Source: a virus
Taxonomy: Duplodnaviria; Heunggongvirae; Uroviricota; Caudoviricetes
Reading direction: 5' to 3' (one strand)
IMG/VR virus record: IMGVR_UViG_2541047926_000006
Length of the DNA stretch: 28,819 bases
In this document: positions 1 to 28,819 of the stretch, one piece after another
How the letters are laid out: the number at the start of each line of letters is the position of its first letter
Numbering within the stretch: the first letter of the stretch is position 1
The notes under the pieces: model-generated
The model's database searches: none
What the model was told of the DNA's origin: nothing
Seen by the model: only the letters and a program-made list of their open reading frames with translations
Translations under genes and position numbers: made by a program

Positions 1-1284
1 TTACAGACTTCTGGAAGGTTGCGCAGCTCTTACAACACGCGGTTGATCTTCCGCGGCGTCTTCCAGCGCACTTAAATCACGGTCTTTCACTTCTGGCATT
101 TTCAGCGCAGAGATTAAACCAATCACTGAATATGCCATGATCATAATGGCGATCGGATACCAGGATTCCGTCATGGTGCAGAAAATACCCGCCAGGATAG
201 GACCAAAACCGGAAGCGATAAGACCACCAATTTCTTTAGAAATAGCCATCCGGGTAAAGCGGTTTTTACAGCCGAACATTTCTGCCATGGTAATATTTTC
301 CAGAGCAAATAATCCCAGCACCGCACAGTTATGAATCACAATCAGTGCAACCATAATGGTGCTCGGGGCATAGCTTTTATCTACGATGATAGAAAGCATT
401 GGCCATGCCAGCACAATCGCGGAGGTATTCATAATAATATACGGGATCCGGCGACCAATTTTATCGGATAACCAACCAAGGAACGGAATGGTCATAAAGC
501 CGAGAATCGAACTGATCATCAATGCATCTGTTGGAATTGCTTTGTTAAACAATAACGTCTGCACTAAATAGCCCGCAAGGAAAGTCTGAATTAAACCTGA
601 GTTACCCGCCTGACCAAAACGCAGCCCTGTTGCCAGCCAGAAGGATTTGCTCTGGAACATGCTACCAGCAGGTGCAGGTTTTGCTGTCGGTTGGTTGCTG
701 TCGTTAACCTTCTCAAAAACCGGGCTTTCTTTCAGATTCATACGCAACCAGATAGCAAAGACCATCACGACAACGCTCGCCAGGAACGGTATACGCCATC
801 CCCACGCCAGCAGTTCCTCTTTACTGAGAATGAAGAACATAAAGGCCCAGATTGCCGTTGCGCTTAAAGTTCCGCAGTTAGTTCCCATAGCCACAAATGA
901 GGAGATAATTCCGCGCTTACCTTTTGGCGCATATTCCGCCAGCATCGTACCGGCACCGGAAATTTCCGCACCTGCACCCAATCCCTGAATAATACGCAGC
1001 GTCACCAGCAAGATGGGGGCAAAAACACCAATCTGTGCATAGGTCGGTAACACACCAATTAAGGTGGTACAGATCCCCATCATGGTGATGGTAATAAAGA
1101 GCACTTTTTTACGCCCTATTCTGTCGCCCATTTTGCCGAAAATAAATGCTCCGACAATACGCGCCACATAACCTGCACCGTAGGTTCCCATTGCCAGAAT
1201 TAACGCCATTGCCGTTGATGATTCAGGAAAAAATATTTCATGAAACACTAACGCTGCGCCGAGCGAATATAACTGGAAATCCAT
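1..1284 (-). CDS. ydfJ: MFS-family transporter YdfJ, apparently N-terminally truncated at the prophage junction
   Basis: 427-aa ORF with multiple hydrophobic segments and the MFS loop motif GKMGDRIGRKK only about 50 residues from the start, so TM1 is incomplete. No Shine-Dalgarno before the ATG at 1282-1284. Confidence 0.8.
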   Translation of the reverse strand: MDFQLYSLGAALVFHEIFFPESSTAMALILAMGTYGAGYVARIVGAFIFGKMGDRIGRKKVLFITITMMGICTTLIGVLPTYAQIGVFAPILLVTLRIIQGLGAGAEISGAGTMLAEYAPKGKRGIISSFVAMGTNCGTLSATAIWAFMFFILSKEELLAWGWRIPFLASVVVMVFAIWLRMNLKESPVFEKVNDSNQPTAKPAPAGSMFQSKSFWLATGLRFGQAGNSGLIQTFLAGYLVQTLLFNKAIPTDALMISSILGFMTIPFLGWLSDKIGRRIPYIIMNTSAIVLAWPMLSIIVDKSYAPSTIMVALIVIHNCAVLGLFALENITMAEMFGCKNRFTRMAISKEIGGLIASGFGPILAGIFCTMTESWYPIAIMIMAYSVIGLISALKMPEVKDRDLSALEDAAEDQPRVVRAAQPSRSL

Positions 1285-2067
1285 AATTCACAGGTGTTTT
1301 TCCCATCCTGTGGTTTCCTTGGCGTTTTCTAGGTTTTTTCAGATAGTTGCATTTTTTTAAAAGCATCCTAAGTTCGATCTCAGTGTCTATCTGGGGCCTA
1401 TTTCTGTCCCATATATGCCCCAAAAAACTCCCCAACAGATAAGTAGTTTTTTCATGGATTTACGCGTAAAATCAATAACGGCTGGAAATCATTCAATACT
1501 CGCACTATCGAAAAATTTACCAGCCAACCGCAGCACGTTCTTGCATAAGGTGTGTCTGCGGTTTTTCAACTATTCAGATACATCACTCCCATCACATTCA
1601 TTCCTCCACATCAAAGGCATATAGGCTATATCACCTTGATATTTTTCTTTTTCAGATAAAAACTGTTATCTATGTATACTTTTAAACCCAATCCGTGTAG
1701 AGTCTCTGCATAAGATAGTTTGCAGTTGCCGCTTCAGCTTGCGCCATAAACCGCCTGATTTTTGCTGCCACCTGTTAGCATTCCTGTATACCTGAAACGA
1801 CAATGTTTATCTACGAACTTTAAGAACACCCAAGATAAAAATTGTCAACTATATCATATATAACACATTACTAATTCGAGGCTATATGAACAGCATACTG
1901 ATAATCACTTCTCTCCTTATCATATTCAGCATTTTTAGTCATGCCCTAATAAAATTAGGGATTGGCATATCCAATAACCCAGACAAAACCGATGTATAAG
2001 TCAACATATCCTGAATCAGACATACAATATCGCAATGAAAATCAATAATATTTTAAGGAATATCTTC

Positions 2068-2301
2068 ATGAAATCAAAAGACACCCTAAAGTGGTTCCCT
2101 GCGCAGCTTCCTGAAGTAAGAATTATCCTAGGGGATGCTGTAGTGGAAGTAGCAAAACAGGGAAGACCTATCAATACCAGAACATTGCTTGATTACATTG
2201 AAGGAAACATAAAGAAAAAATCATGGCTGGATAACAAAGAATTATTACAAACAGCGATATCAGTTCTTAAAGACAACCAAAATTTAAATGGTAAAATGTA
2301 A
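2068..2301 (+). CDS. ydfK: Cold-shock-induced prophage protein YdfK
   Basis: ORF 2035..2301; start chosen at ATG 2068 (MKSKDTLKWF...), preceded by AAGGAA 7 nt upstream; gives 77 aa. Recognised as YdfK/YnaE family from memory. Confidence 0.75.
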   Translation: MKSKDTLKWFPAQLPEVRIILGDAVVEVAKQGRPINTRTLLDYIEGNIKKKSWLDNKELLQTAISVLKDNQNLNGKM

Positions 2302-2617
2302 TATAATAAACTTACTTTTTTATCATTTTTCCACTTTAACAACATTTTGCTCCACTTTTCCACGACCAAACAACTTGAAATCTGGTTAAAATAACACGCA
2401 ACACTATTCTTCTTCCTTGAGTCCGCCCGGAACTCGAAAAACAAACCGAGTTAAAGCCATTTTTCACAAAATCGATTTTGGGTCTCACCAAAATTACGGG
2501 GTTGCATACGCATTCGTTTATTTTCGAACGTGTACATACAAATATGCACAAAAATAATCAAAATTATTTTCTGAGATGCATTATGATATGAACACCAATT
2601 TCGTATAGAGTCTCACT

Positions 2618-3208
2618 ATGTCTCGAATTTTTGCTTACTGTCGGATATCAACGCTGGATCAGACCATCGAAAATCAACGCCGGGAAATCGAAAGTGCAGG
2701 TTTTAAAATCAAACCTCAGCAAATAATCGAAGAACACATTAGCGGCTCAGCAGCAACCAGTGAGCGTCCTGGTTTTAACCGGTTGCTTGCTCGCCTGAAA
2801 TGTGGTGATCAATTGATTGTGACAAAACTGGATCGCCTTGGTTGTAATGCAATGGATATCAGGAAAACAGTGGAACAACTGACCGAAACAGGTATCAGAG
2901 TGCATTGCTTAGCATTGGGGGGCATTGACCTGACCAGTCCAACAGGAAAAATGATGATGCACGTAATTTCAGCAGTCGCTGAATTTGAACGAGACCTTTT
3001 ACTTGAACGCACTCATTCCGGGATAGTAAGAGCCCGCGGCGCAGGGAAACGTTTTGGTCGACCACCTGTGTTAAATGAAGAACAGAAACAGGTGGTATTC
3101 GAACGAATTAAGTCAGGTGTAAGTATAAGTGCCATTGCCCGGGAATTCAAAACCTCGCGGCAAACCATTTTAAGAGCCAAAGCAAAACTTCAGACACCTG
3201 ACATATAA
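2618..3208 (+). CDS. pinQ: Serine recombinase / DNA invertase (Pin/Gin/Hin family)
   Basis: 196-aa ORF with the resolvase N-terminal catalytic region (YCRISTLDQ, active-site Ser) and a C-terminal HTH. Lies next to the tail-fibre genes as in Mu gin and e14 pin. Confidence 0.9.
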
Positions 3209-3305
3209 AAAATAATCTCGGTGTGAGATGCTTTACGTCTTCCAAGCCCCCTTCCTTGCCGTAAATGGAAAGATACATCTAATTATAGAATTTATATGTT
3301 TTACC

Positions 3306-3881
3306 CTACGGCAGTGCTGGCCATTCAATATCCTGTGCAGTTGACGTATCAACACGGTTCAGCAACACCCGATACTTTTTCCAGGCTTCCAGCAATGAGG
3401 TTTCTTCCTCCGTTGCGATTTCCAGATCTACAGCATCCTGAAGTGGCGCAATATGCTCACTGGCTACCTGCATCAGGCTGTTTTTTGTTTCTTCCGCCTC
3501 TCGGATCCGGAACAGTTTTTCTGCTTCTGCATCTTTCACCCAGGCTGTGCCGTTCCACTTCTGAAACTCCCCTTCCGGCGATAACCAGGTAACATTTTCC
3601 GGTAACGGACCGAGTTCAGAAATAAATAACGCGTCCCCTGACGCTACGTCATAAACCGTTTTACCCCGATGGTCTTCAACGAGATGCCACGATGCCTTAT
3701 CACTGTTGAAAACAGCCACAAAGCCAGCAGGAATATCTGGTGGTGCAATATCGGTACTGTTTGCTGGCAGACCTGTATGAGGCGGAATATATGCGTCACC
3801 TTCACCAATAAATTCATTAGTTCCGGCCAGCAGATTATAAATTTTTATGGTCCGTGGTTGTTCACTCATTCTGAATGCCAT
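3306..3881 (-). CDS. tfaQ: Tail fibre assembly protein
   Basis: 191-aa ORF immediately downstream of the tail-fibre ORF with a 1-nt stop/start overlap (TAATG). Sequence recognised as Tfa family. Confidence 0.85.
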
Positions 3882-5062
3882 TATGCAAGCCTCACAATAT
3901 AGTTAAATGCGATGTTTTTGACGGTGTTTTCCGCGTTACCAGCAGCGTTAACGGTGATGGTGTGTCCATGTGAACCAATCGCAACGGAGTGCGTATGAGC
4001 ACCAATACCGACAGTATGCGCGTGTGCACCTGCAGATGCTGCTGTGCCGGACAGTGAATGGCTATGATTACCATCTGTACTGGTATTCGCTAACCACCCC
4101 GTAGACATACCTACTGAGCCTTGTACACCCCAGGTATTTTGACCTGAGCTTGTATAACCATATTGATAAGTATCTTTAAAAACACTGGGGTTAAATCGAC
4201 GGCCATCTCTATGGCTGTGATTACCAGCTGCATTCGTGCTGCCACTTAAACTATGGGTATGCGCACCAGTGTTATTCGTGGATTTAGTGCCGTAATCAAA
4301 CGACGATGTGGTTTTCGTCCCCAAATCCGTACTGGATGCGCTGGCGCTGTGGGTATGCGATTTAATGCCGTCCTGTTCCTGAGACAATACGGCCCGACCA
4401 CTGGCAGGTTTGCCCTTAATCGTCCAGCCACGCATATCAGGGATCACGCCTGACGGATAAGCCGCTGCAAGTTTCGGGTATGCAGATTTGTCAAAAGCCT
4501 GCCCCTGCATCAGGGCATAGCCAGACGGAACGGTATCTGATGGCCACGGGATTGGTGCGCCAGGCGGATAAAACTGCTCTGATGGCGTATAGAGTGAATA
4601 AACTGTACCGTCCGTTAACCCTTCCGGCTTATTAGCAGAATATGCTGGTGACGTATGAATCGTCACGCTGGCATTACTGGTATAATCCCATTGAATATTT
4701 ACACCAGTCGCATAATTTCCGATTGCAACGTAAATATCGTAAGTATCACCAGATGTATTAACCCAGGCAAAATTTGTAAACCCTGTCAATGTGCGCTGCC
4801 ATAAAGCACCAGTAATCCCCTTCGGATTACCATTACCTGCACGTAAAACAAGTTCAGATATACCTGCCTGTTGAGGTGACCCCACGTTAAATCCAGCGCC
4901 ACCAATCAACGTAATTGAAACAACAGAACTCGCCTGTGGCATGGTTACCGTTGCTAATTTGAACCAACCAGCACCACCGCTGAATGACATTGTTGTTGAG
5001 TTAAGCGTACCAATATCTTTCGGCGTCAGTGTTATATCCGCTGAAAGCGCCTTACCATTCAC
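3881..5062 (-). CDS. stfQ: Side tail fibre protein, C-terminal (receptor-binding) part, with His-x-His repeats
   Basis: 393-aa ORF with repeated GAHTHS / GNHSHS / GSHGHT motifs typical of T-even and lambdoid fibre tips. In a different frame from the N-terminal Stf fragment upstream. Confidence 0.75.
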
Positions 5063-5310
5063 CTTACGGGCAGAAGGTATACGGTGATAATCCCGGCGTG
5101 TGACGGCGGGAATCCCTCCACCAACAGACTGACGCTGTACTGACCATACTCGACGTCCATTGTGTAACGCCCGGCTTCATCCGGGTTTTCTGAGGCCAGC
5201 GTGTTCACCACCACCGCGGTGCTGTTACGTTTTGCTTTCAGCTGGATTGTGCAGTTCTGTACCGGTTTTCCTGTGCCGTCTTTCAGTACACCTGAAATCT
5301 TTACTGCCAT
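5059..5310 (-). pseudogene. stfQ: Side tail fibre protein, N-terminal fragment, not in frame with the distal part
   Basis: ORF 5059..5316 translates as MNMAVKISGVLKDGTGKPVQNCTIQLKAKRNS..., matching the lambda Stf N-terminus as I recall it, then stops after about 85 aa. Its stop overlaps the ATG of the 393-aa ORF (ATGA). Confidence 0.6.
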
Positions 5311-5320
5311 ATTCACCCCA

Positions 5321-5348
5321 CAAAAAAGCCCGCCTGAACAGGCGGGCT
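5321..5348 (-). terminator. Rho-independent terminator downstream of lom
   Basis: Minus-strand stem AGCCCGCC / GGCGGGCT with a 6-nt loop, followed by a run of six T. Confidence 0.6.
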
Positions 5349-5374
5349 GTCATAACACTGTGTTACCTGGCTAA

Positions 5375-5974
5375 TCAGAACTTATAACCGACACCCACGA
5401 TGAAACCGTCAGTGCGCCAGTCACCGCTGCCGGAGCCTTCATAAGCGACATCAACGGCCACGGATTCGGTCGGGTTAAACTGCACGCCAGCCCCCCACGC
5501 CAGAGACGTGTTGCTGTGGCGACCGTCATCACTTCCGGTCAGCACATCGTGCGTTTTCCCCGTATTGTCGGTCACCTGCAGATAATTCCCGGAGAAAGTC
5601 GACACACGGCTGTAAGCCACACCCGCCATCGCATACGCGCTGAACCATTCATTCACGCGCACAGACGGCCCCGCCATCACGCTGAACCAGCGGTTACGCA
5701 CGGAATCTTCATACCAGCGGGTATCGCTGTAATGCGTTTTTTGCTCATCTTCAGCGTTGGCATAACTGAATGACGTAATCAGCCCCAGCGTGTCCGTAAA
5801 CTCATAACGGTATTTCACGTTAATCCCGTTCAGATTATCGCTGCCGGGAGCGTTCGTACGGGCATGAAGATACCCTGCGCTCAGTGTGGCCTGCTGCTCA
5901 GACGCCCATGCAGGCGCACCGGATACGGCCAGACAGATGGCTGCGGACAAAATGGCTGCACAAACTTTACGCAT
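5375..5974 (-). CDS. lom: Lom/Ail-family outer-membrane beta-barrel protein
   Basis: 199 aa with signal peptide [24 protein letters not shown], alternating beta-strand pattern and C-terminal GYKF. Sits between J and stf as in lambda. GAGAGG Shine-Dalgarno upstream. Confidence 0.85.
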
Positions 5975-5995
5975 AATTACCTCTCGCTTTTCTGC

Positions 5996-6021
5996 AATAA
6001 AAAAGCGCCATTTCTGGCGCC
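5996..6021 (-). terminator. Rho-independent terminator downstream of the Nu1'-'J ORF
   Basis: Minus-strand stem GCGCCA / TGGCGC with loop, followed by TTTTTTATT. Confidence 0.55.
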
Positions 6022-6040
6022 CGTATATGGGTTATAAAAT

Positions 6041-7450
6041 TCAGCTGATACTGATGCCTGCGGTGGCTTTCTTCATCACCACAACCAGCAAATCGCTGAT
6101 ACTTGCTGTGGGATACCAGTCATTTACCAGCCATGCTGACACCGAAAACTCCAGCGTCATGTGGCCGTGACCAGCTGGCATATCAATAACACCACTGTAA
6201 ATCAGCGTATTATCCAGCGCGGTACGGTTATAAATTTCAGCACCATTTTTCTTCACTATCAGGCGGCATGACGAATAAATATCGTTATTCTCCCGCTCAT
6301 GTTTAGCGCCGCAGAATGCCACCGCTGGAATAACAATTTGCCTGTCAAAAGGCTGATCGTCATAAATCCTGACGGTAATGGTCCCTGATGGCCACCGCTC
6401 CGGTGCCCGGGAGTCCTGCGGGAAAGCCTTACCCACTGTTTTGACAATATCGCCTTCAATCTGATTGGCTGACAGTTTCCCCTTAATCTGACAGTTCTCA
6501 TTAATCGTGACGTTGTTGAGCGTCCCGGAGTTCGCATTCACACTGCCACTGATATCCGCATTTTTAGCAGTCAGCTTTCCGTCCGGTGTCAGGGAAAATG
6601 CCGGTGGATTTCCACCGCTGGTAATGGTGGGGGCCGTCAGATACTTCAGGAACACGTCGTTCATGAATATCTGATCGCCCTGACCAACAAACATCGGTTT
6701 TGTGTTGCCATTCGCAGGATTAACCATCGCAATCCTGTCCGCCGCCAGCAGCACCTGACTCTGCATGCCGTCAGGGGTGTTCTCAATACCGGCACCAATA
6801 CCCGCGATATAAAGGCGTCCGTCCTGCATCTGCTGCAGCTTCACAGCCCACATGCTGTTCAGGTTATTATTTGTATCAACCTGAACCTTCTGTATCTGCT
6901 GAATTGCCGCACTCTGGTCTTCCAGTTTCTTATTGACGGTCTGCGTGATTTCATTGCTGACATCCGTAATGGACGTCCTGATTTCAGCCAGGTCAGGCGC
7001 AAGCTGACCGTTATCAATCTGCGTCCACAGCTCCTGAGCCAGATGGGTTTTCCCTATCCCGTCGAGAATACTGGCAATTTCACCTGCGATCCGCGACAGC
7101 ACGAAAGTACAGAATGCGGTTTCCACCACTTCAGCGGAGTCTCTGGCATTCTTCAGTTCCTGTGCGTCGGCCTGCGCACGCGTAAGTCGATGGCGTTCGT
7201 ACTCAATAGTCCCTGGCTGGAGATCTGCCTCGCTGGCCTGCCGCAGTTCTTCAACCTCCCGGCGCAGCTTTTCGTTCTCAATTTCAGCATCCCTTTCGGC
7301 ATACCATTTTATAACGGCGGCAGAGTCATAAAGCACCTCATTACCCTTGCCACCGCCTCGCAGAACGGGCATTCCCTGTTCCTGCCAGTTCTGAATGGTA
7401 CGGATACTCGCACCGAAAATGTCAGCCAGCTGCTTTTTGTTGACTTCCAT
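6041..7450 (-). CDS. nohA: Chimeric ORF: terminase small subunit Nu1 N-terminus fused in frame to a tail-tip protein J C-terminal region
   Basis: First ~130 aa ([78 protein letters not shown]...) match lambda Nu1 as I recall it. The remainder (…[30 protein letters not shown]…[14 protein letters not shown]…) resembles the lambda J C-terminal domain. One continuous 469-aa frame. Confidence 0.85.
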
Positions 7451-7459
7451 TGTTCATTC

Positions 7460-7660
7460 CACGGCCAAAAACAGAGAAAGGAAACGACAGAGGCCAAAAA
7501 GCTCGCTTTCAGCACCTGTCGTTTCCTTTCTTTTCAGGGGGTATTTTAAATAAAAACATTAAGTTACGACGAAGAAGAACGGAAACGCCTTAAACCGGAA
7601 AATTTTCATAAATAGCGAAAACCCGCGAGGTCGCCGCCCCGTAACCTGTCGGATCACCGG
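7460..7660 (-). other. Lambda-type cos site: cosN 12-nt cohesive-end sequence at 7628..7639, cosB (Nu1-binding repeats) between cosN and Nu1, cosQ side at 7640..7660
   Basis: The minus strand reads ...CCGACAGGTTACG GGGCGGCGACCT CGCGGGTTTTCGCTATTTATGAAAATTTTCCGGTTTAAGGCGTTTCCG..., which I recognise as the joined lambda right and left ends. Inverted GGAAACGACAG repeats near 7480 and 7526. Confidence 0.85.
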
Positions 7661-7838
7661 AAAGGACCCGTAAAGTGATAATGATTATCATCTACATATC
7701 ACAACGTGCGTGGAGGCCATCAAACCACGTCAAATAATCAATTATGACGCAGGTATCGTATTAATTGATCTGCATCAACTTAACGTAAAAACAACTTCAG
7801 ACAATACAAATCAGCGACACTGAATACAGGGCAACCTC

Positions 7839-8033
7839 ATGTCAACGAAGAACAGAACCCGCAGAACAACAACCCGCAACATCCGCTTTCCTAACCAAAT
7901 GATTGAACAAATTAACATCGCTCTTGATCAAAAAGGGTCCGGGAATTTCTCAGCCTGGGTCATTGAAGCCTGCCGCCGGAGACTAACGTCAGAAAAGAGA
8001 GCATATACATCAATCCAGAGTGATGATGGATGA
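7839..8033 (+). CDS. ynfO: Small basic protein YnfO, possible ribbon-helix-helix fold
   Basis: 64-aa ORF MSTKNRTRRTTTRNIRFPNQMIEQINIALDQKGSGNFSAWVIEACRRRL.... The flanking DNA matches what I recall as the lambda right end. Confidence 0.7.
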   Translation: MSTKNRTRRTTTRNIRFPNQMIEQINIALDQKGSGNFSAWVIEACRRRLTSEKRAYTSIQSDDG

Positions 8034-8283
8034 ACATCCCGGTTTCTTTACCTTCCCTCCCTCCCCGCACAGAACTGGCGAGCGTGAGGGACCAATATGT
8101 GAGCCATAAATGCCTTATCTTCAGAAATGCAGTTGGTATCCGAACAGGACGATATTGTAAATTCACCTAAATACGAGGCATTGCTGTAGTTGAATTGCAG
8201 TACTGTATTAGCCTGACAGTGACAGAATACGATATTGACTCTGTCACTTGTGAAATGGTCAGAATGGTTAGCAGTTATGGTGA

Positions 8284-8490
8284 TCAGTCAACCAACAGGG
8301 AATAATCCTTCGTATTCTTATCGTGCTTTACTAACGCGGCCTCAATTGCCCTGAATGCTTCCAGAGATACTTGATGTTCTATACATGCAATTACAACATC
8401 CGGGTAACCCATCGAAATGGTGCTATTAAGCATAGTTTTTACACGAACCTGCTCCTGGGAGGGGGCATCAATGTATTGATCTTTATGCAT
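8284..8490 (-). CDS. ydfO: Hypothetical small protein at the position of ydfO
   Basis: 68-aa ORF with GGAG about 9 nt upstream of the ATG and an in-frame stop 8 codons further upstream. Symbol assigned only by position between ynfO and gnsB; not confirmed by sequence. Confidence 0.45.
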
Positions 8491-8785
8491 TTTGTCGCTC
8501 CATTCGTTTGCTCTTCACTTGCGGCTAAAAATATAACGTCAAATCACTCAGCATGAAAGAGTGAAAGTTTCAGCGCGTTTCCCTTACATAATCTGTCGTT
8601 TGTATTCTCTTCAGGCATACCGGAAAGACTAGGTATTGTCACACAACCAATACCATCGACAATCGAGATTTATATCTATTCGGTAATGTTTAAATATAAC
8701 AAAACCCCGTAAAAACGAGGTTTATGGGTAATTTGTATTGTTGAATAGCATCTGATGAGAAATTGATGCTAATACTATAAACATG

Positions 8786-8959
8786 CTAGATTAAATCAAT
8801 CTTGATATCATAGCTTTCAAGACCAGTCATTTTTTCCCGTGCAGTAAACTGGATACTGGTAACTTCTTTCCCGGTCTTTTTCTTAAGCTCAATGATTTTT
8901 TTTGTTATATATTCAGAAATATCTGCTTCTGTTTTTGTTTTTAACTCTTCAATGTTCAT
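8786..8959 (-). CDS. gnsB: GnsA/GnsB-family protein
   Basis: 57-aa product MNIEELKTKTEADISEYITKKIIELKKKTGKEVTSIQFTAREKMTGLESYDIKIDLI. Start chosen at the ATG after AAGAGGAA, not the 88-aa maximal ORF. Confidence 0.85.
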   Translation of the reverse strand: MNIEELKTKTEADISEYITKKIIELKKKTGKEVTSIQFTAREKMTGLESYDIKIDLI

Positions 8960-9131
8960 CATTTCCTCTTTTAGTCTGTTATGACTGTCCTGGTACACAG
9001 TAGTGTCAATTATATGGAGCAAACGTATAAAAGATAAGATGAAACATCGCAATAATCAACATACGACGGTCTAAATTTCACACAAACAGATAAAAATGAT
9101 TATCATTTATTATCAATGCATTAGAATCAAA

Positions 9132-9287
9132 TCAATTCAAGAGTCTCATTGCTGCTTCCAGAATTTCTTCTGAAGTTACATGTCGATCCGCTGCTACATA
9201 AATGACTTTATGATCTCCGGTCAGAGATGGAAACCCTGCAGCCATTACAGTGAGGTGTGTTGTTTCGCCATTTGGATATTCACGCAT
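9132..9287 (-). CDS. ynfN: Cold-shock-induced small protein YnfN
   Basis: 51-aa product MREYPNGETTHLTVMAAGFPSLTGDHKVIYVAADRHVTSEEILEAAMRLLN with GGAG upstream. The maximal ORF extends to 9401; the true start is uncertain. Confidence 0.6.
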   Translation of the reverse strand: MREYPNGETTHLTVMAAGFPSLTGDHKVIYVAADRHVTSEEILEAAMRLLN

Positions 9288-9403
9288 GATGGTGTTAACT
9301 CCGGTCATCACTGGCACTACCATTGCTGGTTCAGAGTTAAAAAAAACTATTATTTTTTTCATAATGTTACCGTAATATGTGAGTATCCATCGACTAGACA
9401 CTA

Positions 9404-9428
9404 AGCAAAAAAGCTCCCGAAGGAGCCT
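9404..9428 (-). terminator. Hairpin plus T-run between cspI and ynfN (putative cspI terminator)
   Basis: Minus-strand GCTCC TTCG GGAGC stem-loop followed by TTTTTTG. Confidence 0.5.
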
Positions 9429-9633
9429 TCATTTTCACTTTCTTAAATCTAACGACAGATGGCTAACATTTAAGTATTGTGAAATATTATCAAATGTAAT
9501 CATCATTGATTTACAAAAGATACATTTTGCCCCGAAAGGATTTCTGTCAGAAACATCAAAAGATGATGTTCTATACTGAGAACCATGGCAACACGGGCAT
9601 CTAAAGTGAATATGGTTTGTAATATTTTCTACC

Positions 9634-9846
9634 TCAAAGTGCCACTACATGAACAGCTGCAGGGCCTTTAGGTCCGTTCTCAATACCAAATTCGACTTCC
9701 TGATTCTCAGTTAACGTTTTGAAATCGTTGCTCTGAATAGCTGAGAAATGCACAAACACATCTTTGCTACCATCTTTCGGCGTGATGAAACCAAAACCTT
9801 TTTCAGGGTTAAACCATTTCACTAAACCAGTCATTTTGTTAGACAT
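9634..9846 (-). CDS. cspI: Cold-shock protein CspI (CspA family)
   Basis: 70 aa, [38 protein letters not shown]..., with RNP1/RNP2 motifs. AAGG Shine-Dalgarno. Confidence 0.9.
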
Positions 9847-10209
9847 CATTATTACCTTTTGAAGAAGTTAGCCCTTGGGCAGAATGGTCCGAAAAAAAAT
9901 ATCAGAGAGAAAAACCAACAAGGAAATCTCAAGAGGTACAAAGAATAAAATTATAACAATGACTGCTTCAGATAATTTTGTAACAAACCAGAACACCATT
10001 AACGCATGATTAACCAACCATAGCAAGGATTACTTTTGTAAAGAAAAACACACGAATGAAACAATAGCTTTATTTATTAATAAAACGTGTCATTCTGTCT
10101 AATGACCTTTTATCTTACCCTTAAGATTTCAAGGATTTTGACTCATGGAAGAGTCCTTTTTATTTAAATTTCACATTCAGCGCTAAAAATAATCCGATTT
10201 AATATTAAT

Positions 10210-11237
<1,028 letters not shown>

Positions 11238-11350
11238 GGATATTTATCAGGATTTATCGGCTTCAAATCCCCGGATATGTTAAATCTTACCTCACCAGTG
11301 ATGGGCACTGGCGGGAGGAGGATGTCAATCTGATAAACACAGAGGTGACT

Positions 11351-11611
11351 ATGGATTACACAAATCTACCAAAACAAACTTTTGCTGATTTAATCGCACT
11401 CAGGCAAGCAGTCGTAGCTCTAATCAACTTGTTGCCGGAGAAGGAAAAGGAATTAGTTAAAGCGCTTCTTAACAGAACTGCCGCCGATTTTTCATCATAT
11501 CCACTGACAGATGACCTTGCGGACCTTCCTGAATTAATTGCAGCGTCCGCCATTAAGCTTACTGAAGAGATTTACCCTCCTCAAAAATCTTCACAAAATT
11601 CCTGCGAGTAA
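11351..11611 (+). CDS. Hypothetical 86-aa protein, convergent with and overlapping the 3' end of the DUF1327-like gene
   Basis: ATG at 11351 preceded by AGAGG about 5 nt upstream. The product looks helical and protein-like. No family recognised, so it could be a spurious antisense ORF. Confidence 0.35.
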   Translation: MDYTNLPKQTFADLIALRQAVVALINLLPEKEKELVKALLNRTAADFSSYPLTDDLADLPELIAASAIKLTEEIYPPQKSSQNSCE

Positions 11612-12110
11612 CTTCAATGCAATAATCGTAAAACGCCGCAAACTGCTCATCGCGGCGTTTTTTTTCATCTTCAGAAGGAATCAGCACCGACAATTTTTTA
11701 TTCAGATCAGCGACGCTGCCCTCCAGTTTTTCAATGGGCGATTCAATATCATCTTTTTCTGACCGCAATGCCGTCGGTGGCGTCTTCAGAGAACCAGTAA
11801 TTCTTCCCGGTAGCTTTCCTTTGTAGGTTATCCACACATTCTGCGCCTCTAAAATTATGGGGCGCTTTTCCGGCGACTGCTCATCCCCTTCACATAACCC
11901 GGCAGCAACATCCAGGAAGACCTGTCTGATGCTCATTCTGGCTGCTGCCTCATAAAACTCCAGCGCGGCACCTTCAACACGGTCCAGCGAGATGTCCAGG
12001 TCAAAAATTTCACCGTCAAAGCGTTCTTTGTCCTGTAATGCTAAAGTTACCGTAACTTTATTCTCAAAATTGCGGATCCCTTTCACAATCAGTTCATAGT
12101 TTTGAGTCAT
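11559..12110 (-). CDS. ydfR: Uncharacterised protein inserted between pinholin and endolysin (ydfR position; DUF1327-like by recollection)
   Basis: 183-aa ORF between essQ and rrrQ on the same strand. Symbol assigned by position; I recall K-12 YdfR as shorter, so this may be a longer or intact form. Confidence 0.6.
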   Translation of the reverse strand: MTQNYELIVKGIRNFENKVTVTLALQDKERFDGEIFDLDISLDRVEGAALEFYEAAARMSIRQVFLDVAAGLCEGDEQSPEKRPIILEAQNVWITYKGKLPGRITGSLKTPPTALRSEKDDIESPIEKLEGSVADLNKKLSVLIPSEDEKKRRDEQFAAFYDYCIEVTRRNFVKIFEEGKSLQ

Positions 12111-12114
12111 TGAA

Positions 12115-12330
12115 TTACTCTCCTCTCGCAGCCTTACGCCTGTCTTCTTTAATCTTGAAATAAAGATTTGTCAGATACGTCAGCAGGCCAAAAACCAGGC
12201 TACCCAGCACACCGATTGCAGCCCACTGTGACGGAGTTACTTTATCGAGTAACTGCAATGCCCAGAAACCAGCATTACCCGCCGATGTGCCATAGGCAAC
12301 ACCTGTTGTTAACTTATCCATTGATTTCAT
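12115..12330 (-). CDS. essQ: Phage-21-type pinholin with dual start motif (MKSM...)
   Basis: 71 aa, [71 protein letters not shown], near-identical in pattern to S21 as I recall it. Start chosen at MKSM, not the 96-aa maximal ORF. Confidence 0.85.
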
Positions 12331-12549
12331 ATCCTCACCCCGATGTACACGGATGGTGCAATATGTTTGAAAAGATCGGAGTCTACGGGGTAGTTTTGAC
12401 AGCACACGTTGTTCTCAACGGCGCTAAAAAAACATACACATTAAAAATGTGGGTAATTATTTTGAAAGAAAGTCATATATAAAATAATAATACGAGAAAT
12501 GTTTTCATATTTAGTGTACTGTATACGGCCATTTATACAGGAAAAGCCT

Positions 12550-12720
12550 ATGTCAGAACGTAAAAACTCAAAATCACGCCGTAATTATCTCGTTAAATGT
12601 TCCTGCCCAAACTGCACCCAAGAGTCAGAACACAGTTTTTCAAGAGTACAAAAAGGTGCCCTTTTGATCTGCCCTCATTGCAACAAAGTATTCCAGACAA
12701 ATCTTAAAGCTGTAGCCTGA
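12550..12720 (+). CDS. ynfU: Small zinc-ribbon protein YnfU
   Basis: 56-aa product MSERKNSKSRRNYLVKCSCPNCTQESEHSFSRVQKGALLICPHCNKVFQTNLKAVA with two CxxC pairs. AGGA Shine-Dalgarno. Confidence 0.7.
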   Translation: MSERKNSKSRRNYLVKCSCPNCTQESEHSFSRVQKGALLICPHCNKVFQTNLKAVA

Positions 12721-12780
12721 TTGATTTTATTAGTAACAAGTATTTTTTATATTTTAATAATATATTTAAAGCAGATAATA

Positions 12781-12803
12781 AAAAACCCGCCTGAGCGGGT
12801 TTG
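12781..12803. terminator. GC-rich hairpin flanked by an A-run and a short T-run (possible terminator, mainly in minus orientation)
   Basis: AAAAACCCGC CTGA GCGGGTTT. Confidence 0.45.
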
Positions 12804-13083
12804 AGATTGTGGTGCTTTTTGTGGGAGTCATCCACTTACGCACTTTGTTTTGCCATGCCAGCAGTTAGCTTCTGCTGTAAAACTATTCATGCAGCAAACC
12901 TGCACTTCACCACAATGGTTAGCATACTTTTCCTGATTAAGATTTTGCCAAATATGCTAGCCATTGTTTCATGTATTGGACCTCCTTACTTTTTATTAAA
13001 GAGATCCAATATTCACTACTCTGTCCGTATCTCTACTCAGGCATCAGCCTTCTTCGTTATCGTATACAGACGAGCGATGAATT

Positions 13084-13299
13084 TTAATCAGTAATGATGA
13101 CATTTGCTGCTGCAGGACCTTTAGCACCACTCTCTATAGAGAAGGTAACCTTTTGACCTTCAAATAAGGTTCGATAATTATCATTCTGAATCGCAGAAAA
13201 ATGCACAAACACATCTTTACTACCATCAACAGGAGAAATAAAGCCGAAACCTTTATCAGCGTTAAACCATTTTACTAAACCAGTCATTTTATTTGACAT
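13084..13299 (-). CDS. cspB: Cold-shock protein CspB (CspA family)
   Basis: 71 aa, [71 protein letters not shown]. Confidence 0.92.
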
Positions 13300-13599
13300 T
13301 CTACATTCCTTAACTTGAGCCTTTCGGCATAAATGGTTTGCATAACAGAAACGACTTCGTACTTAATTGGAGAGACTCAAAGAAGGAATAAGTGAATAAC
13401 ACCTGAAATGAGAACTGCTTTAGTAAACTACTTCGTATATCGTCTGTTCTTCAAACCGACGCAATCATTAACGCATAGTTGAACATATGAAGCAATGTTT
13501 ATTTTAGACATCCAGCCATCTTCAACCCCATCAAAAAACTATAGCTTTCTTCAGGAACGTGTGTATAGTGCGCCAAGTTATCAGTATTAAGGAATTTTT

Positions 13600-13812
13600 T
13601 TGTCCCGTAAAATGACAGGAATTGTCAAAACCTTTGACGGCAAAAGCGGCAAGGGTCTTATCACCCCATCCGATGGTCGTATCGATGTCCAGCTTCATGT
13701 TTCAGCGCTCAATCTCCGCGATGCAGAAGAAATTACCACCGGATTACGCGTGGAATTTTGCCGGATAAATGGTCTGCGTGGCCCTTCAGCTGCCAATGTT
13801 TACCTTTCATGA
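13600..13812 (+). CDS. cspF: Cold-shock-like protein CspF
   Basis: 70 aa, [70 protein letters not shown]. Divergent from cspB. Confidence 0.9.
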
Positions 13813-13866
13813 GCTATATTAAAGCTTTAATTTCAGGCCCCATCGGATCACACATGGAGAGTTTTT

Positions 13867-13956
13867 ATGAATAACCCCGTCTGTCTTGATGACTGGTTGA
13901 TTGGCTTTAAAAGCTTATGCTGTACTTTGGCCGTAATAGCTCTGCTAATAATATAA
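13867..13956 (+). CDS. Candidate 29-aa hydrophobic small protein downstream of cspF
   Basis: ATG at 13867 preceded by GGAGAG about 6 nt upstream. Product [32 protein letters not shown] stop. Below the ORF-track length cutoff; found by eye. Confidence 0.3.
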
Positions 13957-14104
13957 TAAGCAGACTCATTGTGTTTAGGGACATTGTACTGGAAGAAAAC
14001 ATTTTAAACATCAGGCAAATAACCAAGTCACCAGCTAAATAATAAGTTAACAGACATGAGTCCCGGGATGAGATTCAACATTACCATTGCCCCATTTAAA
14101 GCAC

Positions 14105-14140
14105 AAAACCCGCTCATCAGCGGGTTTTCTACTTTTTCTT
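14105..14140. terminator. Bidirectional rho-independent terminator between cspF and the Q-like gene
   Basis: AACCCGC TCATCA GCGGGTT stem-loop flanked by an A-rich run upstream and TTTTCTACTTTTTC downstream. Confidence 0.55.
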
Positions 14141-14233
14141 AACGTCGGGTATACAAAGCCCATCGTTGAAAAAATTTTATCCATATTTTTTGAAAAATGC
14201 AAACATCATGTCGCCATCTTCAGCAAAAATCAT

Positions 14234-14740
14234 TTATCTCGTCACCTTCCTCAATTGCGCTTCCGCGTATGCTTCTTCCTGCCAGCACTTTGTTACCAGT
14301 TTACCAATGACGTCCGCATACCCCTTATACCACTGATAATCGGTCAGGTCTGGTACCAGCTTCTGGACATGACGTCGTGCCAGCGTGGTCGGTAAACGAC
14401 TAAACCGGTTTCCATTACAACGCCCACAAATCTTATATACCGGTACGCCATGAAACCGGGTTCTTTTTTCATCCAGAACAATCCCTTTACCCTTACACCC
14501 TCTGCACGCTGTGCTGGCTTCGCCCTTACCATGGCAATGCTGACATAGTTCCTTCACCCATTCTTCCTTGATTACAGATTCCCCGCGTCTGTAGTGTTTC
14601 ACCACTTCGCGCAATACATTATAAAATCCCGTACCTGAACAATGCTCACAGCGAGCCTTACTTGCCGCAGACCTGGAGTAATCAGCAAAGGCAAAACTCA
14701 CGAGGTAAGGAATAATCTGTAACCGGATTTCTTCACTCAA
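14234..14740 (-). CDS. quuQ: Q-like late antiterminator, distal part, with four DnaJ-type CxxCxGxG zinc-finger repeats
   Basis: 168-aa ORF whose only in-frame start is TTG at 14738-14740. Motifs CEHCSGTG, CQHCHGKG, CRGCKGKG, CGRCNGNR. Lies upstream of the lysis cassette as a Q gene should. Confidence 0.7.
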   Translation of the reverse strand: MSEEIRLQIIPYLVSFAFADYSRSAASKARCEHCSGTGFYNVLREVVKHYRRGESVIKEEWVKELCQHCHGKGEASTACRGCKGKGIVLDEKRTRFHGVPVYKICGRCNGNRFSRLPTTLARRHVQKLVPDLTDYQWYKGYADVIGKLVTKCWQEEAYAEAQLRKVTR

Positions 14741-14985
14741 TTGTTCAATGTCGGGTTATCCAGTGCCATCGCGTAATTTAGCAGGCCTTCAATCGCAAAC
14801 TGAGGGTCCTGAACACCAACTTTTGCCAGAAATAAGGCCAACCCAAGTGGTGCTTTCGACTGCACCATCCCCTGCGCTGCCATTACATCCGTAATTGTTA
14901 AACAACCGGTGCCTGTCGCTGGAGCGTCATCGCTCAATTTTGGAGATTTTGGGGAGTAATATTTTGGTAAGGCTTCAAGGTTCAT
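14737..14985 (-). CDS. quuQ: Q-like antiterminator, proximal part (82 aa), 1 nt out of frame with the distal part
   Basis: ATG at 14985 with GGAG 7 nt upstream (MNLEALPKYY...). Its stop (14737-14739) overlaps the TTG of the next ORF. The 752-nt span plus one base would give a single 250-aa frame. Confidence 0.55.
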   Translation of the reverse strand: MNLEALPKYYSPKSPKLSDDAPATGTGCLTITDVMAAQGMVQSKAPLGLALFLAKVGVQDPQFAIEGLLNYAMALDNPTLNN

Positions 14986-14998
14986 GCTCGTTCTCCAC

Positions 14999-16048
14999 TT
15001 ACGCCAGTACGCCAATTGCCAGCGCGCGATCGATAAAACGAAATATCAGCTCCAGTTGGGAGCCATACTTATCTTCAAATGCCACTGTATCCGTATGCAG
15101 CTCGTTGTGATGCTTTCTGCACAAAGGCAACACAAAGAGATCATGTGCTTTTGTTCCCATTCCGCCCTGCCCGTGACCAATCAGATGATGCGGATCGTCG
15201 GCTGGCATACCGCAGCAAGCACACGGCTGTGTCTTAACCCAACGTGTGTATTTCTCCTTAACCCAGCGGCGACGTTTAGGCAGCTTCATGAAAGATTCCG
15301 GAGACTCTGGATCAACGGTGATGCTTACCACCGTCTTTTCCTGTGGTGATTTTTGTTGCTGGTGGGCGTAAGGCAACGGTGCAAGATTTTTTGTGCGTTG
15401 TTTCAATATGCTGGTGGCGGTCTGCTCTCCCGGTACGATGTCGCTTTCGCGGTACACCGAGCAGATTTTTTCCGCTGGTAATCCCAGCGAACGACGCGAT
15501 ACAGCCTCAGGTAGTGCATCCACCACCTGATTGCAGACCGCCCACCAGGATAATTCAGCCAAAGATAATTCCCGCTCCTGCGTACCGCTTATTGCGTGAC
15601 GGATGACGTCAATCACCCATGCTGTCAGATTTTGTTGAGCAAGCAGCTCCAGTGATTCCGATGTCTGGTCACGCAGTTGGTTGTCGCAGTGCCAGCACAA
15701 CACCATTGCGCCGGTACCATAACGGTGAATGACTGTTTCAGTGTGATGGTAATCGCCATTAGGCCGCTGGCAGGATGTAACATGACGTAATAGCCAGTCG
15801 GACAATGCGCCAACGCCGCCAGCAGCACGAATCACCCGTTCGTTACTAAAAAACGGCAGCAATGTTTTGTCTTCCGCCAGCGGCTGGCGAACGGCAGGAA
15901 CGACTCCGGATGGCAGATTACGCATGCTTTTTGGTTCCGGTTCCACCAGCACTCGAGGATTATGAAATATCTGTATGGATTCACGGCCCGGCTTAAGGAC
16001 CACCAGCCCAAGCTCAGGCACCAGAACAGGTCTAAGTAATACCCGCAC
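14999..16048 (-). CDS. ydfU: DUF968-type protein with a C-terminal Cys/His-rich putative HNH-like motif
   Basis: Start chosen at GTG 16046-16048, directly preceded by GGAGG, giving 349 aa. C-terminal CACCGMPADDPHHLIGHG...CRKHHNELH. The maximal ORF extends to 16087. Confidence 0.8.
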   Translation of the reverse strand: MRVLLRPVLVPELGLVVLKPGRESIQIFHNPRVLVEPEPKSMRNLPSGVVPAVRQPLAEDKTLLPFFSNERVIRAAGGVGALSDWLLRHVTSCQRPNGDYHHTETVIHRYGTGAMVLCWHCDNQLRDQTSESLELLAQQNLTAWVIDVIRHAISGTQERELSLAELSWWAVCNQVVDALPEAVSRRSLGLPAEKICSVYRESDIVPGEQTATSILKQRTKNLAPLPYAHQQQKSPQEKTVVSITVDPESPESFMKLPKRRRWVKEKYTRWVKTQPCACCGMPADDPHHLIGHGQGGMGTKAHDLFVLPLCRKHHNELHTDTVAFEDKYGSQLELIFRFIDRALAIGVLA

Positions 16049-16049
16049 G

Positions 16050-16328
16050 TTACCTCCAGATCCGTTGCTGGAAAGTGCGGGACGCACGTGGTGGGCGTTC
16101 GGAATAAGGCAGCCTGACAGAGATTATCCAGTGCCGATAGTCGAGACTGAGAGCTTTCTTAACCTCGAACCCGCGCCTGCGGTAAGAATGAATCAGCCAT
16201 TCGGCCTGTTCTGCAGTGCATGGAGGGTGCTGGAACCATTCAGACTTGAATGCGTGAGAATACCGCCCGTGCGTGCAGGCAAGAACGGGCGAATTATCAG
16301 AATTGTAATATTTTGCGTTGCGTGCCAT
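16050..16328 (-). CDS. Hypothetical 92-aa protein translationally coupled to ydfU
   Basis: Its stop TAA (16050-16052) lies 1 nt from the ydfU GTG start. No family recognised. Confidence 0.5.
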   Translation of the reverse strand: MARNAKYYNSDNSPVLACTHGRYSHAFKSEWFQHPPCTAEQAEWLIHSYRRRGFEVKKALSLDYRHWIISVRLPYSERPPRASRTFQQRIWR

Positions 16329-16394
16329 CGGTTTTCTCCGGTGGCACGGTGTTACTCAGCGGGAGTTCAGCCCCGCGCAAGATTGTAGATGAGT

Positions 16395-16646
16395 TTATTC
16401 TCCTGAAAAAGCAGAAAAGCCAGCTTTTATTCCGATCTCTTTCAATGCCTGTAATGAAGTGACAAACTCACCTTCGCGCAAGATAAATCCGTCCGTGACC
16501 CGAGCATCCACAAAATTAATTAACGCAGCCCCATTCTTTCGCAAACACATAATGCGGTAATGACTAACAAGATTTCCATTTTCAACGCACACAGCATAGA
16601 GGCCATCTTCACAAAAAATTTTACGCAGTTCTTCGATGTTCATCAT
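16395..16646 (-). CDS. rem: Small prophage protein (rem position)
   Basis: 83-aa ORF MMNIEELRKIFCEDGLYAVCVENG.... Symbol by position and length, from recollection of the K-12 gene order. Confidence 0.55.
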   Translation of the reverse strand: MMNIEELRKIFCEDGLYAVCVENGNLVSHYRIMCLRKNGAALINFVDARVTDGFILREGEFVTSLQALKEIGIKAGFSAFSGE

Positions 16647-16763
16647 CAGAATCCTTCCGGATAATTAGCTCTCCCCTTTAAGGGACCATCCCTCTTATCC
16701 CTGCGCGCTACTTAAGTATTTTTGATTCTATTCCGGCACCGTCCAGAACTTCAAACACGTTGA

Positions 16764-16794
16764 AAATAAAAACAAAAACCCGCCGAAGCGGGTT
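16764..16794 (-). terminator. Rho-independent terminator of the relB-relE-hokD operon
   Basis: Minus strand AACCCGC TTCG GCGGGTT followed by TTTTTGTTTTTATTT, about 70 nt after the hokD stop. Confidence 0.7.
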
Positions 16795-16862
16795 AAGTGC
16801 GGGTGCGTTGAGGATGCCTGCCACATCAGAGGTGGCGAGGGATTTCTCCCCCGCCGGGTCTC

Positions 16863-17018
16863 TTACTCCTCAGGTTCGTAAGCTGTGAAGACAGCGACCT
16901 CCGTCTGGCCGGTTCGGATTCGTACCTCGCAGAGGTCTTTCCTCGTTACCAGTGCCGTCACTATGACGGTTAAACAGATGACGATCAGGGCGATTAACAT
17001 CGCCTTTTGCTGCTTCAT
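16863..17018 (-). CDS. hokD: Hok-family type I membrane toxin (HokD/RelF)
   Basis: Translated by hand: MKQQKAMLIALIVICLTVIVTALVTRKDLCEVRIRTGQTEVAVFTAYEPEE (51 aa). Not in the ORF track because it is under the length cutoff. Confidence 0.92.
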   Translation of the reverse strand: MKQQKAMLIALIVICLTVIVTALVTRKDLCEVRIRTGQTEVAVFTAYEPEE

Positions 17019-17089
17019 AGCCTGCTTCTCCTGTCAACGCAAAGCAGAAGTGTCACCTTCGGTGCGAAACAGAGATGTCATGCTTTGGT

Positions 17090-17377
17090 TCAGAGAATGC
17101 GTTTGACCGCCTCGCTATATACTTCCGAGCGTTCTCTTTTCCCAACAGAAATCACGAAAACGACAACTTTCTCGTCTATAACCTGGTATACAAGGCGATA
17201 GCCTGAAGACCGGAGCTTAATCTTGTAACAATCAGGCATACCACGGAGCTTGTTTGCTTCAATCCGGGGTGACTCAAGTACTTCAACCAGCTTCTTTTTC
17301 AACTGTTCACGTACCGTCGAGCCCAGCTTTCGCCATTCCTTTAGTGCCCGCTCGTCAAAATCCAGAAAATACGCCAT
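17090..17377 (-). CDS. relE: RelE type II toxin (ribosome-dependent mRNA interferase)
   Basis: 95 aa, MAYFLDFDERALKEWRKLGSTVREQLKKKLVEVLESPRIEANKLRGMPDCYKIKLRSSGYRLVYQVIDEKVVVFVISVGKRERSEVYSEAVKRIL. Confidence 0.95.
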   Translation of the reverse strand: MAYFLDFDERALKEWRKLGSTVREQLKKKLVEVLESPRIEANKLRGMPDCYKIKLRSSGYRLVYQVIDEKVVVFVISVGKRERSEVYSEAVKRIL

Positions 17378-17616
17378 CAGAGTTCATCCAGCGTCACACG
17401 TACTGGCTTAGGATTACGAAGCCGTTCTTTCACTATCTCCACAAGTTCAGCATCTTCATCACTCAGGAGTGTCTGTTTGAACGGCAAGCGTTCATTGTCA
17501 GCGATATACTCGAGCATGAGACGAAGCGCTTCAGAAGGAGTTACACCCATTTTTTCAAGCGCGGCGTAAGAACGCGCTTTAAGTTCATCGTCAATACGCA
17601 GGTTAATGCTACCCAT
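17377..17616 (-). CDS. relB: RelB antitoxin
   Basis: 79 aa, MGSINLRIDDELKARSYAALEKMGVTPSEALRLMLEYIADNERLPFKQTLLSDEDAELVEIVKERLRNPKPVRVTLDEL. Stop overlaps the relE start. Confidence 0.95.
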   Translation of the reverse strand: MGSINLRIDDELKARSYAALEKMGVTPSEALRLMLEYIADNERLPFKQTLLSDEDAELVEIVKERLRNPKPVRVTLDEL

Positions 17617-17627
17617 GTCTTACACCT

Positions 17628-17653
17628 CTTGTAATTACAAATGTCATTACAAG
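17628..17653 (-). promoter_or_regulatory. relBE operator (relO): tandem 12-bp palindromic repeats upstream of relB
   Basis: CTTGTAATTACAA ATGTCATTACAAG; TTGTAATTACAA is a perfect palindrome. Located 12 to 37 nt upstream of the relB ATG. Confidence 0.7.
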
Positions 17654-17946
17654 TATCGCACTACAACATGCTTAGGGCAAGTCACGAAGGAAGTCAGAAA
17701 GTAGTCGTAAGAACGGTGATCACTGTCCGCTTTGTGCCAGGAGCAGCCATTGCTAAGTCCATCCTGTATTGTGCAGGTCAGCTCGTTTTTAAAGAGTCCG
17801 GCCATCATCTTACTGGTACAGACACCATATACTTTGTGACGGTCAGGCTACATATGCACAACTCAACTTATTCATCTATTTTTTGCTTTAGCATGTCAGT
17901 GTTGCTTTCTCGTCGGCGGGTGAGCGGTGACCTGACCTGTCGATAA
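17641..17946 (+). CDS. ydfV: Uncertain ORF divergent from relB (ydfV position)
   Basis: 101-aa ORF starting inside relO. Sequence is not convincingly protein-like; listed only because an ORF of this length is, as I recall, annotated here in K-12. Confidence 0.3.
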   Translation: MSLQVSHYNMLRASHEGSQKVVVRTVITVRFVPGAAIAKSILYCAGQLVFKESGHHLTGTDTIYFVTVRLHMHNSTYSSIFCFSMSVLLSRRRVSGDLTCR

Positions 17947-18097
17947 AGGAACGTAGCACGTTTTATGCAACACCCGCATGCGGCAGAAAATTATTGCCGA
18001 ACGTTTACCCCTGTCAACAAGCTTTACTTTCTGAGGCGCGCCAGCCCGCGAGGAAAACAATCTGAACATCAAACAATTAATGACACAAGAAATACGA

Positions 18098-18125
18098 TTA
18101 AAGATTTTTTTGTGCATGCCGATAG
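18098..18125 (+). promoter_or_regulatory. Sigma-28 (FliA) class 3 flagellar promoter for flxA
   Basis: TTAAAG, 15-nt spacer, GCCGATAG; fits the TAAA-N15-GCCGATAA consensus. About 25 nt upstream of the flxA ATG. Confidence 0.65.
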
Positions 18126-18148
18126 TGCTTTTTTAAAAGGAGAAATCT

Positions 18149-18481
18149 ATGTCTGTCACAATTCAGGGAAATACCTCAACCGTTATTTCAAACAACTCCG
18201 CCCCGGAAGGAACATCAGAAATAGCCAAAATCACAAGACAAATTCAGGTGCTGACTGAAAAGCTTGGGAAAATCTCATCGGAAGAGGGGATGACGACACA
18301 GCAGAAAAAAGAAATGGCTGCATTGGTACAGAAGCAAATTGAAAGCCTCAGGGCTCAACTGGAGCAGTTGTTAAGGCAGCAGGCAGAGAAAAAGAATAAA
18401 GACGCGACAGTTCAGCCTGATAAAAAAGAAGAGAAAAAAGACGATACAAATACCGCTGGCACCATTGATATTTACGTCTAA
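18149..18481 (+). CDS. flxA: FliA-regulated protein FlxA
   Basis: 110 aa, MSVTIQGNTSTVISNNSAPEGTSEIAKITRQIQVLTEKLGKISSEEG...; coiled-coil-like, Lys/Glu-rich C-terminus. Confidence 0.9.
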   Translation: MSVTIQGNTSTVISNNSAPEGTSEIAKITRQIQVLTEKLGKISSEEGMTTQQKKEMAALVQKQIESLRAQLEQLLRQQAEKKNKDATVQPDKKEEKKDDTNTAGTIDIYV

Positions 18482-18496
18482 GTGACAGCCGTATTG

Positions 18497-18520
18497 TGGC
18501 CCTCATCGGGCCACTTTTCG
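18497..18520 (+). terminator. Rho-independent terminator of flxA
   Basis: GTGGCCC TCATC GGGCCAC followed by TTTTCG. Confidence 0.7.
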
Positions 18521-18917
18521 CCATCAGCCTTTTCTTTAAAGACATATTATCTTTGTATCATTTCTGATAGTTAACATTACAAGATATAAGTAATGGACGC
18601 ACTCCCAATTAGTCTATTTAAATCGCCACGAGTTTAACTGACAACCCATGATCAATTATGAATTGCAACTATTTCTGTAGTCACTTTTGTGGGGACAGTC
18701 CACAAAACTGCCAACTTCCGCTTCTTGCTCTTAGCGGACATTAGCATAGGCTATTTACCATAACGCCTCATTACGCGCACCGCCCAGACTGACTCAGCGC
18801 GTTTCTGGCATATCCCCGGTAAAACAAGTAACAACCCCCCCGAAAATGAACACCAGAAACGCGACTTAAGAATCTACCCTATGAATGGATATGCACTCAA
18901 CCGAATCGATCTTGGTT

Positions 18918-20257
18918 TCAATCTATTTTATCGGGATCAGGCTTCTTTTTAGGTAACTTCGGGGGCTTAACTTGCTGATGACTTTGCGTTCGGCGCGTAA
19001 GCCAGGGATGGTCAGCTTTAGATTTAACATAGTATTTTGAGCGTAAATCAATACGGGCATTATCCACTCGTTCATGGACACTCTTTTCATCATCCAGTGG
19101 TATAGGCTCCGGGCCATCAACATACTTTTCCCAGCCCAGCGCTTTCCCGTCATACAGAACGTTAATTTCACCGTCAAAGTTCTCACATACAGTAACAACC
19201 GAATGCCTAAGTCGATATCCCCGGCCCTCACTGCGTACCTGAAACGCACTGCTTTTGTACTGGAAAGTGAGATTTTTAGACAGAACGCGCTTCGCCTGTA
19301 GGCTGAAGATATAACCCAGTTCCTCTTCAGAATGGTGCACATCAAGATGAGCATTATCAGTAGTACGAGGCGACGTAGCGAACCGGTTGTTATAGGCTTC
19401 AATAAAGGTCGGCAACCATGCATTTGCTGTTTCAATATCACTGATATTCTGAAGCCGCATTTCTTTGACCAGCCTGTCCTGTAGTGTCTGATTGGCGCGC
19501 TCTACCCGCCCTTTTGCCTGCGGGCTGTTGGCATGGATTGGCTCGATGCCCAGTGTCTTTATCGCACGAGTGAACTGGGTCAGCTCACCTTCCCGCTCTG
19601 GGTTATTTACCCTGAATATACTGTGTCTATCAGAGTAGAGAGCGAGCGGTACGCCATGATCATTAAGGTAACCCCGGAGGGTTTCCATGTAAGCCCGGGT
19701 TGTTTCAGCAGGCACAAAACGCAACGCCATCAACGCACTGGTGGCATCATCAATGAAAACGATCAGTGTACATCTGTGGCCTCGATTTTCAAACCAGTCA
19801 TGAGGTGAGCCATCAATCTGGATCAGTTCACCGTAAGATGGTCGTCGCATGCGGCGTTGATATATACGGGCAATTTTACGACGGCGTTCACGCCATAACC
19901 CCTCTTCTATCATCCACTTTCTGAGAGTTTCAACGGATAAAGATAAACCGTGTATCTCGCGCAATTTTTCGCACGCAAACGTAGGTCCAAAATCAGCGTA
20001 ACGGCCTTTGAGGAGTGAAATTACTGTGCTCTGAATTCAGTAGAAAAGGAATTATTAGGACGCTTTCCACGTCGGTGGGAAACCAGACCAGAAGGCCCTT
20101 CATTTCTATACCGTTGCACCAGACGTTTAACCTGCCGAATAGAAATGCCAATGCGTGCCGCAGCTTGTTCCTGAGTAATATGTCGATTAATTGACTCCTG
20201 AATAATCTGAAGTCGGTGGAGTTCCTTATGACTCATCGTAACAGTCTCTTTGATCAT
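18918..20257 (-). pseudogene. DDE (rve-superfamily) integrase/transposase, split into an N-terminal HTH ORF and a catalytic ORF in a different frame
   Basis: 78-aa HTH ORF (20021..20257, ...ISIRQVKRLVQRYRNEG...) and 348-aa ORF (18918..19964) with D...D...E spacing (IQIDGS, YSDRHS, KGRVER). The frames differ by 1 nt and no A6G-type slippery site was seen. Confidence 0.65.
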
Positions 20258-20290
20258 GAAAAATCCCCCAGAGAATTGTCTGGGGACATT

Positions 20291-20710
20291 TTAGAATGGT
20301 TCAAAGGGGACATTACAGCTTGGTGTTAACAATAGCCTGCTTCTCCTTGCCTTCCGGCACTCGCGACAGATTATGTTTAGACGACTGTCGTAGCGACGTA
20401 TTTCTCCGTCAGGTAATGACCAGATAAGGTCCGGATCAACCACAGCAGGTTTCTTCACCTTTGCCCTCGAGAGTTTTTTGCGGGCGTTTTGCCAGTCCTT
20501 ACGCGCCTGTTCAGACGGGAATAACCCGTAACCAGAGCTGTATACATCGCCACTGGCAACCAGCTCTCTGGCCAGAACGCTCATCAGATATCTTGTTGCC
20601 CCAGTTTTAGCTTCCAGTTGTCGTAACGTCTCGCGCCCACTCTGGCGTACGAGTTCCACCACCTGCCCTTTAATTTTTTCCCGCTCTTCTTGTGTAAAAA
20701 CTTTTGCCAC
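20291..20710 (-). CDS. Hypothetical early-operon protein, possibly 3'-truncated by the adjacent DDE element
   Basis: 139-aa ORF; the last ~25 residues look non-native (…ICRECRKARRSRLLLTPSCNVPFEPF). It ends 33 nt from the start of the HTH ORF. Confidence 0.45.
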   Translation of the reverse strand: MAKVFTQEEREKIKGQVVELVRQSGRETLRQLEAKTGATRYLMSVLARELVASGDVYSSGYGLFPSEQARKDWQNARKKLSRAKVKKPAVVDPDLIWSLPDGEIRRYDSRLNIICRECRKARRSRLLLTPSCNVPFEPF

Positions 20711-20750
20711 AAGTCCTCCTGAACATTACTTTATACCCTAAAATCAACAC

Positions 20751-21716
20751 TTATCCCCTGAAACCAGGCGGAATTTCTGTATCCGGTTCAGAAATATGAT
20801 TCACACAACGCTGTACAGGTGAACGTCCCAGGCGGATGACCAGTTCGTCCCATTTTTCGCGGAGTTTTGACGGGCTCATGATGTTTTTTACCCAGAATTG
20901 ATCTCGCTGTACCCGACCAAACATTTCGCAAATTTGTCTGTGGCTTCTGCCATCCAGCATCCGCATTGTGCGCACGTCATTGGCCCAGGCTGTCCAGTTA
21001 GGCTCTTTTGGTCGCATGATCTCTCCATCGTCGCTGGCAGCCTGTTCGTAAAGGTTCACGATCCGCCCCCAAATCCACTGCGCACACGCCAAATCCTCCC
21101 TGCTACCCCACTGGCGTTTTTTCGCACTAAACACAACCGCGTCGGGGTTCCGGGTTAAAAAATCCTGTTCAGCGGTCTGCGGGTCCGGTTGCGAAGCTTC
21201 CGGACGAAAAGTGTTTTTATTCTCTGTAGTAATCTCTGTTGTATTCTCTGTAAGATCATCAGGCCATTTTGACCCGATGACATTGGGTCGTTTTGAACCA
21301 ATGGAGCGTTTCATTTTGACCTCTTCCATCGTGTCATTTTGACCTGATGGAGCGGCGCATTTTAAACCGATGGATTCGCTCAATTTGCCACCATCTAAAA
21401 GCTCGCTCCCGTAGTTGATCGTGTAGAAATTGGTCATATCGCGCTTTGATTTATTGAGCTTTTCACAACGCAAAAGCCCCAGCGTTTTCAGACTTGCAAA
21501 CGCGCGCTTTAACGTTGACTCTGACCAGAATGGGAACTGTTCCAGCCATTGTTCCGTTGTGTTGTAAATCCAGCGAACACCATCACATTCCATGCCGGAA
21601 TTGGTATCTCTCAACCAGTAATGCAACTGCTGCAACACAATGGCTTCATTTAAGCCAATCTTCATCGCAAGCTGTGTGTTTATAACCAGTGGGCGTTCAG
21701 CAAAAAGAAGGCTCAT
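20751..21716 (-). CDS. Phage replication initiation / replisome-organiser-like protein
   Basis: Winged-helix-like N-terminal region (…LNEAIVLQQLHYWLRD…), acidic linker and conserved C-terminus. Start uncertain: the maximal ORF starts at TTG 21770; ATG 21716 was chosen. Confidence 0.6.
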   Translation of the reverse strand: MSLLFAERPLVINTQLAMKIGLNEAIVLQQLHYWLRDTNSGMECDGVRWIYNTTEQWLEQFPFWSESTLKRAFASLKTLGLLRCEKLNKSKRDMTNFYTINYGSELLDGGKLSESIGLKCAAPSGQNDTMEEVKMKRSIGSKRPNVIGSKWPDDLTENTTEITTENKNTFRPEASQPDPQTAEQDFLTRNPDAVVFSAKKRQWGSREDLACAQWIWGRIVNLYEQAASDDGEIMRPKEPNWTAWANDVRTMRMLDGRSHRQICEMFGRVQRDQFWVKNIMSPSKLREKWDELVIRLGRSPVQRCVNHISEPDTEIPPGFRG

Positions 21717-22218
21717 AATTCCATCCAGCTTTTTGTTGGTATTGCTGTCGATACGCAAGTTTGAAAGCAATTGCTTTTTCTATAAGTTCGTCAGTTTCAC
21801 GATCCACTACGGCAGGATCAGCAAAAAGCAGTCCGGACTCCACCACATCGCCATATTCTTTGTTTAACCCGGCGATCATGTACGTGATGCTTTTTCCGTC
21901 ACTAATTTCACGATACAACCTGAAATCATTAATCCGAATAGCCTCCATAATTGCAGGCACTAGCGCCGTGAACTTTTCACGCTTATCCCTGGTGTCGATA
22001 GCCTTCCAGCGTTCGAATATCTTCACTCGATTAACGCCAAGTGCTCGCTGATCAACCGCGCCACCTTCATCTGTGACACGCTGAACATCGATGTTCGGGC
22101 GCTCTTTCAAAGCCCAGAATGCTTCAGTGATTAATATCGTCGCCTGCTCCTGTGTCATTCCTGGTCGACATATCCAGGCATCCAGAGCCTCACGAGCCTG
22201 TTCAGGAGTGATTTTCAT
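21697..22218 (-). CDS. Hypothetical early regulatory protein downstream of dicC (possibly CII-like, CP76 type)
   Basis: 173-aa ORF overlapping the dicC 3' end by 17 nt. Family assignment is a guess from position and size. Confidence 0.45.
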   Translation of the reverse strand: MKITPEQAREALDAWICRPGMTQEQATILITEAFWALKERPNIDVQRVTDEGGAVDQRALGVNRVKIFERWKAIDTRDKREKFTALVPAIMEAIRINDFRLYREISDGKSITYMIAGLNKEYGDVVESGLLFADPAVVDRETDELIEKAIAFKLAYRQQYQQKAGWNYEPSFC

Positions 22219-22432
22219 TGTTCAACCGCCCCGCCCGCTTCGTCTTACGATATTCATCATAAACTTTGGGATCATACTGAAGCTCCCCGCCAGATGCCTC
22301 CTGTAGACGCATCGCGCGACCTTCGGGAACTAAATCCCCTTTCCAGCTATAAAGCGAAGCCAAACGAATACCTGCTGCTTGTGCAAGTTTTGTTTTTGAA
22401 CCGAAATACAAAAGAGCGTCAGTTTTAAGCAT
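22202..22432 (-). CDS. dicC: Cro-like repressor DicC
   Basis: 76 aa, MLKTDALLYFGSKTKLAQAAGIRLASLYSWKGDLVPEGRAMRLQEASGGELQYDPKVYDEYRKTKRAGRLNNENHS. Divergent from dicA. Confidence 0.9.
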   Translation of the reverse strand: MLKTDALLYFGSKTKLAQAAGIRLASLYSWKGDLVPEGRAMRLQEASGGELQYDPKVYDEYRKTKRAGRLNNENHS

Positions 22433-22437
22433 TTAAA

Positions 22438-22475
22438 ACACCTTTATTGTTAGTCATAACTAACAATAAAGGTGT
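22438..22475. promoter_or_regulatory. DicA/DicC operator: perfect inverted repeat (17-bp arms, 4-bp spacer) in the dicC-dicA intergenic region
   Basis: ACACCTTTATTGTTAGT CATA ACTAACAATAAAGGTGT, starting 6 nt upstream of the dicC ATG. Confidence 0.7.
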
Positions 22476-22515
22476 TAACAAAAACATAGTCAATACGATT
22501 TAGCATTAGCTAACT

Positions 22516-22923
22516 ATGGAAACAAAAAATTTAACTATCGGCGAACGCATCAGGTATCGTCGGAAAAACCTCAAACACACCCAAAGGTCTCTTGCTAAAG
22601 CCCTGAAAATCTCCCATGTGTCTGTATCACAATGGGAACGGGGTGATAGTGAACCTACAGGGAAGAACCTTTTTGCCCTCAGCAAAGTATTGCAATGCTC
22701 ACCAACATGGATTCTATTTGGCGATGAAGACAAGCAACCAACACCACCTGTTGAGAAGCCAGTTGCCTTATCCCCCAAAGAACTAGAGCTCCTTGAGCTG
22801 TTTAATGCACTGCCAGAATCAGAACAGGATACCCAGCTCGCCGAAATGCGAGCTCGAGTAAAAAACTTCAATAAACTCTTTGAAGAATTACTAAAAGCCC
22901 GTCAGCGGACAAATAAAAGATAA
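22516..22923 (+). CDS. dicA: Prophage repressor DicA (HTH_XRE)
   Basis: 135 aa, METKNLTIGERIRYRRKNLKHTQRSLAKALKISHVSVSQWERGDSEPTGKNLFALSKVLQCSPTWILFGDE.... Confidence 0.92.
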   Translation: METKNLTIGERIRYRRKNLKHTQRSLAKALKISHVSVSQWERGDSEPTGKNLFALSKVLQCSPTWILFGDEDKQPTPPVEKPVALSPKELELLELFNALPESEQDTQLAEMRARVKNFNKLFEELLKARQRTNKR

Positions 22924-22956
22924 CATCATCAATGAGTTATCTTTTACCACATCAAT

Positions 22957-23010
22957 TATGTTAGCTATAGCATACAAAATCACTTGACCGATATGTTAGT
23001 CATGGCTAAT
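22957..23010 (+). promoter_or_regulatory. Operator-like repeats upstream of ydfA (dicB operon promoter region)
   Basis: Two sequences resembling the dicC operator half-site: TGTTAGCTATAGCATACA (22959..22976) and TGTTAGTCATGGCTAA (22994..23009). Confidence 0.5.
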
Positions 23011-23089
23011 CTTGTTTGCATCAACACACCGCACGGTGTTCTCAGCAAACAGTTCCGCTACCCCAGCGTTAAGGGGAAATGAGGTCAGC

Positions 23090-23245
23090 ATGGATACTAT
23101 CGATCTTGGCAACAACGAATCTCTGGTGTACGGCGTGTTTCCAAACCAGGACGGCACGTTCACCGCAATGACGTATACCAAAAGCAAAACGTTTAAAACC
23201 GAAAATGGTGCCCGTCGCTGGCTGGAAAGAAACTCAGGTGAGTGA
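23090..23245 (+). CDS. ydfA: Small protein YdfA
   Basis: 51 aa, MDTIDLGNNESLVYGVFPNQDGTFTAMTYTKSKTFKTENGARRWLERNSGE. GAGG Shine-Dalgarno 8 nt upstream. Confidence 0.85.
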   Translation: MDTIDLGNNESLVYGVFPNQDGTFTAMTYTKSKTFKTENGARRWLERNSGE

Positions 23246-23246
23246 T

Positions 23247-23822
23247 ATGGATTTCGACACAATCATGGAAAAGGCTTACGAAGAATACTTCGAAGGCCTT
23301 GCCGAAGGCGAAGAAGCTCTCAGCTTCAGTGAGTTTAAACAGGCACTCAGAATAAGAATGTGCTCTCACAATGACGCGGAGCACAAATATGAGAAGCAAA
23401 ATCAGACCGCAGAAAATTTTGTTCTGGAACCCGGAGAAACGCTTTTCAAAATTCCCGTTACGTGCCCCATTTGCGGTTTTACATCAGAAGAACTTGACGA
23501 CTCCTGTAACAATCAGGAAACAACCAAGTATGTCGAAGATGATACCGAGTGCGCACGAAGAACGATTATATCCACGAGTCCAAACTCCAGGACCAATAAA
23601 TCTCACTATGAGAGGGTGATTAATCCACTCCCCCAAACCAATAAAAAAGATGCCGGAGGACAAAAAACCCAATGGAACAACGGGATATCTGTCAAAAAAA
23701 GACGTTCCATTAAAGACAAACAACGCAGCGCCAACAACTGTAAGCGCTTTATACCAGTAATCAATTTTCATGTTCTTAAGCGGATTTATTGGTGGTTGCG
23801 ACATTGCTTAATGAATCCTTAA
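23247..23822 (+). CDS. 191-aa protein with a CxxC zinc-ribbon motif, covering the ydfB/ydfC region
   Basis: ATG at 23247 overlaps the ydfA stop. MDFDTIMEKAYEEYFEG...PVTCPICGFTSEELDDSC.... I recall K-12 carrying two short genes (ydfB, ydfC) here; in this sequence the frame is continuous. Confidence 0.55.
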   Translation: MDFDTIMEKAYEEYFEGLAEGEEALSFSEFKQALRIRMCSHNDAEHKYEKQNQTAENFVLEPGETLFKIPVTCPICGFTSEELDDSCNNQETTKYVEDDTECARRTIISTSPNSRTNKSHYERVINPLPQTNKKDAGGQKTQWNNGISVKKRRSIKDKQRSANNCKRFIPVINFHVLKRIYWWLRHCLMNP

Positions 23823-24081
23823 AACTGTGGTGATTTTAAGGATACCACCTCGCCTGACGTGGTTAAAAGCAGGCACACAACACGAAAGCGCACGGCGAAG
23901 TTCGTCTCACTGTACGGTGTCGTTAAATTTAATTCGACCGTGCGCTTCCGGTTGTGGCAACCCGCAAAATGGCGCGGCGGTAAGTATGGCGGGGTTATTC
24001 CTTCCCCGTTGAGGACACCGGGTTGTCAGGTTGACCATACGCTTAAGTGACAACCCCGCTGCAACGCCCTCTGTTATCAAT

Positions 24082-24134
24082 TTTCTGGTGACGTTTGGCG
24101 GTATCAGTTTTACTCCGTGACTGCTCTGCCGCCC
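24082..24134 (+). ncRNA. dicF: DicF small RNA (Hfq-dependent; represses ftsZ translation)
   Basis: TTTCTGGTGACGTTTGGCGGTATCAGTTTTACTCCGTGACTGCTCTGCCGCCC followed by TTTTT, matching the DicF sequence as I recall it, including its intrinsic terminator. Confidence 0.9.
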
Positions 24135-24308
24135 TTTTTAAAGTGAATTTTGTGATGCGGTGAATACGGCTAAGCGCACGCGGAACAGTTAAAACCAAAA
24201 ACAGTGTTATGGGTGGATTCTCTGTATCCGACGTTAATTGTTAACTGGTTAACGTCACCTGGAGGCACCAGGCACTGCATCACAAAATTCATTGTTGAGG
24301 ACGCGATA

Positions 24309-24497
24309 ATGAAAACGTTATTACCAAACGTTAATACGTCTGAAGGTTGTTTTGAAATTGGTGTCACTATCAGTAACCCTGTATTTACTGAAGATGCCAT
24401 TAACAAGAGAAAACAAGAACGGGAGCTATTAAATAAAATATGCATTGTTTCAATGCTGGCTCGTTTACGTCTGATGCCAAAAGGATGTGCACAATGA
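24309..24497 (+). CDS. dicB: Cell-division inhibitor DicB
   Basis: 62 aa, MKTLLPNVNTSEGCFEIGVTISNPVFTEDAINKRKQERELLNKICIVSMLARLRLMPKGCAQ. GAGGA Shine-Dalgarno. Confidence 0.92.
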   Translation: MKTLLPNVNTSEGCFEIGVTISNPVFTEDAINKRKQERELLNKICIVSMLARLRLMPKGCAQ

Positions 24498-24685
24498 ATT
24501 CAGCATTTGCGCTTGTTCTGACAGTTTTTCTTGTTTCCGGAGTGCCAGTTGATATTGCAGTCAGTGTTCACAGGACAATGCAGGAGTGTATGACTGCAGC
24601 AACCGAACAGAAAATTCCCGGTAACTGTTACCCGGTCGATAAAGTTATTCACCAGGATAATATCGAAATCCCGGCAGGTCTTTAA
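24494..24685 (+). CDS. ydfD: Small membrane lysis protein YdfD
   Basis: 63 aa, MNSAFALVLTVFLVSGVPVDIAVSVHRTMQECMTAATEQKIPGNCYPVDKVIHQDNIEIPAGL. ATGA overlap with the dicB stop. Confidence 0.9.
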   Translation: MNSAFALVLTVFLVSGVPVDIAVSVHRTMQECMTAATEQKIPGNCYPVDKVIHQDNIEIPAGL

Positions 24686-24945
24686 AACAGTTCCGTAATA
24701 AATATCCGGTTTCATTCTTATATGCCAGCAATGGCAGGGATTTGTTCATCCTTAAATCTGTCATGAGGTTAAAACAAAATGAGTAAAGTCTTTATTTGCG
24801 CCGCTATTCCTGACGAACTGGCAACTTTCACTGGCAGTTCCTGGAACATTATCCGGCTGCTCAGGACTGCGCTTATAAATTTATTGTCTGCGAGGATAAA
24901 CCTGGCATACCCCGCCCTGCCCTCGATTCATGGGATGCTGAATAT

Positions 24946-27180
24946 ATGCAGGAAAACCGCTGGGATGAGGAGTCTGCTTCTTTTGTCCCGGTTGAGACTG
25001 AATCCGATCCGATGAACGTCACTTTTGACAAGCTGGCCCCTGAAGTACAGAACGCTGTCATGGTTAAGTTCGACACATGTGAAAACATCACCGTTGATAT
25101 GGTTATTAGCGCACAGGAATTGTTGCAGGAAGACATGGCAACATTCGACGGACATATCGTTGAAGCGTTGATGAAAATGCCAGAAGTTAACGCCATGTAT
25201 CCGGAGCTTAAGTTGCACGCCATTGGGTGGGTTAAGCATAAATGTATTCCTGGTGCTAAATGGCCCGAAATTCAGGCAGAGATGCGCATCTGGAAAAAAC
25301 GTCGCGAAGGTGAACGCAAGGAAACCGGAAAATACACGTCTGTTGTTGATCTCGCCCGCGCCAGAGCCAATCAACAGTACACTGAAAATTCAACAGGAAA
25401 AATCAGCCCGGTCATTGCTGCCATTCATCGCGAATACAAGCAGACATGGAAAACACTGGATGACGAACTGGCCTACGCTCTCTGGCCTGGTGATGTGGAT
25501 GCCGGAAACATTGACGGCAGCATCCATCGCTGGGCAAAAAAAGAAGTTATCGACAACGACCGCGAAGACTGGAAGCGTATCTCGGCATCAATGCGCAAAC
25601 AGCCTGATGCCCTTCGCTACGACCGCCAAACTATTTTTGGCCTTGTCCGTGAGCGTCCGATCGACATTCACAAAGATCCCGTAGCACTGAACAAATATAT
25701 CTGCGAATACCTGACGACAAAGGGCGTGTTTGAGAATGAAGAAACAGACCTGGGCACTGTTGATGTTCTCCAGTCATCAGAAACACAAACTGATGCAGTG
25801 GAAACTGAGGTATCTGATATCCCAAAAAATGAAACCGCGCCGGAAGCTGAACCATCTGTAGAGCGTGAGGGGCCGTTCTATTTCCTCTTCGCAGATAAGG
25901 ACGGAGAAAAATACGGTCGCGCAAACAAACTTTCTGGTCTGGATAAGGCACTGGCTGCTGGCGCCACTGAAATCACAAAAGAAGAATATTTTGCCCGAAA
26001 AAATGGCACATACACGGGCTTACCGCAAAATGTAGATACCGCTGAAGATTCAGAACAACCAGAGCCGATAAAAGTTACCGCTGACGAAGTAAACAAAATT
26101 ATGCAGGCAGCCAATATCAGCCAGCCTGACGCCGATAAGTTGCTTGCTGCATCACGTGGTGAATTTGTTGAAGGGATTAGTGACCCGAATGATCCGAAAT
26201 GGGTTAAGGGGATCCAGACCCGCGATTCTGTGAACCAGAACCAGCATGAATCGGAACGGAACTACCAAAAAGCGGAACAAAACAGTCCAAATGCGTTACA
26301 AAACGAGCCAGAAACGAAACAGCCTGAACCAGTGGCGCAACAGGAAGTGGAAAAAGCCTGCACCGCCTGCGGTCAGACCGGCGGCGGCAACTGCCCTGAT
26401 TGTGGCGCGGTGATGGGCGACGCAACATACCAAGAAACATTCGATGAAGAGTATCAGGTTGAAGTTCAGGAAGATGATCCGGAGGAAATGGAAGGCGCTG
26501 AACATCCACACAAGGAGAACACTGGCGGCAATCAGCATCACAATAGCGATAATGAAACTGGCGAGACGGCAGATCACCCAATTAAGGTGAACGGTCATCA
26601 CGAAATCACATCCACCAGCAGGACGTGTGACCATCTAATGATCGACCTTGAAACCATGGGAAAAAATCCTGATGCCCCGATCATCTCAATAGGTGCAATA
26701 TTTTTCGATCCGCAAACCGGAGATATGGGACCGGAATTTAGTAAGACTATCGATCTGGAAACTGCTGGCGGAGTCATTGATCGGGACACCATTAAATGGT
26801 GGCTTAAGCAATCACGCGAAGCGCAATCTGCCATTATGACCGATGAAATCCCGTTAGATGATGCACTGTTACAATTGCGGGAATTTATCGACGAAAACTC
26901 CGGTGAATTTTTTGTTCAGGTTTGGGGAAATGGAGCCAACTTCGACAACACGATTTTGCGCCGTTCATACGAACGGCAGGGGATCCCCTGCCCGTGGCGT
27001 TACTACAACGATCGCGATGTACGCACAATCGTTGAGCTGGGGAAAGCCATAGACTTCGATGCCAGAACGGCTATTCCATTCGAAGGTGAGCGCCATAATG
27101 CACTTGATGACGCCCGTTACCAGGCAAAATACGTTTCAGTTATCTGGCAAAAACTGATCCCGAGTCAGGCTGATTCTTAA
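24946..27180 (+). CDS. ydfE: Large prophage protein with an internal zinc ribbon and a C-terminal DEDDh 3'-5' exonuclease domain (intact form of the ydfE locus)
   Basis: 744-aa ORF. Exo motifs MIDLETMG (D,E), GNGANFDNTIL (D), ERHNALDDARYQAKY (H-x4-D). Zinc ribbon CTACGQTGGGNCPDCG. Acidic low-complexity linker. Start codon uncertain. Confidence 0.75.
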   Translation: MQENRWDEESASFVPVETESDPMNVTFDKLAPEVQNAVMVKFDTCENITVDMVISAQELLQEDMATFDGHIVEALMKMPEVNAMYPELKLHAIGWVKHKCIPGAKWPEIQAEMRIWKKRREGERKETGKYTSVVDLARARANQQYTENSTGKISPVIAAIHREYKQTWKTLDDELAYALWPGDVDAGNIDGSIHRWAKKEVIDNDREDWKRISASMRKQPDALRYDRQTIFGLVRERPIDIHKDPVALNKYICEYLTTKGVFENEETDLGTVDVLQSSETQTDAVETEVSDIPKNETAPEAEPSVEREGPFYFLFADKDGEKYGRANKLSGLDKALAAGATEITKEEYFARKNGTYTGLPQNVDTAEDSEQPEPIKVTADEVNKIMQAANISQPDADKLLAASRGEFVEGISDPNDPKWVKGIQTRDSVNQNQHESERNYQKAEQNSPNALQNEPETKQPEPVAQQEVEKACTACGQTGGGNCPDCGAVMGDATYQETFDEEYQVEVQEDDPEEMEGAEHPHKENTGGNQHHNSDNETGETADHPIKVNGHHEITSTSRTCDHLMIDLETMGKNPDAPIISIGAIFFDPQTGDMGPEFSKTIDLETAGGVIDRDTIKWWLKQSREAQSAIMTDEIPLDDALLQLREFIDENSGEFFVQVWGNGANFDNTILRRSYERQGIPCPWRYYNDRDVRTIVELGKAIDFDARTAIPFEGERHNALDDARYQAKYVSVIWQKLIPSQADS

Positions 27181-27252
27181 TGTTCAACTGTCGCCGGTTG
27201 TGACTGGTATTCTGCAACCGGCGCTCGTCTGATGTAAGAGATAAAGAAATCG

Positions 27253-27504
27253 ATGAGCGAAGTAATCATGATTGTCTCTCCCGGCAAATGGGTATCCGAA
27301 GAGCAGTTAATTGCGCTGAAAGGAATAAAAAAAGGTACGTTAAAAAAGGCCCGGGAAAAATCGTTTATGGAAGGAAGGGAATATAAGCATGTCGCTCATG
27401 ACGGTATGCCATGGGATAACAGTCCATGCTTTTACAACCTGGAAGAAATTGATCGCTGGATTGAGCGCCAGGCATCAGCGAGACCAAGACGTCATCTTAC
27501 TTGA
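27253..27504 (+). CDS. Putative excisionase / small DNA-binding protein upstream of int
   Basis: 83-aa ORF immediately upstream of the integrase on the same strand. Assigned from position and size only. Confidence 0.45.
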   Translation: MSEVIMIVSPGKWVSEEQLIALKGIKKGTLKKAREKSFMEGREYKHVAHDGMPWDNSPCFYNLEEIDRWIERQASARPRRHLT

Positions 27505-27538
27505 CTAAAAGCCACACTAACTAATGAGAGAAGTTGAA

Positions 27539-28819
27539 ATGAAATATCCGACAGGCGTGGAAAACCATGGAGGGAAATTACGTATCTGGTTTGTTTATAA
27601 AGGCGTAAGAGTCAGGGAAAATCTGGGGGTTCCTGACACAGCAAAAAACAGGCGCGTTGCAGGTGAACTACGCTCCTCTGTTTGTTACGCAATAAAAACT
27701 GGTGTTTTCGACTATGCAAAACAGTTTCCCTCCTCACGCAATCTGGAAAAATTTGGTGAGGCCCGACAAGATTTAACCATAAAAGAACTGGCTGAAAAAT
27801 TTCTGGCACTGAAAGAAACTGAAGTCGCCAAAACATCACTCAACACATACCGTGCCGTCATCAAAAATATCCTGAGCATAATCGGTGAAAAAAATCTTGC
27901 CTCATCGATTAATAAAGAAAAATTACTGGAGGTTCGTAAAGAGCTACTGATTGGATACCAGATCCCCAAAAGTAACTATATTGTTACACAACCAGGGAGA
28001 TCGGCTGTAACTGTAAATAATTACATGACAAATCTTAACGCCGTGTTCCAGTTTGGTGTTGATAACGGTTACCTGGCAGATAATCCGTTTAAGGGGATCT
28101 CGCCATTAAAGGAATCAAGAACCATTCCGGATCCTCTTTCGCGGGAGGAATTTATCCGTCTTATCGATGCGTGCAGAAATCAGCAAGCAAAAAATTTATG
28201 GTGTGTTTCTGTTTATACTGGCGTTCGCCCTGGTGAGCTGTGTGCACTTGGATGGGAGGACATAGATCTGAAAAATGGAACAATGATGATCAGGAGAAAT
28301 TTAGCAAAAGACCGTTTCACGGTACCAAAAACACAGGCGGGAACCAATCGGGTCATTCATCTTATTAAGCCAGCAATCGACGCTCTCCGGAGTCAGATGA
28401 CATTAACGAGACTGAGCAAAGAGCATATCATTGATGTTCACCTCAGAGAGTATGGCAGAACAGAAAAACAAAAATGCACCTTTGTTTTTCAACCTGAAGT
28501 GTCAGCGAGAGTAAAAAATTATGGTGACCATTTTACCGTTGACTCAATAAGGCAGATGTGGGACGCAGCGATAAAACGTGCCGGACTCCGCCATCGAAAA
28601 TCATATCAGTCGAGACATACTTATGCCTGCTGGTCGCTGACAGCTGGTGCTAACCCGGCATTTATAGCAAACCAGATGGGCCATGCAGATGCGCAAATGG
28701 TATTTCAGGTATACGGAAAATGGATGTCTGAAAACAATAATGCACAGGTAGCTTTGTTAAATACACAGTTAAGCGAGTTTGCCCCAACCATTCCCCATAA
28801 CGAAGCAATGAAAAATTAA
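27539..28819 (+). CDS. intQ: Tyrosine recombinase (phage integrase)
   Basis: Start chosen at MKYPTGVENHGGKLRIWFVYKG... after a purine-rich Shine-Dalgarno. C-terminal catalytic region with R...HxxR...Y pattern (…SRHTYACWSL…VYGKWM…). TAA stop is the last three bases of the window. Confidence 0.85.
   Translation: MKYPTGVENHGGKLRIWFVYKGVRVRENLGVPDTAKNRRVAGELRSSVCYAIKTGVFDYAKQFPSSRNLEKFGEARQDLTIKELAEKFLALKETEVAKTSLNTYRAVIKNILSIIGEKNLASSINKEKLLEVRKELLIGYQIPKSNYIVTQPGRSAVTVNNYMTNLNAVFQFGVDNGYLADNPFKGISPLKESRTIPDPLSREEFIRLIDACRNQQAKNLWCVSVYTGVRPGELCALGWEDIDLKNGTMMIRRNLAKDRFTVPKTQAGTNRVIHLIKPAIDALRSQMTLTRLSKEHIIDVHLREYGRTEKQKCTFVFQPEVSARVKNYGDHFTVDSIRQMWDAAIKRAGLRHRKSYQSRHTYACWSLTAGANPAFIANQMGHADAQMVFQVYGKWMSENNNAQVALLNTQLSEFAPTIPHNEAMKN

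Follow-up and report, generated by a model that had tools for sequence, protein, structure and literature searches.

The window analysed here, a stretch of 28,819 nt, comprises a whole Qin-type cryptic prophage of E. coli at the ydfJ site. Integration was at the 5′ end of ydfJ, whose truncated copy lies at positions 1-1284, and an open integrase ORF of 431 aa lies at 27524-28819. The gene set includes pin, tfa, stf, lom, ynfO, gnsB, csp genes and lysis genes, together with ydfU, rem, hokD, relBE, dicA/C, the DicF RNA (24083-24134) and dicB. The window aligns to the Qin loci of several strains with 88-91% coverage and 97-98% identity, and over 15,450 nt it is 100% identical to NCBI scaffold KE702177.1 (GCA_000461015.1). 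Qin ranges in size from 11 to 97 kb among strains (PMC6379469), and the loci that we compared at the Qin site displayed a whole series of independent deletions.

At 6041..7450, on the (-) strand, the prophage carries a single ORF of 469 codons, from an ATG start to a TGA stop, which fuses the beginning of a Nu1-type small terminase gene to the end of a gene for the tail-tip protein J. The initial annotation had read it as about 130 residues of Nu1 running straight into C-terminal J sequence, and the Pfam, BLASTP, PDB and DNA comparisons bore this out in every particular. Residues 1-131/132 are Nu1 and the remainder is J 823-1159, in the numbering of the J protein of E. coli 14EC029, fused in frame. 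Among Pfam families, Phage_Nu1 matched aa 1-133 (E 1.3e-80, covering profile positions 1-133 of 164), Phage_Tail_Tip (PF09327) matched aa 182-310 (E 3.5e-32) and Ig_GpJ_C (PF12421), the receptor-binding domain, matched aa 339-469 (E 1.6e-37). Pairwise alignment to the lambda proteins accounted for both ends, with 131 of 132 residues identical between aa 1-132 and lambda Nu1 1-132 (residues 1-131 all identical), and 49% identity (E 8e-104) between aa 129-469 and lambda J 792-1132. Sequence matches in the PDB divide in the same way, 1j9i (aa 1-68, E 1.1e-38) and 6hn7 (aa 1-98) on the Nu1 side, and 8xcj/9wca, which are J 713-1132 constructs, over aa 132-469 on the J side. At the DNA level, lambda nt 1-583 is 99.0% identical to window 7639-7058, and the best match among phage J genes, that of phage vB_EcoS-640R1, is 94% identical to window 7061-5900, which places the junction at window positions 7056-7058. 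The expectation that the two parts are more than 15 kb apart in lambda was correct, the actual distance being ~17.3 kb (lambda 583 and about 17887).

The nohA' part (7056..7450, (-) strand) consists of the first 395 nt of the small terminase gene; it matches 14EC029 nohA at 395/395 nt and is 99% identical to lambda DNA. It retains the winged-helix DNA-binding domain (residues 1-68) and most of the middle region, and is without the last 49 codons (Nu1 residues 133-181 of 181). The 'J part (6041..7055, (-) strand) holds the last 337-338 codons and the stop of J, with 1014/1015 nt identical to 14EC029 gpJ, and a 558-nt stretch of it is 100% identical to the gpJ of six complete genomes in which this gene is intact. 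It comprises the central fibre and the C-terminal receptor-binding domain, complete to the natural J stop, while the N-terminal 822 residues, which form the tail tip hub, are absent, the match starting at codon 823 of 1159.

The chimeric protein is encoded by nine contigs, all draft or metagenomic, whose assemblies are independent of each other (3 NCBI, 4 Logan runs, ENA); over 13-15 kb, they show 0-9 SNPs relative to the window. It constitutes a one-member 90% cluster, and its database name, 'DUF1983 domain-containing protein [Escherichia coli O106]', hid the Nu1-J fusion, a description that is now corrected. A scan for the identical joint gave 0 of 5,426 complete E. coli genomes, and an exact-match scan of one genome per species found no copy of the joint. 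The allele is real, rare and lineage-restricted.

Upstream of the ORF, the cos region is intact. The 12-nt cohesive-end sequence of cosN, GGGCGGCGACCT, is present as an exact string at 7628..7639 on the (-) strand, as located by alignment to the joined lambda ends, with which the window cos shares 98% identity over 641 nt. The cosB region (7475..7587, (-) strand) contains three R elements with strings identical to those of lambda (R3 7587-7576, R2 7531-7520 and R1 7486-7475, all on the (-) strand), which we take, following established lambda knowledge, to be Nu1-binding sites. It was therefore accurate to place the Nu1 DNA-binding domain next to cosB, since cos is intact and the domain is identical to that of lambda. 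Nothing points to selection for keeping the domain beside cos, such joints being common and mostly out of frame. Downstream, a putative terminator-like hairpin with a T run, found by consensus scan at 6003..6022 on the (-) strand, directly follows the stop of the chimera and precedes lom (5375..5974, (-) strand), an intact ORF for an Ail/Lom outer-membrane protein and the next gene downstream of the joint; the Pfam family Ail_Lom is recorded for the identical lom gene in loci L006-L013.

Other parts of the prophage are damaged as well. Aligned to its 14EC029 counterpart, the side tail fibre gene stf (3881..5316, (-) strand) is split into ORFs of 85 and 393 aa by an out-of-frame deletion, 1,529 bp in length, whose joint at 5078/5079 displays the microhomology GTA. 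The late-gene antiterminator gene ydfT, a Q homologue at 14234..15015 on the (-) strand, agrees with intact 14EC029 ydfT at 752/753 nt with one gap, a 1-nt deletion (AAATT to AATT) near 14745 that puts the gene out of frame from about codon 81 onwards. The window also contains part of an ISNCY transposase. The Q frameshift, the stf deletion and the ISNCY fragment reflect a general decay of the prophage.

The availability of an undeleted prophage at the identical ydfJ site, in E. coli 14EC029 (NZ_CP024141.1), allowed us to reconstruct the origin of the fusion to the nucleotide. The genes of this prophage follow the lambda order, with nohA, A, W, B, C, D, E, FI, FII, Z, U, V and G succeeded by T, H, M, L, K, I and J, and then by lom, stf, tfa and pin. 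The window agrees with it at 640/642 nt on the left flank, from cos through nohA', and at 1014/1015 nt on the J side to the right of the joint, so that each flank is collinear with one and the same intact prophage at this locus. Between nohA nt 395 and J nt 2464, the window is without exactly 17,352 bp (3 x 5,784). In 14EC029, the nohA side reads CTCGACGGGAT followed by CCCCC and the J side reads AAAGGCGAGAT followed by AGGGAAAACC; in the window, CTCGACGGGAT runs directly into AGGGAAAACC. The three-way alignment with 14EC029 places the joint at 7056..7058 on the (-) strand, where GAT is common to nohA nt 393-395 and J nt 2461-2463, and the surrounding context, CGgGAT in nohA versus CGaGAT in J, matches at 5/6 nt, 3 of them as an exact run. 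Lambda carries GGGCTC at this place, and alignment to lambda alone for that reason had given a microhomology of just 1 nt. In the alignment to 14EC029, we saw no IS, IS remnant, filler or insertion at the joint of the window.

As the length of the deletion is divisible by three, the reading frame that begins in Nu1 continues as that of J, uninterrupted up to the J stop. The simplest account of the joint is that it would be the signature of a single illegitimate, microhomology-mediated in-frame deletion. The single in-frame deletion that the initial annotation had proposed is thus supported by the one block of 17,352 bp missing in comparison to 14EC029, by near-identical flanks and, regarding the microhomology to be sought at the junction, by the 3 nt GAT. 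Two further statements were too broad. The whole head and tail region was said to be gone, which holds for genes A through I and not for the end of J, lom, the stf remnants, tfa and pin, all of which stay. Furthermore, the deletion was taken to explain why the prophage is defective; it is sufficient alone, but there are other lesions too, in the form of the ydfT frameshift and the stf deletion.

In the scenario that we propose, a complete lambda-like prophage at the Qin site in ydfJ, very close in sequence to that of 14EC029, would have lost 17,352 bp in one illegitimate microhomology-mediated event, in which the 3′ end of a strand ending in CGGGAT within nohA was presumably joined to the sequence that follows CGAGAT within J. 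Such an event would have taken away 49 codons from the end of Nu1, all of genes A through I and 822 codons from the start of J. The remaining element is unable to make a terminase, heads or tails; its cos is intact, and lom and remnants of the tail-fibre genes are still there. The fused protein, deprived of the gpA-binding part of Nu1 and of the part of J that builds the tail tip, would most likely be neutral and is probably poorly expressed. We are confident that the ORF is a by-product of prophage decay, generated by one deletion from a 14EC029-like prophage.

Lambdoid prophages are a classic source of misassembly, as E. coli genomes hold several near-identical copies (here a median of 3 matching places per genome), and it could be asked whether the joint is an assembly artefact or a join between two different prophages. 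The same protein occurs on nine contigs from independent assemblies, which argues directly against an artefact, and the identical joint recurs in eight listed loci, one of them on a 3.58-Mb scaffold, whose assemblies and read sets are independent of one another. An overlap of 3 nt is not enough for an assembler to make a join, and the flanks are collinear with one intact prophage at the same locus. The artefact reading is thus effectively refuted already.

More serious is the possibility of two or more successive deletions, in which an older joint between nohA:394 and J:166 would have been followed by a second deletion within J, up to J:2464. The Nu1-side endpoint of the window agrees with that of the J:166 joint to within 1 nt, and the product, CGGGAT followed by AGGG, could be derived by either route; moreover, the J:166 joint is older and more widespread, being found at two chromosomal loci and in divergent alleles. 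However, the nohA' flank of the window has 2 mismatches per 642 nt with 14EC029, compared to 10-14 with strains of the J:166 type, and the left end of a second deletion would need to hit the old joint exactly. The direct route also offers the better microhomology, with 3 exact nt and 5/6 overall versus 2 exact nt. Furthermore, three additional partners (J about 2735, J:2789 and lom) are joined at this endpoint, as expected of a recurrent breakpoint, and a common endpoint therefore need not mean common descent. Sharing of the Nu1-side endpoint with at least four other joint types is as such compatible with either a recurrent breakpoint or successive deletions. Judged from the sequences compared, a single step appears the probable course of events, and we consider a nested origin rather unlikely.

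Does the open frame have any meaning? A DNA-similarity search, which finds joints regardless of their frame, revealed five other joints of the Nu1-to-J, Nu1-to-stf or A-to-J type, namely nohA:394::J:166 in strains ZYB62, 160-11H1 and MB06233, nohA:131::J:1716 in 19SZHZ713Rt, nohA:529::stf in K-12, nohD:509::J in E. coli B and A'::'J in isolate 38M23CPO015. All five are out of frame, and the open frame of the window is for this reason probably due to chance; one in six in frame is compatible with the one third that chance would give. The window differs from intact 14EC029 by three substitutions in about 1.7 kb, and the deletion is too recent for the undamaged ORF to say anything about selection, either way. 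A protein search retrieved at least six other in-frame Nu1-J fusions (P0002, P0003 and P0005-P0008), all rare and with different joints, which show repeated origin and not retention. We also considered the in-frame fraction among proteins, about 15 of 28 Nu1 fusion proteins at residue 169, as a test of selection and rejected it as biased, because short-tailed out-of-frame variants fall into the 90% cluster of intact Nu1.

Expression of the chimera is likewise doubtful. Lambda Nu1 is transcribed only within the Q-dependent late operon. In the window, Q is frameshifted and there is no promoter-like site ahead of the ORF, which together make expression questionable; the latter observation comes from a consensus scan, a weak form of evidence, in which no sigma-70-like promoter was seen on the coding strand in the 850 nt upstream. 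A superinfecting lambdoid phage could supply Q in trans. Regarding the protein itself, the C-terminal third of Nu1 that was lost (residues 133-181) includes the gpA-binding segment, the cognate large terminase gene A lies inside the missing 17,352-bp block, with no A ORF anywhere in the window, and the partner tail genes H to I fall in the deleted block as well. We infer that the fused protein has no job, as nothing suggests one.

A functional chimera might be imagined as a decoy small terminase that sits on cosB without a large subunit and interferes with packaging by incoming lambdoid phages, or as an adsorption blocker acting through its J domain. Indeed, cosB keeps its three R elements intact and lies beside an undamaged DNA-binding domain of Nu1, most of the J 713-1132 fragments of solved structure are represented in the J part, and with several independent in-frame Nu1-J fusions known, selection for them is formally possible. 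It has also been reported that adsorption of T2 is blocked by a chimeric tail-fibre protein of prophage origin (PMC12529663). Nevertheless, to the lack of a promoter-like site and the frameshifted Q must be added that the allele is rare and young, that the J part has no evident signal peptide or route of export, that joints at this nucleotide are out of frame at least as often as in frame, and that an apparent excess of in-frame joints in the protein survey is expected from the 90% clustering of short-tailed variants. We therefore regard a function of either kind as very improbable. The chimera is an ordinary, recent deletion scar of a well-known kind in a Qin-type cryptic prophage.

Looking beyond this locus, we observed that deletion joints in the lambda-type nohA/Nu1 genes of E. 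coli prophages cluster at nt 394/395 and at nt 507. At nt 394/395, which the joint of the window uses, GACGGGAT is followed by CCCCC in the intact gene, and there are at least five right-hand partners, J:166, J:2464 (the window), J about 2735 (P0006), J:2789 (P0008) and lom, the last in L032, a metagenome contig carrying a nohA::lom joint. At nt 507, 14 nt upstream of the start of gene A, GAACTGATA is followed by CCGGGG, and about 30 partners range from A to int. The sequences at the clustering sites are GGGATCC and CTGATACC. Among eleven breakpoints, 9 pairs were close together, for which a uniform model gives P about 5e-6. When viral contigs were scanned for the 25 nt that precede a site and then any base but the intact one, we counted 8 joint types at nt 507, compared to 1, 1 and 0 at nt 395, 330 and 460. 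The same pattern is visible in Nu1-like protein clusters, where 52 of the 64 variants diverging at residues 144-181 do so at 168-170. As many as 42 Nu1-like variants diverge exactly after AAALDELI, with about 28 different continuations, which are Lom, Tfa, U, FI, E, portal, Int, J or Stf fragments or out-of-frame tails.

We mapped nine nt-507 joints to the nucleotide, including three abundant out-of-frame variants that had been picked for mapping, and all proved to be simple deletions, with microhomology of 0-6 nt; in three more joints at nt 507, the sequence continues into fibre or flanking genes. No IS was seen at the nine mapped joints, and an IS-mediated deletion was rejected both for these and for the joint of the window, as there is no IS there. 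A separate deletion, in strain PCP06021, is bounded by IS3. The sequence TGCG after TA or AT starts three of the 12 right-hand partners at nt 507, plus one at nt 395. We also considered a hairpin at the breakpoint, where the joint lies in the loop of the quasi-palindrome CGACGGGATCCCCCTGTCG. This candidate was set aside, since the structure does not exceed shuffled sequences in stability (z -0.8), is formed no less well by the lambda allele and has no counterpart at the nt-507 site, which is without structure. Compared by eye, neither a pseudo-site for a Pin/Hin-type invertase nor a lambda Int core fits both hot spots, and the same is true of restriction sites (GGATCC, CCNGG), Chi-like octamers and the gyrase consensus. 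In a literature search, we found no described deletion hot spot in Nu1 or another small terminase gene.

One explanation for the clustering would be that the endpoint is not random, and that a sequence-directed break, stall or protected end at both sites starts most head-tail deletions. We put this forward tentatively, as a possibility that we lean somewhat against. If it were true, lambdoid prophages would lose their morphogenesis genes by a defined molecular route, of which the chimera would be one product, and Nu1 endpoints with such a mechanistic cause would bear on how bacteria disarm and domesticate lambdoid prophages. It would be important to carry out an unbiased survey before weight is placed on the clustering, which might be surprising to a specialist.

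By itself, the chimera matters little, beyond tracing, at single-nucleotide resolution, the loss of the virion genes from one Qin-type prophage. The retained receptor-binding end of J, lom and the fibre remnants are a type of relic that has been shown to be captured by infecting lambda, and the intact cos beside a dead terminase gene could still be cut by the terminase of a related phage. Because such relics recombine with lambda, the locus matters as a reservoir of J, lom and stf sequence with a cleavable cos, and not as a coding novelty.

Among the closest known counterparts is the nohA-stfQ region of K-12 Qin. Like the window, K-12 Qin has the truncated ydfJ site and pinQ, tfaQ, ynfO, gnsB, cspI/B/F, ydfU and rem, as well as hokD, relBE, dicA/C, DicF and dicB, and it lost its head and tail genes via a deletion that begins within nohA. 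In K-12, however, the joint leads from nohA:529 to the 3′ part of stf, out of frame, and J and lom are also gone, whereas in the window it leads from nohA:395 to J:2464, in frame, with the 3′ end of J and lom retained. The integrase gene, open in the window (431 aa), is a pseudogene in K-12.

In comparison to lambda, the chimera shares with gpNu1 the identical residues 1-131, with the winged-helix domain (PDB 1J9I, 1-68), and an intact cosB, but is without residues 133-181, and no gpA gene is present. It likewise shares with gpJ the C-terminal 338 residues, including Ig_GpJ_C and full to the stop, but is without the 822 N-terminal residues, and there are no partner tail genes in the window. 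Its J part is just 49% identical to lambda J, which represents a different receptor-binding allele, in contrast to ~99.9% DNA identity with the gpJ genes of resident E. coli prophages.

Prophage-borne interference offers a conceivable functional analogy alone. Ppi and Rpp are satellite (PICI) proteins that interfere with the packaging of another phage. The chimera might be likened to these and to StfE2, a chimera generated by PinQ in a prophage that blocks the adsorption of another phage (PMC12529663); it has neither a sequence relationship to them nor a satellite context to support the parallel.

As a source of DNA for other phages, the window can be compared to the relic at the DLP12 locus of E. 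coli B (REL606/BL21), in which a cos-adjacent Nu1 gene is likewise succeeded directly by a 3′ fragment of J (ECB_00512), with 91% DNA identity to the J part of the window. The relic differs in lying at the DLP12 site, in its complete Nu1 gene and in being out of frame, with a joint at nohD:509::J:634, a second deletion internal to J and a longer J fragment (1,809 nt). Lambda takes DNA from Qin, Rac and DLP12 by relaxed homologous recombination, which is stimulated near cos (PMC3945230). In experimental coevolution, the E. coli B relic gave lambda about 1.3 kb of J by recombination, and the fitness of the recombinant phage was doubled (bioRxiv 10.1101/2020.11.02.365361).

The Nu1-side endpoint of the chimera (the Nu1–J fusion; window 7056-7058, corresponding to nt 393-395 of the Nu1 homologue nohA) was shared with loci L005, L014, L015, L021, L023, L028 and L032. 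The other joint types ending within 1 nt of it number at least four, and their right-hand partners differ (J:166, J about 2735, J:2789 and lom), which suggests a recurrent breakpoint between GACGGGAT and CCCCC. A separate observation concerns P0010, a 211-aa Nu1 variant from E. coli with a 30-residue tandem duplication (AEVVETAF...ILDGIPLS is present twice), the end of which coincides with the 3' foot of the quasi-palindrome containing the nt-395 breakpoint.

Deletion joints cluster far more strongly between GAACTGATA and CCGGGG than they do at nt 394/395; this second site is nohA nt 507 (L017:16916 in intact prophages), 14 nt upstream of the start of gene A (loci L026, L027, L033-L045 and L049-L051; proteins P0133-P0184). 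Here, one nucleotide is joined to about 28-30 different right-hand partners, ranging from A to int. In the scan of viral contigs, each of the control positions (nt 395, 330 and 460) yielded 0-1 joints. The nine joints of this cluster mapped to the nucleotide had 0-6 nt of microhomology and no IS element. Four different right-hand partners, A:1779, C:878, stf:2408 and, from the nt-394/395 site, J:2789 (loci L033, L050, L051 and L023), open with TGCG immediately 3' of TA or AT, and this common start hints that the second side of the joints may have a sequence preference too.

The joint of nohA nt 394 to J nt 166 is present at two different places in the chromosome: near bio, in the lambda attachment region (L014, NZ_CM129883.1, between ybhB and ybhC), and at the ydfJ (Qin) site (L005 and L015). 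The joint being identical at both, we conclude that it was transferred from one prophage to another, and homologous recombination of the flanks is the presumed route.

The prophage in the window carries further damage. A single-base deletion near 14745 splits ydfT, the Q antiterminator homologue (14234-15015, minus strand), which otherwise agrees with an intact allele at 752/753 positions; the prophage's late operon therefore probably cannot be turned on by its own Q. The side tail fibre gene stf (3881-5316, minus strand) has its own out-of-frame deletion of 1,529 bp relative to the undeleted counterpart in strain 14EC029, joined at GTA (5078/5079), which leaves an N-terminal ORF of 85 aa and a C-terminal ORF of 393 aa. 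Rfam matches accepted at the gathering score were DicF sRNA (24083-24134, plus strand), two cspA-type thermoregulator leaders upstream of csp genes (9588-9993 and 13068-13460, both minus strand) and IS009 within tfa (3340-3538, minus strand).

For the ynfO–gnsB interval (8002-8651), no aligning sequence was present in the prophages of 14EC029, K-12 or 19SZHZ713Rt; the interval lacks ydfO (DUF1398), in whose place stands a 68-aa ORF (8284-8490, minus strand) with no Pfam family. The integrase ORF (27524-28819, plus strand; 431 aa, Arm-DNA-bind_2 and Phage_integrase domains) is open in this Qin variant; in K-12, by contrast, intQ is annotated as a pseudogene.

Follow-up and report, generated by a model that had tools for sequence, protein, structure and literature searches.

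Does a cos site that survives in a defective prophage remain a usable packaging signal, and would a terminase supplied by another phage mobilize the DNA beside it? The question is raised by a 28,819-nucleotide stretch of viral DNA (IMG/VR record IMGVR_UViG_2541047926_000006, Caudoviricetes), the whole of which we refer to as the window. The initial annotation, made from the letters of this DNA, had recognized an intact lambda-type cos on the minus strand of a prophage devoid of head and terminase large-subunit genes, and had proposed that a superinfecting lambdoid phage with a compatible terminase could cleave there and mobilize the element like a cosmid. Our analysis confirmed the site itself and leads us to regard it, with considerable confidence, as an intact cos leftover of the Qin family which has no autonomous activity and at which a terminase acting in trans would promote recombination and abortive packaging, not cosmid-like transfer.

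The 12-nt cohesive-end sequence GGGCGGCGACCT has a single exact match in the window, on the minus strand at the position originally annotated; when up to one mismatch was allowed, shuffled sequence gave a mean of 0.06 matches. BLAST against the lambda genome (NC_001416) placed this match within a long homology. Window positions 7639..7058 correspond to lambda bp 1..583 with 99.0% identity, and 7640..8048, which directly abuts 7639, corresponds to lambda 48094..48502 with 97.6% identity, as expected if, as had been suggested, one flank derives from the lambda right end. Read on the minus strand, 7058..8048 is the circularized lambda end-join, 98–99% identical to lambda.

We took the definitions of the cos sub-sites from papers of the Feiss laboratory and placed each sub-site by exact match (Table 1). 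In these definitions, cosN comprises the 12 bp plus 2 bp per side, and R3 spans bp 50–65 with critical base pairs at 56, 58 and 59 (PMC9026076); I2 spans bp 18–50 and the I1 segment bp 65–90 (PMC4856287); within cosB the sub-sites run R3-I1-R2-R1, R2 being inverted, and the 7-bp cosQ is described as a highly conserved element (PMC4669245). The window carries cosB in this order with the spacings of lambda, and cosQ, cosN, I2, R3, R2 and R1 are base-for-base those of lambda, including the three critical base pairs of R3. An independent repeat search paired R1 with R3 in direct orientation and showed R2 to be inverted with respect to each. The 42-nt stretch from cosQ to cosN is wholly identical to lambda, as are all 61 of the 61 positions of lambda 48442-48502 and 72 of the 72 positions of bp 1-72, without indels; I2 is the wild-type I2+ sequence GTTTTCGCTATTTATGAAAATTTTCCGGTTTAA given in PMC4856287. 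The repeats lead into a TerS (Nu1) gene whose recognition helix matches that of lambda. The alignment of 7451..7700 to lambda cos that had been proposed as a check thus revealed neither a mismatch in cosN nor the loss of any R-site repeat.

Base-by-base alignment of 7440..7720 with the annotated cos of phage DE3 revealed that three of 280 nt are substituted, at lambda bp 73 (A>G; window 7567), bp 102 (T>C; window 7538) and bp 175 (T>G; window 7465). All three lie outside the R sites, and only bp 73 falls in a named segment, I1. From the WATCAANNNNTTR consensus we infer a 13-bp IHF core at 7554..7566 (bp 74–86), which would leave bp 73 outside the core. The extra G in the R2-R1 spacer of NC_001416 is absent from the window, from DE3 and from most other phages. 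Window positions 7463..7700 correspond to the lambda 48442-178 insert that is enough to let plasmid pOER1 be packaged as a cosmid (PMC4856287), and the interval to which attention had first been drawn, 7451..7700, matches this insert almost exactly.

Table 1. Features of the window, listed by position; strand and coordinates are given where assigned.
Feature	Coordinates	Strand	Description
ydfJ'	1..1284		truncated
ynfT, ydfK			between ydfJ' and pinQ
pinQ	2618..3208		invertase gene
tfaQ			follows pinQ
IS009	3340..3538	-	inside tfaQ; Rfam, above gathering score
stf	3881..5316	-	side tail fibre gene, split and internally deleted: 85-aa N-terminal ORF (5059..5316) and 393-aa ORF (3881..5062)
lom	5375..5974		
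nu1'-'J fusion	6041..7450	-	in-frame ORF, 469 aa, start ATG at 7450; Pfam, BLAST and junction alignment
R1	7475..7490	-	accessory TerS binding site; exact match
R2	7516..7531	-	TerS binding site, inverted relative to R3 and R1; exact match
I1 segment	7550..7574	-	lambda bp ~66-90, following R3 (to bp 65); contains the IHF site and an intrinsic bend; carries bp 73 A>G (7567)
R3	7575..7590	-	lambda bp 50-65; critical TerS (Nu1) binding site; exact match
I2	7590..7622	-	lambda bp 18-50; spacer/bend segment; identical to lambda
cosN	7626..7641	-	12-nt GGGCGGCGACCT (7628..7639) plus 2 bp beyond each nick site; flanks identical to lambda
Lambda-like right end	7640..8048	-	
cosQ	7663..7669	-	GGGTCCT, packaging-termination element; exact match at the lambda-equivalent position, which we take to be 48473-48479
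DUF3950 ORF	7839..8033	+	Pfam; within the lambda right-end homologue
gnsB, ynfN, cspI, rzpQ, rrrQ, essQ, cspB, cspF			in this order beyond the right end
cspA-type 5'-UTR thermoregulator	9588..9993	-	upstream of cspI; Rfam, above gathering score
cspA-type 5'-UTR thermoregulator	13068..13460	-	upstream of cspB; Rfam, above gathering score
Q	14234..15015	-	ydfT/quuQ homologue; frameshifted
ydfU, rem, hokD, relEB, ydfV, flxA			in this order after Q
ISNCY remnant	18918..19964	-	transposase remnant
Ren-like gene			Ren-like/DUF977, beside the O-like gene
O-like initiator gene	20751..21770		
YdaT/CII-like gene			
dicC, dicA			
DicF sRNA	24083..24134	+	Rfam, above gathering score
dicB			
Large exonuclease	24946..27180	+	744 aa
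xis, int			

The element that carries this site is a Qin-family defective lambdoid prophage inserted in ydfJ. Besides the insertion site, we found pinQ, tfaQ, cspI, cspB and cspF, relBE-hokD, dicA, dicC, dicB and DicF, in the order of the annotated Qin loci. Qin inserts at the 5' end of ydfJ and is present in 48% of 638 Escherichia and Shigella genomes, where it measures 11 to 97 kb (PMC6379469). Over 17.45 kb, the draft E. coli scaffold GCA_000461015.1 matches the window at 100% identity, and the structure of the window recurs on at least nine public contigs. The search of complete E. coli genomes for a colinear match gave a coverage of the window of 91% at most; the lineage is known from draft or metagenome contigs only. 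Identity to lambda is 98–99% within approximately 1 kb centred on cos, and outside it the window is either 78–81% identical (81% at 8139..8656) or unrelated. This drop on either side of the cos segment suggests a recent cos-centred exchange with a lambda-like phage.

Several further features of the prophage were recorded. Q is a pseudogene: relative to the intact 250-aa gene of the relative PCP06021, a 1-bp deletion near 14741 has left ORFs of 92 and 168 aa. The stf genes of relatives are 2.8–3.8 kb long, and the split stf of the window adjoins the pinQ invertase gene. Between flxA/ydfW and the replication-like module is the transposase remnant, which gave a weak rve_3 Pfam match; a relative has the corresponding gene labelled “ISNCY family transposase”. 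The exonuclease ORF corresponds to PHROG positions 80–822 of 823, and relatives encode 823 aa; its shorter product may reflect either an N-terminal truncation or a different start.

The initial reading that head and terminase large-subunit genes are missing holds for the window. Searches by tblastn with lambda A, W, B, C, D, E, FI, FII, Z, U, V, G, H, M, L, K and I found no match in the window. Instead, Pfam resolved the ORF next to cos into Phage_Nu1 (residues 1–133), Phage_Tail_Tip (182–310) and Ig_GpJ_C (339–469) domains. Residues 1–131 of Nu1 are 100% identical to lambda, including recognition helix residues 17–24, and are followed in frame by 338 residues from the C-terminus of a J-type tail tip protein. 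At the deletion junction, 7056..7058, there is a 3-bp GAT microhomology common to both parental sequences. An illegitimate deletion at this microhomology brought together nu1 codon 131 and the final 338 codons of J, and took out terminase A, all head genes and tail genes Z through I (lambda A through I). Because the deletion ends approximately 400 bp short of cosB, cosQ-cosN-I2-R3-I1-R2-R1 survive with the lambda sequence. The C-terminal 30–40 residues of TerS are needed for binding TerL (PMC9026076), and the TerS fragment encoded by the element is without this C-terminal TerL-binding domain.

The exact nu1'-'J protein is present on at least nine public contigs, and the contigs with this ORF are 99.9–100% identical over 8–17 kb, which points to clonal descent and not to selection. 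In other Qin variants nu1 is truncated at codon 44 (19SZHZ713Rt), at codon ~174 (K-12) or not at all, and the relative PCP06021 retains nohA through V. The different codons at which nu1 is cut across Qin variants are consistent with independent random decay. A scan of 7300–8300 for promoters and terminators found nothing above shuffle expectation.

With no TerL, a TerS fragment that lacks the TerL-binding domain, and a frameshifted Q, the site is inert unless terminase is supplied in trans. A terminase of lambda specificity acting in trans could very probably cleave the window cos, judging from the identity of its sub-sites. In the lambda pathway, TerS and IHF bind R3-I1-R2 and TerL nicks cosN; terminase then stays on the cosB end (Complex I) and moves that end into the prohead, and the cosQ-side end is exposed to nucleases (PMC9026076, PMC4856287, PMC4669245). 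By the same route, TerS and IHF would assemble on the window cosB, and TerL would nick cosN at 7628..7639. Translocation would proceed from 7639 toward decreasing coordinates, through nu1'-'J, lom, stf, tfa, pinQ and ydfK, and would exit the prophage after approximately 6.3 kb into ydfJ, ydfI, ydfZ, rspR, ydfG, dcp and beyond. Approximately 21 kb of the prophage, with its lysis, Q, immunity and int genes, would be left on the unpackaged cosQ side, and the unprotected end on that side would become a recombinogenic double-strand break.

Completion of packaging requires a second cosQ plus cosN (PMC4669245, PMC6687093); otherwise packaging remains unfinished (PMC4856287, PMC6687093). Using a 42-nt cosQ-cosN pattern and permitting up to 8 mismatches, we searched the window, approximately 10 kb of additional flank from this lineage and, along the direction of packaging, 50 kb of K-12 backbone; no second cosQ-cosN was found. 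Unless one lies within range (38–52 kb downstream), packaging could not terminate and would be expected to yield abortive particles. A single cos combined with outward packaging thus argues for gene exchange with lambdoid phages around cos and against cosmid-like transfer. Of the original proposal, recognition by a compatible terminase in trans is to be expected, all sub-sites being those of lambda; mobilization like a cosmid is not, given the single cos, the outward direction and the length of the element. The choice of phage 21 as a helper also fails, because its cosB specificity differs: a lambda-specific terminase does not package DNA with the 21 cosB, nor a 21-specific one DNA with the lambda cosB. 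Lambda cos is, on the other hand, packaged by N15 terminase (PMC4669245).

We considered it improbable that a helper terminase would productively package the element and/or the adjacent chromosome, whether as a cosmid or by lateral transduction. The cos is intact, Int, Xis and the O-like initiator are still encoded, and passive chromosomal prophages between two cos sites have been packaged by a helper at ~2 phage per cell (PMC4669245). Several lambda-type cos sites per genome are also common in E. coli. With a 250-bp query, a lambda-type cos was found in 4593 of 5426 complete E. coli genomes (~85%); the median genome has it at 2 places, and no genome at more than 8. In 3261 of the 5426, a cos-nu1-A stretch is covered to at least 80%, and these genomes thereby encode a potential resident helper terminase. 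Productive packaging is conceivable in a strain with a second cos 38–52 kb downstream or with a resident helper prophage. However, a cosmid-like unit consists of two cos in the same orientation approximately 38–52 kb apart, or of a replicating unit of that size, and we found one cos in the window and its lineage flanks. The excised element would be ~27.6 kb, a length that depends on a 10-bp putative att core, AAATCCATAA, found in a relative; this is 57% of lambda, and a dimer would be 114%. The lambda head accepts roughly 75–105% of the genome length, so the monomer would be too short and the dimer too long. In addition, there is no P/DnaC-type helicase loader gene beside the O-like gene, and cos phages, which need a second cos, are stated to carry out neither generalized nor lateral transduction (PMC6687093, PMC12829572).

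Equally doubtful is the more far-reaching idea that an orphan chromosomal cos serves as a fixed entry point for lambda-type terminases, giving directional transfer or recombination of the ydfJ-dcp-mar-lsr arm as a cos-phage analogue of lateral transduction. For this, either one-ended particles would have to be trimmed into infectious ones, or packaging would have to terminate at another prophage cos in a polylysogen. If true, it would challenge the view that cos phages are without lateral transduction. The window does not fall in the lateral transduction class as presently defined, because its signal is of the cos type and not a headful (pac) signal.

Less probable still is that the site looks intact and is dead, because productive terminase assembly is blocked by its chromosomal surroundings or by the non-lambda bases at bp 73, 102 and 175. 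Of these bases, bp 73 does lie within the I1 segment of published definition (PMC4856287). In contrast, cosN, I2, R3, R2, R1 and all spacings are unchanged, and the variant alleles occur in viable phages. Among five phages aligned for comparison, PhiR34_1, recorded with MG1655 as its host, has all three, and each is also found singly in other isolated phages (Kati, ev099, lambda h434 imm21 and an Stx1 phage). The bp 73 G allele is shared by Kati, ev099, PhiR34_1, Stx1_112808, K-12 Qin and K-12 DLP12. The title of Bear et al. 1984 (cited in PMC4669245) describes IHF as merely accessory for lambda packaging. No phage in the collection searched matched the window cosB at 100% over 156 nt.

Least probable of all is that the Nu1(1–131)-J' fusion, with or without cos DNA, is a host decoy which titrates or poisons lambda-type TerS in the manner of PICI Rpp proteins, which interfere by dimerizing with the TerS DNA-binding domain (PMC6739421): the fusion does keep a DNA-binding domain identical to that of lambda, together with most of the central oligomerization region, without the TerL-binding domain (domain map in PMC9026076), and the ORF is preserved exactly on its nine or more contigs, but that preservation points to clonal descent, the truncations of nu1 elsewhere in Qin look like random decay, and expression would require late transcription, yet Q is frameshifted and 7300–8300 holds no promoter-like site.

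Selection for the retention of cos was also considered, on the ground that it survives each of four or five independent Qin deletions, and was found to be unsupported. The deletable morphogenesis block measures approximately 18 kb, as against approximately 1.3 kb for cos and its flank, and the proposal is further weakened by a Qin variant, in E. coli NT1F25, that is without the lambda 12-mer. At 8500..9540, NT1F25 carries a different, non-Nu1 terminase remnant; this difference indicates that packaging modules have been swapped within the Qin family. A separate variant was seen in GCA_013066175.1, a contig otherwise near-identical to the window, where a T>G change at ~9785 (window 7666, lambda 48476) converts cosQ from GGGTCCT to GGGGCCT. 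This change would be expected to impair termination and not initiation.

We compared the locus with known systems. The Qin cos/nohA of K-12 MG1655 (NC_000913, about 1,636,5xx) shares with the window the ydfJ site and, among other genes, pinQ, tfaQ, gnsB, ynfN, cspI, rzpQ and rrrQ, as well as cosQ-cosN-cosB, all three non-lambda alleles (73G, 102C, 175G) and a truncated nu1 (nohA). The two differ in that K-12 Qin keeps Nu1 to about residue 174, fused toward stfQ, whereas the window stops at residue 131, fused to J'; next to its R3 core K-12 Qin also carries G54A, and ynfO-ydfO lie upstream of its cos, where the window has an unaltered R3 and a lambda-like right end. The DLP12 cos/nohD of K-12 likewise belongs to a defective lambdoid prophage with an intact lambda-type cos between lysis genes and a Nu1 homologue. 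It differs in its locus (argU), in its deletion (nohD intact, aaaD a fragment), in C53T in R3 and in changes adjacent to cosQ. De Paepe et al. observed that DLP12 recombines with infecting lambda across the cos homology, and attributed the 10 of 19 junctions beside cos to terminase-made breaks (PMC3945230).

The R sites, their spacings and the orientation toward nu1 are the same in the cos of phage lambda, although that of the window is chromosomal, with a truncated nu1, no A gene, no second cos and three substitutions outside the R sites. Cos-type PICIs, such as EcCICFT073, which hijack the terminase of lambda or phi80, resemble the window in being chromosomal, in having no TerL of their own, in their lambda-like cosQ and cosN, and in a possible dependence on a helper. 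However, PICIs have a divergent cosB which is read by an Rpp-TerS heterodimer, and they are induced by the helper, excised and replicated (PMC6739421, PMC9026076). By the criterion of cosB divergence (PMC6739421), membership in this class was rejected, because the cosB of the window is identical to that of lambda; we noticed no Rpp-type gene, and the genes present are those of a lambdoid prophage in decay.

Helper packaging of passive prophages and the formation of lambda “doc” particles resemble what is predicted here, in that a chromosomal cos is used in situ, by terminase in trans, and in one direction from cosB. A single cos would be expected to yield only defective, one-ended particles, as Sternberg and Weisberg reportedly described in 1975. 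In the papers searched, docL particles, lambda-qin111 and nohA-cos appeared in reference lists only. Productive helper packaging needs cos-to-cos dilysogen structures (PMC4669245).

These comparisons identify the site as an ordinary, well-known cos relic of the Qin family and as already known biology; the novelty implied at the outset does not hold, for K-12 MG1655 carries the same cos in both its own Qin and its DLP12 prophage. The role of such a cos as a recombination hot spot with infecting lambda has likewise been described for DLP12. For annotation, the cos is useful as a boundary marker of the packaging module in a Qin variant and as a means of dating the nu1'-'J deletion. More broadly, defective prophages are a source of ready-made cos modules, which lambdoid phages may acquire by recombination.

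What the first reader, a model, noticed from the sequence alone, without database searches (positions are those of the whole stretch)
11238..11611. Possible antisense-oriented gene inside the late operon, overlapping the 3' end of the inserted gene
An 86-aa ORF on the opposite strand starts with a good ribosome-binding site (AGAGG, then ATG at 11351) and encodes a helical-looking, acidic product. It overlaps the last ~50 nt of the 183-aa gene in convergent orientation. If real it needs its own promoter in 11238..11350; convergent overlap could also mean antisense regulation.
Basis: seen in the sequence. Interest (0 to 1): 0.45.

Follow-up and report, generated by a model that had tools for sequence, protein, structure and literature searches.

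The report
Antisense accessory gene in phage lysis cassette
The 86-codon reading frame running against the lysis genes of this E. coli prophage is a real, conserved, already annotated gene of unknown function, and it sits in a slot next to the lysozyme gene where related phages carry at least eight unrelated small genes behind the same short leader.

Summary
ATG 11351 to stop 11611 (+) encodes 86 aa, with AGAGG 5 nt upstream, and overlaps the 183-aa minus-strand ORF by 53 nt. The window is a Qin-like lambdoid prophage with its lysis genes on the minus strand. RefSeq already annotates the ORF (WP_001306174.1, hypothetical protein), and it matches phrog_2572.

It is a real coding gene. Homologues at 41-57% identity keep the frame and a ribosome-binding site. 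dN/dS is 0.25-0.28 in the 69 codons that no other gene overlaps (Fisher p 4e-6 to 1e-4).

K-12 Qin lacks it. About 263 bp of gene-specific DNA (11316-11578) lies between a leader shared with other phages and the remodelled 3' end of the resident ydfR-like gene. Behind that same leader, related phages carry at least eight sequence-unrelated small genes, each with its own ribosome-binding site.

A hairpin plus T8 (11631-11665) follows the stop codon. A weak promoter candidate (TTTATC, 17 bp, TATGTT) is conserved. This is the anatomy of a moron, like lambda bor.

Expression and function were not tested, and no fold or family match gives a function. Antisense regulation through the overlap is possible, but the overlap looks like a by-product of the junction. 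Interest is moderate.

The parts
11238..11315 (+). Shared leader next to the lysozyme (R) start codon. The first ~25 nt occur in all phage-21-type cassettes. The rest occurs only where an antisense cargo gene follows.
   Evidence: Homology to Stx1_499, Stx2_12E129 and phage 86 runs up to 11313-11315 and then breaks. The same leader precedes unrelated cargo genes in 120 IMG/VR loci. A diverged copy also precedes the Y homologue in L099, where no R gene is adjacent.
11253..11281 (+). Candidate sigma-70 promoter: -35 TTTATC (11253-11258), 17-bp spacer, -10 TATGTT (11276-11281). The predicted start is near 11288.
   Evidence: Hexamers and 17-bp spacing are kept in all cargo classes, although the spacer sequence varies. 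L099 has CTTATC-17-TATTGT with an unrelated spacer (my reading of the sequence). All 68 cargo-bearing loci have TATGTT, and the 30 loci without TATGTT (including one TATGAA) have no cargo. The match is only 7 of 12, and the consensus scan did not report it. Function is inferred.
11295..11311 (+). Leader hairpin CCAGTG-ATGGG-CACTGG in the predicted 5' UTR.
   Evidence: Predicted in the minimum-energy fold of 11286-11360 (-22.3 kcal/mol, z -2.3). It is shared by cargo classes Y86, C104, D, E210 and F105. Class B90 has a different hairpin at the same place.
11341..11345 (+). Shine-Dalgarno-like AGAGG, 5 nt before the ATG.
   Evidence: Sequence. Homologues have TAAGGA at the same distance. Most other cargo genes in the slot have GAGG/AGGA-type sites.
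11351..11611 (+). Gene Y: 86-aa acidic, predicted three-helix protein (RefSeq WP_001306174.1, phrog_2572).
11316..11578 (.). Y-specific DNA, absent from phages that carry other cargo or none.
   Evidence: Breakpoints of blastn/tblastn homology to L007, L008, L009 and K-12. This stretch is found in 314 of 5426 complete E. coli genomes, always on the chromosome.
11559..11611 (.). 53-nt convergent overlap of the 3' ends of Y and the ydfR-like gene.
   Evidence: A 59-nt overlap is kept in the diverged homologues in L099 and L106.
11631..11665 (+). Hairpin (9 bp, 12-nt loop) followed by T8, 19 nt after the Y stop. It is terminator-like on the plus strand and also folds on the minus strand, where UUUU follows. 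It lies inside the minus-strand codons KKRRDEQFAAF.
   Evidence: Fold. A hairpin at the same position occurs in L099 and L106, with a compensatory change (CGCCGC/GCGGCG to CGCCACC/GGTGGCG). The consensus scan missed it because it allows loops of 3-8 nt only. Termination was not tested.
11559..12110 (-). ydfR-like gene, 183 aa: DUF1327 domain (aa 1-112, nt 11775-12110) plus a 71-aa coiled tail 'X' (11562-11774).
   Evidence: Pfam DUF1327 E 4e-42. Full-length match to phrog_2091. The tail is conserved at 49-72% identity in Stx phages, with dN/dS 0.32-0.46. PGAP calls only the DUF1327 part, as a pseudogene.
10704..11237 (-). rrrQ-type lysozyme (R), the gene immediately downstream in the late operon.
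   Evidence: Pfam Phage_lysozyme E 3e-24. Annotated rrrQ in identical loci.
12115..12330 (-). Holin (essD/essQ type), the first gene of the lysis cassette.
   Evidence: Pfam Phage_holin_2_1 E 1e-33. Coordinates of the annotated essD transferred from L001.
14234..15015 (-). Q-type antiterminator gene, which defines the direction of the late operon. It is split by a frameshift in this window.
   Evidence: Pfam Antiterm hits on both ORFs. K-12 YdfT aligns in two frames, aa 1-82 and 78-250.

Best explanation
Gene Y (11351-11611, +) is a genuine protein-coding accessory gene, a 'moron', carried in the lysis cassette of a Qin-like lambdoid prophage in the orientation opposite to the late operon.

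Shown by sequence and comparison:
- It has its own ribosome-binding site and is under purifying selection as a protein.
- It is absent from the otherwise homologous K-12 Qin cassette, where ydfR abuts the lysozyme gene.
- It occupies a slot directly upstream of the lysozyme gene. In related phages the same ~50-76-nt leader is followed by at least eight sequence-unrelated small genes.
- A GC-rich hairpin with a T8 run follows its stop codon, inside the coding sequence of the ydfR-like gene.

Inferred:
- Y is transcribed from a weak sigma-70 promoter in the shared leader (TTTATC, 17 bp, TATGTT; start near 11288), independently of late transcription, most likely in the lysogen, as lambda bor is.
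- Its transcript ends at the hairpin.
- After induction, Q-modified polymerase coming the other way reads through the hairpin and suppresses Y by transcriptional interference.
- The product is a small acidic three-helix cytoplasmic protein with no enzymatic motif, so it most likely acts by binding another protein. The turnover of unrelated cargo in the slot suggests a role in phage-phage or phage-host conflict. Lysis itself needs none of these genes.
- The 53-nt overlap arose because the junction of the cassette lies inside both reading frames.
For: Coding status:
- Exact CDS annotated by PGAP in identical loci.
- phrog_2572, full length, E 1e-53.
- Homologues P0021 and P0022 at 57% and 41% identity, with 28 invariant columns.
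- dN/dS 0.27-0.35 over the whole gene at dS 1.1-1.5.
- dN/dS 0.25-0.28 in codons 1-69, which no other gene overlaps; Fisher p 4e-6 to 1e-4.
- The wobble-coincident minus-strand shadow frame scores worse, lacks a start codon in L106, and would encode a basic Ser/Ala/Arg-rich product.
- In-frame 6-nt indel variants exist.

Cargo status:
- K-12 Qin has ydfR overlapping rrrQ and no Y.
- Homology breakpoints lie at 11314-11316 and 11578-11619.
- Y is found in 314 of 5426 E. coli genomes and in the sequenced temperate phages 2H10, PhiR63_1, PhiR12 and PhiR5.

Slot:
- The same leader precedes the cargo classes Y86/Y93, B90, C104, D87/91, E210 and F105 in IMG/VR loci.
- Phages Perceval (79 aa) and Evi (98 aa) carry two further cargo genes behind copies of the leader that match the window's at 78-80%.
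- The classes belong to different PHROGs, and hhalign finds no homology between them.

Transcription unit:
- Hairpin plus T8, 19 nt after the stop.
- Hairpin plus T-run also follows the stop of cargo classes D, E and F (my reading of the post-stop sequences printed).
- The promoter hexamers and their spacing are conserved across classes and in L099, where the spacer is unrelated and no R gene is adjacent.
- TATGTT is present in all 68 cargo-bearing loci; the 30 loci without it have no cargo.
- In L099 the gene sits between Rz and the terminase small-subunit gene. From my knowledge of lambda, that is the position of bor.
Against: - No expression data of any kind were available.
- The promoter candidate matches the consensus at only 7 of 12 positions and was not reported by the scan. 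Its association with cargo is confounded by shared ancestry of the leader.
- Among near-identical copies, selection looks relaxed: 8 non-synonymous against 6 synonymous polymorphisms. These include a lost ATG in a haplotype found in 7 loci and one nonsense allele. A Salmonella copy is a deletion remnant.
- The family is confined to Escherichia-type prophages. Only E. coli appeared among 185,579 species representatives.
- The hairpin has a poor T-run in L106 and is also present in phages without Y, so it may serve something other than terminating Y.
- No function can be read from the protein. Pfam, NCBIfam and PADLOC gave nothing, and there was no fold match at E below 1. The model is only medium confidence (pLDDT 68, pTM 0.37).
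Confidence: 0.62

Rival explanations
1. Y is half of a two-gene module with the 'X' tail of the ydfR-like protein. The two products work together, for example as an inhibitor and its target, and the convergent overlap keeps them linked.
For: Every Y homologue found lies convergent to an X-type sequence with a 53-59-nt overlap. This holds in three lineages that diverged to dS above 1. In L099 the pair has moved together to a different place (between Rz and terminase), and X is a free-standing 73-aa gene without DUF1327. X's last residues (K-S/L-x-Q) are kept only in Y-associated lineages.
Against: The linkage is forced, because Y's stop codon and hairpin lie inside X's coding DNA. Co-occurrence is therefore not independent evidence. 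X occurs without Y, either fused to other C-terminal domains or next to other cargo. Both proteins are acidic (pI 4.6 and 5.0). No complex prediction was possible.
Confidence: 0.15
2. The functional product is the plus-strand RNA, not the protein. Its 3' ~100 nt pair with the late mRNA across the end of the ydfR-like gene. This would trigger cleavage or block expression of the downstream lysozyme, as a safety catch in the lysogen.
For: From the start of the overlap (11559) to the end of the hairpin and T-run (11665), about 107 nt of the Y transcript would be complementary to the late mRNA. The overlap is retained in diverged homologues. The hairpin is kept by a compensatory change that alters the encoded protein. 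The DUF1327 domain of K-12 YdfR was reported to bind the RNase E catalytic half and to co-purify with RNA (PMC13232886), so RNA decay may matter at this locus.
Against: Protein-level selection on the 69 non-overlapped codons and the conserved ribosome-binding sites show that the ORF is not incidental. Two cargo classes in the same slot, C104 and F105, do not overlap the upstream gene at all. The RNA effect could exist alongside the protein but cannot replace it.
Confidence: 0.12
3. The ORF is not a gene. It is a chance open frame, or the antisense shadow of a decayed late gene that once filled the 321-nt gap between the ydfR-like gene and the lysozyme gene.
For: ORFs of this length arise by chance in shuffled sequence. 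Some relatives carry long ydfR-like proteins of 263-329 aa that fill this space on the minus strand. The minus-strand shadow frame is open for 65 codons. Recent polymorphism is close to neutral, with start-loss and nonsense alleles.
Against: tblastn with the long relatives finds no homology to any minus-strand frame of 11238-11558. dN/dS is 0.25-0.28 with strong statistical support. Start codon and ribosome-binding site are conserved in diverged homologues. The shadow frame has no start codon in L106.
Confidence: 0.04
4. Y is a regulator of lysis, for example a protein that tunes the holin, the endolysin or the YdfR-like protein, and so belongs to the lysis programme as a core component and not as a dispensable add-on.
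For: Its position between holin and endolysin is kept in most carriers.
Against: It is oriented against the late operon, so it cannot be co-expressed with the lysis genes from the late promoter. Phages with the same holin and lysozyme types carry unrelated cargo or none. In L099 it lies outside the holin-endolysin interval.
Confidence: 0.07

Closest known systems
Lambda bor, and morons in general as defined for lambdoid/HK97-like phages (from my own knowledge of the Hendrix and Juhala work; those papers were not read here)
   Same: A single small gene sits between conserved late-operon genes. It is absent from close relatives at the same position. It is oriented against late transcription, like bor downstream of Rz. 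It has its own ribosome-binding site, a candidate promoter and a terminator-like hairpin. In locus L099 the Y homologue lies in the interval between Rz and terminase, where lambda carries bor.
   Different: Bor is a lipoprotein with a known phenotype (serum resistance). Y is a soluble acidic helical protein with no known phenotype and no sequence relation to Bor. Y's 3' end and hairpin lie inside the neighbouring gene and not in an intergenic gap. Expression from the prophage is not shown.
[quoted passage not shown]
   Same: A fixed position in a temperate phage is bounded by conserved sequence, and many unrelated genes replace one another there.
   Different: Those hotspots carry recognisable multi-gene anti-phage systems. 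Here the cargo is one small gene (79-210 aa) with no hit to any PADLOC model. The cargo is driven from a shared leader, and the slot lies inside the lysis cassette of lambdoid phages.
Convergent 3'-overlapping sense/antisense pairs such as type I toxin-antitoxin loci (txpA/RatA, bsrG/SR4; from my own knowledge)
   Same: Two convergent transcription units have complementary 3' ends and a shared bidirectional hairpin.
   Different: Both partners here encode hydrophilic proteins. Neither is a small hydrophobic toxin, and the antisense partner is under protein-level selection.
YdfR / DUF1327 family (the neighbouring gene, not Y)
   Same: The 183-aa minus-strand ORF has a complete DUF1327 domain. 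Its first 74 residues are 82% identical to K-12 YdfR.
   Different: It carries a 71-aa coiled tail that K-12 YdfR lacks. Y itself has no relation to DUF1327.

Membership tests
Moron (accessory transcription unit inserted in a phage operon) | Present in some phages and absent from close relatives at the same position, between conserved genes | tested here: met
   K-12 Qin has ydfR abutting rrrQ with no Y. H-19B-type and Stx2_95-type cassettes have no cargo. Y-specific DNA occurs in 314 of 5426 E. coli genomes.
Moron (accessory transcription unit inserted in a phage operon) | Own promoter, independent of the operon it sits in | tested here: inconclusive
   A conserved TTTATC-17-TATGTT is found in all cargo classes, and CTTATC-17-TATTGT in L099. 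It matches the consensus at only 7 of 12 positions, was not called by the scan, and its activity is untested.
Moron (accessory transcription unit inserted in a phage operon) | Own transcription terminator | tested here: met
   At sequence level only: a 9-bp GC-rich hairpin plus T8 lies 19 nt after the stop. Similar hairpin and T-run elements follow cargo classes D, E and F. Termination was not measured.
Moron (accessory transcription unit inserted in a phage operon) | Expressed from the repressed prophage | not testable with these tools
   No transcriptome, TSS or ribosome-profiling data could be queried. Literature searches found nothing on this gene.
Moron (accessory transcription unit inserted in a phage operon) | Base composition different from its neighbours | tested here: inconclusive
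   Y has 41% GC, against 45-52% for the holin, ydfR-like, lysozyme and Rz genes. The difference is small for a 261-nt gene.
phrog_2572 (PHROG family of unknown function) | Full-length significant match to the family profile | tested here: met
   E 1.2e-53, residues 1-86 on profile positions 1-86 of 86. The diverged homologue in L106 also matches, E 4e-39.
DUF1823 (label given to this protein in the PhiR12/PhiR5 phage records) | Match to Pfam DUF1823 at or near the gathering score | tested here: not met
   A Pfam scan at E up to 0.1 returned only a sub-threshold ABATE hit (14 bits against a cutoff of 24.4) and no DUF1823.
Known anti-phage defence proteins (PADLOC-DB 2.0) | Match to any defence-system model | tested here: not met
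   There were no hits at E up to 0.1 for Y, the 183-aa protein, or the four other cargo proteins scanned (E210, C104, Perceval 79 aa, Evi 98 aa). B90, D87 and F105 were not scanned against PADLOC.
Type I toxin-antitoxin / cis-antisense pair | Small hydrophobic membrane toxin opposite a non-coding antisense RNA | tested here: not met
   Both ORFs are hydrophilic and acidic (GRAVY -0.11 and -0.45). The antisense partner is protein-coding under selection.
Rfam RNA families | Match of 11238-11700 to any curated RNA family at gathering score | tested here: not met
   The window's only Rfam hits lie elsewhere: IS009, two cspA thermoregulators and DicF.

The most novel reading that the evidence does not exclude
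The interval just upstream of the endolysin gene in phage-21-type lysis cassettes is a previously undescribed cargo slot of lambdoid and Stx phages. One shared promoter-leader drives, against the late operon, whichever of at least eight unrelated small proteins happens to be installed. These proteins would be lysogen-expressed weapons or shields in phage-phage or phage-host conflict (superinfection exclusion, anti-defence, or control of a rival's lysis). Their transcripts would additionally pair with the resident late mRNA next to a YdfR-type RNase E-binding protein.
Probability: 0.25. Interest if true: 0.65.

Novelty: new member of a known kind. Interest (0 to 1): 0.4.

Why it matters
The gene itself is a small annotated hypothetical. 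The result still settles three things.

1. The antisense ORF is real. The plus strand is under selection where nothing else overlaps it.
2. The PGAP pseudogene call for the neighbouring ydfR-like gene is probably wrong. The 183-aa form is a conserved family, and its tail is conserved in Stx phages.
3. The site is a recurrent cargo slot with a shared leader. It occurs in 86 GenBank phage records and in at least 120 IMG/VR contigs, many of them Stx-converting phages.

Slots like this have been productive places to find new defence and counter-defence proteins. This one offers a compact panel of at least eight untested small proteins plus a common promoter that can be tested with a single reporter. 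It also flags mis-annotations in Stx phages, where long 'hypothetical' ORFs on the late strand run through an unannotated antisense gene.

Tried and rejected
- Function by sequence gave nothing. Pfam returned only a sub-threshold ABATE hit. NCBIfam and PADLOC returned nothing.
- Function by fold gave nothing. The AF2 model (pLDDT 68) had no Foldseek match with E below 1 in BFVD or PDB.
- Remnant of a longer late-strand gene: rejected. tblastn with the 263-, 213- and 329-aa relatives finds nothing in 11238-11558.
- Cargo classes as diverged homologues of one family: rejected. A shared 'LLP-E-E-VKA' motif between Y and phage 86 orf6 looked suggestive by eye, but BLASTP found nothing and hhalign probabilities were 3% or less for all class pairs.
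- The 975-aa hit with eight matched stretches (P0020) is a repeat protein whose repeats resemble one helix-turn-helix of Y. I treated it as motif similarity and not homology.
- dN/dS between the two common E. coli variants (0.6, from 12 substitutions) and polymorphism counts among near-identical copies (8 non-synonymous, 6 synonymous) were too sparse to decide. The diverged homologues were needed.
- Codon-position counting cannot separate Y from its minus-strand shadow, because the two frames share wobble positions. I used start codons, stop codons, dN/dS and composition instead.
- The consensus scan found no promoter in 11238-11350. It also missed the hairpin, because it allows loops of 3-8 nt only.
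- Literature searches for the accession, DUF1327, DUF1823, ydfR and lysis-cassette morons found nothing on Y or on the slot.
- The scan of species-representative genomes returned only E. coli.
Full report
**What is in the window.** The region is the lysis cassette of a Qin-like lambdoid prophage of E. coli, with the late genes on the minus strand.
- The Q-type antiterminator lies at 14234-15015 (Pfam Antiterm).
- A phage-21-type holin lies at 12115-12330, and a 183-aa ORF with a DUF1327 domain at 11559-12110.
- The rrrQ-type lysozyme lies at 10704-11237, and an Rz-like DUF2514 gene at 10210-10707.
- DNA identical to 11100-12200 occurs in strain PE164. There PGAP annotates essD, a 'YdfR family protein' pseudogene, a plus-strand 'hypothetical protein' WP_001306174.1, and rrrQ.
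- That hypothetical protein is exactly the finding's ORF. The same protein is annotated in CFT073.

**The observation.** It is correct in every detail.
- ATG is at 11351 and TAA at 11609-11611, giving 86 codons. AGAGG at 11341-11345 lies 5 nt upstream.
- The 3' ends of the two ORFs overlap convergently by 53 nt.
- The product is acidic (pI 4.57). It is predicted to form three helices at medium confidence (pLDDT 68, pTM 0.37).
- An ORF of this length is not significant on its own. Shuffles of the window give about seven.

**Is it a gene?**
- The 5.8-billion-protein search found only near-identical E. coli proteins in two main variants, 98-100% and about 90% identical, plus truncated remnants.
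- The exhaustive HMMER search added two real, diverged homologues: P0021 (93 aa, 57%) and P0022 (89 aa, 41%). They share 28 invariant columns with Y, concentrated in the first 55 residues.
- I recovered their DNA from IMG/VR. Both keep the frame, the start position and a TAAGGA ribosome-binding site.
- Nei-Gojobori dN/dS against the window is 0.27-0.35 at dS 1.1-1.5.
- Restricted to codons 1-69, which nothing else overlaps, dN/dS is 0.25-0.28. The excess of synonymous change has Fisher p between 4e-6 and 1e-4.
- The only competing frame is the minus-strand shadow, whose wobble positions coincide with Y's. It scores worse (0.33-0.57) and has no start codon in L106. It would encode a basic Ser/Ala/Arg-rich product typical of antisense shadows.
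- Against this, recent copies look relaxed. Near-identical haplotypes show 8 non-synonymous and 6 synonymous polymorphisms, including a lost ATG in a haplotype seen in 7 loci and one nonsense allele. That is expected in decaying prophages. In this window the Q gene itself is frameshifted.

**What was inserted into what.**
- In K-12 Qin, the 103-aa ydfR overlaps the rrrQ start codon and there is no Y.
- Homology between the window and phages carrying something else at this spot runs from the lysozyme gene up to 11313-11315. It then breaks and resumes at 11578-11619.
- So about 263 bp are Y-specific. They occur in 314 of 5426 complete E. coli genomes, always chromosomal. They also occur in the sequenced temperate phages 2H10, PhiR63_1, PhiR12_1/2/5 and PhiR5_1.
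- The 183-aa ORF is the resident gene and not an insert. It has a complete DUF1327 domain (aa 1-112) plus a 71-aa tail, which I call X.
- The core of X, EKKRRDEQFAAFYDYC, is conserved at 49-72% identity in Stx1 and Stx2 phages. There X continues into other C-terminal domains of 263-329-aa proteins.
- The 183-aa form is itself a PHROG family (phrog_2091, full length). The tail has dN/dS 0.32-0.46 against the Stx relatives. PGAP's 'pseudogene, missing C-terminus' call is therefore probably an artefact of comparison with short YdfR proteins.
- Protein homology to relatives that lack Y ends near 11583. So roughly the last 9 codons of Y are the antisense of sequence shared with Y-less phages. The last codons of X are specific to Y-carrying lineages. 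The junction lies inside both frames, which explains the overlap.

**The slot.** The 76 nt next to the lysozyme start codon (11238-11315) are shared with phages that carry different plus-strand genes there.
- Behind it lie the following classes in IMG/VR loci: Y86/Y93; a 90-aa class (the commonest); the 104-aa orf6 of Stx2 phage 86; an 87-91-aa class; a 210-aa class in Stx1 phages; and a 105-aa class.
- Phages Perceval (79 aa) and Evi (98 aa) add two more, behind copies of the leader that match the window's at 78-80%.
- Most have GAGG/AGGA-type ribosome-binding sites.
- They fall into different PHROGs of unknown function. hhalign finds no relationship between classes (probability 3% or less).
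- None of the cargo proteins scanned hits Pfam or PADLOC above threshold.
- Cassettes of the H-19B type and the Stx2_95 type have no cargo.

**The transcription unit.**
- The first ~25 nt of the leader are present in all cassettes, with or without cargo, so on the late strand they probably belong to the lysozyme's translation start region.
- The rest of the leader is present only with cargo.
- Within the leader, TTTATC (11253-11258) and TATGTT (11276-11281) are separated by 17 bp in every cargo class, although the spacer sequence varies.
- In L099 the Y homologue has no adjacent lysozyme gene. Its leader is recognisably related and reads CTTATC-17-TATTGT with an unrelated spacer (my reading of the sequence).
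- All 68 cargo-bearing loci have TATGTT. None of the 30 loci with another hexamer has cargo.
- The candidate is weak (7 of 12; not called), and its link to cargo is confounded by common descent. I therefore rate the promoter as inferred.
- The predicted 5' UTR contains a hairpin at 11295-11311.
- Nineteen nt after the stop codon, a 9-bp GC-rich hairpin with a 12-nt loop is followed by T8 (11631-11665).
- A hairpin sits at the same place in both diverged lineages. In L106 a compensatory change preserves it while altering the encoded X residues from RR..AA to RHH..GVA.
- Cargo classes D, E and F also end with a hairpin and a T-run (my reading of the sequences printed).
- Promoter candidate, ribosome-binding site, ORF and terminator-like hairpin, present in some phages and absent in close relatives, match the textbook anatomy of a moron. 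The orientation against the late operon is that of lambda bor.
- In L099 the X-Y pair lies between Rz and the terminase small-subunit gene. From my knowledge of lambda, bor sits in that interval.

**How it most likely works.**
- Shown: a protein-coding accessory gene with its own translation signals, bounded by a shared leader and a hairpin, in a slot with high cargo turnover.
- Inferred: transcription from the leader promoter independently of Q, most likely in the lysogen; termination at the hairpin; read-through of that hairpin and interference with Y transcription by Q-modified polymerase after induction.
- The protein has no membrane segment, no catalytic motif and no fold match. It most likely acts by binding a partner.
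- The replacement of unrelated small proteins at one site suggests a conflict-related role. It does not look like a core lysis role, because phages with the same holin and lysozyme do without it.
- I put 0.62 on this package as a whole. I put about 0.85 on the narrower claim that Y is a real protein-coding gene.

**Rivals.**
- Functional pairing of Y with X is suggested because the two are always together, even when relocated in L099 as a free-standing 73-aa X plus Y. But Y's stop codon and hairpin lie inside X's coding DNA, so the linkage is forced, and X occurs without Y (0.15).
- An RNA-level effect of the roughly 107 nt of complementarity (11559-11665) is plausible. It gains some colour from the report that the DUF1327 domain of K-12 YdfR binds the catalytic half of RNase E and co-purifies with RNA (PMC13232886). 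It cannot replace the protein given the selection data, and two cargo classes do not overlap their neighbour at all (0.12).
- A core lysis regulator fits the position but not the orientation or the dispensability (0.07).
- A chance ORF or antisense shadow is essentially excluded (0.04).

**Novelty and score.** The gene is already annotated as a hypothetical protein and has a PHROG number, so its existence is not new. Its coding status, its cassette boundaries, the shared leader and the multi-cargo slot are not described in any paper I could find. The held library is incomplete, however. I file it as a new member of a known kind (a bor-like antisense moron). The slot is a modest new observation, relevant to Stx phages. 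Interest is 0.4.

Noticed in passing
window 14234-15015 (-): The Q-type antiterminator gene is split into two ORFs (92 and 168 aa). K-12 YdfT aligns at 98% identity but in two different frames, aa 1-82 and 78-250. Q is therefore frameshifted here, and this prophage probably cannot switch on its late operon.
   Followed up: partly
window 11559-12110 (-); L001 3676-4011: PGAP annotates only the DUF1327 part of the 183-aa ORF, as a pseudogene 'missing C-terminus'. Yet the full 183-aa form is a PHROG family (phrog_2091), and its tail is conserved in Stx phages. The pseudogene call is probably wrong.
   Followed up: yes
window 11631-11660; L099 about 4303-4330; L106 about 4306-4333; also L009 (Stx2_95): A GC-rich hairpin is embedded in the codons KKRRDEQFAAF of the ydfR-like tail. 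A compensatory change keeps it in a diverged lineage, and it is 98% identical in a phage that has no antisense gene. Its role may therefore go beyond terminating Y.
   Followed up: partly
L007 (Stx1a phage Stx1_499) 2047-2679 (-) against the annotated CDS 1507-2298: A 210-aa antisense ORF with a strong AGGAG site is unannotated. Meanwhile the annotated 263-aa 'hypothetical protein' on the late strand loses homology to its relatives after about residue 162 and runs about 250 nt through the antisense ORF. This is probably a mis-annotation, repeated in several Stx1a phage records.
   Followed up: partly
L013 (phage Perceval) 1935-2174 (+): An unannotated 79-aa antisense ORF (phrog_21218) with a GAGGA site lies in the 370-nt gap upstream of the endolysin gene.
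   Followed up: partly
IMG/VR loci of the 90-aa cargo class, e.g. L109, L114 (leader positions about 50-75): This class has a different leader hairpin at the position of the window's 11295-11311 hairpin. Paired differences between variants (GGCCTG...CAGGC against AGCCTG...CAGGCT) suggest that the structure itself is maintained.
   Followed up: no
window 11359-11588 compared with L004 (PhiR12_2): Five of the differences between the two common Y variants are adjacent double substitutions, e.g. TACACA to TATCCA and GAGAAG to GATGAG. Four of them hit the third position of one codon and the first of the next. The cause is unexplained (multi-nucleotide mutation or gene conversion?).
   Followed up: no
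protein P0023 (95 aa): A database protein aligns to Y over residues 3-80 but has most charged residues replaced by Val, Leu or Phe. It looks like a heavily mutated or mis-sequenced copy.
   Followed up: no
protein P0018 (Salmonella enterica, 64 aa): The only non-Escherichia relative is a remnant. Its first ~27 codons of Y are joined directly to sequence that matches the plus-strand reading of DNA beyond the hairpin, which implies a deletion of roughly 240 bp.
   Followed up: no
window 12550-12720 (+): ynfU (Pfam YnfU, E 4e-31) is another small plus-strand gene inside the late region, between the holin gene and cspB. It is a zinc-ribbon protein.
   Followed up: partly
window 3340-3538 (-), 9588-9993 (-), 13068-13460 (-), 24083-24134 (+): Rfam hits at gathering score: IS009, two cspA thermoregulator leaders (in front of the cspI-like and cspB-like genes), and DicF sRNA.
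   Followed up: no
PMC13232886 (RNA Biol 2026): K-12 YdfR residues 1-72, the DUF1327 domain shared with the 183-aa protein here, were reported to bind the catalytic half of RNase E and to co-purify with RNA. This is a lead for the function of the neighbouring gene.
   Followed up: partly
protein P0020 (975 aa, TPR/CHAT-like repeat protein): Eight repeats of this long protein each align to Y residues about 14-73 (36% identity). Y's first two helices therefore resemble a TPR-like helical hairpin. I treated this as motif-level similarity.
   Followed up: no

Follow-up and report, generated by a model that had tools for sequence, protein, structure and literature searches.

The ynfS locus

The DNA analysed here, referred to below as the window, is one strand of 28,819 nucleotides from a Caudoviricetes record (IMG/VR IMGVR_UViG_2541047926_000006), and all positions refer to it unless another sequence is named. 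It carries a reading frame of 29 codons downstream of the cold shock-like gene cspF, in the following arrangement.

13600 to 13812, plus strand: cspF, cold shock-like protein CspF, the adjoining co-oriented upstream gene (K-12 annotation, ORF)
13856 to 13861, plus strand: Shine–Dalgarno sequence GGAGAG, 5 nt 5′ of the start codon (direct reading)
13867 to 13956, plus strand: ynfS coding sequence, 29 codons and a stop codon (equal to K-12 b4750; Pfam PF23697; published translation data)
13894 to 13953, plus strand: predicted hydrophobic, possibly transmembrane helix, codons 10 to 29 (hydropathy)
13957 to 14104, plus strand: 3′ UTR between the ynfS stop codon and the terminator, poorly conserved (comparison of alleles and of Citrobacter loci)
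14105 to 14138, both strands: bidirectional intrinsic terminator, AAAACCCGC-TCAT-GCGGGTTTT and then a T-run (terminator scan)

The preliminary description of this DNA, made from its letters alone, had pointed to an ATG at 13867 that is preceded by GGAGAG and opens a 29-codon frame. This reading is exact: GGAGAG at 13856-13861 is followed by a TTTTT spacer, the ATG and a TAA stop codon that ends at 13956, all on the plus strand. According to the ORF listing, the ATG is also the earliest start codon in its frame after the preceding in-frame stop.

All 90 bases from 13867 to 13956 are identical to ynfS (b4750; NC_000913, 1642122-1642211), a gene of the cryptic prophage Qin of Escherichia coli K-12. 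The peptide matches the Pfam family PF23697, ‘YnfS’, with 80.9 bits against a cut-off of 27 and covers positions 1-29 of 29; its UniRef name is ‘Protein YnfS’ and its UniProt entry YNFS_ECOLI. Many E. coli chromosomes, K-12 among them, match the window over 13400-14300 with 100% identity. The gene lies downstream of cspF and ahead of ydfT in the window, in K-12, in the phages 2H10 and PhiR63_1 and in Citrobacter. Searches of the NCBIfam, PHROGs and PADLOC profiles with YnfS returned no significant family, and the sole PHROG match (E = 0.12) was taken as chance.

The gene is already known from the K-12 reference, PGAP output, Pfam and published experiments. The preliminary description had placed the frame below the ORF cut-off and among those that annotation usually misses. 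That part has to be withdrawn, as ynfS is annotated in NC_000913, has a Pfam family and is called by PGAP, which gives it as a ‘hypothetical protein’ between cspF and ydfT in the remaining genomes inspected. What the present analysis adds is a set of Citrobacter orthologs, an estimate of selection, a core motif (D-W-L-x-G-x-K-S-x-C-x-T) and the anatomy of the operon and its terminator.

Evidence for translation

Short reading frames that follow a Shine–Dalgarno-like sequence are easily produced by chance. The window holds five ATG-initiated ORFs of 20-50 amino acids with GGAG 4-9 nt upstream, and block shuffles of it hold 5.5 +/- 2.4; one of those in the window is hydrophobic, against 0.2 +/- 0.5 in the shuffles. 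Because the count is at the level of chance, the status of the 29-codon frame as a gene must rest on outside evidence.

Such evidence has been published. In Table 1 of VanOrsdel 2018 (PMC6001520) ynfS is listed with identical coordinates and sequence and with cspF and ydfT as its neighbours. According to that paper it had been an unidentified positive of a tetracycline ribosome-profiling screen, and YnfS was one of 36 small proteins seen on immunoblots after chromosomal SPA tagging (VanOrsdel 2018, PMC6001520). Ribosome profiling with retapamulin and with Onc112 then gave strong peaks at the ynfS start, and the tagged protein was detected in stationary phase (Weaver 2019, bioRxiv 10.1101/511675). 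Both the protein and the initiation peaks were seen at the native locus of unstressed cells in ordinary LB cultures (PMC6001520; 10.1101/511675). The sole further remark on ynfS expression that we found concerns its down-regulation by fluoride under anaerobiosis. Two of the checks proposed in the preliminary description, epitope tagging at the native locus and initiation-site ribosome profiling, had therefore been published with positive outcomes, the former as an SPA band (VanOrsdel 2018, PMC6001520) and the latter as start peaks (Weaver 2019, bioRxiv 10.1101/511675). They bear out its central claim of a genuine translated small protein.

YnfS is translated from ATG 13867 via the GGAGAG ribosome-binding site. 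Given the identity with ynfS, the published translation, the Pfam match and a frame that is conserved across genera (see below), the 29-codon frame is real, and we are confident that it is ynfS, a genuine small-protein gene of Qin-type lambdoid prophages. The locus thus serves as a positive control: a genuine small-protein gene, which classical ORF cut-offs would miss, was recognised from raw sequence.

Conservation within E. coli

Of 5426 complete E. coli genomes, 1412 (26%) carry the segment from 13813 to 14000; it matched 1413 records, 1290 of them with an identity of 99% or more. In a phage collection, tblastn with E. coli and Citrobacter peptides found ynfS in five records, which stand for four E. 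coli phages because 2H10 is represented twice. These are the inducible lambdoid phages 2H10, PhiR42_1, PhiR63_1 and HannyBb; in 2H10 and PhiR63_1, where the position of the gene was checked, it is unchanged. Matches in Pectobacterium and Pseudomonas phages, with E-values of 6-8, were dismissed as chance.

Anchoring on cspF gave 84 E. coli-type loci, and the ynfS frame is intact in 82 of them. The other two have a start codon changed from ATG to ATA (locus L088) and a nonsense substitution, K15* (L030). In one further strain (L008) a deletion takes the 3′ end of cspF together with the 5′ part of ynfS. Variants in the E. coli clade comprise one synonymous and ten nonsynonymous changes, which does not differ significantly from neutrality (p = 0.29). 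This nonsynonymous excess and the knock-out alleles suggest that constraint on ynfS may be relaxed in the cryptic prophages of E. coli. The K-12 and CFT073 allele types differ by 2.2% in the ynfS ORF and by 16.2% in the 3′ UTR (p = 0.0005), a contrast that might also arise from a recombination boundary.

Homologs in Citrobacter and taxonomic range

A scan anchored on cspF, with one genome per species, identified ynfS homologs in four Citrobacter species, namely Citrobacter sp. FP75, C. braakii, C. pasteurii and C. meridianamericanus. All four are exactly 29 codons long, carry GGAGAG 5-6 nt upstream and encode proteins that are 52-59% identical to the E. coli form, while the flanking DNA cannot be aligned with the E. 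coli flanks. They score above the Pfam YnfS threshold and carry the public annotation ‘hypothetical protein’. Where the cspF-like gene is intact, in three of the species, the ynfS homolog begins 63-66 nt past the stop codon of that gene. The exception is the C. meridianamericanus locus (L114, 400-1100, minus strand), where a deletion has taken the first half of cspF (5′ side) and left the last ~33 codons; the ynfS homolog and its GGAGAG are intact directly 3′ of this remnant. Either ynfS has been retained independently of cspF here, or the locus is a recent product of decay.

Taken over E. coli and Citrobacter loci, GGAGAG is invariant in 207 of 207 copies, with a spacer of 5-6 nt. A degenerate DNA pattern for the core motif, run against IMG/VR, matched 120 prophage stretches; each of the 120 encodes a 29-amino-acid member of the family, and 18 of them are of the Citrobacter type. 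Synonymous sites are near saturation between the genera, and translation in frame 1 gives 12 invariant columns against 5-6 in the other frames. Pairwise dN/dS between E. coli and Citrobacter ynfS is 0.12-0.32 (Fisher p = 0.002-0.025). Synonymous variants are also enriched within the Citrobacter clade, where they account for 20 of 43, or for 14 of 37 once codons fixed by the pattern are left out (p = 0.02).

In Salmonella, Klebsiella, Enterobacter and the other Escherichia species, neither cspH nor cspF-like genes are followed by a member of the family. We considered whether cspH, which is the paralog of cspF on the chromosome, has a ynfS paralog on its 3′ side, and rejected this, as the homology between the cspF and cspH loci ends at the stop codon; cspH-type loci from 30 species contained neither a hydrophobic ORF preceded by a Shine–Dalgarno sequence nor a match to the family HMM. 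Two Qin-like loci, one from Escherichia ruysiae (L112) and one from a MAG contig labelled Veillonella parvula (L113), have a frameshifted cspF and, at ~1500-1780, are missing the ynfS segment, with homology resuming only at the terminator-proximal 3′ UTR. The presence of Enterobacteriaceae prophage fragments in the Veillonella MAG and in one from Mucilaginibacter (L103) appears to result from binning contamination.

These comparisons indicate that ynfS is under longer-term purifying selection, has a narrow range and decays sporadically in cryptic prophages. The preliminary description had named conservation of the reading frame in related prophages as a check, and the intact frames in E. coli-type loci and the fixed length in four Citrobacter species agree with it.

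Transcript layout

The stop codon of cspF and the start codon of ynfS are separated by 54 nt on the same strand, and a plus-strand scan of this gap found no promoter-like or terminator-like site. A hairpin with a 10-bp G+C-rich stem follows at 14105-14128, 150 nt past the ynfS stop codon, and is invariant across E. coli alleles. From this layout cspF and ynfS most likely share one transcript, with cspF as the first gene, that ends at the hairpin at 14105-14128. The hairpin is also flanked by an A-run, hence it should stop transcription from either side. It may act on the minus strand as a tR′-like terminator downstream of the Q gene ydfT, as the symmetry of the A-run and T-run and the order of the genes suggest.

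A promoter-like sequence, TTTGCA-18-TAAAAT, lies on the minus strand at 14203-14174, just 3′ of ydfT, and is followed by the hairpin at 14128-14105. Together they look like a lambdoid pR′/tR′ pair, which would give a transcript of about 70 nt. A match to the Rfam family isrK, a prophage sRNA, overlaps this site; it scores 16.6 bits (E = 0.44), far short of the gathering score of 50, and is probably due to chance.

Over the ynfS locus, including the 3′ UTR, Rfam gave nothing at the gathering score or at E <= 0.1, and chance-level matches only at E <= 1. The RNA from 13810 to 14140 folds with z = -0.86 relative to shuffles, and the Shine–Dalgarno sequence is unpaired in the centroid. The 3′ UTR resembles nothing in the Citrobacter loci. 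Given a fold at shuffle level, Rfam scores far below gathering and 16% divergence within E. coli, we rejected the idea that it holds a conserved RNA structure or sRNA.

Both cspF and ynfS are antisense to the late operon and lie between the Q antiterminator gene and the holin gene of the lysis cassette. This is a classic position for accessory (‘moron’) genes.

Neighbouring prophage genes

The host strain of the window is not K-12, with which it shares 99.6% identity over 11905-17744 and 92.5% over 8781-11247. The Q antiterminator gene ydfT (quuQ; 14234-14986, minus strand) has a 1-nt deletion relative to K-12 MG1655, with a frameshift near 14740. The 250-codon reading frame of ydfT is thereby broken into two segments in different frames, of 168 and 92 codons, which makes Q a probable pseudogene in this strain. 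Upstream, ynfU (12550-12720, plus strand) is intact and encodes a 56-amino-acid zinc-knuckle protein (MSERKNSKSRRNYLVKCSCPNCTQ...). The conservation of ynfU, cspB, cspF and ynfS together in Citrobacter loci means that the four genes travel as one module.

About 660 nt at 11247-11905 stand in place of about 90 nt of K-12 and encode a protein of 183 amino acids (ORF 11559-12110, minus strand) between the lysozyme and holin genes. This ORF matches a 552-nt ‘YdfR family’ gene of the phages 2H10 and PhiR63_1. The ydfR gene of K-12 (312 nt) looks like a shortened version of this 552-nt gene.

Elsewhere in the window Rfam reached its gathering score four times, with cspA-type thermoregulator 5′ UTRs, the DicF sRNA and IS009.

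13068 to 13460, minus strand: cspA-type thermoregulator 5′ UTR of cspB
9588 to 9993, minus strand: cspA-type thermoregulator 5′ UTR of a cspI-like gene
24083 to 24134, plus strand: DicF sRNA
3340 to 3538, minus strand: IS009

The match between cspF and the cspA thermoregulator model is at chance level (15.5 bits, E = 0.12). In phage PhiR63_1 (locus L005, 3088-5061) about 1.7 kb with several tiny annotated ORFs are found between ynfS and Q that are extra relative to 2H10, hence the distance from the late promoter to ynfS is variable.

Properties of the protein

The mean Kyte–Doolittle value over 19 residues (residues 11-29) is 2.46 for the E. coli protein and 1.5-1.9 for the Citrobacter versions. 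The Wimley–White octanol sum of -8.25 kcal/mol is favourable and similar to those of TisB and ShoB. The preliminary description had proposed a single probable transmembrane helix. Its hydrophobic segment stands, but a full membrane span is uncertain, because the hydrophobic run past K15 spans just 14 residues and hydropathy is lower in the Citrobacter versions. A lipoprotein or signal peptide was rejected, since C18/C19 are preceded by K-S-L and form no lipobox, and there is no positively charged N-region.

Invariant or near-invariant residues are M1, L7, D9, W10, L11, G13, K15, S16, C18, T20 and L26, and they give a conserved core of L7-x-D-W-L-x-G-x-K-S-x-C-x-T20. As D9, G13, S16 and T20 are spaced by 3-4 residues, a helix would carry them on a single face. 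The result is a suggestive stripe of small and polar residues, of the kind used for packing between membrane helices.

Proposed function and alternative explanations

We propose that YnfS is the product of a prophage accessory gene, expressed in lysogens and cotranscribed with cspF. The C-terminal two-thirds of the protein would form a single hydrophobic helix in the inner membrane, and the D9-G13-S16-T20 stripe would pack on a transmembrane helix of a host or phage membrane protein, or of a second YnfS. It would then act in the manner of the small modulators of membrane proteins and not as a lytic toxin. Judged from hydropathy and the pattern of conservation, we give this mechanism a little less than an even chance. 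A broader form of the same idea, which we regard as doubtful, is that cspF-ynfS is a conserved two-gene moron operon of Qin-type prophages in Escherichia and Citrobacter in which YnfS modulates a host envelope protein, e.g. for stress tolerance or superinfection exclusion, possibly together with CspF. CspF is an atypical cold-shock protein, poor in RNA-binding motifs. If true, this reading would give roles to both proteins.

Three other explanations were weighed. One, which the preliminary description had raised beside a regulator of membrane proteins, is a type I toxin; in this case YnfS would depolarise the membrane and be restrained by an antisense RNA or by antisense transcription of the late operon. 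Its small size and its hydropathy near that of TisB and ShoB are what such a toxin would have, the K-12 annotation places hokD and relBE in the same prophage, and in inducible relatives the layout would send late transcripts from the Q side across ynfS in antisense. A promoter-like site on the minus strand (13977-13948) is directed into the ORF as well, but it is weak, with 9 of 12 positions matched; six such sites occur, barely more than the 3.6 in shuffles, and it overlaps sequence past the stop codon that lacks conservation in Citrobacter. Toxins of this class are normally blocked in translation, whereas YnfS was detected at its native locus in ordinary LB with strong initiation peaks, and the fold described above does not tie up the ribosome-binding site (z = -0.86, unpaired in the centroid). 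Among the catalogued Rfam families no antisense RNA or sRNA reached the gathering score or E <= 0.1, and YnfS has no PADLOC or toxin-family match. The relevant papers examined that mention YnfS contained no report of growth arrest or membrane damage on overexpression, although a C-terminal tag could mask toxicity. We therefore consider a type I toxin very unlikely.

Somewhat less improbable, if still unlikely, is that ynfS is translated into a peptide without a function of its own, either as a young, near-neutral ORF riding with cspF or for an effect in cis, where translation would shield the 3′ region of the cspF mRNA from Rho or RNases. The E. coli variants (one synonymous, ten nonsynonymous), the existence of knock-out alleles, the narrow taxonomic range and the E. 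ruysiae locus without the ynfS segment are all compatible with this. No function has been reported either: a 2024 y-ome survey lists ynfS among the uncharacterised Qin genes. Against it stand purifying selection at the amino-acid level between Escherichia and Citrobacter (dN/dS near 0.2), a length fixed at 29 codons and a core motif that has been kept while synonymous sites became saturated. The ORF and Shine–Dalgarno sequence that persist in C. meridianamericanus despite the loss of the 5′ half of cspF argue in the same direction. That the frame is a chance ORF with a fortuitous Shine–Dalgarno-like sequence would agree with the number of such ORFs in the window, which equals shuffle expectation (5 against 5.5), but it is effectively refuted by the published tagging and initiation profiling, by a frame and length conserved across genera, by a dN/dS well below 1 and by the Pfam family.

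Comparison with known systems

The closest known system is YnfS of E. coli K-12, which is identical to the window copy in DNA, protein and position, between cspB/cspF and the Q gene ydfT.

The type I toxins of E. coli (Hok/HokD, TisB, ShoB, Ibs and Ldr) are proteins of 19-51 amino acids with one hydrophobic helix and a hydropathy comparable to that of YnfS. One of them, HokD, is borne by the same prophage element as ynfS in K-12. Unlike these toxins, YnfS has no cognate antisense RNA that we could find, is translated in unstressed cells, has a Shine–Dalgarno sequence that is not occluded and shows no similarity to toxin families.

AcrZ, MgrB and MgtS represent a class of short, single-helix modulators of inner-membrane proteins. 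By analogy YnfS may resemble this class, since it is short, hydrophobic, detectably expressed and has a conserved small and polar face on its predicted helix. It differs in that its hydrophobic segment is shorter and interrupted by K15/S16, and in that it belongs to a prophage cassette and not to a chromosomal regulon.

Other small proteins are encoded next to prophage csp paralogs and were found by the same studies as YnfS, namely YnfR and YnfQ beside cspI and YnfU beside cspB. YnfR is cold-induced (VanOrsdel 2018, PMC6001520) and YnfU is a zinc-knuckle protein (Weaver 2019, bioRxiv 10.1101/511675). YnfS shares their setting beside a cold-shock gene but no sequence relationship with them; it alone is hydrophobic, and its partner gene is cspF.

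Follow-up and report, generated by a model that had tools for sequence, protein, structure and literature searches.

In the window analysed here, a 28,819-nucleotide stretch of tailed-phage DNA (Caudoviricetes), a gene resembling the late antiterminator Q is divided between two overlapping reading frames. The question raised by this locus is whether the division inactivates the gene, is bridged by recoding, allows the C-terminal zinc-finger part to be made alone, or is an error of the record. The preliminary description of the locus had left a frameshift pseudogene, a programmed frameshift and TTG-coupled expression of the zinc-finger part side by side. The arrangement is very probably a recent, inherited and lineage-specific loss-of-function frameshift in quuQ/ydfT of a defective Qin-like prophage, carried by E. 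coli UMEA 3240-1 and by a small number of strains related to it.

Two reading frames and one missing adenine

The divided gene consists of the following elements.

14737..14985, minus strand: ORF1, 82 aa; quuQ/ydfT codons 1-81, Asn in place of Lys82, then TGA; annotated as EQY62477.1, 'hypothetical protein'
14234..14740, minus strand: ORF2, 168 aa; quuQ/ydfT codons 83-250 in another frame; annotated as EQY62476.1, 'phage antitermination protein'
14741..14742, minus strand: site of a 1-nt deletion; AA in the window versus AAA (the Lys82 codon) in K-12
Frameshift junction sequence: AACAATTGAGTG

ORF1 starts with ATG at 14985, preceded by GGAG 9 nt upstream, and ends with TGA at 14739-14737. ORF2 starts with TTG (Leu83) at 14740-14738 and ends at 14234. 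The stop of the former and the start of the latter share 2 nt as TTGA (14740-14737), an overlap of the kind seen in translationally coupled pairs. The coordinates, the Shine-Dalgarno sequence and the 2-nt overlap given in the preliminary description were thus borne out. Its statement that TTG is the only start holds in so far as this codon is the first possible one and no ATG occurs in frame, but in-frame GTG codons follow it (e.g. codon 14).

In K-12 MG1655, ydfT (b1559, QuuQ, putative antitermination protein Q) is one CDS of 753 nt and 250 aa within the cryptic prophage Qin. Base-by-base comparison of window positions 14200-15020 with K-12 revealed a single difference over 821 nt, one missing A, so that 821 of 822 positions are identical. 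The K-12 sequence AAC AAA TTG AGT becomes AAC AAT TGA GT in the window, the Lys82 codon being short of one A, so that the frame opened by the normal ATG is closed after 82 residues. Compared with K-12, the frame is split by this missing base into 82 + 168 aa; the two ORFs together retain all 250 residues except for K82N and L83M (the latter as fMet). The earlier expectation that one nucleotide added near 14738 would give a 250-aa frame of the QuuQ type proved correct: the alignment to K-12 quuQ places the indel at the Lys82 AAA codon, at 14741-14742, a few nucleotides upstream of the proposed point, the intact K-12 product is 250 aa long, and both pieces match the Q family PF03589. K-12 QuuQ spans both ORFs and does not correspond to the 168-aa part only. 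In the closest relative, strain 1297KP, the extra base is present at the deletion site.

The region is present in 2,472 of 5,426 complete E. coli genomes (megablast), and the genomes among the matches listed carry it as the single gene ydfT, 'antitermination protein (Q)', adjoining ydfU. When the junction was surveyed in complete E. coli genomes with a 61-nt query centred on it, the deletion was found in none of 2,380 records (2,733 places); all matches had 98.4% identity or less, the extra base being present. The deletion junction gave 0 exact-pattern matches in the GTDB species-representative genomes, which says only that no representative carries the allele. Outside E. coli, the full-length homologues listed in a protein search are single chains of 250-252 aa and 269 aa with 63-94% identity and the same Pfam architecture, from Salmonella, Citrobacter, Atlantibacter, Enterobacter, Kluyvera, Cronobacter, Raoultella, Kosakonia and other genera. 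The two-ORF arrangement as the norm, which would have told against the frameshift reading, was therefore rejected on the count of 0/2,380 records and the single-chain homologues of other genera.

In an alignment of 34 sequences, L83 is invariant and K82 and S84 nearly so, while the eight cysteines are invariant or nearly invariant. For the K-12 and O157:H7 alleles, dN/dS is 0.10 over the whole gene, with 0.11 in codons 1-82 and 0.09 in codons 83-250. These values indicate that both halves are under purifying selection as one protein, and the distribution of the intact gene indicates that the two-ORF state is derived. A literature search on ydfT/quuQ gave incidental mentions only, and among the titles and abstracts listed none deals with the function of QuuQ.

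An exact-sequence look-up in NCBI, ENA and Logan gave at least 8 contigs that encode the 82-aa product, and in all of these the 168-aa ORF likewise overlaps it. The NCBI carrier is scaffold KE702177.1 of E. coli UMEA 3240-1 (GCA_000461015.1), which bears the annotations EQY62477.1 and EQY62476.1 and, being 100% identical to the window over 20 kb, is its source; the ENA carrier is the MEGAHIT contig ERZ27282599; the Logan carriers are SRR7499281, SRR29490037, SRR32235960, SRR32236011 and SRR33527043. The ENA contig and that of SRR7499281 share the ydfT deletion but not another deletion that the window has at 20026; 3 further SNPs set the ENA contig apart from the window. Since these two differ from the window elsewhere, they represent related but distinct genomes and not copies of one record; the frameshift that they share is therefore a heritable change of a small lineage rather than a fault of assembly. 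One might suspect that a homopolymer was miscounted in the draft of UMEA 3240-1, because this source of the window is a scaffold-level assembly and has, at 20026, one further private 1-nt deletion, not seen in independent assemblies of related strains. Against this, the ydfT deletion recurs in the ENA MEGAHIT contig and in at least 5 Logan assemblies of different runs, two such assemblies differ from the window elsewhere, and a run of three bases is not an error-prone homopolymer. A sequencing or assembly artefact, the homopolymer read error that the preliminary description wished to see excluded, is thus highly improbable and was discarded, given that the 82-aa/168-aa pair occurs in NCBI, ENA and Logan assemblies, two of them differing from the window elsewhere.

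The second deletion, at 20026-20027 on the minus strand, lies in the remnant of an ISEsa1/ISNCY transposase and leaves ORFs of 78 aa and 331 aa in UMEA 3240-1. None of 789 complete-genome records carries it, nor do the contigs of ENA and SRR7499281; it may be either a strain-private mutation or an assembly error of the UMEA 3240-1 draft. Among the Logan contigs, that of SRR32236011 diverges from the window only downstream of 13600. Contig SRR33527043_44531 (1-1615) carries the same ydfT deletion on a haplotype otherwise matching strain TUM18781; on this haplotype the PR'/terminator sequence differs and the cspF region has a deletion. The presence of the deletion on this second haplotype could be due to recurrence, to a short recombination tract, or to a chimeric contig from a mixed sample; if it is no chimera, the contig is a hint that the deletion has recurred or spread.

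Protein family, fold and position of the break

Both pieces match PF03589, 'Antitermination protein Q' (cut-off 26.7 bits): ORF1 with 48.1 bits (E = 1.4e-12) and ORF2 with 124.6 bits (E = 1.8e-36), compared with 181.3 bits for the intact K-12 protein. ORF2 also matches PF00684 (DnaJ_CXXCXGXG) with 37.2 against a cut-off of 32.7 (E = 3.6e-9). Of the four CxxCxGxG repeats claimed earlier, three are exact (CEHCSGTG, CQHCHGKG and CRGCKGKG), while the fourth, CGRCNGNR, follows CxxCxGxR; the assignment to a DnaJ-type zinc finger holds, PF00684 being above its cut-off.

Lambda Q belongs to the same family (PF03589; PDB 4MO1, 7UBJ-7UBN) and has a homologous torus segment, four-helix HTH body and zinc ribbon. 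The intact protein aligns to Q-lambda (7UBM_Q) with E = 4.6e-36 in phmmer, residues 1-120 of QuuQ corresponding to lambda 1-125 and residues 160-250 to lambda 117-207. An AF2 model of the intact protein built with 34 homologues has a mean pLDDT of 76, with residues 1-27 disordered, and a Foldseek search with this model retrieved Q-lambda structures only, with E from 7e-13 (7UBN) to 3e-7. Homology to the solved Q-lambda is thus found in both sequence and fold, whereas an uninterrupted frame for the torus segment, body and arm is not found in the window, where a stop follows codon 82. The window copy would accordingly be classed, from its sequence, as a disrupted member of PF03589, a pseudogene. 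It differs from lambda Q in being frameshifted, and antitermination by QuuQ itself is putative, by analogy with lambda.

In Q-lambda, residues 1-44 are disordered until NusA binds, and then form a torus narrowing the RNA-exit channel (Yin et al. 2022, PMC9388147). The four-helix body, residues 61-113 and 153-207, includes the HTH by which the Q-binding element (QBE) is recognised, and residues 114-152 form a zinc-ribbon arm contacting DNA and sigma region 4 (PMC9388147). Q-lambda without residues 1-38 keeps QBE binding, while its antitermination is abolished (PMC9388147). ORF1 aligns to Q-lambda residues 1-86 and ORF2 to residues 87-207, the break between K82 and L83 corresponding to K86/L87 of Q-lambda. 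In the AF2 model, this break is in a three-residue loop between the helices 78-81 and 85-103, where 10-residue blocks have a pLDDT of 86-88. According to this model, the break interrupts the folded four-helix body itself, not a linker. By analogy with Q-lambda, ORF1 would comprise the torus-forming N-terminal segment and the first body helix, and ORF2 body helices 2-4, including the HTH, together with an enlarged eight-cysteine zinc arm.

The QuuQ arm is DnaJ-like, with four CxxC motifs in about 87 residues, whereas lambda has a zinc ribbon of 39 residues and four cysteines. The arm comprises residues about 109-195 of the intact protein, the two additional CxxC motifs being located on a beta-hairpin insertion. 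In DnaJ-type modules, motifs 1 + 4 and 2 + 3 make up two zinc centres; the AF2 model contains no metal. Homologues compared for arm length were P0086, P0091, P0099, P0109, P0120 and P0013. In the 269-aa subgroup (Kosakonia, Enterobacter, Raoultella, Citrobacter koseri) motifs 1 and 2 are set further apart by an even longer insert, and the Salmonella homologue P0013 (221 aa) is without motif 2. The DnaJ-type arm is common to the whole QuuQ subfamily and not special to the window.

Late control region and the prophage around it

Downstream of the divided gene are the elements of late control and the lysis genes, listed here with the Rfam matches of the window.

14174..14202, minus strand: PR'-like late promoter, TTGCAT, 17 nt, TAAAAT (promoter scan)
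14162..14167, minus strand: sigma-dependent pause element, AACGAT then GGG, identical to lambda +1..+6 of PR'
14105..14128, minus strand: hairpin terminator at the tR' position, with a GC-rich 10-bp stem and T runs on both sides
10210..12330, minus strand: lysis cassette, downstream of PR'/tR' (Pfam matches, gene order)
12115-12330, minus strand: essD holin
11559-12110, minus strand: ydfR (DUF1327)
10704-11237, minus strand: rrrQ lysozyme
10210-10707, minus strand: rzpQ, DUF2514, spanin-like
13068-13460, minus strand: cspA-type thermoregulator leader upstream of cspB (Rfam)
9588-9993, minus strand: cspA-type thermoregulator leader upstream of cspI (Rfam)
24083-24134, plus strand: DicF sRNA (Rfam)
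3340-3538, minus strand: IS009 RNA inside tfaQ (Rfam)

The PR'-like region is identical to that of K-12. In an ungapped comparison with lambda PR', 35 of 70 positions are identical, and the identities are concentrated in the -35, the spacer, the -10 and +1..+9. The stretch between the PR'-like hexamers is colinear with the lambda Q-binding element region. The element AACGATGGG at 14167 equals the lambda pause element and is aligned to lambda coordinate 44587, the start of the PR' (6S) transcript. Transcription would thus appear to start at about 14167. The terminator hairpin is about 40-65 nt downstream of the PR'-like start. The hairpin at 14105-14128 is bidirectional and also ends the convergent cspF-ynfS unit. 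The sigma-dependent pause element has a role in Q loading (PMC9388147). The lambda Q gene likewise has PR' just downstream, with the AACGATGGG pause element, a nearby terminator and then the lysis genes; in the window the order is the same, with the Q gene directly upstream of PR', the Q-binding region, the pause element, the terminator and the lysis genes. The Rfam and tRNA scans gave nothing within or beside the Q gene.

Read-through into the lysis cassette would presumably need Q. The same-strand order downstream is cspB, essD, ydfR, rrrQ, rzpQ and cspI, and both cspB and cspI have their own cspA-type 5'UTR thermoregulators (Rfam). With such leaders of their own, the csp genes would be independent of Q, and only lysis read-through would need it. 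The suggestion that the late genes as a group depend on Q was accordingly narrowed: it would apply to the lysis cassette, but not to the csp cargo. In the same region, ydfR (11559-12110) encodes 183 aa, DUF1327 with a C-terminal extension, versus about 103 aa in K-12; the rrrQ-ydfR interval (11247-11905) does not align with K-12, and ydfR of 1297KP is annotated as partial.

The ORF at 6041-7450 (minus strand, 469 aa) is a fusion in which the first 133 residues of the terminase small subunit Nu1 precede the tail-tip and C-terminal receptor-binding domains of gpJ. Next come lom (5375-5974, minus strand) and a tail-fibre gene (3881-5062, minus strand). Evidently, one large nu1-to-J deletion removed all head and most tail genes; with these gone, no particles would be possible whatever the state of Q. 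At the other end, 24709-28819 (plus strand) contains full-length exonuclease, excisionase and 426-aa integrase genes, mapped from the 1297KP annotation, and the window end coincides exactly with the end of the integrase gene.

K-12 Qin shares the neighbours of the Q gene, namely ydfU upstream and ynfS, cspF, cspB, ynfU, essQ/D, ydfR, rrrQ and rzpQ downstream. The prophage of the window differs from it in the intact int/xis/exo end, the ISEsa1 remnant and the Nu1-J fusion with lom, whereas in K-12 Qin an IS2 disrupts ydfE/intQ and a different, larger deletion occupies the nu1-J place. Identity of the window with K-12 was rejected: the Q region is 99.5% identical, but the window is mosaic elsewhere.

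Fate of the divided gene

Programmed -1 frameshift genes (dnaX, IS transposases, phage tail G/GT) likewise have two overlapping frames that need a -1 shift, and the criteria used for them here were taken from a review (PMC5009743). A -1 shift would join the frames of the window gene, both of which are open over a short overlap, and a single-tRNA slip at C-CCG (Pro78) is conceivable at a background level. The overlap, however, comprises 5 codons (14755-14740) with no X XXY YYZ heptamer inside; the sole heptamer of ORF1, CCCAAAA at 14953, is far outside it. No homopolymer of 5 or more is near the site, where the run is AA, and the 97 nt downstream, with an MFE of -26.8 kcal/mol, do not fold better than their shuffled versions (mean -22.6, z = -1.26). 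Neither a stimulatory RNA structure nor an upstream SD-like element was found at the break. Unlike the programmed genes, the window gene has no slippery heptamer, stimulatory structure or conserved arrangement, being a rare derived allele, and programmed frameshifting or slippage was ruled out on these three grounds. The chance that programmed or frequent -1 frameshifting, or transcriptional slippage, restores the 250-aa Q is accordingly minute, and the programmed frameshift proposed earlier was not upheld.

The gene could be active in two pieces if ORF2, reinitiated at UUG, joined ORF1 to reassemble the four-helix body non-covalently and antiterminate. The UUGA stop-start overlap has the geometry used for termination-reinitiation coupling, every residue except K82N and L83M is kept, the break is between two helices and not within one, and several related strains carry the allele free of further damage. 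Yet UUG is a weak start, and none of the Shine-Dalgarno-like sequences GGAG, GAGG or AGGA occurs in the 20 nt before the TTG; with such a start and a rare allele, the strong start and conservation of a translationally coupled pair are not found. The break, moreover, interrupts no flexible linker: the loop in which it falls is short and belongs to a compact bundle, modelled there with confidence (pLDDT about 86-88). Two highly conserved residues are altered. The two-ORF state, absent from the 2,380 records and from the listed single-chain homologues, is not a selected architecture. A functional split Q is thus very improbable. A broader version, in which the allele is not dead, the two chains form an active or attenuated natural split Q, and the deletion on the second haplotype marks the spread or recurrence of a tolerated or favoured allele, has a slimmer chance still. 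Alternatively, the C-terminal fragment alone might act as a dominant-negative or repressor at the PR' Q-binding element, where it would block the Q proteins of lambdoid phages with the same site, whether resident in the cell or entering it. The fragment keeps, by homology, the HTH and the QBE-contacting zinc arm, and Q-lambda without residues 1-38 still binds QBE (PMC9388147). Against such a role, the first helix of the four-helix body is missing, which makes folding doubtful, the start signal is weak, and the rare allele gives no population signal of selection. This reading is most unlikely. The TTG-coupled zinc-finger part proposed earlier would be only weakly possible and, by analogy with Q-lambda lacking residues 1-38 (PMC9388147), would not antiterminate.

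A loss-of-function frameshift is by far the best supported of the alternatives, and the earlier suggestion of a frameshift pseudogene is favoured by the single 1-nt deletion and the intact state of the gene elsewhere. Reinitiation at UUG would be only weakly possible in principle; it was concluded that the full-length product is probably formed at a background level at most, and the C-terminal fragment poorly if at all. By analogy with Q-lambda, the 82-aa product would contain the torus segment and one body helix but no DNA-binding or zinc-arm part, and the 168-aa remainder the HTH and zinc arm without the torus segment and the first body helix. Neither piece alone would both load at the Q-binding element and modify RNA polymerase: ORF2 alone would at best bind DNA, and ORF1 alone would be without a targeting module. 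With neither piece working alone, PR' transcripts would go no further than the terminator, some 60 nt downstream, and the prophage's own Q could not switch on the lysis cassette, which would stay off unless another Q were supplied. The csp genes would keep their own promoters and leaders.

As head and most tail genes had already been lost, the frameshift would be one more step of prophage decay. The mutation may be neutral, or mildly favourable through the disarming of the lysis genes. That neither ORF has acquired further mutations fits a recent event and would also fit continued selection. The locus thus appears to be an ordinary inactivation of a known gene and not a recoding device, and the entries EQY62477.1 and EQY62476.1 are best united under a single annotation, a frameshifted quuQ/ydfT pseudogene. 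Were the two-piece protein active, nature would have supplied a tool with which Q loading and torus formation could be separated, although the evidence argues against this. As a pseudogene, it offers a clean, datable example of prophage decay, in which the trans-acting late switch is lost while PR', the pause element, the terminator and the lysis cassette are intact. With Q lost and these cis elements and genes retained, the lysis genes of the prophage would be activable only by a compatible Q from another lambdoid phage.

Follow-up and report, generated by a model that had tools for sequence, protein, structure and literature searches.

A pseudogenised early-left-operon exonuclease gene of a Qin-type prophage joins a RecE-type N-terminal scaffold to a putative DEDDh exonuclease domain

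In the lambdoid pL operon, lambda Exo is flanked by kil and xis-int, a slot analogous to that of the gene described here. RecE (exonuclease VIII) of the Rac prophage in K-12 carries its PD-(D/E)XK domain (PF12684) at aa 615-850; in reviews, no function is assigned to its N-terminal region, whose only known effect is a boost to linear-linear recombineering. Lambda Exo (Red-alpha) is a 226-aa enzyme of the PD-(D/E)XK fold which acts 5'-3' and has Beta and Gam as partners (PMC11611040). T4 DexA, a 3'-5' DNA exonuclease, serves to scavenge host DNA and to repair double-strand breaks when introns home, and EcD, a 189-aa homologue from E. coli, is also a 3'-5' DNA exonuclease (PMC12153337).

The window analysed here is the whole 28,819-nucleotide stretch of IMG/VR record IMGVR_UViG_2541047926_000006. 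In this lambdoid prophage of the Qin type, the gene under study is flanked by dicB/ydfD and by xis-int, a slot that corresponds by synteny to recE in Rac and to exo-bet-gam in lambda. This is the position that the initial annotation had given it, and the accompanying remark that lambda Exo differs in fold and polarity agrees with the published enzyme (PD-(D/E)XK, 5'-3'; PMC11611040). The 744-aa reading frame on which that annotation was based was recovered in the ORF list of the window. A promoter and terminator scan near the gene returned nothing above shuffled expectation, and the + strand showed no promoter-like site of the gene's own. Coordinates of the locus are collected in Table 1.

Table 1. 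Features of the exonuclease locus in the window; aa numbers are those of the 744-aa ORF.
Feature	Position	Strand	Basis
Ancestral ribosome-binding site GAGG (24765-24768) and true ATG (24779-24781)	24765..24781	+	Read from sequence
Frameshifted 78-aa ORF	24779..25015	+	ORF list, translation, alignment to reference
70-bp deletion junction	24825..24826	+	Alignment to reference
Ancestral codons 40-79	24826..24945	+	In frame with 744-aa ORF, upstream of its first start codon
744-aa ORF	24946..27180	+	ORF list; PHROG 2082 profile match
Two predicted helical domains of RecE-type scaffold (aa ~21-131, ~166-261), low-confidence loop between	25006..25728	+	AlphaFold pLDDT 90-98
Predicted acidic disordered linker (aa 266-305)	25741..25860	+	AlphaFold pLDDT <40
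Predicted small beta-beta-alpha domain (aa ~311-352)	25876..26001	+	AlphaFold pLDDT 90-96
LLAASRGEFVEGISDPNDPKW, best-conserved scaffold motif	26140..26202	+	Sequence comparison with K-12 RecE
Zinc ribbon CTACGQTGGGNCPDC (C472, C475, C483, C486), then GAVMGDATYQETF	26359..26442	+	Read from sequence
Acidic, His-rich linker (aa 498-560)	26437..26625	+	Sequence; nuclease-cassette divergence point inside
Putative DEDDh 3'-5' exonuclease domain, Rv2179c-like/DexA family (aa 563-734)	26632..27147	+	Pfam, alignments
Catalytic motifs: D567 and E569; D667; H717 and D722	26638-26661; 26935-26958; 27094-27123	+	
dicB (24309-24497) and ydfD (24494-24685), upstream operon partners	24309..24685	+	
Excisionase (27253-27504) and integrase (27524-28819), downstream of exonuclease	27253..28819	+	

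In reference E. coli genomes and free phages the full-length gene has 823 codons, and its start corresponds to window position 24779. The same ATG is annotated as the start in WP_000048324.1 from E. coli AR_0369, in the gene from phage HannyBb and in K-12 ydfE, all of which begin MSKVFICAA. The 744-aa ORF represents residues 80-823 of the full-length protein, with Met80 as its start, and matched positions 80-822 of the 823 in the PHROG 2082 profile. Compared with the 823-codon references, 70 bp (AAGGGAAGAAGGCGCTGTGGCTGTAGCCACAGCCATTGAAGCTGGCGACGAACGCCGTGCTCGAGCAAAA) are missing from the window at 24825|24826 and codons 17-79 are frameshifted, so the locus is not the intact, undisrupted form that the initial annotation took it to be. 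Within these 70 bp is the palindrome GCTGTGGCT-GT-AGCCACAGC; microhomology and direct repeats were looked for at the deletion ends and none were seen. With the 70 bp missing, the true start now opens a frameshifted 78-aa ORF, in which codons 1-15 and two bases of codon 16 (MSKVFICAAIPDELAT) are authentic and the remainder is out-of-frame read-through. The frame of the 744-aa ORF is open from 24814; as ancestral codons 40-79 lie upstream of its first start, they are now untranslated from the true start.

The deletion is a genuine minor allele. An identical junction was present in all five checkable independent assemblies (L118-L122), on which ground we rejected faulty assembly or an altered window as the source of the gap. 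GCA_000461015.1 is an example of a carrier strain. The junction occurred in none of 5426 complete E. coli genomes, and was not found in IMG/VR or among 80 related viral loci. A programmed frameshift was also considered and rejected, as the 70 bp are read in one uninterrupted frame in every intact relative. Window positions 7056-28819 aligned with E. coli 1297KP at 99.8% identity in two pieces, whose spans differ by 71 bases, one more than the 70-bp deletion.

The lost region belongs to aa 1-95, an alpha/beta domain predicted by AlphaFold at pLDDT 93-97. In precomputed Pfam hits, intact 823-aa proteins have both YdfE_N (PF27430) and YdfE_C (PF27432), whereas the 744-aa product is on record with YdfE_C and PF16473 only and no YdfE_N score, because the deletion removes the N-terminal domain. 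Given the frameshift after codon 16 and the loss of the most constrained domain, a full-length product is impossible in the window. The window locus is thus a pseudogene derived from the 823-aa exonuclease encoded in the early-left operon of Qin-type prophages, a protein that represents K-12 YdfE at full length. K-12 ydfE is itself interrupted by IS2E after codon 255, in agreement with the initial annotation, which describes it as cut short by an IS element.

Alternatively, the 744-aa ORF could still be a working gene, translated from the internal ATG at 24946 into a protein that has lost its N-terminus but retains the complete nuclease and most of the scaffold; we consider this unlikely. All 744 codons are open, with no mutations past the deletion and 100% downstream identity to the reference, but a recent deletion would give the same identity, which is therefore no evidence of selection. 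The catalytic residues are all present and the deletion allele persists in several independent assemblies; however, the lost aa 1-79 fall in the best-predicted and most constrained domain (pLDDT 93-97, dN/dS 0.10), and the surrounding prophage is in decay, with a terminase::tail-J fusion ORF and a transposase. Initiation at the internal ATG could draw on a weak GGGA, the only such signal upstream, 10 nt away, but the true start and its GAGG remain and ribosomes on the 78-aa ORF would cross the internal ATG on their way to 25015. We are highly confident of the identity, architecture and pseudogene status of the locus taken jointly.

The C-terminus of the ORF had been read as a DnaQ/RNase T-like DEDDh domain, and its motifs do align to a DEDD-family profile: aa 563-734 matched the Rv2179c-like family PF16473 over positions 2-177 of the 177 in its profile, with 226.7 bits (cutoff 27) and E=2e-67. 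The five catalytic residues lie in MIDLETMG (D567, E569), ANFDNTIL (D667) and HNALDDARYQ (H717, D722), where they align with D7, E9, D119, H186 and D191 of DexA; they are also kept in EcD and, with one exception, in the aligned chimeric relatives. In the numbering of the 823-aa protein, D567 and E569 are D646 and E648, and the domain takes up aa 641-823. In a sequence search of the PDB with the domain, the T4 DexA entries 8kel and 8ken were the sole matches at E<=0.01 (E=6e-8, phmmer, domain aa 10-143), and no Rv2179c chain was returned at that threshold. EcD covered the whole domain, with 38% identity over 183 aa (E=2e-37). When the EcD primers were compared with the viral contigs, an exact match was found for the forward primer and none for the reverse. 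In the full-length AlphaFold prediction the domain was poorly modelled (pLDDT 45-76), because the alignment mixed different nuclease domains, and the fold assignment therefore comes from sequence only. Judged from these alignments, the C-terminus is a true DEDDh exonuclease domain and is presumably enzymatically active.

The N-terminal ~560 aa, for which the initial annotation recognised no family, correspond by sequence to the N-terminal scaffold of RecE (Pfam YdfE_N/YdfE_C). This part matched positions 271-600 of the NCBIfam RecE profile, and in BLASTP residues 262-627 of the 823-aa protein aligned with residues 278-592 of K-12 RecE (E=3e-62). The similarity becomes near-identity over RecE ~450-592, from DKLLAASRGEFV to ETGE.AD, directly upstream of the PD-(D/E)XK domain; this is also where the minimal active RecE588 fragment begins. 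The motif LLAASRGEFV..DPNDPKW, the zinc ribbon and the acidic linker are all present and shared with RecE, and LLAASRGEFVEGISDPNDPKW is almost unchanged in K-12 RecE (aa ~455-480). Of the zinc ribbon as first described, the four cysteines hold (aa 472-486) but the x10 spacing does not, the arrangement being CxxC-x7-CxxC; K-12 RecE and the PD-(D/E)XK variants have this motif too. In loci L024, L026 and L029, a D12 adenine methyltransferase beside EcD has it as its C-terminus. The long acidic region noted before the exonuclease was likewise found, at aa 498-560, with 17 D/E, 3 K/R and 7 His.

Structure prediction of the N-terminal region gave confident folded domains (pLDDT 90-98) and a disordered linker (<40). 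Foldseek of the full 744-aa model returned no match in the PDB at E<=0.001, and in BFVD only tiny uncharacterised phage proteins at E>=0.07; for the helical domains no informative match to a known fold was found. By sequence, the N-terminal 561 aa matched nothing in the PDB.

The same scaffold is naturally joined to a second type of nuclease. In some E. coli prophages, proteins of 900 and 1058 aa have a scaffold 97% identical to that of the window, fused to PF12684 (RecE-type PD-(D/E)XK) and followed by RecT and Lar. The two cassettes diverge within the acidic linker, after EEMEGAEHPH(K/N)EN. DEDDh forms are followed directly by xis-int, without RecT, in the window, in L001 and L002 and in the diverged prophages L114, L115, L116 and L117; neither RecT nor another annealase gene was found between the exonuclease and xis-int in the window. 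Among 55 long homologues, PF16473 was present in 10 and PF12684 in 18. In other prophages, versions that have diverged (55-74% identity) and carry another N-terminal type retain both architecture and position. The family is a 2x2 mosaic, in which an N-terminus of either PF06630 or YdfE_N is combined with either PD-(D/E)XK plus RecT or DEDDh alone.

The locus is carried by 3365 of the 5426 complete E. coli genomes (about 60%), and the 823-aa protein cluster has 23183 member sequences. The 823-aa ORF is intact in 63/80 viral loci, and intact copies occur in the viable phages HannyBb, Tritos, mEp460 and PhiR42_1. The folded domains are under purifying selection (dN/dS of 0.10 for aa 1-95, 0.28 for the helical scaffold domains and 0.20 for the DEDDh domain), whereas the disordered linker at ORF aa 266-305 is not (0.91, near neutral). 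Among the matches listed, judged from titles and abstracts, no functional study of ydfE was found; the intact family is widespread, annotated and, as far as searched, uncharacterised.

These observations suggest a function for the intact protein. From N to C terminus it consists of an alpha/beta domain, two helical domains, a beta-beta-alpha domain, the conserved helix motif, the zinc ribbon, the acidic linker and the DEDDh exonuclease, with the elements before the exonuclease together making up a non-catalytic scaffold that RecE carries too. On derepression of the dicA-controlled operon, the protein would be produced alongside DicF, DicB, YdfD, Xis and Int. Its DEDDh domain is predicted to remove nucleotides from free 3'-OH ends by two-metal catalysis, with the metals held by D567, E569, D667 and D722 and with H717 as general base. 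By likeness to DexA and EcD, the substrate is most probably DNA. The scaffold, itself nuclease-agnostic, may tether or oligomerise the nuclease at the target used by RecE. Since the mosaic includes forms with a DEDDh nuclease alone, the DEDDh form would act without a dedicated annealase, and we interpret it as an enzyme of the phage early programme which processes or degrades DNA 3' ends, rather than as a two-component recombinase of the RecET type. Counting against this, we know of no established role for an annealase-less 3'-5' exonuclease in lambdoid recombination. A pseudogenised prophage exonuclease, whose intact form had a role in DNA 3'-end processing, is overall probably the best explanation; the 3'-end-processing role taken by itself is slightly favoured.

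A different role for the intact protein would be that of an HREX/EcD-like anti-phage nuclease, which degrades the 5hmC DNA of superinfecting T-even phages from 3' ends. Defence genes are common in prophages and EcD is itself found in integrase-bearing mobile elements; this same-domain homologue digests 5hmC DNA and protects against T4 even from leaky expression (PMC12153337). However, the reported 5hmC-recognition pair is not conserved (W152 of DexA is replaced by Tyr and D169 by Lys, although the alignment near 169 lies in a loop and is less certain), and in the chimeric relatives the D169 position is never acidic. The tetramer residue D90 is kept here but lost in EcD. PADLOC gave only a weak, generic Cas-associated DEDDh match to the protein, and the gene sits in a repressed early-left operon with no + strand promoter-like site of its own, unlike a lysogen-expressed moron. 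We regard an anti-phage role as rather improbable.

We also considered that the intact protein is an exoribonuclease which trims RNA 3' ends, of RNA phages or of operon transcripts, in the manner of Rv2179c or of the TONDO prophage nucleases, in which a DEDDh domain is paired with an auxiliary one. An RNA substrate has in its favour that the Pfam family takes its name from Rv2179c, a 3'-5' exoribonuclease of M. tuberculosis, and that many NCBI copies are labelled "3'-5' exoribonuclease domain-containing protein". However, the only solved relatives by sequence at E<=0.01 are those of the DNA exonuclease DexA, EcD as the closest tested homologue acts on DNA, and the scaffold is common to the dsDNA exonuclease RecE. 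Prophage DEDDh enzymes with auxiliary domains do block MS2 and Qbeta through 3' UTR trimming (2026 preprint, PMC13344964), but the TONDOs belong to another, ISG20-like DEDDh clade and their survey was restricted to proteins of <500 aa. An exoribonuclease is accordingly quite improbable. Very improbable, and disfavoured, is that the DEDDh chimera has no function, arose when a Rac-type recE recombined illegitimately with an unrelated exonuclease gene, and is simply carried along by prophages, since, although the cassette boundary lies inside a recombination-prone, low-complexity acidic linker and the gene is disrupted both in K-12 and in the window, every folded domain but not the disordered linker is under purifying selection, the ORF is intact in most viral loci and in viable phages, and the diverged versions keep architecture and position.

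As a dead gene, the window copy is locally a case of ordinary prophage decay. The intact family is common, under purifying selection and present in viable phages. Its architecture suggests that the N-terminal region of RecE works whatever the polarity of the nuclease and does not depend on RecT, and the natural cassette swap therefore offers a practical handle on the role of that region, a question relevant to RecET-based cloning technology. A bolder reading, which we hold to be speculative and unlikely, is that the N-terminal region of RecE acts as an autonomous targeting module, indifferent to the type of nuclease, and brings whichever one is attached, either 5'-3' PD-(D/E)XK with RecT or 3'-5' DEDDh alone, to one common cellular or phage target. 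Were this so, the DEDDh chimera would be a single-protein, annealase-independent processor of DNA ends, which would promote end joining or assembly via 5' overhangs or sabotage the 3'-tailed recombination intermediates of competitors. In vivo cloning driven by a host 3'-exonuclease, the XthA-dependent iVEC, likewise works via 5' overhangs. In addition, a very widespread E. coli prophage gene can now be placed in the DexA/EcD enzyme family, without sharing its published 5hmC-recognition signature.

Of the described systems, lambda Exo has the same slot but no sequence similarity to the protein here. T4 DexA, also phage-encoded, belongs to the same DEDDh subfamily and conserves the catalytic D, E, D, H and D; it differs in that identity is ~24%, and in being a stand-alone protein of 227 aa with extra loops, whereas the protein here carries a 640-aa scaffold. 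EcD/HREX (HAK9828821.1) is the closest experimentally tested homologue and is likewise carried on integrase-bearing mobile elements, but it is a stand-alone 189-aa protein in another genomic setting, with Trp and Glu at the 5hmC positions and Ala at the tetramer position where the window protein has Tyr, Lys and Asp.

RecE differs in its catalytic domain, which is PD-(D/E)XK (5'-3') and not DEDDh (3'-5'); PF12684 matched neither the window protein nor the 823-aa reference, and the protein here scored 282 bits against an equivalog cutoff of 1269 for NCBIfam RecE (NF007259). The extreme N-terminus here is YdfE_N and not PF06630, and recT and lar are absent downstream, with xis-int following directly. 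The two nonetheless share their operon position, from kil-type genes to xis-int, and the scaffold that precedes the nuclease, which is near-identical over its last ~140 residues, including the zinc ribbon and the acidic linker.

The initial annotation took the 744-codon ORF for the intact, undisrupted form of the gene. Its coordinates were confirmed in the ORF listing, but the gene is not intact. The annotated gene in E. coli AR_0369 and phage HannyBb spans 2472 bases and encodes 823 aa, with the same protein start as K-12 ydfE (MSKVFICAA...). Alignment of the window with these two references showed that 70 bases are absent, the sequences being otherwise identical save for one substitution in HannyBb. 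The true start ATG consequently opens a short frameshifted ORF, and the first codon of the reported ORF is Met80 of the real protein. The match to PHROG 2082 begins only at profile position 80, and the 744-aa product gave no score for Pfam YdfE_N. We conclude that the window copy is an inactivated gene, a pseudogene. That a truncated working protein is made from the internal ATG of the open frame is improbable: this ATG has a weak GGGA alone upstream, and translation of the frameshifted ORF passes across it.

Positions of the features discussed, in the window or in compared loci
Feature	Location	Strand	Remarks
Reported ORF	24946-27180	+	
True start ATG	24779	+	GAGG precedes; 78-codon frameshifted ORF ends at 25015
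Lost 70-base segment	24825/24826; L001 6327-6396		
DEDDh motif MIDLETMG	aa 565-572		ORF numbering, from translation
DEDDh motif ANFDNTIL	aa 664-671		ORF numbering, from translation
DEDDh motif HNALDDARYQ	aa 717-726		ORF numbering, from translation
Terminase/tail fusion ORF	6041-7450	-	469 aa
Transposase ORF	18918-19964	-	
PHROG 35040 ORF	23205-23822	+	205 aa
P0256, diverged chimera	L116 6001-8259		752 aa
PaaA2/ParE pair	L004 4027-4508		
D12-class methyltransferase	L029 5187-6167	-	

The identical junction was present in all five loci whose junction region could be checked, so the deletion is an allele that truly exists in a minor lineage, and an assembly error is ruled out as its source. The exact 744-aa product was called on nine contigs, from assemblies in NCBI, ENA and Logan. 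Among 5426 complete E. coli genomes a 36-base probe spanning the junction had no match, nor did any viral contig match a 30-base junction pattern, and the junction was found in 0 of 80 closely related viral loci. Window 7056-28819 aligned with strain 1297KP at 99.8% identity in two pieces; the span on the record and that on the query are 71 bases apart in length, one more than the 70-bp deletion. No direct repeat was found flanking the lost segment, which carries a perfect palindrome whose stem is 9 bp long (GCTGTGGCT-GT-AGCCACAGC); hairpin-stimulated deletion is a possible origin of the loss.

The prophage around the gene is also decaying. A single ORF matches the small terminase subunit with its N-terminus (aa 1-189) and a tail fibre/J protein with its C-terminus (aa 130-469), which implies a large internal deletion with loss of head and tail genes and hence a defective prophage, like K-12 Qin. 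A transposase ORF, annotated in a near-identical reference as IS1202-like, ISEsa1 family, incomplete, lies within the replication/immunity region. The place of ydfB and ydfC in K-12 Qin is occupied by an ORF of unknown function with a CPICG motif (PHROG 35040), which also occurs in HannyBb.

The exonuclease motifs reported initially were all found, and they align to a DEDD-family profile: PF16473 (Rv2179c-like 3'-5' exoribonuclease domain) matched the C-terminal 172 residues over its full length (226.7 bits, E=2e-67), while the generic RNase_T model scored slightly under its threshold. Residues D567, E569, D667, H717 and D722 align with the catalytic positions of T4 DexA and EcD. The only solved structures matched by sequence (E<=0.01) were 8kel and 8ken, both T4 DexA, as confirmed with translated T4 dexA. 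EcD, an E. coli DexA homologue published as a bacterial defence exonuclease, degrades 5hmC DNA alone and confers protection from T4, a defence named HREX (PMC12153337). EcD is a stand-alone protein of 189 aa to which the window domain is 38% identical. The reported 5hmC-recognition residues (W152/D169 in DexA, Trp/Glu in EcD) are Tyr/Lys in the window protein, and among the chimeric relatives the position of DexA D169 is never acidic. The tetramer residue D90 of DexA is Ala in EcD, whereas Asp is kept here. The catalytic match combined with these differences places the window protein in the DexA family without the HREX signature; an HREX-like defence is improbable, and PADLOC returned a weak generic DEDDh match alone. 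RNA exonuclease activity is less probable still. In work on ISG20-like 'TONDO' nucleases, a 2026 preprint (PMC13344964) showed that RNA phages can be blocked by prophage DEDDh enzymes bearing auxiliary domains, but these belong to a different DEDDh clade.

EcD-type genes were found on viral contigs via the published primer, namely on IMG/VR contigs L008, L013, L023, L024, L026 and L029. On L029 the gene has an integrase and a cI-like repressor as neighbours, a setting suggestive of a prophage or satellite gene; the main text of the EcD paper (PMC12153337) does not use the word 'prophage'. Directly downstream of stand-alone EcD on L029, L024 and L026 lies a D12-class N6-adenine DNA methyltransferase, whose C-terminus is the zinc-ribbon motif common to the window protein, K-12 RecE and the PD-(D/E)XK variants. 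Judged by sequence, the ribbon has the look of a portable module carried by different phage DNA enzymes.

The zinc ribbon of the ORF, CTACGQTGGGNCPDC, was correctly noticed at first, with its spacing misread as x10; it is CxxC-x7-CxxC. The acidic region separating it from the nuclease was likewise confirmed (of 63 residues, 17 are acidic, 3 are basic and 7 are His). The N-terminal part, initially assigned to no recognised family, proved to be the non-catalytic scaffold of RecE. The NCBIfam RecE model matched aa 167-544 (profile positions 271-600), and by BLASTP K-12 RecE 278-592 aligned with residues 262-627 of the 823-aa protein. Near-identity covers DKLLAASRGEFV, the ribbon and the acidic linker up to ETGE.AD, stopping just upstream of the PD-(D/E)XK domain of RecE (aa 615-850), at about the start of RecE588, the minimal active fragment. 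In precomputed Pfam annotation this region carries the names YdfE_N (PF27430) and YdfE_C (PF27432). The family is narrow (212 of 1.84 billion representative proteins at E<=0.001), and no informative fold match was found among solved or predicted viral structures. Reviews give the function of the RecE N-terminal region as unknown, although full-length RecE enhances linear-linear recombination (PMC11611040).

A protein search identified E. coli proteins of 900 aa and 1058 aa with PD-(D/E)XK (PF12684) C-termini, whose first ~625 residues share ~97% and ~95% identity with the YdfE-type scaffold. Their genes follow dicB-ydfD, as in the window, and precede recT and lar, the arrangement seen in Rac; in the window, AR_0369 and HannyBb, xis-int come directly after the DEDDh form. 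Diverged DEDDh chimeras in the same layout, also without RecT, occur in further lambdoid prophages integrated at different sites; their nuclease domains are 55-74% identical to that of the window, with N-termini of the K-12 RecE type (PF06630). Among 55 long scaffold homologues, PF16473 occurred in 10 and PF12684 in 18. The family is thus a two-by-two mosaic, a PF06630 or YdfE_N N-terminus combined with either PD-(D/E)XK plus RecT or DEDDh alone, and what the scaffold does must therefore depend neither on nuclease polarity nor on RecT. In one diverged RecE-N::DEDDh chimera (P0256), otherwise open in frame, the ExoI Glu is Lys and the ExoII Asp is Ala (MVDLKTMG, YSFANVIL); with these substitutions the nuclease may be catalytically dead, the scaffold being kept. 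A Rac/Qin hybrid prophage with the 900-aa variant (L004) has a PaaA2/ParE toxin-antitoxin pair inserted right after the repressor gene.

An AlphaFold model of residues 1-507 of the 823-aa form, built on 52 aligned sequences (mean pLDDT 82.5), predicted that aa 1-95 fold as a compact alpha/beta domain (pLDDT 93-97). Across 57 intact alleles this domain had the lowest dN/dS of the protein (0.10); the helical domains had 0.28, the DEDDh domain 0.20 and the disordered linker (346-388) 0.91, all pairwise values that are phylogenetically non-independent. Despite this non-independence, the contrast between folded and disordered regions shows that the 823-aa frame is under selection as coding sequence throughout its length. 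A functionless recombination scar is contradicted by these data and by the conserved architecture, and is very improbable.

The catalogues name the gene 'exonuclease' or '3'-5' exonuclease' (RefSeq), PHROG 2082, and YdfE_N and YdfE_C (Pfam). The locus is present in ~3365 of 5426 complete E. coli genomes, and our literature search found no functional study of it. Interest in the window locus itself is moderate to low; that of the family is somewhat greater, since through it one may learn what the RecE N-terminal region does.

We propose that the intact protein would be an early-operon DNA exonuclease, removing nucleotides from 3'-OH ends by standard two-metal DEDDh chemistry. The RecE-type scaffold would tether or oligomerise the nuclease at the same target as in RecE, and the protein would work without an annealase of its own. 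Its likely role would be the processing or degradation of linear-DNA 3' ends in lytic development, nearer to that of DexA for T4 than to that of RecET for Rac. The comparisons above establish the homology, the catalytic residues, the synteny, the cassette swap and the selection; the activity, the DNA substrate and the role are inferences. Relative to characterised systems, the variant is a RecE scaffold joined to a DexA-type nuclease of opposite polarity, with no annealase.
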